Assembly (NCBI GenBank): GCA_000934665.2 | Contig: KZ539026.1 | Location: 1-36,056 of the forward strand | DNA: 36,056 nt | Direction: 5' to 3' | Source: Catajapyx aquilonaris | Taxonomy: Eukaryota | Shown here: positions 1 through 36,056 of the stretch, piece after piece | Layout: every line of letters starts with the position of its first letter | Numbering within the stretch: the stretch's first letter is position 1 | Notes under the pieces: model-generated | Told to the model about the DNA's origin: nothing | The model's database searches: none | What the model saw: the letters and a program-made list of their open reading frames with translations, nothing else | Made by a program: the position numbers and the translations under genes

Positions 1-3000
1 CCGGCTGCGGGGGATAATACCATTACTCCCACTACGCCCCTCAATTGAATAGGACGCCTAGCTCATCACTAATTAAACCTTCCCTTTCATTTAATTCAGC
101 TAAAGGATGTCGCCTACTCGCGGACAATTTTTTTTAAAAAAAGGTCGCAGCCGGTGGGTGGCCATACTTGAGTAGGCACCCAATTATCTTTTTCCGGACC
201 CGCCAGGTAAACATTTGCATAGGCACTAAACATCATAATGTGGCGGTCACGGGTCCCCAAAAACCTGGCCCCCCAAAAATGATTGCTTCGTGTTTACAGT
301 ACTGTCGCATGACTTTACCATTCTGCAAATAACGGGCTTTTGCTCTCCGCGCAACGTGTAATTTTTAAGACGTGCGTGCAAGCTTTCCCCTCCGTTTGAA
401 TAATTGATTACGACCTTTTGTATGTATTAATGCTTAATTAATAAAGCCATACACGGGGTAGCACAAATGAAAGTGTTTCCGCCGGATAATGGCCCCGGGG
501 CCGCCCTGTTCTTTAAAAAAAATTGCGACACTACAAAAAAAAACCTGAGTCACGGTCCTGAGGTTTTTGTGTCGCGCAGTTGTTACACCGCATTTCTGAT
601 TTACGACCACGAGGTGCCAAAAAAGGAAGACACGGTCGTGAAGGCACGGAAAACAGGTTCTGTCGCCGAATACCGTGCATTGTGATTCTAATTCGTCACG
701 AGTGACATGCGGCCAGCTGCCAAGTGTACAGGGTGCGCCGTACCCTGTCACTATCAGGAGCCTTCCAAAAATAAAACCCGGCCTAGTTGTATGAAAGAGC
801 TAGGGGGGGGGAACCCGCACCTATAAATAATCCACAGCACATGCCTCTTTGACGGCACAATTCATCCCCAGCAGACCCCTGAATGGATTGATCACTTCCC
901 CCCTGGTGATTCTCCCTGGAAGGATGCAGATCCTTTTATTCCCTCCAAAAAATGTGTCCCACTTTTTTTTTTCTGGGGGTAAGGGAAGCGCCGAAAATAA
1001 CAGGCCTTGGGCCACCTTTTTGGACTCCTGCAGGTTTTACGAGCATCCTCGGCCGGCCCCTGAGATAACATATCTGAAGCTGTCAAGCGCCCACTTTTCT
1101 CCAAAGCACCGGGTGTTCACAAGTCAGCAGGTACGGTACACCCCTGGAGAAAACACCGTCCCACGGTGACAAGCCCTTGGAGTGCCATTTCAGCCCCCCC
1201 TTTTTCCCAATATCCCCAACCCTCCCCCTTTTCACACACACCGCTCTGGGAGCCGTCGCACCAGTTTCTGTCACGTATCCGGCTCGCTAGCCATCAAAAG
1301 AGGTTTAACAGACCCATAATAGGTTTTATGGGAACAATAAATTGAACTACCCCCTGCCACGGGGGATCTCAGATTGATTGCATCACGCAGAAAACGGCCT
1401 CTATTTACCATGTCACCGTGTTAATAAAACATGAAGCGCGGCAGAAGGGTGGGGGAAATGGCAGCGGCTCGTAATGAAAACTAATGAAGCCCACTGGCAA
1501 CCGTGCAGGAAGAGTCGAGGGGAGGCGGTACACACAAAAAATATTACGAGCCTATGAAAAGTAAGCCCGGGGGATAACTGGCTTACTGCAATACGCCTAA
1601 TTGATAACGATTGGAAGATAGGCATCAGGGTGTCCAAGATTGCAGTACAGCATTTTTTTTCCCCCTCTCATCCTCCCAGGGGTTACCCACTAAGCCCTAA
1701 TAGGGGGGAGGTCTGACTAGGATTAGTGAATAATGGCCGCAGATCCCTTTCCCTGTTAATGGAAAATACAGTCCCCACGGATATAACTTACCGTGGATTA
1801 CGAGCCGGCTGTATTCGCCAATTTCCACCTGCCTTCAAAAGTGCAAGTCAGCCGTACACACAAAAAAAAGCCGTGCACGTGCACCCTCCAAGCTCCCCTA
1901 TTGAGGAACGACACGACCAGAAGCATCGGAGGGGCTGCTTCAAGCCCCCTCATAATGGACCAAAAGGCCAAACTCAGGGGTGAAGCCCCGCTCTATTGTA
2001 ACCGGCAATTTGTCACACCGACGAGCAAGCCAGAGGCCCTTCGCTATAAAAACTTCCCCAACTGGAAACAGATGTCGGTGGGTGCCGGTGGGGACCCTGG
2101 GGTCATCATTGCCTCGGCATGTTGCGCCTCTTTGCCCATCAATAGAACCGGGGCCTTCCCCAAAAAATATATGTACAAGCCGGGGGAGCGGTAGTAGGGA
2201 GGTTAATATCCTCCCCGCTGGCACGCCGCAGAGGAAACACAATCAAGGGCTGGAGACGTGAGTCACCGCGGTCTTAAAAGCAACCCCCCTACTTTTATGG
2301 GAGAAGGCCGTTCGGGCGATTTACAGCACACGTTTATGGCGCACTTTCACGGCGAGGCTAAAACCAAACCTCCGGAACTAAAGTAAATGATTGGGAGGGT
2401 AACATCTGATAATTTAATCCCTTACGTCGCCGCCTGTCATACCCCCAAGATGTACCAGGACGCCAGCAACAAACTCACTTTGGCTCCCAGTCCACGCGTC
2501 CCTTGCATCGCAAGCTGATTTCACATTCGCGTCAGTCAGCGGGCATCCATTCCCCCATTTCCGAGTCCCTCCCCACCAAAGCCCCCAACCGCATTTCACG
2601 ACTCACTGCCAGCCTCCCCACTAGGCATTCCTCTCNCCCTACTCGTGTGGTATACCTATCTACAAAAAAGTTGGGGTAGTGATATATTTATATAAAAAAA
2701 GAACACCTCATCCTGTCCCGCCTGGCTTCACACTTTGGCTCCTCGTTGGCATTCCGCCGGCAAACCCGGACAATTCCTAGTTATGCAATAAAGTTTTATT
2801 CCCCCGCCGCTCCAGATTGTTCGCAATCCCAGAGAGACTCGTGAGACCCGCGACACCACCGCTGCAACCCTCCTTCTGATCGAGTGGAGAGAGGGAGAGG
2901 ATGGGGGGGAACTCCGGAATTACCGCCTCCATGGCCCCCTAGCCACTCAGACGGATCGTAAAATTTCTGCCGGGGCGATTGGAAATGTGCCCGTCACAAC

Positions 3001-3104
3001 CTAGCCTCCCACTTCTTTCAGGGCTACCCACAAAGCCCCCGTTTGCCAAATCCTAGAAACCTATATCGGCTACGGCATGTCTTTCAACGACAGTTCGGAG
3101 AAAT

Positions 3105-3466
3105 TTTGGCGGACCGCGATGCATCGAGTCATCGGCCGAACAAGATGCAATCTCCCCTTCCGTCATGGAAGCTGGTGCTTCCAGAATTTTAACCAACCGT
3201 CAACATGTAACTGGCGGCAGTCTACGTTAATCGCACATACTGGGTTTCTCCAACTTTTTAACCGACCGTTAATAGCTAACCGCACTACTTCAATCAATTA
3301 ATTAAAACTACAGTTAGCTCGTAACTGCCCGAAAAAAGGTTGGAGCAACTGTGCCTTAAACTACCATCTTAACGGCCAGTTAAACTGGCAAACAATTTTC
3401 ACGGGGCGTCCCGCAAAATTTGGCGGCCCACAACGCACGAAGTCATCCGCCAAGGCACATTTCGCG
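3105..3466. promoter_or_regulatory. Myb/Ovo-type (YAACKG) homotypic site cluster flanked by E2F-like sites
   Basis: YAACKG or its reverse complement at 3208, 3266, 3311, 3322, 3346, 3370 and 3377; TTTGGCGG at 3105 and 3419; TTTCGCG at 3460. Confidence 0.4.
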
Positions 3467-4910
3467 TCCGGTCCTCCCACAATTTTTAACAGGCCGGAAT
3501 AACTTGAACTGTCAGCTAAAAGGCTTTTTCCCAAACCGCGCATATACATTTCCCTGTCGGTGCCTCCACATCCCCCTGTATAAGAATAGCAATGGCAGTC
3601 TCCAGTTGGGGTGACCAGGGCCGGGCGTCAGACAGCCCTTAAATCCCTCCTCATCCATGCGGCAAGAGAGGCATGACAGAATGGAGCTGTGTCACCGCCT
3701 CGGCCTCGGGGGCTCCCAGGGGATGCCCCCTCCCCGGATGGCCCCCCTCCATCACCCGGACAACCCCCAGCCACCATTCCCGCATACTGACAGCCGGGGC
3801 CAGCCAAACCCACCAGATAAGCCCCGGAACATTGGCCTCCCGCAGGGAGGAAAGGAATCTCACTAGTTTTTTTTGTGGTGTGTGTGCGCGCGCGTGTGTG
3901 TGTGCCCCCATTGTTGTTGCCAACTGCACCTATTGGACCTTCCCAATCTAAAAAGTTTTGACAGTTGTATCATTTGTAACTCCGGGGGCCCCTGTGCTGG
4001 CATCCAAACAACGCGCGTTTTCGAGATTTATTTATGTTCAACCCCCCCTACCATAGCCTCGGTCCCGTGAGGATAATTACTGTTGGCTAGGAAATATGAG
4101 GCGGTGAATGAGTCGCACAAATGAGCATGAGCTAACATAATATGCTTTACCACTCAACATTTCAACAGCAATTAGCCTACCGCGTGCAATCACACACTCG
4201 TGTGTGATACATCTCTCTTCATTTCGGGGGGGCCAGTGTGTGTATACTGGGCTGGGACTGAGATATGCAAGCGGGCTTAATCTGACCGAAAAAGTTCCAG
4301 GATGGATCTCACGGCCCGTACAAACCACGGGAAAAGTAGTTGCCCTTAGGCGGGTGTCACATCGCCGGTCACGTGCGAGCTGCACGGGTGTCCACTCACA
4401 CACACAAAAAAACCGGTCCGTCCTGATTTTACACAACCTCGCACCTGGTCTGGGAGGTCAAGACCGCTGGGGCCTGCACAAGGTCACACAGCTGGTCACT
4501 AGTAGCACACAACGAGGAATGCGCCTCCTGACAGCACAAAACACACCCCCTTGTTCTCAACTCGGCCGGAACCGATTTGGGCCCCCCGAAGTTTGGAACC
4601 GGGCCCAGTCTTAATATATCCGCCGCATTTTTTTCAAACCTCCGCGGCTTGCCACACACGTCGCCACGAGTCTCATCCGCTGACCGCCGACCACCACGAC
4701 ACGTGACCCGAATCAGATTTGGGGTCGGACCTAAACCTACAACCCCGGCCCACGAAGCAAACTGACTGAAATTTTAATGCCCATAAACCAACCTCTTAGG
4801 TGTGTCCTTCCGAAGCGGCTCTCAGCAACTCCATGCATATCCAAAAAACCACTGATCACAACACAACAAAAATAACCAACACAAATCACTGAGGACAAAA
4901 CTGGTCCGCG

Positions 4911-5200
4911 CACTTCCTTCAAGATGGCCGCGATTCAACACCCGGGGCCAATGACTAGAGGAGCTGGTTGCGTCCAATCTCCATCCGGGACTAGAGCGGG
5001 TTGAACGCGGCGGGGCTTACCCCATCACATCTTTGAAATGGAGCGGGGGTTGTTCACTTTTTGAGCGGGTTTGTGCAGAGAGCGGCCGGACGTGATCCTT
5101 CCCTGGCCAGCTCCTAGCTCGTACTGAGGGGGCTTGGGCGGACGGGGGGGGGGGTCGGGCCGGCGGGGGGGAGAGCCTGGGCTGGGGAGGAGGGTGGCCC
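4911..5200. promoter_or_regulatory. Promoter-like GC-rich element (ETS, YY1, 2x CCAAT, G-rich tract)
   Basis: CACTTCC 4911, CAAGATGGCCGC 4920-4931, CCAAT 4948 and 4974, multiple G-runs 5135-5197. Confidence 0.3.
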
Positions 5201-8200
5201 ATCAGTGCGCCGGCGAGCCGCAGCCCCTAAGCCTGCGCGACACTCGCTTTTGCACCCAATGCGCCCCGGCACCACACGGCCACCTTATTTCCAGAGCCAC
5301 GGCAACCTTGCTGGGGTTGAATGGACACGGGGCAGAGGGTATAGGGAGGGGGAGCAGGGGAAGGGGGGGGAAAAAAGAGTGTAGAGGCACGGCGGTATGT
5401 CGCCTATTGATTTACGTGTTACGACTTTCCGGGTATGGTGCATGCAGGGGATGCGGTGACGTGTGGCGGTTGCCAAGGCGGGGAGGTGAAAGCTCCTAGT
5501 GCATTAATATATGGCAGGGTAGGTGAAATAAATGGGGTGTGAATCAGATTCACAACGGTGTATATGCCATGTGTTTCATATCAGCACGTACAATATTGTC
5601 CACACATTCCGAAGAAGAAGAATGTCTATACATGCCGGTAAAGCAGAAAGTTTGTCGATATGTAAGTCACGGCTACCTAACCCACTACCAGACTACTAAG
5701 AGAGCTGAAATTAGGCACACCAATGTCTTACATCCTGCTGATCGCAGAAAAAGTCCGAAATCAGCACTTTTTTGAGTGTAAATACCAAAAATTTATGTTT
5801 TATGGAGGTTTTTGTGTGTTTCATCTGCAGCCTCAATCGAAGCACAGATGGCGCTCTTATTTGCGCGAGTTATTATTAAAGTCCGGTTTCAACATCCCTA
5901 GAAACATTTTCCGGCAACAAAAACAGATATCAGTCCATATTAATATTAGCTTAAATTATTTCAAATTACTGTAACTATACAAATCCATTGTCGACATCAA
6001 TAAAAATAACCGTTCAATCTTTCAGTTATGCAGCAGTTACATAATTACGAAACTGGATTTTAACTCGCATTTATGAATAAGCAACTTCTCATTAATTTTT
6101 AAAGGCTATTTTAAATGCATATTGGCCACTAAAGTCACCAATTTTCTTCCAGCCGTAAGGATTTTCCAGCCAATCGTGCAACGGGCCTATCCTCCAAAAA
6201 TAAAGCATGCCGGTCACGTTCGATTTTTTTCAGTCCGGTTCTGAACAAGTGTATCCCTGAACAGCCAAGATACAGAGAGCGGCCCCGTTGTCGCAACTCT
6301 TCAGCAAAAAGTATCTAACCCTCCCCCTCTGCCTCCAGGGGAGGGGAGCCAAAAAAAAAAAAAAAAATACGCAAGTATAACATAAAAAAACGGGAGAAGC
6401 GGCGCCTCCGTATCGATTGACTGTTGGCGAGGCTTCTTTTTCCACATTATTTTCCTCGTCACAACTGTCACGATATTGGAGAAACGACTTTTGGACGATG
6501 CAAATTGAATCTGGAATTTCTTTTTCATGCCGTGCAGCTGACTTGTATGGGCTTCTTTTATCCCTCGTAACGTTTTAGTCTGTATAGGCCTTCCCCCCTA
6601 TTCCAGATATGCTGGAAGCTGCCGCCTGCCAAGGGTTCAACTCGCAATTTGCTATTTTTTTCTTTCTTTCTTTATAGAGTCGATAGTATATAGCCACTTT
6701 CATATATCTAGTCACGCAAAGGCTTGTCAATCGGTGTCGAGGGAAATATTCCGGAGCACTACATTTGGAACAGGTAATTTACCTTTGCGCCGAAAGTGGA
6801 ACGATTTTCCTACCCCCTCCCTCGACCCCGCAGTTTGATTCATATCTACAACATAACCTACTCTTACTAGGCACAGTACCCGCCCCTGTGACTCCCAAAG
6901 TCCTCTCCTCTCTTTTTTTAATACACATACACGGCATAAAATTTCATTCGTCACGAAACCTCGCAGACATGTATCTACCTTTGGAATCGGGACCTGCGGT
7001 ATATTTTCGTACGCGTTTCATACCCATAAAATGCTTACAAACCGTAGTGACTGGCTTCACACCCTTTGCGATGGTGTTGCTTAACTACGGGGCTTATCTG
7101 ACTCATTTCCGTGACGTGACTTCTAGCGGAAAACAAGGATTCCGTGACCAAGGGTAGGCTTGTTATAGCCGTACTAAAACCTCCCAAATTGAACGGGTCA
7201 CGGCTGGAGAAATACGCCCGAGTGATATTATGTTTGCAAGGTACTAGCCGACAACAATCTGGGGGCGTAGCCTGTATAATATTAAATGAAAATTACATTG
7301 AAACTATTTAAAAAAATTAAATTAAATGTGGCTGTCAGCTCCATCCCCCGGTTGGGTTGGCCCCGGCGTTGCAGTACATTGGCCCCGGCATTGCCAATGC
7401 TGTGCCGCAATTCCAATATGTCTAACGATTCGGAGAGTTTGCCCGTGTTTACAAGCGCGTCAGTGCATCTCCGAGTGGTTTACTAACCGTCGGTTTCCCC
7501 AGTTGATTTTACAAGCGGACTCCATATTGAGCGGGGGGGTACAGCAGCTCATTTCCAGGCGACTGTACCCGGCTGATAATCGTCTAATGGTCGCCGTCGC
7601 TACACACCCTGCAGCCACTCGCTACATTAGTCCGGCTCATGTCGCATTACGAAACGTGTAGTTGAATTGCAGAGAGGTAATTAACCAATTAGCTGACCCG
7701 CATTAATTACTTCATGGATTACGGCCCTATTTATCACTCACGGTTAACCCCCCATTCTTCCCGGGGTAGAAAACCAAGACAAGCCCGGATCATTGCTCTT
7801 TCTTATTCGAGATTACAAATTGCCTAATGGGACGCGGAAAATGTCCGGATAAATCATGGACTAGCCCGGATGCATTTTGTACAGGGTGTTCCAAAAATAC
7901 TGGGGCCGGAAGCAATTTCCACCCATTTTCCCTGCACATTATCAAGGAAATGCCCCCCGTCCAGGGTCGGCACCGGTTTGCAAGCTGCCACTCTGAGCTA
8001 CAACAATGCACTTCAGGTTAGCTCTCCATATAAATGGTTTTGGAAGGAAAGGGGGAGCTAGGGGGCATTTGCAAGTCCCTCCATAATTTATAGCATTTTA
8101 CATGCAGCCCACTCCGGCTTTATTGTCTCGCCATCTTGCGACAACAGCCCGAGCCCCGCACTTGTATTTATACACCGGGCCTAGGAAACAAGGCCACATT

Positions 8201-8309
8201 TGAATGCCACTTACACGAGTTTCTGACAGGTTCGCCAGCAGCTGTGCAAACCCCCAGCTTGCCCCGGAATGCCCAATCTAATATCAAAAAGGTCGTGAAA
8301 ATTTTATAC

Positions 8310-8375
8310 GCATAAAAATATTAAATAGGTACCTGAATTTTGGCAGAGGCAGGTACATGAATAAATATAATAGAC
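8310..8375 (+). repeat. Degenerate member of the TGCATAAAAATAT minisatellite family
   Basis: GCATAAAAATATT (8310-8322) is identical to 23745-23757 and is followed by decayed AG|GTRC subunits (ataggtacctgaatttt..., gcaggtacatgaataa...). Confidence 0.4.
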
Positions 8376-11300
8376 CACTGTGTGGATATTTAAATTTTCT
8401 AGCGTGAATTAATTTTTAAACCTTTTTCAAAGGCTGTGTTGGCAGCATTGCCATTTTCACAAGTTGGCTTGTAATTCGAGAGAAACGATCCACTTATGCG
8501 CCATTAGTCTCTGTGGCATGACTTTGGGCCACGTGCGTTCTTCATGCGGCGGTTCGACGATTATGTTGACAGAGGCGCAAGGTGTAACGACTGGCTTTAA
8601 ATTTATCAAACTGATCTGCCGACACCCGTCCTTTATGTACCCCTTCCAAAAAACAACAAAAAACATTGATCCAGATGCTTCCATTATTCGTCCCCCCGCA
8701 TTATAGTAATTTGCCAAGAGGTTCGCCATGGTAATGGCCAGATTATAAATCAAATAAGCCCCCACGGTATTTTTTAACGAGTCGGAATTACCTCAATGAA
8801 ACGTGTAATTATTAATGAACGTATAGGTTTTTGGGTGGCAGGGGAGGTACTCCATTGGCTTAATACTCCGGCAATCATAATGATCGCGCTCTGACGTGCC
8901 GCACGGTTCACTGGCGCATTAGCTTTCAAGTGTAGTTCACGTGAGGCATGAATGTGGTTTCCACTAGTTGCACCCCCGCGCAAATGCGTTCATTTTCAAA
9001 AAAACGTGTTCGGGAATTGGGAAGGAAGGCGTGACAATTCGACTCTCCGATTAGTAAACAACACGCTCCACTCTTTTTTTCGCAACGCCAAAAACACACA
9101 TTGCAATTCAATTTTTTTTTGCACAAACATGGGTCATCTTATACAGTCCCCAACATTAATTAGACAACAGCACATGCGCTCTACCTGATATTAAAAAGTC
9201 ATGCCGATCTATCAGGCTAAGTGCAGGCCTTGTAAATTATTCTGACGGCAACCATACACGGATGGCGGTATGCACTATGTTAAGTTGGCGAATTACAAAT
9301 ATGAATCCCCTGAATATACAGAGCACCGGCCCCTGTGTTTGAACGAACCGGGGAGACGGGGGCTAAATAAACCACGGGGTTTGCGGTGTCCAATCCATTT
9401 CGCCGACCGCTGGTCACTTGGGGGTCGAATACATGGCCGGCAGGGGTTGATCCTCCCTCCCCTTTCAGAAAAAAAGAGGCCGTTGCATGTAATTTCACGC
9501 CAAACCTGTGTAAGTATATACTGAGGGGGAAGGGTAGGAAAAAAAAACCTGGTTTTCTAGCTCATGCATCACACCAGATCATAAAAACTGGATTTATGAA
9601 CGTATCCAACACACTGCACCACTTTTTACTCCTTCCGTGAAAAATGAGGGAAAAACAGCGCAGTAATAAATAACTTGTGTAACTCCACCGCTATAAAAAT
9701 GTCTCCCCCAATGTTACAAATCCGCCTCATGCAACTATATATTTTTTTCACTCTCTATACACTATTGCATAAGCGGCCAAGGCCAATAATATTTTTTTTC
9801 TTCCTATACAGATTGGTCGCATCCGAATAAATCAACAGGGTTATTTGAATACGAGCCCTGCAGCTGAAAATAAGTGAGGCATTTTGGTTGAGGGTAGTTT
9901 TTTTTTTTTTTTTAGTGGGTCGAATTGCCCCGGGGCATGTGACATGGAAGCCATGGCCCCAGCAGAGCCCTCCCGGGAGTTTATGCTTTTCGTCTCCCCC
10001 TCCTCCGGCACAATATATACGAGATCTACTTAGCAAATAGCCGTTTTTACGACGCCGTCCCTGGCTCCCGTCTGGGGCACCAAATAAAAGGAAAGGAAAT
10101 TATGCACACTTTTATCTCTCACCGGAGAACAATACTTTTCACGTGCACGCCTTATTACGAGCTGCGGTGATGATGAATACGGGAATTACACGCCCATTCG
10201 CTCCGTTTTAAAGGCGGCTCCCCGGCAGTTATTGTGCTCACAAGCTGGATTATGCCGGTCATTCCTTCGCACAGAAGCGGCCTAACAGCCAACCCCACAA
10301 TTACGTTCATGAAGTAATAAAGCGTTTGGATGAAGCGAGGCCCAGCTGGGGCCGAGTGCCTCCCTCCCCCACACCAAAAACAGAGAGGGTGGGAGGGAGG
10401 GAGGGTATATACACCCCGGGGCCTATCATCCACTACCACCCCGGGCACTTACTACCTTCCGCCCCAGCCCATTATGATATATATTCGGCACTCAAGAAGG
10501 AGGGCAATACCCCGTACATTACACTTGCCCGGGCTAATTTGCCGGATTGGAGATGATCCCGGATGACTTTCTAACGCCCGATTGTCCCGCCGCTCTGATT
10601 AATATTCACTCGGGGCTGGCTCAACCCCACCGGAGGCTTGCTGGCTCCACATCCAAGTCGGGCATTATCTCCGGTGTAGAAAGCAGTTACCCACTAAATA
10701 TGCTCGGTTCATCCGGATTTGGCTAACAATAAGGGTCGAGGATTCAAACGGGGCCAATGCAGACACATTTTGGGCCACAACTATAGGAAGCTGATTTTCA
10801 GTAAACTACGTAGCAATTTAAAAAAAAAAAATAAAAAAAAAAGTTGTTGTCAAGAACCGGCAAACTTGCGAAATTCAACGGCCGAAATTGCGTAAAAAAC
10901 ATGCAATTCCAATATTTTACGCGGTTCGGAAAAAAGCAATAAATTACGACGACCTTGAATATGCACAAGAAAATTCCATACACAAAAACTATTTGCTCAA
11001 GCTACATGCCCACAACCTTGACTAGTACCCACATATTTTGTGTAATAGCAAGGTGCGAAGCGGCTCTCCTATTTTATTCCCGGAAGATGCACATGCAGAT
11101 AAAACATTTCATTATCCTTCCCCCCCTTTCCGTGACCAGAAAATGCACACGAACACCACATACACATCCAGAATAACTTGAAAATGCACACGATAACATC
11201 TCTAAAATTGCACCTCTTAACATTAATGCAGAGTTGGCGCAACACATGACGTAAATTGGCGCAATTTGTAGCCTACACAGAAAATAATCAACAGCCCAGA

Positions 11301-13272
11301 TTTTCCCAGCACGCGTATACTAACTCAAGACGTAATATTCTGCCAACTAATTTTAGTTGTTGCATTTTTTAAATCAAAACATAAGCCGGTAAACCCCCAC
11401 TCGTGACACCTACTTGCTACCGCACCATCTAATTAACAACCCCATCTCCACAATTTACCTCAAAAAATCTGACCACCCCGAGGAACCCCCCTAAGGGCCA
11501 GCACCGGGGAATGAGTACCCCCCGGATCACCCCTGGAGAATGACCGGTGCGGTATGACCCCCCCCCCCCCCCATGCACGTGAATGGCTCCTAATGATATG
11601 AGGGTTAGATTAACCGTATAATTGACTTAAAAGGCAATCTGGAGTGAAAGCGGTGTTCTAATGGAACTTCGCTCAGGCTCTAATTAATGTGCATTAGTCG
11701 CGTTGGGGGGATCAAGATGAAGTTCTGGAAGCAATTAAGGGCCGAATCTCCCGGCCTGAGTCGCATGTCGAGCGGCCATTAGCGGGCCCAGCATGCAGCC
11801 CCCGACCCGCCAGAAAAGGTAGCTTGCCGGAGAGAAGAACAAGGCCGCCATATTGCGGCCGGGATTTCGGGGGAGGACCAACTTCCATTGGCGCAACCGC
11901 ACCCAATTCAGTTAGCCGGCAGCGGTTTCATGCACTTCAGACTCCCAGACTCAGGTATGCCTCCGACTTGCTAATCATCACAATGTACAGTTTGTTTCAA
12001 AAATTGAACAAAAATTCATATATTAAAAATTTTAATTCAAAAAACTAGCTAATATTAATCATCTCCGTAGGTCACCAAACGGCCACTCAGGTGGTTTGTG
12101 GTCCCAAAAATACACTCGGTGCAAACTGTAGCCTTCACAAGTCATAGCCTCCATCCGGGCCGTCTCCCAACAGCCCCACACCAACGCCATCTACCAGCAA
12201 TACAACTCGTCCCATCTAGCGGTGATCTCGCAAATTTTAAAAAATGCCCCCATCACCGGTCTCGCCCTGAATTAATCAAGGCTACGCTCCTGATCTAAAA
12301 TGCATTCGCTAAAATCAACTCAAACATTATCAATATAGATTATCGCTTTTACGTGACGCCAGGCCTGGAAAACTGCACCCCCCCCCACCCCCCTCCCATT
12401 TTTTTCGCGCATTGCCCCCCAAATAATTCATTGCATTAGTGGCATTAACGGTGAAAAATCGGCGCTTTGGCGCGACCCGGAATGCCCAAATAGGAAAGAG
12501 ATCCGCTTACCCTTTGATCACATAACGCTAGCTGGCACCGGGCTTGAAATTTTTATACGGGACTCCGGGGCTTGGCCCGTGTATTTTTGCCGGTTTCCTC
12601 CCACATGATTTAATGTCCTAAGATCCATCCCTTTGAAAACCGGAGCGGATGCCCAAACACACACGCGAATATATACCCAACCCTCTCTACACATGGAGGG
12701 CTAGATTACCGTATACGCTTCGTAACCTAATTGGCCGAGTCGGTGCTAAGCGTGTGCATCGGAATGTTCAGGCGTGCATTACGTGTAACTTTGGTACAGG
12801 CGATTTCCATTACCGTGGACAAGCCCCCTTTGCCTACTCGAATCCGGGGATTTTGCGGTATGCCGCCAATCCTACACTTTTTTTTTAGCAGCTCGACTAG
12901 CGTTCCGGGCATATCCTATCCGGTGCGGAGATTAAACCCGGAGTTTGTTTGCCGTCGTCAGCCTGGGTGTAAATAATACCCGGGGCGAAGATATGTGGCA
13001 CTTGGGCTTGAAGTGCACTTTTCTATACACACAGCCCTCCAGCTCTTTAGGATGCGTCTCCAGGCCGCTCCGGATGCTATCAGGCCCCACGGTTTATCTT
13101 GGCCTGCGCCTGAGTGGAACATCGCAGCTTCCAAACCCTATTGCCCTACCTCTTCTACACTTTTTTTTTTTTGCCACCTAGCTGTCAATGTCAGAGTATA
13201 CACACTCTAGTCGCATATAGACATTCGGATTTTTATAACTCATAAAAAACGTGCCACTAGGTCACCCAAAAA

Positions 13273-13298
13273 TATCGATAATATCATCGATATATCGA
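13273..13298. promoter_or_regulatory. DRE (TATCGATA) / CGATA cluster
   Basis: TATCGATA 13273-13280 followed by the palindrome TCGATATATCGA 13287-13298. Confidence 0.3.
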
Positions 13299-15040
13299 GG
13301 ACCACATTGGGCGTCGAATAAATTCTGGCACACACTGTGAGAATCACTGCGGGCTTAGCCCCCTTTGGAAAGATATGATCCGGCCCTTTCAAAGCGGTGG
13401 CAGTATCTCCTTCGCCCTCTGCCCTGGCCCATTCCTCCTCGTGACATAATCGAGGCCTATTTCCACATCTATCTGATCAGAGGGGGGTATGGGGGTATAT
13501 AGGAAGAAAAAAACTCCCCCCGCGCACGCTCGATTAGGTAAACAAAATAGTAGCTGGCAAGAGCTCTCGGATGGAGATTGGGTTGGCGGGAGACCCTTCA
13601 GTGGGGGCTCTCCAACTGATTATGGAATGCCCCATCTCCGCTACAGGATCCCCGCCCTCCCAAAACCATAAAAAAAAAAAAAGAGTGAGGGCGCCACTTG
13701 AGGCAGAGGATTGTGGCATGATTTACTCACCGAGTGTTGTGGGACTGCCAATCGCATTCGGCTAAAAGCCCTCGTGGGTTTCCCTCACTAAGCCCGGATC
13801 AGGTCTCGAGACACGTGCCCTTCAAGGGTCTTCAAGAGCGCCCCCCCCCCCCCAATCCTCTCCCTAAATTAATGGCGGCTCCGATCTTATCTATAGGAGT
13901 GAGGTCATTTGCTTCACTCCTCATTCATTCTTAATGCCACAAAAAAACCGCACCCTAATACTAACACCAGTTCCATCACATCTCGGCTGGCAATCTCACT
14001 TTTGTGTGACCTACCTTCAACAAAAACCAATGTTCAGAACGGGGCGGGACCAGAGCCAATAACTAGATCTTTCCTCGTCACAAGTCAAACCTTGGTTAGA
14101 GAAGATCCGTTGGCTGGGCTCCCGAGATTTCTCCAATATTTGCATTGTCAATATCCTAGAAGGGTAGGGGGTAAAAGTACAGTTCTTGTCCCGCAGACGC
14201 TCGTGACAGTTTGATCAAAGGGGCCAGATATAAGCAACCGTGGCATGGGCTTGGGGCCCACCCAACCCGCAAGTTGAGTTACGCCCGGCTCGTTCTATTT
14301 GTTCTGTTGATTTTTAAAAGCGCCCAGAATAACATTGGAACGTCTGTTTTAAAAATACACAACCAGGTAGGTAGCCGGCTAATAATTTAAGCAGCTACCG
14401 GCTGAAAATCGGCGAGTAAAAAATGTGCAATTAAAAATTTTAAAGTATCGGCCGCAGTGCTGCCATCTACGCAAACTTCCCCCCAAAATGGCCGCCTATC
14501 CTTGGGGACCGTCGCAATTACCAGCTCTTATCTGGAATGACTGTCACGAACGTCTTTCAATTGCTTCCCTCCAGAACTAGTTTCTAGGGGCGATAAGCAG
14601 GGACCGCCATAAAAATCCGCTCTTTCTCCCTTTTTATGACTAAATGCGGTGAAGCTGTGTGCAGGCTCCGGAGAGCGATCGAGTGATAAAAGCTAGACAG
14701 GGCTTGATTAGTTAAGTCCCCCCCTGAAAAAAAAAAAAGTCGCGGACAAAAATTCCCCGGCGTACAATTCAAATCATTGGCCAATTCTTTTCGTCTAGCT
14801 CTTTTCCGCAAGCCTGGCGAGGGAACATTTATCTCCTTTAGTCGGGAACCCCCCCGCTTTTTGCAATCGGACCTGACGTGCGATTCATCCTCCTTCGTAG
14901 ACCATAAGTGATGGATGAAAAGCATGTTCAACAAACGAGAAAAACGATCCGGGAGACCCCCGAAGTGGGGGGAAGCTATGTCTCACTTAGACACCCTGGG
15001 AGGTTGCACCAAAAATATCAGGCAGTAAATATGTACTCAC

Positions 15041-15067
15041 CAAACTGGATATGTGAAAATGGCTTAC
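15041..15067 (-). other. Candidate recursive splice site (AG|GT ratchet point at 15068/15067) with a 27-nt in-frame RS-exon/microexon (VSHFHISSL)
   Basis: Minus strand: tactaaaattgaaccgttcttctttttctctccccctatag|GTAAGCCATTTTCACATATCCAGTTTG|gtgagtac. Branchpoint-like TACTAAA, ~20-nt pure pyrimidine tract, AG immediately followed by a GTAAG donor, and a second consensus donor 27 nt later. Same strand as the AUTS2-like exon. Confidence 0.6.
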
Positions 15068-15837
15068 CTATAGGGGGAGAGAAAAAGAAGAACGGTTCAA
15101 TTTTAGTAACCAGGCTGGGGTTTTGGGTTGTAATCCAACCAGTGGATTAACAGCGTGGGGTTTGATAGGACAGAAATTAGTGGGGGTAATAACAAGCTCG
15201 GAATTGTTGCATGCCACTAAAGAGCTGTTAATCCCTGGTCGCGATAATAGACGATTACCGGTTGGATCCCCGCCTCTCTCTCTCTTTTTTTTTAGCCCCC
15301 CCAGCGATTCACAGTGATGAAATAACAAGCAAAAGCTTATGAACACTGCAGTGATTTGAAAAAGCCCTAATTATTCATAACACGCTTATTTCGCACGCAA
15401 CATGTGGTAATCATTTGCCTCCCAAATTTAATCCGCCCCGACCCTCCACCCTCCAAAAAAAATATGAAAATGGCGATATTTTATCAAAACCGGCCGAATA
15501 ATAAATAATTTCGCCAGGCGCCAGTTTGCGCGCCGATTAACATCAACCGCCTAACAACCACCTCGCATGCTGCTTCCACGAAACACTTATCATGTAATCC
15601 GACCGCACTATATTTTGCACGCATGCGAAAATAGCAACCCTGATGAACTACACGCCCGTTTAGTCCGTATATCCAACGGGCACGATTTGTTGCCAGGCCG
15701 CGACATGACGGTAGGGATTTCCACCCTGTCCGGCTTCATACATCACCCATCAGGCACACCGCAACCCAGTAATGCCGCTGTTTTTCGCCCAACTCTGCCT
15801 GACTGCATGTGCAAACTGCATTATGTTCAACAACCAG

Positions 15838-16125
15838 TCTGCTAGGTGGCGCTCAGGTACACACAGAGTACTGCCGGATGGAAATTTGGCAATAACCGGT
15901 TTTAGCACCAAATATTTGGCAATTTGTGTAGCACCCTATCTGTATGCCAAGTTTCAGTACTCTCAGTACTCCAGTGGGTTAAATAGCCCGGTGAACCGCC
16001 AGCGCCATCTCTTAGCTACAAGTGTACTCGTATGCATGTCCGCACCAACCGGTCCCTAATTGGCTGACGTCACGAGCATTAGCCGCCTGAATAATGGATA
16101 GCAAGATATGGGGCCCACCTGGCGT
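15838..16125. promoter_or_regulatory. Cluster of CTCF-like motifs with CCAAT+CRE
   Basis: CTGCTAGGTGGCGCTC (+, 15839), CTAAGAGATGGCGCTG (-, 16015-16000), weaker ACGCCAGGTGGGCCC (-, 16125-16111); ATTGGCTGACGTCA at 16059-16072. Confidence 0.35.
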
Positions 16126-16445
16126 GGAGTGAGAATTAGAGCTCCGGGGCGAGACTTTGATCGACAACCCCCCTTGGCCCCCACCTCCTTGAAGCCCCCC
16201 CNTATCTGCCGGCAGCCCCGAGACACGAAGCGCCATCAGCCGCATCGAGATCCCCGGGCCCGGATTACGGAGCCCCCGCCGACGGAATGGAGCTCTAATC
16301 CGCTCGGGGATCAAGCCGGGGTTAATTCCTTCCTCCCGCCAAATGCTCCCCACTGGATCAGGACCCAAATCTCCCAAAGGACAGGGAAGGCTCACTGGGA
16401 GGCTAAGGAGATCTACTGCTTCACTGCTGCGGTATCGCCTCTGGT

Positions 16446-16486
16446 TGCGTCACGGTACTGTCGCGGTGCGTCACGTACTGTCACGG
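16446..16486 (+). repeat. Short tandem duplication (21+20 bp)
   Basis: tgcgtcacggtactgtcgcgg / tgcgtcacg-tactgtcacgg. Confidence 0.75.
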
Positions 16487-18392
16487 CGCGTGACACACCC
16501 CACAAAAAATCGTATCTAGCACACTTTCTTTCTACGTCCTCTCTCCCTCTGGGTCGTAAAACCCGGCCTGGGCTGTTCATTACTGTCCTAAACACTTAGG
16601 CGCGACTCATCATGTTCATAAACACGTCATTTGCTGAACCCGAGGCAGGGCCGGGAGAGGCTCTTTTCGGCGCATAAATGGCCGCGAGGGCTCCGAGATG
16701 ACTCCGGTGTATAGGGTGAGTCATAATTCATCGTCGGGTAGTTGGCGGCTTTACGACACAGTCTTTTTTTTGTTGGGTCGGATCCACAGGGTGCGTGATT
16801 AGGAGTGCTCACAGGGTGTCACACACACTCGTCCAAATGGGATTGCCCGGCTGTAATTTACTGATGCCCACTCGGGCTCAATGTGATTCTCCACCTCTTC
16901 TGATCCCCCGCTTTAATCCCAGGGATCGTTAAAAGTCGGTCCGGGGACAGAAACGTGACACTGTCCCCGCCTCCCGTTCCTTTTAATTGATTTTTACAGG
17001 TGTTCCATTAGCATCAGGTGACAACAAAGATGGCGCTCCGGCCCGCTACAATTTCTATATTTTTAAAAAAAACTTTAGAATGTTTTTGGAGCCTCTAACC
17101 AGAGGGCCATAAATGAAGTTTGCGTTTGTCGTTCAATGGGATTTATTCCGAGAGGCACTGGGTTTGCATAAGTTATGGCGTTTACACATTGCGTTTGTCA
17201 GCTTTTTTGGGGGGGATCCCTCTCGCTATTTTTTAAAAGGGCCCGGGGATGCAAAAGCCTATTACCGGCCTCCAAAATTCGATTCGCGTGATCCCCGGAT
17301 GATTAACAAATGAACAAGATGAAATACATGACGCTATCTGCTGTCCTATGAGATTAGAGAGGCAGGGGATTGGTCCGTTGGGGTCGTGCTCTCATGGTCA
17401 TAATGACATAGGGGCTAATGTCATACCTGCAGTCCCCCCTTTACATCATCAGCGGCCGGCCGCCAAATTGCATTTTTCATCCGCGGGAAATTGCCTCCTC
17501 TCTGGTGCCCTCTTACATTTTTGAACAGCAGGACGCATCGCTGCTTGTTTATACGACAAACCGGGGGCGCGGATGGTGCACCAGGGACTGCGTCTATCTC
17601 ATTACAGGTCCGACTCTAAAAAAAGAGAGAGACCGGTTGGATTTGAATTTACAGCCCATTAATTGGATAACTGACCACATGCTCTATTTTTACGGTCCAC
17701 TTCAGGTGCAAATGGAAATTATTGCACTCTGATCTGCCTATGCAAATCAAATGCCTTGAACTCTACACTATACCCGGATTATTTTTTTCCCCCAGGTTCT
17801 CCCTTTTTCCGGGCATGACTTGGCATCACTGCTTTTCCATTACTCGGCGTCCTCGTTCCCTTGGCAAGCCTGGTTCTGGCTTGGTTGCCAGGAGGCGTCT
17901 TTATGTACCCTGTAAGTGGGATAATTTCCATGCCGTACCATCCGCCGGGGACCGTATCAGCCTGTTTATTGCCCTACTAAAGCGGTGAGTGGTCTTTCAA
18001 GGGGAAGTTATGTCCGTCCTTTTATTACGCTATACGGACCGTTTAGGCTATCCTCCGAGAAAGTTACTGTCTATTCTTTAACTTTTACGATATTACAAAC
18101 CCAACTAAATTTAGGCGAGCAGCCATCAAAGTTGGCTTGTAATTTGATGAGAAACCTTGAATCGGGGCGGTGTTTCCCCTTCTCAAGGCTTCCCCTTTTT
18201 ACTCCCCCTAGACCCAATATTTGGTCAACAAAAGCACCCCCCGGATATTAAACCGGAAAACGGGGCACGTATCACCAAACATTGTCACGGTCAATAACGC
18301 AGGGGTCAACGTGCATGTCGTCGGTAAGAGCACTTAAAAGGGGTCAGGAGTTTGACATGATGTAAAAATGTCATGTGCATAAAAATATGCAA

Positions 18393-18584
18393 GTGCATGA
18401 AATTATGCAGGTGAATAATTTCTGGTGCGTGAAATTATGCAGGTGAATAATTTCTGGTGCATGAAATTATGCAGGTGAATAATTTCTGGTGCATGAAATT
18501 ATGCAGGTGAATAATTTCTGGTGCATGAAATTATGCAGGTGAATAATTTCTGGTGCGTGAAATTATGCAGGTGAATAATTTCTG
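18393..18584 (+). repeat. Minisatellite, 6 x 32 bp GTGCATGAAATTATGCAGGTGAATAATTTCTG
   Basis: Six contiguous units; units 2 and 6 carry one A>G change. Each unit has an internal inverted repeat GAAATTAT/ATAATTTC. Degenerate subunits flank the array at 18375-18392 and 18585-18602. Confidence 0.97.
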
Positions 18585-21114
18585 GTGCCTAAAAATGTGC
18601 AGCTTTCGCTTTTCAACAGCCTTTTTGTCGACTTATGTTTAACGAATTCAGAGCAAGTTTTCGGTGGACACCCAGGGGTTCTTGGGTGATTCGAAGCTTT
18701 ACGCCCTCTCCACAAGAGTCCCCGGGTAGTTGCAATGGAACCCGCAGTTTGCGTGCCCGGAACCGGGCCAAGAAATCAGCCAGGGCAGGTCATCAATTCC
18801 CGGAATCGCGGATATCGGCCGAATCACCGCCGTAAAACGAAACGAGGATGGTTTTTGTCCTGGGGCTGCACGCAGTAAACACGATTACATCTCACAGCTA
18901 AAACACATGGCCCTCCCTAGATAAGGACTACACTTGAATCCCACCCAAAAAAAATCATTTATTAAATTAACATTAACATGCGTGATGAGGTGCGTCGGAT
19001 ATTAATTTCTGCCTTTTCATTATACCCGACACTTCCAGGCACGCATAAAGAAAACGCAATCTACTCCCCGTATCTTGGCACTCTCTTCATTATACGACGG
19101 CGAATAAATGCAATTTCATGGAAATAAAACATTCACGTCCTGCGCTGTGCGCCGGACTACTTTTACGAGTTCATTCCCAGATAATGAAACGGAAATTTCA
19201 TGTTGAATCTAAAAGCGTATACGAGCTGTTGACTTTTCATGCTCCATCTGCGCAACCTTTGGAAAAGCGTAAAAAAAAAGGAGTTCTAACTGCATGCGCG
19301 CACATGACTCAGAAAATTTCTAAAAACCCCGCCCGTAGAAAGGGGGGAAAAAAAAGTTCTTCACCACTCCCCATTCACATGCTAAAATCTTCCCAACCGC
19401 CACTTAACTTGTTTTATCTCTGGGAGCCAACCGCGTCGTAAAACAGATGAAGTGTTGTTAAGAATTATCTCCCCTCGACACCTTATCAAATAATACTGAG
19501 AGGGGGTGCACAAAACCGGAATCACCGTACTTAACCCCCATTCCCCCTCTCCCATCCTTGAACAGTCCCCACCNTTGGGGGGGGGGGGGGGGGGCATCGA
19601 ATGTATATGGCACTTTCTGCAAATAACAGGGTGCACTAATATGCCCATTAGCTATGCAATTGACTCCCGGACTATTCACTGAATACTGCATCGAGCTCCG
19701 TCTCTCCAATGTGATTCGAATGCCGAACAAGCGGCCTGTGGTATAATTGCGCGCCGAATGTCTTTTTATGCTGCATTACAAGGTTATTACCCAGCGGCAT
19801 AAAATACCTAAGAACCGGGGGGCTTATCCTTTGTGTAACTGCGGTTTACGGGCGCGGGTAAACTTATGCCAACAATAAAACCCCCCCTCCCGGCTTGGGA
19901 TTTATATTTACTGGAATCGTAAAGCAAAGGCCTGGGCTGCTGCAATGTGAGAACATAGTTCACAGTTTCATTCCCTCATGGCTCTTGCATGACGGCTGCA
20001 GCAATGGTACGGTACATTAAGGGGGGGTACCTCGAAACACACACACAAAAAACACGGTCATTACATTTTTACAATATTTAGTGTCCTTTCAGAGCGTATA
20101 AAAGAATGCAAACGAGGTATGCCCGGGCTGGTAAAATAATGAATGCACTGTAAAATAATTATTTGCAAAGACTGAACACGGTGGGCTGGATGCGTATGGA
20201 ATTTCAAAGCAAGCGTGCCTACCAGAATGCCAAAAGATATATGCAAAATGTTCGTTTTATGAAAATGCGAGGGGCTATGGTCGGGAGGACTGTCACGTAC
20301 ACATGAATACACAGAGGATACCCCTGAATATTCAGAGCACATGTTTGGCCACTATGTCTTATCAGTGTAGGTGCGCAATGCACAGAGGAATTTGTTGGGG
20401 GTGTCCCAAATAAAATTTTCCCGATTCTCAAAATTCGCTCACTAATTACTATTATCCGGGTATAGGATTTATTCAAACTTACTCCTTACTTTGATATACT
20501 GGTCATAACGGCTAGTAAACCACTTCTGCAATAGACACACAAAAAACAGATGAGAGGGCCTATCATCGCCGGCAGCTTCTGGCAACCCCCATTCGGAAAC
20601 ATTGGACAGCTGTCTCCTCCAATTCCCTTTCCTCTGGCATTGAGCAGATGGATGCACCCCCTCAACCCCTCCCATTTCTCTCCCAGGCCTGTGCGACCTG
20701 ACTCGCAATCAACGGTTGCTAGCGCGACCCCCATCGATAGACTCCACAAAGCCGGTCACCCGCTAGTGAATATTCCGCTAGGGTGCCAGCCCCCCCAGTC
20801 CAAATGGTCGCTTGAATAACTTTGGGCCTCCGTTTTTTTTCAGAGGGACAGCACACAAAAAAAGTGTAGTCTTGGCCCTCCTTGAGCATTCCTCTCATGG
20901 GCTAGCTTCCGGTGGCGCCTCTTGTTGGCTTTGGCCGGCGCCGTCCTTTTTGGCCAGGCAGGCCACGTCCTCCTCGGAAAATACAATCGCGCGGGGCAAA
21001 ACGCATTAGGAGAGCAGCCGCCGCGGACGGCATCTTAACCACCGGGTACACTCGTGGACAAAATCAGGCGGTTTTGCAATTGACTGAGAGATTTAGAGTG
21101 AATTACGTGGACCC

Positions 21115-21184
21115 GGATTGGCTGCAGCTATGGATGCCGGTCTGGGATTGGCTGCAGCCATGGATATCGCCCTGGGGTTGGCTG
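21115..21184 (+). repeat. Degenerate 30-bp tandem repeat carrying GATTGGCT (inverted CCAAT box)
   Basis: ggattggctgcagctatggatgccggtctg / ggattggctgcagccatggatatcgccctg / gggttggctg. Confidence 0.75.
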
Positions 21185-23763
21185 GAGAGAGTGTCAAGCA
21201 AGTAGTTCATTGGTTTGTCCAGGAAATTTGTACTGTCTCTGATTATGTCGTAGGAATACGTCAGATGCCCAAAAACACCTGCTTGCATGCTACACTCACT
21301 GTCAGTCATACAACTTGTATGTAAATCAATGGCCAATTAGCCAAATATTGCAGAAAGACTGGGTTTTTCAGAAAAGTAATAAGAAGTTCTGAATAAAGAT
21401 GAGGGTTTTAATCACCAAGAAACAGGCAGCAGAGAATCAACAGCATGCAGCGGCAAGGAAGTAACATTGCCTGCTGTGACTGCATGAGACTAAAACCATG
21501 ACTTATGCATGACAAAGCCCACATGGCTTTGTGTAGCATTAAATATATTCAGTGACCCAAGTGCTCTCCTCTGATATCATGACATGTCTGGCATTTATTG
21601 GACAGAGATATTTGTCTATACCTCTGACGTTGTAATTTTCATGCCAGCGTATACCTTGTCCTTTTCTTCAGGGTTGCTTGCAGCAGTACCTTGAGTGACC
21701 AGACGGGCAGACTCTATTACACGATGTCTATAATATAAGATACTCGTTTCGTGGATACAGTTTTCCCCAGAAATCATAAAATCGCAAATATGGGCGCGGT
21801 AAGAGCGTCGTCTATGTACTGAAAAATAACACGATGGAAAAGCTGGATATGTGAAAAGATTTTGCAATTAGAGAAACATTAATTTATGCCGTTTCGAGAA
21901 TTTCCGGTGCGGAACTGTAGGTACACCATTGTGCAAAATATGTTTACCAAACTCAGGCCTCACACAGGTATAGGTCCCCCAAACTAATTCAGTCTGTTAA
22001 AAAATTCTGAAAAGGCACTTTGAGCACTTTTATGTTGAGCACATTATTGGTTAATAATTCATATGTGGCGGCAGCGGCGGAAAAGCCCAGGATCCGTAAC
22101 GATATTTGGAGCTATACGTCTGAGCAGCAATTGAGTTATGTTATTCTGCTCCTGTTTTGTTGCTTATTATGCTCCGGCATGGTTTACCCCAGGGCGGACC
22201 AAGTTAAATCTATTTGCACAGCGTCAATTAAATTATAACTTGGAACACCCTGCCCCCCAACAACACTGTACGGCCACGAGTCTAGGACGTGTGCGAAAAA
22301 AAATAATCTATCAGGCCAGATCTTTTCGCATTACCGGTCTCAATTAGAATTACCCCCGTGGCATTCCAGACGCAAGCACAGCATTCCTGCCGCTATACCG
22401 GAATTTGAAACACGTCTCGCGTCTACGGTATGCGCCACGCCCTGAAGTCTACAACACGCACCATGGCCAGGTACAACCTCCTGGTAGCAGTATTTTTAAA
22501 AAATCCAACTATATTTGCCTATAGGGTCCTACATATAGGACACTTGTACTGTTTCCAATTCATTTGCTCGTTTAAAAATATGTTCATATTTTAATTTAAA
22601 AATATATATATATTCAAACACATCTGTGGTTTAATGGCACGTGTCGCCGCCTCTCGGGCCACTTCAACAACCAGCGGCGAATATCAGCATCCTTCTGATC
22701 TTGTGGTGTTTCCCATGAGGAAGAGGGAGTCATGAAAGCTTGCGGGAGCACAGGGTTGTAAAAGGAGGTGTAGTGAGAAGCCTGGTTGCTCCGGCGCCTC
22801 CGCCAAATTACCTCCAGACTGCGCTTCTGCCATTCGGCCCCGCATCATTTCGTGTAAAAGAGCTCTCGGGGACACTGAAAATGTCCGGTGCAGTCCCACG
22901 AACCGCCCCGGAAAAAAGAAAAAAAGCAGAGAAGAAAAGACCTGCAAACACTGCTCGGGCTCTAAATGGCCCGCCGACTATGTCAACCTGCATCCCTGCT
23001 GAGAATTCTGCCGAAAACTAACGCAGTGACCGCATTTTGAACGCATCGCAAGTGAGAGAGTTGCAGCGCCTGGAGCAAATCTGAGAGGGTTATAAGTTAT
23101 GCGATATCCCTAGAGGAAAATGCTGCTCATTTCTGCAGCGGAGAAAGCGTCACCGCATTGGGGGGATATATAAAGGAGGAAGCTTCCCCCTGTTCAAGAC
23201 GCAAAAGTCTTTCTCCGGAGGGGCCCTCCTATCTAAACCTATAAAGCATCTTTAATGGCAACAAGGGGGGTAGTAGGTTATAGTGTGTGCAGCACATAGA
23301 AACCCCCTTCTATGGCACCCCCGCAGCCCTTCCCAAGATGAAGAGGGCTTCCTTCTTCTCTTCCTCCCATTGATATCGACTCCCCCCTTACCTTCCACAA
23401 ATTGAATTCCAACACACTCCTTCCCTCCTCGCTCGCCTTATTAGCACTTTATCACCCTAATATCATCGAACGACGGCGAACGGAGGGGAAATGGGGACCC
23501 GGGCCCGCCAAAATGAAGTTGCGATGAAAAATCTCGTTATTTTAACTCGCTTGAAAGAGGCCCCGGTAATGGCATTAGCTTCAATCGGCACGGCAGAGGA
23601 GGTGGAGGAGGAGGGACCCAATCGGCCCTCCAGCTACGTCGACTCTTGCCAATTCCCATGTTGGCAACACTGATGCAAGCGCACATAACATCGGACTTAT
23701 CTGTGTTCAGAAAGTAGGTCCTGTAAACATTGAATATTCCAAATGCATAAAAATATTTACCAG

Positions 23764-23931
23764 GTGCTTCAGTATACTCACTAGGTGCTTCAGTATACTC
23801 ACTAGGTGCATCAGTATACTCACTAGGTGCATCAGTATACTCACTAGGTGCATCAGTATACTCACTAGGTGCATCAGTATACTCACTAGGTGCATCAGTA
23901 TACTCACTAGGTGCATCAGTATACTCACTAG
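23764..23931 (+). repeat. Minisatellite, 8 x 21 bp GTGC(A/T)TCAGTATACTCACTAG
   Basis: Eight contiguous units (first two GTGCTT, last six GTGCAT) with internal palindrome AGTATACT. It produces the spurious MHLVSIL-repeat ORF. Confidence 0.97.
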
Positions 23932-25829
23932 GTGCATAAAATGAGACAGGTATATACAGCTGATGAAATGCGATAAAATTATTTATTGATGAATAATTAG
24001 TCTGAATTTTTACGCGCGTTGAATTTTGAGTGTTGTCTTAGGCTAGTGAATAATAAAAAAGGCAAGTTTGGATGTCGGGGTGGTTTGCAACGATCGGCGT
24101 TAACCTTTCTATTTTGTAGCCAGCATTGGCTAATAAAATCACATATATTCGGAGCAAATGGGCGGATTTGATGGGCGCATAAACGCCATTAGCAGGGCCC
24201 TTTTAATGCCGGGTGATGGTAACAGAATGAAGAGCAAGACCGCTGATTGGATAAACGAGCGGATCGAGTGTGCAACAAAGGTTCACGCATTACTTAATCC
24301 TCCATCGGGATGAAACTTTTTTGGGGGAGAGAGGGAGGGCATACCACCACTCCCTTTCGCTTTTATGATCCTCTTAGGATGGATTCGCCCTTTCCTCCCA
24401 ATTTCCAAGCCAAATATGGGGAGGAACATCCGCACGGCGAGCCAATATCGAGGATGACAAGTGGAAATATCGGAAATCGAAGAACCAAAAGGGTAAAGTG
24501 TAGGCTTCCCTAGGCCCCGACCTCTCTGATTTTCTCAAATTCCCTCCAGCGGATCTGAGCCATATGACTTGCATGCTCAAGTTGTGAAGGACTGCTGCTT
24601 TGGAGTACTCAATATGGCGGCGAAGCCCCACCACCCACCACCAGCAGCTCCTCTGCCGGATTTCCGCCGCGTTTTCTCATTTTCAGACGCTCCAGCTAAG
24701 CACCTCAAGTGCAAAGCGTGTCGGTCGCAAATCCAATCTTGGGCTGGCATCGCGACTTGGCCCGCAGGCATACATCACGCAGCCGACAAGGAATAAGCTA
24801 CAGTGCTCTTCCAATTACAATAATTGCATTTACGCCACGTTAAAAGCTCTCATCGTTGCGAAATGAGCTTACCCCAGCTATTTCATTCACGTTACGACGG
24901 GGCCCCTATACTTATGGCTTTAGGTGTGAATATTATATCAGAAACCCTAATCCATAGCCCCCGGGGCCGCACTTCAGCATCATCTCTGTAGTCATCGGGG
25001 CCAAAAAGTAGACGAAAATCACTTTTTCCCCTGCAAAGTTACTGACTCTAACTATAAGCCTCTTCAATATAGTCGAGAGACCCGGAATAACCAAATGCAG
25101 CGGTTATTAACCGGGCCTACATAATACAGTATAAGCCGCCATTACTGTAGATGAGCTTTGTCGTGTCCTGATAAATTGTTACTGTCTGTGGCTATAATGT
25201 ATGTGCAGGGATGTACTCAACAAAAGTTGCATGAAATTTGAAGGCGCTTTAGACACCGAAGCCCCTCAGGAATTTTTTTCCAGCACCGAATGGCCTTTGA
25301 TTCCCCATGTTCGCATGTCTATTCAGCTTTGATTTCCCTTTCTCGTCTTCCCATAAAAAAGACGCTACAATAACATCCAAAATGGAAAAAAAAGGAGCCC
25401 ACTTGAGCGAAACTTTTTTTCCTTCTTCTTTCCACCCCCCAGTATGATAGACGGATATAAAAACATCCCTTCCGTTCCATTTCACCTCCCGGGGATATAA
25501 TGTTGCGAAGAATTTTTACGGTCCCAGACAACGTTGCAACGAATATACCCCCTTGTTATTCCCTCTAATGCCAACATCTATTTCTTTCTCATGTCGCGGG
25601 GGCATTCCCAATGGTCAATCGAGCGCGGCCCCTCTGCAGCTTCTAAAAGGTTGGAGGCCCACATTTAATTCCCATGCCCACTGCACAAAAGAACAGCCAT
25701 TCTGCGCCACTCCAAATTTACTGCCGTCCGGGAGAAGAACAAGAAGAACTGCTGTTATCTGGCGGAAGTCTGTATACTGTAGCCGCCTGCGGTCACTTTT
25801 TATTGGGGACGCGGATCTGGTTGTAACCA

Positions 25830-25847
25830 GGCCGCTAGATGGCACTG
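25830..25847 (+). promoter_or_regulatory. High-quality CTCF-like motif
   Basis: GGCCGCTAGATGGCACTG matches the CCRSYAGRKGGCRC core. Confidence 0.45.
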
Positions 25848-26111
25848 CTTGCTCCCCCACTATTTTTTAAAATAAAAAAATTAGGCCTACGTTTGAAGTG
25901 ACTGACACCTACAAATCGCTGACCGCAGCGGTCAGAAATGTGTCCGTACCCGGTACCCCCCGAGATGAAATGTATTTTAAAAGGAGAGGAAGCGGCTCAT
26001 AGCGTCATCAGCAAATTGAGTGCTTGTCCCAGGGCGCCGCATCGCCGTGTAATTGAGTTGTCTCCATCCGGTGAGTGATTACGGGGGGGAGAGGGGGATG
26101 GAGGAGAGATG

Positions 26112-26125
26112 GTCGCCATAGCAAC
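26112..26125. promoter_or_regulatory. RFX X-box
   Basis: GTCGCCATAGCAAC versus consensus GTTGCCATGGCAAC. Confidence 0.4.
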
Positions 26126-26651
26126 CAAGCAGCGCCAGCAGCTCTCTCTCTCTCTCTTAAAAAAAAGTAGAACACTGCACAAAAATACAGAATCGCACGC
26201 CGATTTCTCGCGCTCTAAAAAAAACAGTTAAGCCGTTTTGCACACAATACTCAATTAAAGCTGGGAATATAAAATCTGCGGAAGAGATAAAAAAGTTGGG
26301 GAGGAGGCCCCCCCCCCTCAAAATAAGACATTCCACCCCCCTTTTCTTCAAAGCCCTAGGGGTCGGGAGGGTAATATCTCTCAAGCCCACTCATTCCCCT
26401 CGGCAATTCTTTTTTCACTCCCCGCTCCAGCCCACCCCCGCCACCCCCCTCTAGGCGCATTTAATCAATGAATCCCAGAGCTCCGAAAAGCTCCCGTCGT
26501 CTCCTGCAGAGACGTGTGTTAGGCGCAAGCTGCAAGGCAATTGATTCTCTGATAAGCGCCCAATATTTGTTCACCAAAAAAAAAAACTGGGCTCAAGTTC
26601 GCCTAATGGAATTTAAAATGCGGGATCATCCGCTGATCCGCGCTAATGGAG

Positions 26652-26701
26652 GCCGCCATCTTGCTGTTATTACGTCAAAAGCGGCCATATTGCTGACGTC
26701 A
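26652..26701 (-). promoter_or_regulatory. Paired YY1/Pho + CRE module (possible internal promoter)
   Basis: GCCGCCATCTTG 26652, TTACGTCA 26670, GCGGCCATATTG 26681, TGACGTCA 26694. Confidence 0.4.
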
Positions 26702-26703
26702 TC

Positions 26704-26873
26704 NNNNNNNNNNNNNNNNNNNNNNNNNNNNNNNNNNNNNNNNNNNNNNNNNNNNNNNNNNNNNNNNNNNNNNNNNNNNNNNNNNNNNNNNNNNNNNNNN
26801 NNNNNNNNNNNNNNNNNNNNNNNNNNNNNNNNNNNNNNNNNNNNNNNNNNNNNNNNNNNNNNNNNNNNNNNNN
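26704..26873. other. Assembly gap (170 N) followed by a 20-nt G homopolymer
   Basis: N run 26704-26873; G run 26874-26893. Confidence 0.99.
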
Positions 26874-29104
26874 GGGGGGGGGGGGGGGGGGGGTTCCAAA
26901 AAGTATCAAGGCGCGCGCTTTCAATTTCACAGCCTCGCCGACTTTCTGGACTCGGGTCACGGTACAAGCCATACCCGGGGGATATCAAAAAGCCCATCAC
27001 AAGCATAACCCCCCTACCCCCCGCCCACCCCGCCATTCCTGCTAGCAAAACTCCTTTTTAACGATTGGGGTTACGGATTATGATGCACTCCGGCTCTGTC
27101 CGAAAGGGCTGGCTGGTAATTAACTGCCGTTTACTGATAGCACTTGGGGTGCAACGCAACCTCTAGTTATCCACTTATCCCTTTAATAGCCCTGCCTGTT
27201 AACGTGCCAAGAACCCATGAGGATATTACCCAAACTGCTATAAACGCCTGCTATCAGCGGGTTTATAGTGACGCTATAACCATCCGGGGTCCACATTAGA
27301 ACCTTCAGTGGCGGTCTAACCAGCCGGTGTATCATCCGAGGCCAGGCCCCGGAGTACCGGCAACTACCGGAGGAAACGAGCCAATAAACACCAGTTGACG
27401 GCTTTCGGGGGAGGCTCACCCGTATCCGGGCTTTTCTATGAGCTTCCTTTGTCCTCGGACCATATCCTTCGGCCTGCTTGCCCGGATGCGGTGAAAAGAG
27501 ACGGGGGACGCCTCATGCCTGCACGGCCCGAATAAAAAAACACACACAACAGCCAGGGCTCCAGAGTGTTCCTAGCAATTCCAACATCACTTTCTGATGG
27601 GGGGAGGTACAGCATAGTGCTGGTGGCGCCAAGAGCCAGTGGCGGCAGAAGATCGAATCGACTACTCCCATTCCAGCCTTATGGAGACCCCCGTAGGGCG
27701 GTGGGAAATACACCAGCGCCGAAGCGGCAACGGGTGACAGCAGCTGATAAGGTCACGCGATAAGACAGGGTCCAGCACTGTCGCAGCAGTGACGCTGACA
27801 TAAATTTTAAACACGCTAAAGTCACATTTTATTAATCAGCACAATTCATTCACAATTCCATCTCATTTGCGTCATGGCTACAAAGTGGCTCGTTTGAAAC
27901 ACCTTGTACCTTCCCAGTTTAGACAGAAGGAAAATTTCCATCGCACTAGAAATTAATGATGTGACCACTAGCGTTAACGAGCCCGGGACTGAACGGGCCA
28001 CTCCGCCGGTCGGAGCAACAATCCGGCCCCGGCTTCCCCCGGATAATTAGGGTAATTGATTGGTGTTTTATTAACACCCGATCGATTGTCGTGCGAATTG
28101 TCCGCTAATCTGTTGTAATCTGGCCCCCCGGCTAATTGATCAGCCGCGGATCAGGACGCAAAGGGTACCAGATTGACAAGATAAAAGACGGCAGCCTCAT
28201 TCTCTTTCAAACAAAAATTTGTGGACCTCCCAAATTTTCTAGCATTTCCTATAGTTATTCACCATGCTCTTGGCTCGAGGCTCAGGTGGTCCTTTGCTCC
28301 GTAACCACTTTGGCCCCAGATGAAACAGGGATCCTCCCGAATTGCTTCCTCCCAAATGGACCCATTCAGTAGGAACAAAAAACTGCCCGACTGAATCAAC
28401 TACAGGTTGCCAGGTGAATCCAGTCTTTTGTGCCTTAAAAAACATGCGTAAACCGCAGGGACTAACAATGTGCGCCAAATGCAATCTTGTCTTGGCTGCC
28501 GAGCTCATCTCCCCTAAGAGAGTCATAATCACCATCACTTAGTTGCCAACTCAGCCTCGCCTGAAGATTATACCCGGCTTTAGCGCTTAGCAGCTGCAAA
28601 CAACACGAGGAGATAAGCTCCTGGAGAAGTGTTGGCACGTACACAACATGGCCGCCTATTCCGGAAGGGATTGCTTGTCATCAACAGAGCCAGCCGTAAA
28701 CAACAATTGCGCTTTTTTTTCCACCAGACCCAACTCAGGTACCATTTGATCTTAACGACTGTTTGCATTACCCAAAAAATTTATCCGGTGCAAATACAAC
28801 TGCAAAGGGGATTTCCTGGCTCCATTCCTTTTCGGGAGGGGGGGCGGTAGCTGATCAAAGCAAGCCCCGGGTATTACCTCGTCGGCCGCAAATTAGGCGC
28901 ACAGGCGTTAACCTCGGGGGCTCCTCTCTCAGCAGCCCTTCCAGCCATTCACTCAATTATCACGAGGCCGGAGCCGTATCATAACGCCATCAAAGCCAGC
29001 CATCCCAGCACTTTTTTAACCCCCTTGTACGTAATGGAGCATACCCCTCCGATGCGTCAAACTTCAAAAAAGCAAAAGCAAAAAAAAGCATGTAGACTCC
29101 TTAC

Positions 29105-29131
29105 CTTATCGTCTTCACTCTCACTATCACA
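29105..29131 (-). CDS. AUTS2: 27-nt phase-0 internal coding microexon (CDSESEDDK) of a probable AUTS2/FBRSL1/tay-family gene
   Basis: Minus strand reads taatgatttttttttccctgtctttacag|TGT GAT AGT GAG AGT GAA GAC GAT AAG|gtaagg: long polypyrimidine tract, CAG acceptor, AAG|GTAAG donor, length divisible by 3. The peptide resembles, from memory, human AUTS2 ...[25 protein letters not shown] and FBRSL1 ...[22 protein letters not shown], where this motif is a tiny exon between very long introns. The exon call is stronger than the gene name. Confidence 0.72.
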
Positions 29132-32100
29132 CTGTAAAGACAGGGAAAAAAAAATCATTAATTACAAATTTCAAACCACAAAGCGTCAAAAAAAATTCCA
29201 TTCCCTGCAAAATTTTCGCCAATCTCAACACGTCTCGCAGCATTTTAACGCTTATTTTGGCATTTCTCTGCAAGCACTGTGCCGGAGGAAGAACCAGCGA
29301 GAGAAGGGGCTGGAGGGGGTGGGGAGGGAGCGAAAAAAAAATCTCAATTTTCCCCCCCAAATCAATTTCCCTTAAGGCGAAATCCGACTGCGTGTGTAAT
29401 TGCTCCCGGACTCTCATCTCCAGCTCCGAGAGCCCGCCAGTAATGCGAATAAGGGCTTGGCAGAGAGGGCGCTCAAAGCAAAATTTAAGCTTGCCTTCCG
29501 ATCTTTCATATAGCTTTTCCCCTTTTGGGGCTCTTCCAAGTGTAAGGGCAAAGTTAAGAGGAAAAGCAAGCAGGGGCCATAGGGAAGTTATATGGTAGTC
29601 AGAAGAAGAGACGCGTTCAGACGGAGGAAAATCGGGGTGTAATTTTTCGGCCTATTAGTTGGCAGTTTTGTCAACAGATGGCGTGGATCCGCGGATAGGT
29701 AGTCGTGAGACAGCCGGACATGAGGCTAGTCTTTAAAAATTGGGATGTGTACCTTGCAACAATGTTGGCAGGCAGGTTCACTTGGCATATGACCCATTTT
29801 CTGCACCGGACACATGCTTACTCCCAGCCCAAGGTTGAAAATTAGGCGGATGTCGTGGGTCGGAAGGAGCTGTTAGGAATCCCTTTATTACGAATTCCAC
29901 GCCACTTGGAGCTGTTCCTAGACGCTGCAAACTCTATCTGTCTGGCTGATAAACAGGCTTGTCACCGCTGCCGCCTTCCTATCCCACTTCTTCTCTCGCT
30001 TTGGTGATAAGGCCTCTGCTGGATTCCTTGGGCAAACGAGTCAGCAAAGCTACCTTCACGCGCCTTGGCAAACAACGCCGTGTTTCCGAGCCCCCAGTTA
30101 TGTATGGGTTGGAGTTCGGCGGGTTAGGACGTGGAAAAAGGACCATTTGTTTGCACGTCTTTTCGCTACCCACTCACCCATTTCAGCGCCCCTTTTTCCT
30201 CCATATACACTGCACTGCGTTTGCCAGACTCCACACTTCATTTTGTACGCAAGACCATATGTCAAGGTAAACAGAGCAGCACAGGGTGTTCTGGGCCATG
30301 AAACAACAACTTCAGCCAAATGTGTAAATATATAAATAAACGACATTTTTAAAATTCGGATAAGATGATACAGCAGCGATTGTCGCAATCAACAATGTTT
30401 TGAGAAACAGCACAAAAAAAATTGTCTACTTTACGGCTACGGGTTACATGCAAATACAAAGTCCACTTATGCCAGAAAAACCGCTTCGTTGTTGCGTAGC
30501 ACGACGCGAACCTTACAATAATATTGTCATATTTCATATCGCTTAAATATTTGCAATGCGTTATTTGTCCACGGCGTTTCGAGAACGTTGTTTGAATATC
30601 AAAAATGGCAGGGTAAATACAACGCACTTTCATAATAATATTTTGGTACTAAAAATTGCGTTTCAGCATTCGATCCATGCAATGTGTAAACCACGACTAA
30701 AATTTAGAAACAACATTTTGACCACTCTTGCGATAAATTTCTCGCTCCGTATAAACTGCCGACAATGTAACTTTGTGCGGGGTCGAAAAATTTGGCATTT
30801 TCTTCCACATATACTGTACGTACAAAAGTGCTGCACATTACTCTTCAAAAATGTCGCCCAAAAAATTCCAAATTCCCTCCTTGTCCCCTGCCAAAAACTT
30901 GCATCGTCATGTCCGAAGATGGCACGTCCATCCTCGTCAGCTTCCCATTAGCGCCCCCTCAACAAAAAAAAAATCCTAACCCCAAAAAATCCTGCGGGGT
31001 CCTCTAGTGTCCCCTTTGGCCCGACGGGTAATTAACCTCCCCAGTCGACACCCAGGCTCGCATTCACGTCACGTCCTTTCCAGCCCGAGTGTCACCGGCT
31101 GCCAACCCCCCCATAATAAGCCTCCTAGTATGCCACTTGGGAGACGCCGACTCACCCCTGCCGTTTGCCTAGCATTATTGATCAATTAACGACGATTAGC
31201 GCCCGCCTAACTGCCGGATACTCACAAAAAAAACTGATGGTTAATGGACCTGGCCGCAGGTACAGGTGTTCATTTTTTTTGTACGCATCTCATTAGTGTG
31301 GATAAATTTTTTTCAAAACGCACGTTTGGCAGGCTTCAATTAACCGGCTGTAAGAGATCGCTCGGTGCTTAAGTCGTAAAACGGGCAGCCCCTATGATTA
31401 TCCGCAATTGCCAATTGTTTTCACACGCATTGGCCAAAGGTAGCTTCCGGCTGTAAATGGCCAGCAAATTATAGCCGGAGGGTAACAATGAATTGAGAGG
31501 GTGATGATTTGAAGTAATTAGGTGGGGCGATAAGTCCATTCGTGTGGATAGGCGCTACCTACAGGGTGCTTCCATAATAAGTGTCACATTCCCTTGGGAT
31601 GCAAATGAACCTACTTCCGTTTTTTAAAAATAAATGGTGCAGCGCGCTATTAAAAATTTCAACAGCCGGTTTTAAAAATAAGCAAGTCGTAACCCCATTC
31701 TTCCCACTCAAGCATGCAACTGCAACTGCACACAAAAATGTTCACACAACCTAAAATAGTTCCCCATTTCCGTCCCGTCTCATCTGTTCTATGCCGGTTC
31801 TAGGACTAGAATAATATTAATTTCCAGCTCATCCTGTTCAACCTTCATGGCACATTCCCATTCCAGGCGGCTCATCTTTCAGCCATTTTTTTTTCTTCTC
31901 GGTTGGATCTCAAAGTCTTCAAGCTTTCCGGGGAATCCGGGTCTCATTTGCCGGCATGCACATTTCTCACCCTGGTACAGGTATTGAGCCCTCACCAGAC
32001 ATTCCGTTCGTCGCCTTCTCGCTCGAATTACTCTACATAATCGCACGTCCATATACATCACTAGTTCTGATGCCATACCGACATATTTCTCGACAGAATT

Positions 32101-33003
32101 AATTAAACGCCAAAATCCGCTTATAGCATACTATGTACGGTCATGTATGTTTCATCAGGTTTTCTACATGATTTACAAGTACATTTGCACACAGACTTGA
32201 CGCAATTGTCTACCGGCCGTGGCCTGAATACGCCCCTGCTAAAACCCAAAATAAAACGCCCTCCCTTTAATTACTATTCCATGCATCAGCCTCCCTCGTA
32301 CACGGATCTTATCTCCTAATTCGCCTAATTAACACATGGGGACAAGCGAGAGGAGTCTTGTTTTAATAATTCAACGGGGCCACTTTGTCAGTGTCGCACC
32401 AGGCGGCGCTGGAGGAATATCCTCACCATTGATTTAGTCCAAGACGCAAATTCCCCGGTTTTTGTCACCCCCCTCTGTACATACCGGAAACAACAAGGGT
32501 GGCGAGATTGGGCGGCCCCTGGAGTAGAGTAACGATTTGGCGGTCCAGGGGTTAATTACGCGATGGTTAACCGGCGTCAAATAAATTGGCCGCCTGGTCA
32601 GATCGACCGGATAAAGAGCAGTCCACCTGCACAAGAGCTATTCTCACACGGGTGAACACTACTTTTTTTTTTTAATCCAACCCCTCTTCAACAAACGTGG
32701 GTTGGTTCATCCCATTACAACTCACAGCCCTCCACTTAATTGCGTCTCACTTCCCAGTCGAAACCGCCGGTGCTATATACCCGCCGACACCTCATGTATA
32801 CAAAGCTACCTACCGGTGTCGAATCACCGAAACCGAACGAGTCGGACATCTGATCGTCCCCTGCCTGATCCTCGCAATCAAAAGGCTGTCAGATGACACC
32901 AGGACACCTGAGATACCCAAGCCCTGGTGGTGGATATCGTTGTGTCAAAGCGGATCTACTCAAGTTCATATTGCAGAGCGTTGGGTTAAGATTGTAAGCA
33001 ATA

Positions 33004-33017
33004 GTTCCCATGACAAC
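33004..33017. promoter_or_regulatory. RFX X-box
   Basis: GTTCCCATGACAAC, a near-palindromic match to the X-box consensus. Confidence 0.3.
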
Positions 33018-34521
33018 AGTCATTACCCATCGCCTCTCCTTCAATAGCCCCCCTTTTTTTCATACAGTACATATATCCGGGGCTCTGGCCGGATTTGGAG
33101 CAATCTGGACGATCCTCCGGAGCCCCCTGCCGCCTTTGCTCCTTCTCACTGAAGGATATAAAAATCCTTTCCTTTTTTTCCCCTCCTCTTTCGGAGCCGG
33201 ACATGAATCAAGAGGGACAGGCTCCCCAGCCACTGTTGCCAGCTCGATTTGTCTTGCCACCCTGAGCCCTCCCCGTCAATTAAGATGTTCCCTTCGGAGA
33301 ATTATAGACTTCCAACCTCCGGCTGCTTTACGGGGGATTACATCCGGCCCGGATAACAGCCGCAGCCACTTCACGGCTCTGACCTCCTTCCATCTATTCA
33401 CCGGATACCCCGCCACCAAAAAGCTGACCTTGGGTCAATCCCTTAGCACGTGCCATGAGAAACCTTCCCCGAGTTTAACATTCCGGAACATGTATTCCTG
33501 GCAAACTCTCCCCGTAATCGAATCCCCTCCTCTCTCCTGGTCCGACTACCCCCATCTCTAGGAAATTGGCTCCTCTTTTCCAAACTCCATGAGCAAGCAC
33601 AAAGTAACTTGCCTCATCAGGAAACTTATTCGGAATAAATTGATTTCAGGTGCAATGAACCGCGAACCGTTGAGGGAAGAAGAAGGAAAAGGAAAAGGAG
33701 ATGCCGCCGCATGCCATTGACGCACTTGGACTCACAATCAGGATACCCATTTCATTGATAATAATAAGAAGAAAAAATTGTCACATGTGATGCACGTACT
33801 ACTTTGAATGTGCCAATTAATTCCAAGCTCGAACCCGCCCGCTTTGTGTTTTTGGAAGTAAAAAAATGCTAAACCCGGAGCAAGTGTGCAGAAAAGGCTC
33901 CGAATTTGAATAGGGTACGAGCTACCGCCCTGAAAGAATGTTGCAAGAAATTTTTATCACGTCCCTATCCCAACCTTTAACATTCACAGGCTGGCATTCA
34001 GCACAAAAGGCGAAAAAATCCGGACAATCCCCCGCATTTTGTCGCAATTAAGACGATTCTGAGCGGATCCACCACGTGGTCACGTTGGCAACTTGGGAAG
34101 TAAATAAATCAGCGCATCTATAGTCAATCCCAGATAATCCGGGTTCTGGCAGCTGGACCCCCCCAGTTTTCTCCCATCCCCCCGGAAAATAGGAGGCGGC
34201 AGCATGCAAAACAAGGCTCCGGATCCTCATCCCCTAGCCATCATCTTTCATCATTTACAGCGCTTCAACCAAGACAGGCAGCTAACTGGGCCCGATATGA
34301 AAGGGACCTCCCGCTAGGCTCCCCGGATCCATCGCTCCGGACTCCCCCGGGGCTAAACCCGCCTTGTCAAAATCCCACCCCACCCAGCAAATCGGGGTAG
34401 GGCGTGGGGGAGCACCAAAATCTGCATAAAATCCGTTAATTTCAGGCAACCATTGATGTACAAAGTCCAATATAAAAAATAATTAAATTGCAAAACTGTC
34501 AGTTTCCTAAAATAATTTTGC

Positions 34522-34650
34522 ACAAATTGTACAAATTGCAGAATATTAAATTTGACAAATTGTACAAATTGCAGAATATTAAATTTGACATTGTACAAAT
34601 TGCTGAAAATTAAATTTGACAAATTGCAGATTAAATTTGACAAACTGTAA
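34522..34650 (+). repeat. AT-rich minisatellite, ~33-bp unit ACAAATTGTACAAATTGCAGAATATTAAATTTG (2 perfect + ~2 decayed copies)
   Basis: Identical units at 34522-34554 and 34555-34587, with shortened copies at 34588-34618 and 34619-34639. Confidence 0.9.
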
Positions 34651-36056
34651 AAAATTATTTTACAAACTTTATTAAATGAAAACATGCAAAAAAAATCTTG
34701 AGCATGAGCTTCTGAAGACGTTTACGCCCAAATGTGCTGCCCATATTTTCCACGCAAATCTCATTACCCAAATGAGACTTGCTAAAAAAAAAAAAAAAAA
34801 AAAAAGGCGACATGGCCTCACGAAATACGACTTCCTCCTTTTTTTCCAGAATTTACGCCGTCTCACTTCCCCTATCCTTTTGTGCACATTTCCATCCATT
34901 TTGTAGATAACCAGCATGCTTACACACCGGTTTGGATAACGTTGATCCTGTTTCGGGATACTTTGTTGCACCAACTGAATGGGTATAGTACAGTATAGAA
35001 AAGACCTACAAAAAAAATGGGTGGGGCAAGGTGGCGGAAAATTACTGGGGTCCCCCATACTTCAAAGGAACAAACTTGTTTACTTTACCACGATCAATCT
35101 GCTCCCCAGGAGCAAAACCCGCGATTTTGCTACAGGCCTTGTATAACCTTTTCCTTTGAAAACCGTCGGTTGGAAAAGAGGAACTTTTTGAGGGCGGGTT
35201 CCGCCTCTCCATTTCTCATTTGAGCTTGCCACTAATGATTTTACACCGCCCAATTACAGCCACATGCCAGGCCTTTTTACCTTTCCACCAAAAAAAAGTT
35301 TCAGTGCTTCAGGCAGGTAATGCTGTGTAATAATAACGGAACACTAAATCAAATACTTTTAACTCTACAATTTTATACAGTTCCCCGCTAATTCCATTTG
35401 GGATATACCTTGTCCACTCCTTTTGTCCCGGATAAGACCATTACACAGCCGCGCGTTATTAGATCACGTTAATTATAAGCGTCTCAACGATTGCATGATC
35501 AACCAGTTAGCCGGCTGATAATTGTAACCGTATTAGGCGATTAATGATCGGGTGGGAGGGCTTAGAGAGCCCCCCCGGATTAAAACAGGGAGCTACACAC
35601 GCGTGATTATGGCAGCCACTAGCTTGTAACACAATAGTTCAATCAAGTAACATGATTTGGGGCGTCAATTTGGATGTGCATGCTCCGGTCATCTGATATT
35701 GGATAAAAAAAATTGTATGTTGGCATACAAGCTAATCAGCAACTGTTTCCAAAACTTGACAGAGTCAATATGGCCGCTTGTTATTTTTGCGCTCCGGAAG
35801 TTGCTGCTTATTTATGTAATGCACCGGAAGCTGTTTCCTAAACTGTATAAATATTCGGGAAAAGAAGTTCCACTGTCTGCCCAATTATGCAGCCATTTTC
35901 CAGCCAAAATCTGCGGACAGGTCAAGGTCTGACCATTTCCCCTCAGAATAATAATGCCACTCCGACCCCGCCCGCAAATGATGTTAACCATTTTTGTGCC
36001 CTGCCAGATAAGCCTTGGGGGCCATAAAATACTCTTTGAGAAGAAAACTTTCTTCT

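Follow-up and report, generated by a model that had tools for sequence, protein, structure and literature searches.

The closest described counterparts of the site analysed here are the intronic ratchet points of Drosophila (Burnette 2005, Duff 2015 and Joseph 2018, via PMC8605326 and PMC6224609). These lie many kilobases inside long introns, and in them a pyrimidine tract adjoins AG|GTAAG. In most fly recursive sites, another 5' splice site follows at a distance of under 100 nt (PMC6224609). The cryptic RS-exons of flies measure about 50 nt and are generally out of frame, and intronic ratchet points as a general rule have a ratchet-point donor that exceeds the donor of the RS-exon in strength (PMC8605326). 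The fly sites are ultraconserved, junction reads and a saw-tooth shape of the RNA profile document their use, and the mean recursive segment is 9.1 kb (PMC6110457). In long introns, ratchet motifs on the sense strand exceed those on the complement by a factor of 8.2 in sea urchin, 4.0 in bee, 8.0 in beetle and 21.7 in fly (PMC2773006, Table 2).

Expressed RS-exons form a second described group. It was a frame-preserving RS microexon switch in Ubx that first brought recursive splicing to light; the 51-nt m1 and m2 (mI/mII) exons of this gene are the founding examples, and their inclusion is set by donor choice (PMC8605326). Further expressed RS-exons are known in flies from msi, sm, heph, mub and ps (PMC8605326), and thousands of putative ones have been listed in mammals (PMC8605326; PMC6224609). 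Annotated RS-exons of deuterostomes are kept in mRNA by the exon junction complex (PMC6224609).

The candidate described here is located at position 15067 on the minus strand of the window, that is, of the whole 36-kb stretch of DNA that was analysed. Like the fly ratchet points, it has a pyrimidine tract adjoining AG|GTAAG, followed within 100 nt by a second donor, and a ratchet donor that beats the RS-exon donor; its predicted position is many kilobases inside a long intron, the predicted first segment of 14.0 kb being of the same order as the fly mean. Unlike them, it is known from sequence alone, its unit is 27 nt long and open in the assumed frame, and that unit partly recurs elsewhere in the window. 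With the expressed RS-exons it shares a start with a donor that would be regenerated on ligation, a frame-preserving length and a proposed decision between skipping and inclusion by the regenerated donor and the exon's own. The exons of that group occur in mRNA, and several have been proven by mutagenesis; at 15067, inclusion is hypothetical and the coding frame is assumed.

Another known system is the exonization of antisense retroposon tails, e.g., in the Alu-derived acceptors of primates, where antisense reading of a purine- or A-rich tail supplies an AG preceded by a strong pyrimidine tract. Such exonization and the 15067 unit have in common that look-alike units occur in both orientations. 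The 15067 unit, however, comes without a demonstrable repeat family, target-site duplication or longer homology, and just two to three short copies of its core are present within 36 kb.

Anatomy and rarity of the 15067 site

Direct reading of the minus strand confirmed the motif elements that an earlier note on this DNA had described, and the sequence contains the complete set of elements of a ratchet point and a short RS-exon (Table 1). The pyrimidine tract, given in that note as about 20 nt, measured 21 nt. As a candidate branchpoint, TACTAAA agrees with CTRAY at four of five positions (matched by eye), and its presumed branch A at 15103 is 35 nt ahead of the final intron base, 15068. The donor G of the RS-exon is at 15040, and the spacing from the fused donor is exactly 27 nt. 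Ligated behind the terminal ...AAG of the upstream exon, the fused donor would become AAG|GTAAGC.

Table 1. Features of the candidate ratchet point, its predicted upstream exon and the copies of its core.
Feature	Position in window	Strand	Basis or detail
Branchpoint-like TACTAAA	15102..15108	minus	Read directly
Pure pyrimidine tract, 21 nt, T and C alone	15072..15092	minus	Composition and length computed; contributes to the acceptor score of 15.96 bits
ATAG, with acceptor AG at 15069-15068	15068..15071	minus	Read directly
GTAAGC, donor fused to acceptor (ratchet-point donor)	15062..15067	minus	9.34 bits in genomic context, 11.01 bits regenerated
Candidate RS-exon, 27 nt	15041..15067	minus	Frame 0 VSHFHISSL; frame 2 also open; frame 1 has a stop
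RS-exon donor GTGAGT, context TTG|GTGAGTA	15035..15040	minus	8.66 bits, rank 27 of 3668
Predicted upstream exon, 27 nt, CDSESEDDK in frame 0, flanks tttttttttccctgtctttacag| and |gtaagg	29105..29131	minus	Splice-site scores
21-nt core of RS-exon, recurring in window	15044..15064	minus	Self-comparison of window
Inverted look-alike unit	6655..6712	plus	Pyrimidine run, ATAG, spacer and core
Third, partial core copy	21840..21857	minus	17 of 18 identical, exact 15-mer included

Splice sites were scored with a generic metazoan matrix that was written from general knowledge and not trained on the source organism, and the ranks of GT and AG sites span both strands of the window. On this matrix, the acceptor at 15067 reached 15.96 bits (rank 4 of 3845 AG sites), and the fused donor ranked 11th of 3668 GT sites. 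Their combined AG|GT score was 25.3 bits, compared to 16.1 bits for the runner-up among 208 junctions. The normalized ratchet-point score at 15067 was 0.872, the only value of at least 0.8 among the 207 junctions scored on both strands, with all others at or below 0.702; the claim that this is the only such junction thus holds.

The site is also statistically rare. In 60 third-order Markov simulations of the window, no junction scored as high as 25.3 bits (simulated maximum, 23.0). The expected number of such sites per window, estimated on both strands as the empirical product of the frequencies of the upstream and downstream parts, was 0.0065, and an extra donor scoring 8.66 bits or more is expected by chance within 10-120 nt with a probability of approximately 0.04. 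Combined with a factor of 0.5 for strand, these values (0.0065 x 0.5 x 0.04 per 36 kb) correspond to about 4 sites per Gb, i.e., a few motifs of the kind seen at 15067 are expected by chance genome-wide. The 15067 site was chosen by eye out of many windows.

Strand and predicted gene context

On the minus strand, G exceeds C, and T exceeds A, each in 16 of 18 bins, which we take to be a transcription-coupled asymmetry that probably marks this strand as sense. The CpG observed/expected ratio of the window was 0.85, presumably a sign of a non-vertebrate genome. The best exon-like pair on the minus strand (26.2 bits) is the unit at 29131-29105, which reads cag|TGTGAT...GATAAG|gtaagg; on the generic matrix its donor ranked first of 3668 and its acceptor eighth of 3845. 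The 15067 site lies downstream of this unit on the same strand, and the distance of about 14 kb noted earlier measured 14,037 nt (29104 to 15068). The site is therefore on the strand favoured by both the skew and the best exon candidate, the exon and the intron themselves being predicted. A plus-strand exon-like pair at 6678-6773 scored 26.3 bits, level with the unit at 29131-29105. Among the 15 minus-strand exon-like pairs in the window, we found no convincing candidate for the next exon downstream.

Upstream exon, intron and gene were all predicted from splice-site scores, and the "AUTS2-like" label that the gene had been given draws on nine acidic and serine residues of the predicted exon. 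A Pfam screen of 38 ORFs of at least 100 aa, picked from 175 by dropping ORFs with X runs, tandem-repeat ORFs and some overlapping ones, detected no families in them. The literature searched contained nothing on recursive splicing of AUTS2 or tay, a single co-mention of AUTS2 being unrelated. Neither gene name occurred in the supplement files searched, possibly incomplete, of three recursive-splicing catalogues, in which genes may also go under other identifiers, and the literature listing for AUTS2 and microexon contained no paper on AUTS2 microexons.

Intronic ratchet point versus unused pseudo-site

We tentatively read the 15067 site as an intronic ratchet point of the usual type whose cryptic RS-exon is short, an interpretation that we regard as plausible though short of probable. 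Speaking for it are the outlying score of the composite motif, the second donor at 27 nt, the order of the donor strengths, the strand shared with the best exon-like unit and favoured by base skew, the length of the first segment, and the sense-strand excess of such motifs in invertebrate long introns. While a long minus-strand intron is being transcribed, exon definition would pick out the unit 15067-15041 by its strong acceptor and by the GTGAGT donor 27 nt further on. Splicing of this acceptor to the upstream exon ending at 29105 would remove a first segment of 14,037 nt and regenerate the donor AAG|GTAAGC at the new junction. On the generic matrix the regenerated donor outscores that of the RS-exon (11.01 and 8.66 bits), and for this reason it would take the next step, so that the 27 nt would mostly leave with the remaining intron (zero-length recursive splicing). 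If the second donor were chosen now and then, a 27-nt insert would stay in the mRNA. The anatomy, its statistical rarity and its strand are seen in the sequence, whereas each splicing step, the upstream exon's identity and the gene itself are inferred.

The recurrence of the core counts against the ratchet-point reading and contrasts with the unique, ultraconserved sites of flies; the 26.3-bit pair on the opposite strand, the generic scoring matrix, the chance motifs expected genome-wide and the choice by eye count against it as well. The earlier reader's account had missed this recurrence of the core. A plus-strand copy at 6692-6712 is identical to the RS-exon core at 18 of 21 positions, all three differences being transitions, and stands in an inverted look-alike unit behind a 19-nt pyrimidine run (6655-6673), ATAG (6674-6677) and a 14-nt spacer. 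This unit has no fused donor; its acceptor scored 17.5 bits (rank 2 of 3845, generic matrix). The partial copy at 21857-21840 has neither a pyrimidine tract nor AG|GT. In total, the 14-nt core was present in three copies in the window versus 0.04 expected, and the 21-mer core in two versus 0.00 expected.

The whole-unit alignment score of the 15067 and 6692 loci was attained by 4 of 300 dinucleotide shuffles. Longer homology between the two loci was rejected, the alignment being limited to the unit of about 50 nt. Read by eye on the opposite strand, both copies run core, TATA and purine-rich stretch. Self-comparison of the window beyond tandem arrays revealed a single additional repeat (34524-34653). 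A metagenome scan with the 21-nt core returned two loci that on alignment had nothing in common beyond the 21-mer and were taken as chance. The acceptor half of the 15067 site may derive from a dispersed repeat, because the core recurs, once inverted behind its own pyrimidine tract and ATAG; with a repeat-derived acceptor, the chance rate would be above the estimates given in the previous section on rarity.

These observations bear on the main alternative, an unused pseudo-site, which we consider possible without being likely. A pyrimidine-rich stretch and AG would here be followed by chance by GTAAG and a donor-like hexamer, and the spliceosome would ignore the site or use it as noise; in a variant, a short dispersed repeat, read antisense, could have supplied the stretch with its A/G-rich tail and 3' end. 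The three occurrences of the core in both orientations point in this direction, only 3 of 400 control 27-mers drawn at random from the window having shown both kinds of match, and so do the like order of elements in the 15067 and 6692 copies on the opposite strand and the fact that two of the window's four best acceptors belong to the recurrent unit. The plus-strand copy forms the 26.3-bit exon-like pair on what is probably the antisense strand, and high scores thus arise here without evident function. A length of 27 nt is short for exon definition, which also counts for a pseudo-site, as does the lack of enrichment of splicing-regulator motifs within 300 nt, where one GCATG at 15214 was found and otherwise none.

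Several results count against a pseudo-site. The likeness between the copies comprises about 21 nt and low-complexity sequence, and the flanks of the 15067 and 6692 units are unrelated (flank scores attained by 300 of 300 and 281 of 300 shuffles). Screens of the window yielded no Rfam match and no tRNA or tmRNA, and neither a tRNA-like head nor a transposon protein was found in it, so a repeat family is not demonstrated. A fused consensus donor together with a second donor is improbable for any one copy, given that GT and a RAGY-like continuation after a given AG has a probability of about 1/16 x 0.019. Finally, most strong sense-strand motifs in long introns of invertebrates are probably not chance occurrences, because they are 4 to 22 times commoner than on the complement, an excess (PMC2773006) that speaks for selection on most of them.

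Coding potential of the 27-nt unit and meaning of the site

The unit had been described as phase 0 and stop-free. Its 27 nt are indeed open in the assumed frame 0, but this openness weighs little: a random unit of such size is in frame and stop-free with a probability of 0.22, and the frame is assumed. The VSHFHISSL reading applies only when the upstream exon is read as CDSESEDDK, and the other open frame of that exon leads to an immediate stop at the junction.

We consider it unlikely that the unit is simply a cassette microexon of 27 nt, either constitutive or alternative, whose donor-like start would be incidental and whose skipping, if any, would be conventional. Such an exon would fit the strong splice sites on both sides (16.0 and 8.7 bits), the length divisible by three with frame 0 open, and the neighbouring predicted exon, which is likewise 27 nt long; annotated deuterostome exons with a donor-like start are common and usually retained in mRNA (PMC6224609). 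The open frame, however, is explained by chance at the rate just given, and VSHFHISSL is unlike the acidic, serine-rich neighbouring exon in character. The core also occurs in non-coding contexts, including the other strand, which is unexpected for a conserved coding microexon, and the regenerated donor outscores the exon's own.

Very improbable is the version put forward in the earlier note, a regulated switch with both outcomes frequent and a functional nine-residue insert in an AUTS2/tay-like protein: its anatomy is identical to that of the ratchet-point reading and the Ubx m1 and msi RS-exons are retained although the ratchet-point donor is the stronger one (PMC8605326), but the reading frame is assumed, the gene identity comes from nine residues, the recurrent core speaks against a conserved coding role, and donors of 11.0 versus 8.7 bits point to skipping, predicting mainly zero-length removal in place of a balanced toggle between skipping and VSHFHISSL insertion. 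Nor would the switch be undescribed, as had been claimed, since Ubx m1/m2 and other expressed RS-exons already work in this way (PMC8605326; PMC6224609); its conceptual novelty fails because a frame-preserving RS microexon switch is known from Ubx.

In its most far-reaching form, the site would be an invertebrate ratchet site, perhaps outside insects, with an acceptor supplied by an antisense repeat tail and an in-frame 27-nt RS-exon subject to alternative retention in mRNA from an AUTS2-like neurodevelopmental gene. We give this combination very little credence; if true, it would document recursive splicing beyond flies and vertebrates and provide an example of how a ratchet point originates. 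Read as an ordinary intronic ratchet point, the 15067 site, if used, would add one more to a well-described mechanism, in an organism where, according to the literature searched, recursive splicing has so far only been predicted from motif enrichment (PMC2773006). The repeat origin, if borne out, would matter more, as little has been documented on how ratchet points originate, those of flies being old and ultraconserved.

Structure and splice-site scores of the candidate ratchet point

The candidate ratchet point, a minus-strand AG/GT junction at 15067 in which an acceptor is fused to a donor, opens a 27-nt putative RS-exon (15067-15041, VSHFHISSL in frame 0). Direct reading confirmed every element of the minus-strand motif described in the earlier note, and the upstream unit was found as it had been described. 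The pyrimidine tract, reported there as about 20 nt long, is present and pure; it measures 21 nt, with an A and a T between the run and the AG. The stretch from 29104 to 15068 spans 14,037 nt.

Features of the candidate site, the predicted upstream exon and the copies of the RS-exon core
Feature	Position	Strand	Remark
TACTAAA	15108-15102	-	read directly
Pure pyrimidine run, 21 nt	15092-15072	-	read directly
ATAG	15071-15068	-	read directly
GTAAGC, directly adjoining ATAG	15067-15062	-	read directly
TTG/GTGAGTA, donor G at 15040	exactly 27 nt past AG/GT junction	-	read directly
Predicted upstream exon, cag/TGTGAT...GATAAG/gtaagg	29131-29105	-	CDSESEDDK in frame 0
21-nt core	15064-15044	-	inside candidate RS-exon
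21-nt core, second copy	6692-6712	+	18/21 identical to 15064-15044, all three differences transitions
Core, partial third copy	21857-21840	-	17/18 identical, exact 15-mer included, without pyrimidine tract

All GT and AG dinucleotides on both strands were scored with a generic metazoan splice-site matrix, taken from general knowledge and untrained on Catajapyx aquilonaris. The acceptor at 15067 ranked fourth among 3845 AG sites, and the fused donor and the second donor (15040) ranked 11th and 27th among 3668 GT sites. The junction sum was 25.3 bits, with a runner-up of 16.1 bits among 208 junctions on both strands. The description of the site as the only such junction in the window held: its normalized score (0.872) was the sole one of 207 to reach 0.8 (runner-up 0.702).

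None of 60 third-order Markov simulations attained 25.3 bits (maximum 23.0). An equally good upstream part was present at 122 of 72,076 positions and an equally good downstream part had a frequency of 0.019; multiplied over the 208 junctions, these empirical frequencies give 0.0065 expected sites per window. The probability of a further donor of 15040 quality 10-120 nt downstream was approximately 0.04. Inside the window, the candidate site is far from chance expectation. It was picked by eye out of many windows, and simple arithmetic predicts that a genome of about 1 Gb would still hold a handful of comparable sites by chance.

Strand and surroundings

The window is without long coding sequence: no Pfam matches were found in 38 of its ORFs of at least 100 aa, and no Rfam families or tRNAs were detected in it. 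Sense strands show G>C and T>A through transcription-coupled asymmetry. Across 18 two-kb bins, the minus strand had an excess of G over C in 16 and of T over A likewise in 16, and since this skew resembles that of a sense strand, the entire window may sit in one minus-strand transcription unit. The CpG observed/expected ratio of 0.85, unlike that of bulk vertebrate DNA, fits the earlier label "invertebrate" and would suit an invertebrate genome with weak methylation or none.

Exon-like pairs were defined by an acceptor of at least 7 bits, a donor of at least 6 bits, an open frame and a length of at most 400 nt. The top two on the minus strand were the predicted upstream exon (26.2 bits) and the candidate RS-exon (24.6 bits); downstream of the candidate site, no convincing further exon was found among the minus-strand pairs. 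The best plus-strand pair, 6678-6773 (26.3 bits, acceptor rank 2/3845), scored at the level of the predicted upstream exon and lies on the probable antisense strand.

The window contains 173 N, some at scattered single positions and others in a run at about 26700-26870 that adjoins a G run, which indicates a draft assembly. The only 1-kb bin with clearly reversed GC skew was 5001-6000 (+0.150 on the plus strand; nearly all others negative). The ORFs in it are rich in G and in proline/glycine, and a simple repeat or some sort of boundary may be the cause. At 23723-23958 lies a tandem array of about eight or more 21-nt units, which yields long ORFs built of repeated heptapeptides on either strand. 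Another, with a 32-nt period and about seven copies (18361-18648), carries one plus-strand donor-like CAG/GTGAAT site per copy and occupies donor ranks 19-24.

Recurrence of the RS-exon core

The translation of 6678-6773 runs through SHFHISS, a peptide also present in the candidate RS-exon because the two units have a 21-nt core, AGCCAYTTTCAYATATCYAGT, in common. A pyrimidine run and ATAG precede both full copies of the core; the spacer from ATAG to the core is 14 nt at the 6692 copy and 3 nt at the 15067 copy. With at most one mismatch, a 14-nt core was found three times in the window versus 0.04 expected. Among 400 random control 27-mers of the window (tandem arrays and N run excluded), four had an exact 15-mer elsewhere in the window, five a 21-mer with at most three mismatches, and three had both. 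The whole-unit alignment score of the two loci was attained by 4/300 shuffles. No extended similarity was found upstream of the pyrimidine tract (score attained by 300/300 shuffles) or downstream of the core (281/300). At E<=1e-3, the sole other non-tandem self-match of the window was a direct repeat at 34524-34653, about 45 nt long and imperfect (84% identity).

On the opposite strand, both full copies read as a short body, then TATA, then a purine-rich run, a layout that resembles, as an idea only, a tailed retroposon 3' end. Acceptors are known to arise from antisense retroposon tails, as in Alu exonization. The window yielded neither a repeat family nor a target duplication or longer homology for the unit, and a scan of metagenome contigs with the core gave only two matches, both unrelated. 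The partial recurrence suggests a repeat origin and a chance rate above the computed one.

Reading frame, donor choice and known recursive splicing

The candidate RS-exon had been described as phase 0 and stop-free, which holds only if the upstream exon reads CDSESEDDK; that exon is also open in a second frame, in which the junction to 15067 gives an immediate stop. As the chance of an in-frame, stop-free unit is (1/3) x (61/64)^9 = 0.22 and the property depends on the CDSESEDDK reading, it carries little weight. The same nine residues are the basis of the putative AUTS2-like identity; in the N-terminal part of vertebrate AUTS2, small exons with a high content of acidic and serine residues occur.

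Excerpts of Joseph et al. (2021, PMC8605326) name Ubx as the gene in which recursive splicing was discovered; its two 51-nt microexons are kept or removed by choice between the regenerated donor and the exon's own. The switch thought new in the earlier note is, in mechanism, this classical process. In flies, according to the same excerpts, intronic ratchet points number >500 and have short (~50 nt) cryptic RS-exons that are generally out of frame, with a poorly conserved interior beside an ultraconserved AG/GT motif; expressed RS-exons number <50, with those of msi, sm, heph, mub and ps variably included. According to excerpts of Blazquez et al. (2018, PMC6224609), the annotated RS-exons that the exon junction complex retains in mRNA number in the hundreds, the share of such exons is high across deuterostomes (sea urchin to human), and most fly sites have a second donor <100 nt downstream. 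In those of Pai et al. (2018, PMC6110457), recursive segments average 9.1 kb, and recursive sites show twice the conservation of control AGGT motifs.

In passages of Shepard et al. (2009, PMC2773006, Table 2), the densities of ratchet-point motifs per 100 kb, in long introns and on the complementary strand respectively, were 2.196 and 0.101 in fly, 1.029 and 0 in mosquito, 0.807 and 0.101 in beetle, 0.540 and 0.066 in sea urchin, and 0.484 and 0.122 in bee; in eight vertebrates, the ratios were 0.9-1.5. Given this excess, selection would be likelier than accident for a strong invertebrate sense-strand motif in a long intron, and the base rate appears to favour function at the candidate site.

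Judged by its sequence, the candidate has every hallmark expected of a ratchet point plus RS-exon, and it lies on what is probably the sense strand. The regenerated donor AAG/GTAAGC outscores TTG/GTGAGT of the RS-exon (11.0 vs 8.7 bits, generic metazoan matrix), so the zero-length outcome, in which the 27 nt leave with the intron, would be preferred. In the excerpts of PMC8605326, ratchet-point donors are as a rule stronger than those of RS-exons, and Ubx-m1 and msi are exceptions to the rule that the stronger donor prevails. Our tentative preference is for a genuine ratchet point with a mostly zero-length predicted outcome. Against it count the surrounding exon and intron, themselves predicted, the equally good exon-like pair on the opposite strand (6678-6773) and the recurrence of part of the unit in the window. 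An unused pseudo-site is a somewhat less likely reading, and an ordinary microexon is unlikely. The balanced functional switch of the earlier note is highly improbable.

No published recursive splicing in AUTS2 or tay/tay bridge was found in the literature searched or in supplements of catalogue papers, which are possibly incomplete or use other gene identifiers; "recursive splicing" and "AUTS2" co-occur only in an unrelated context. The putative ratchet point is a good, cheaply testable candidate of modest interest, and its possible repeat origin is the only aspect that would be new.
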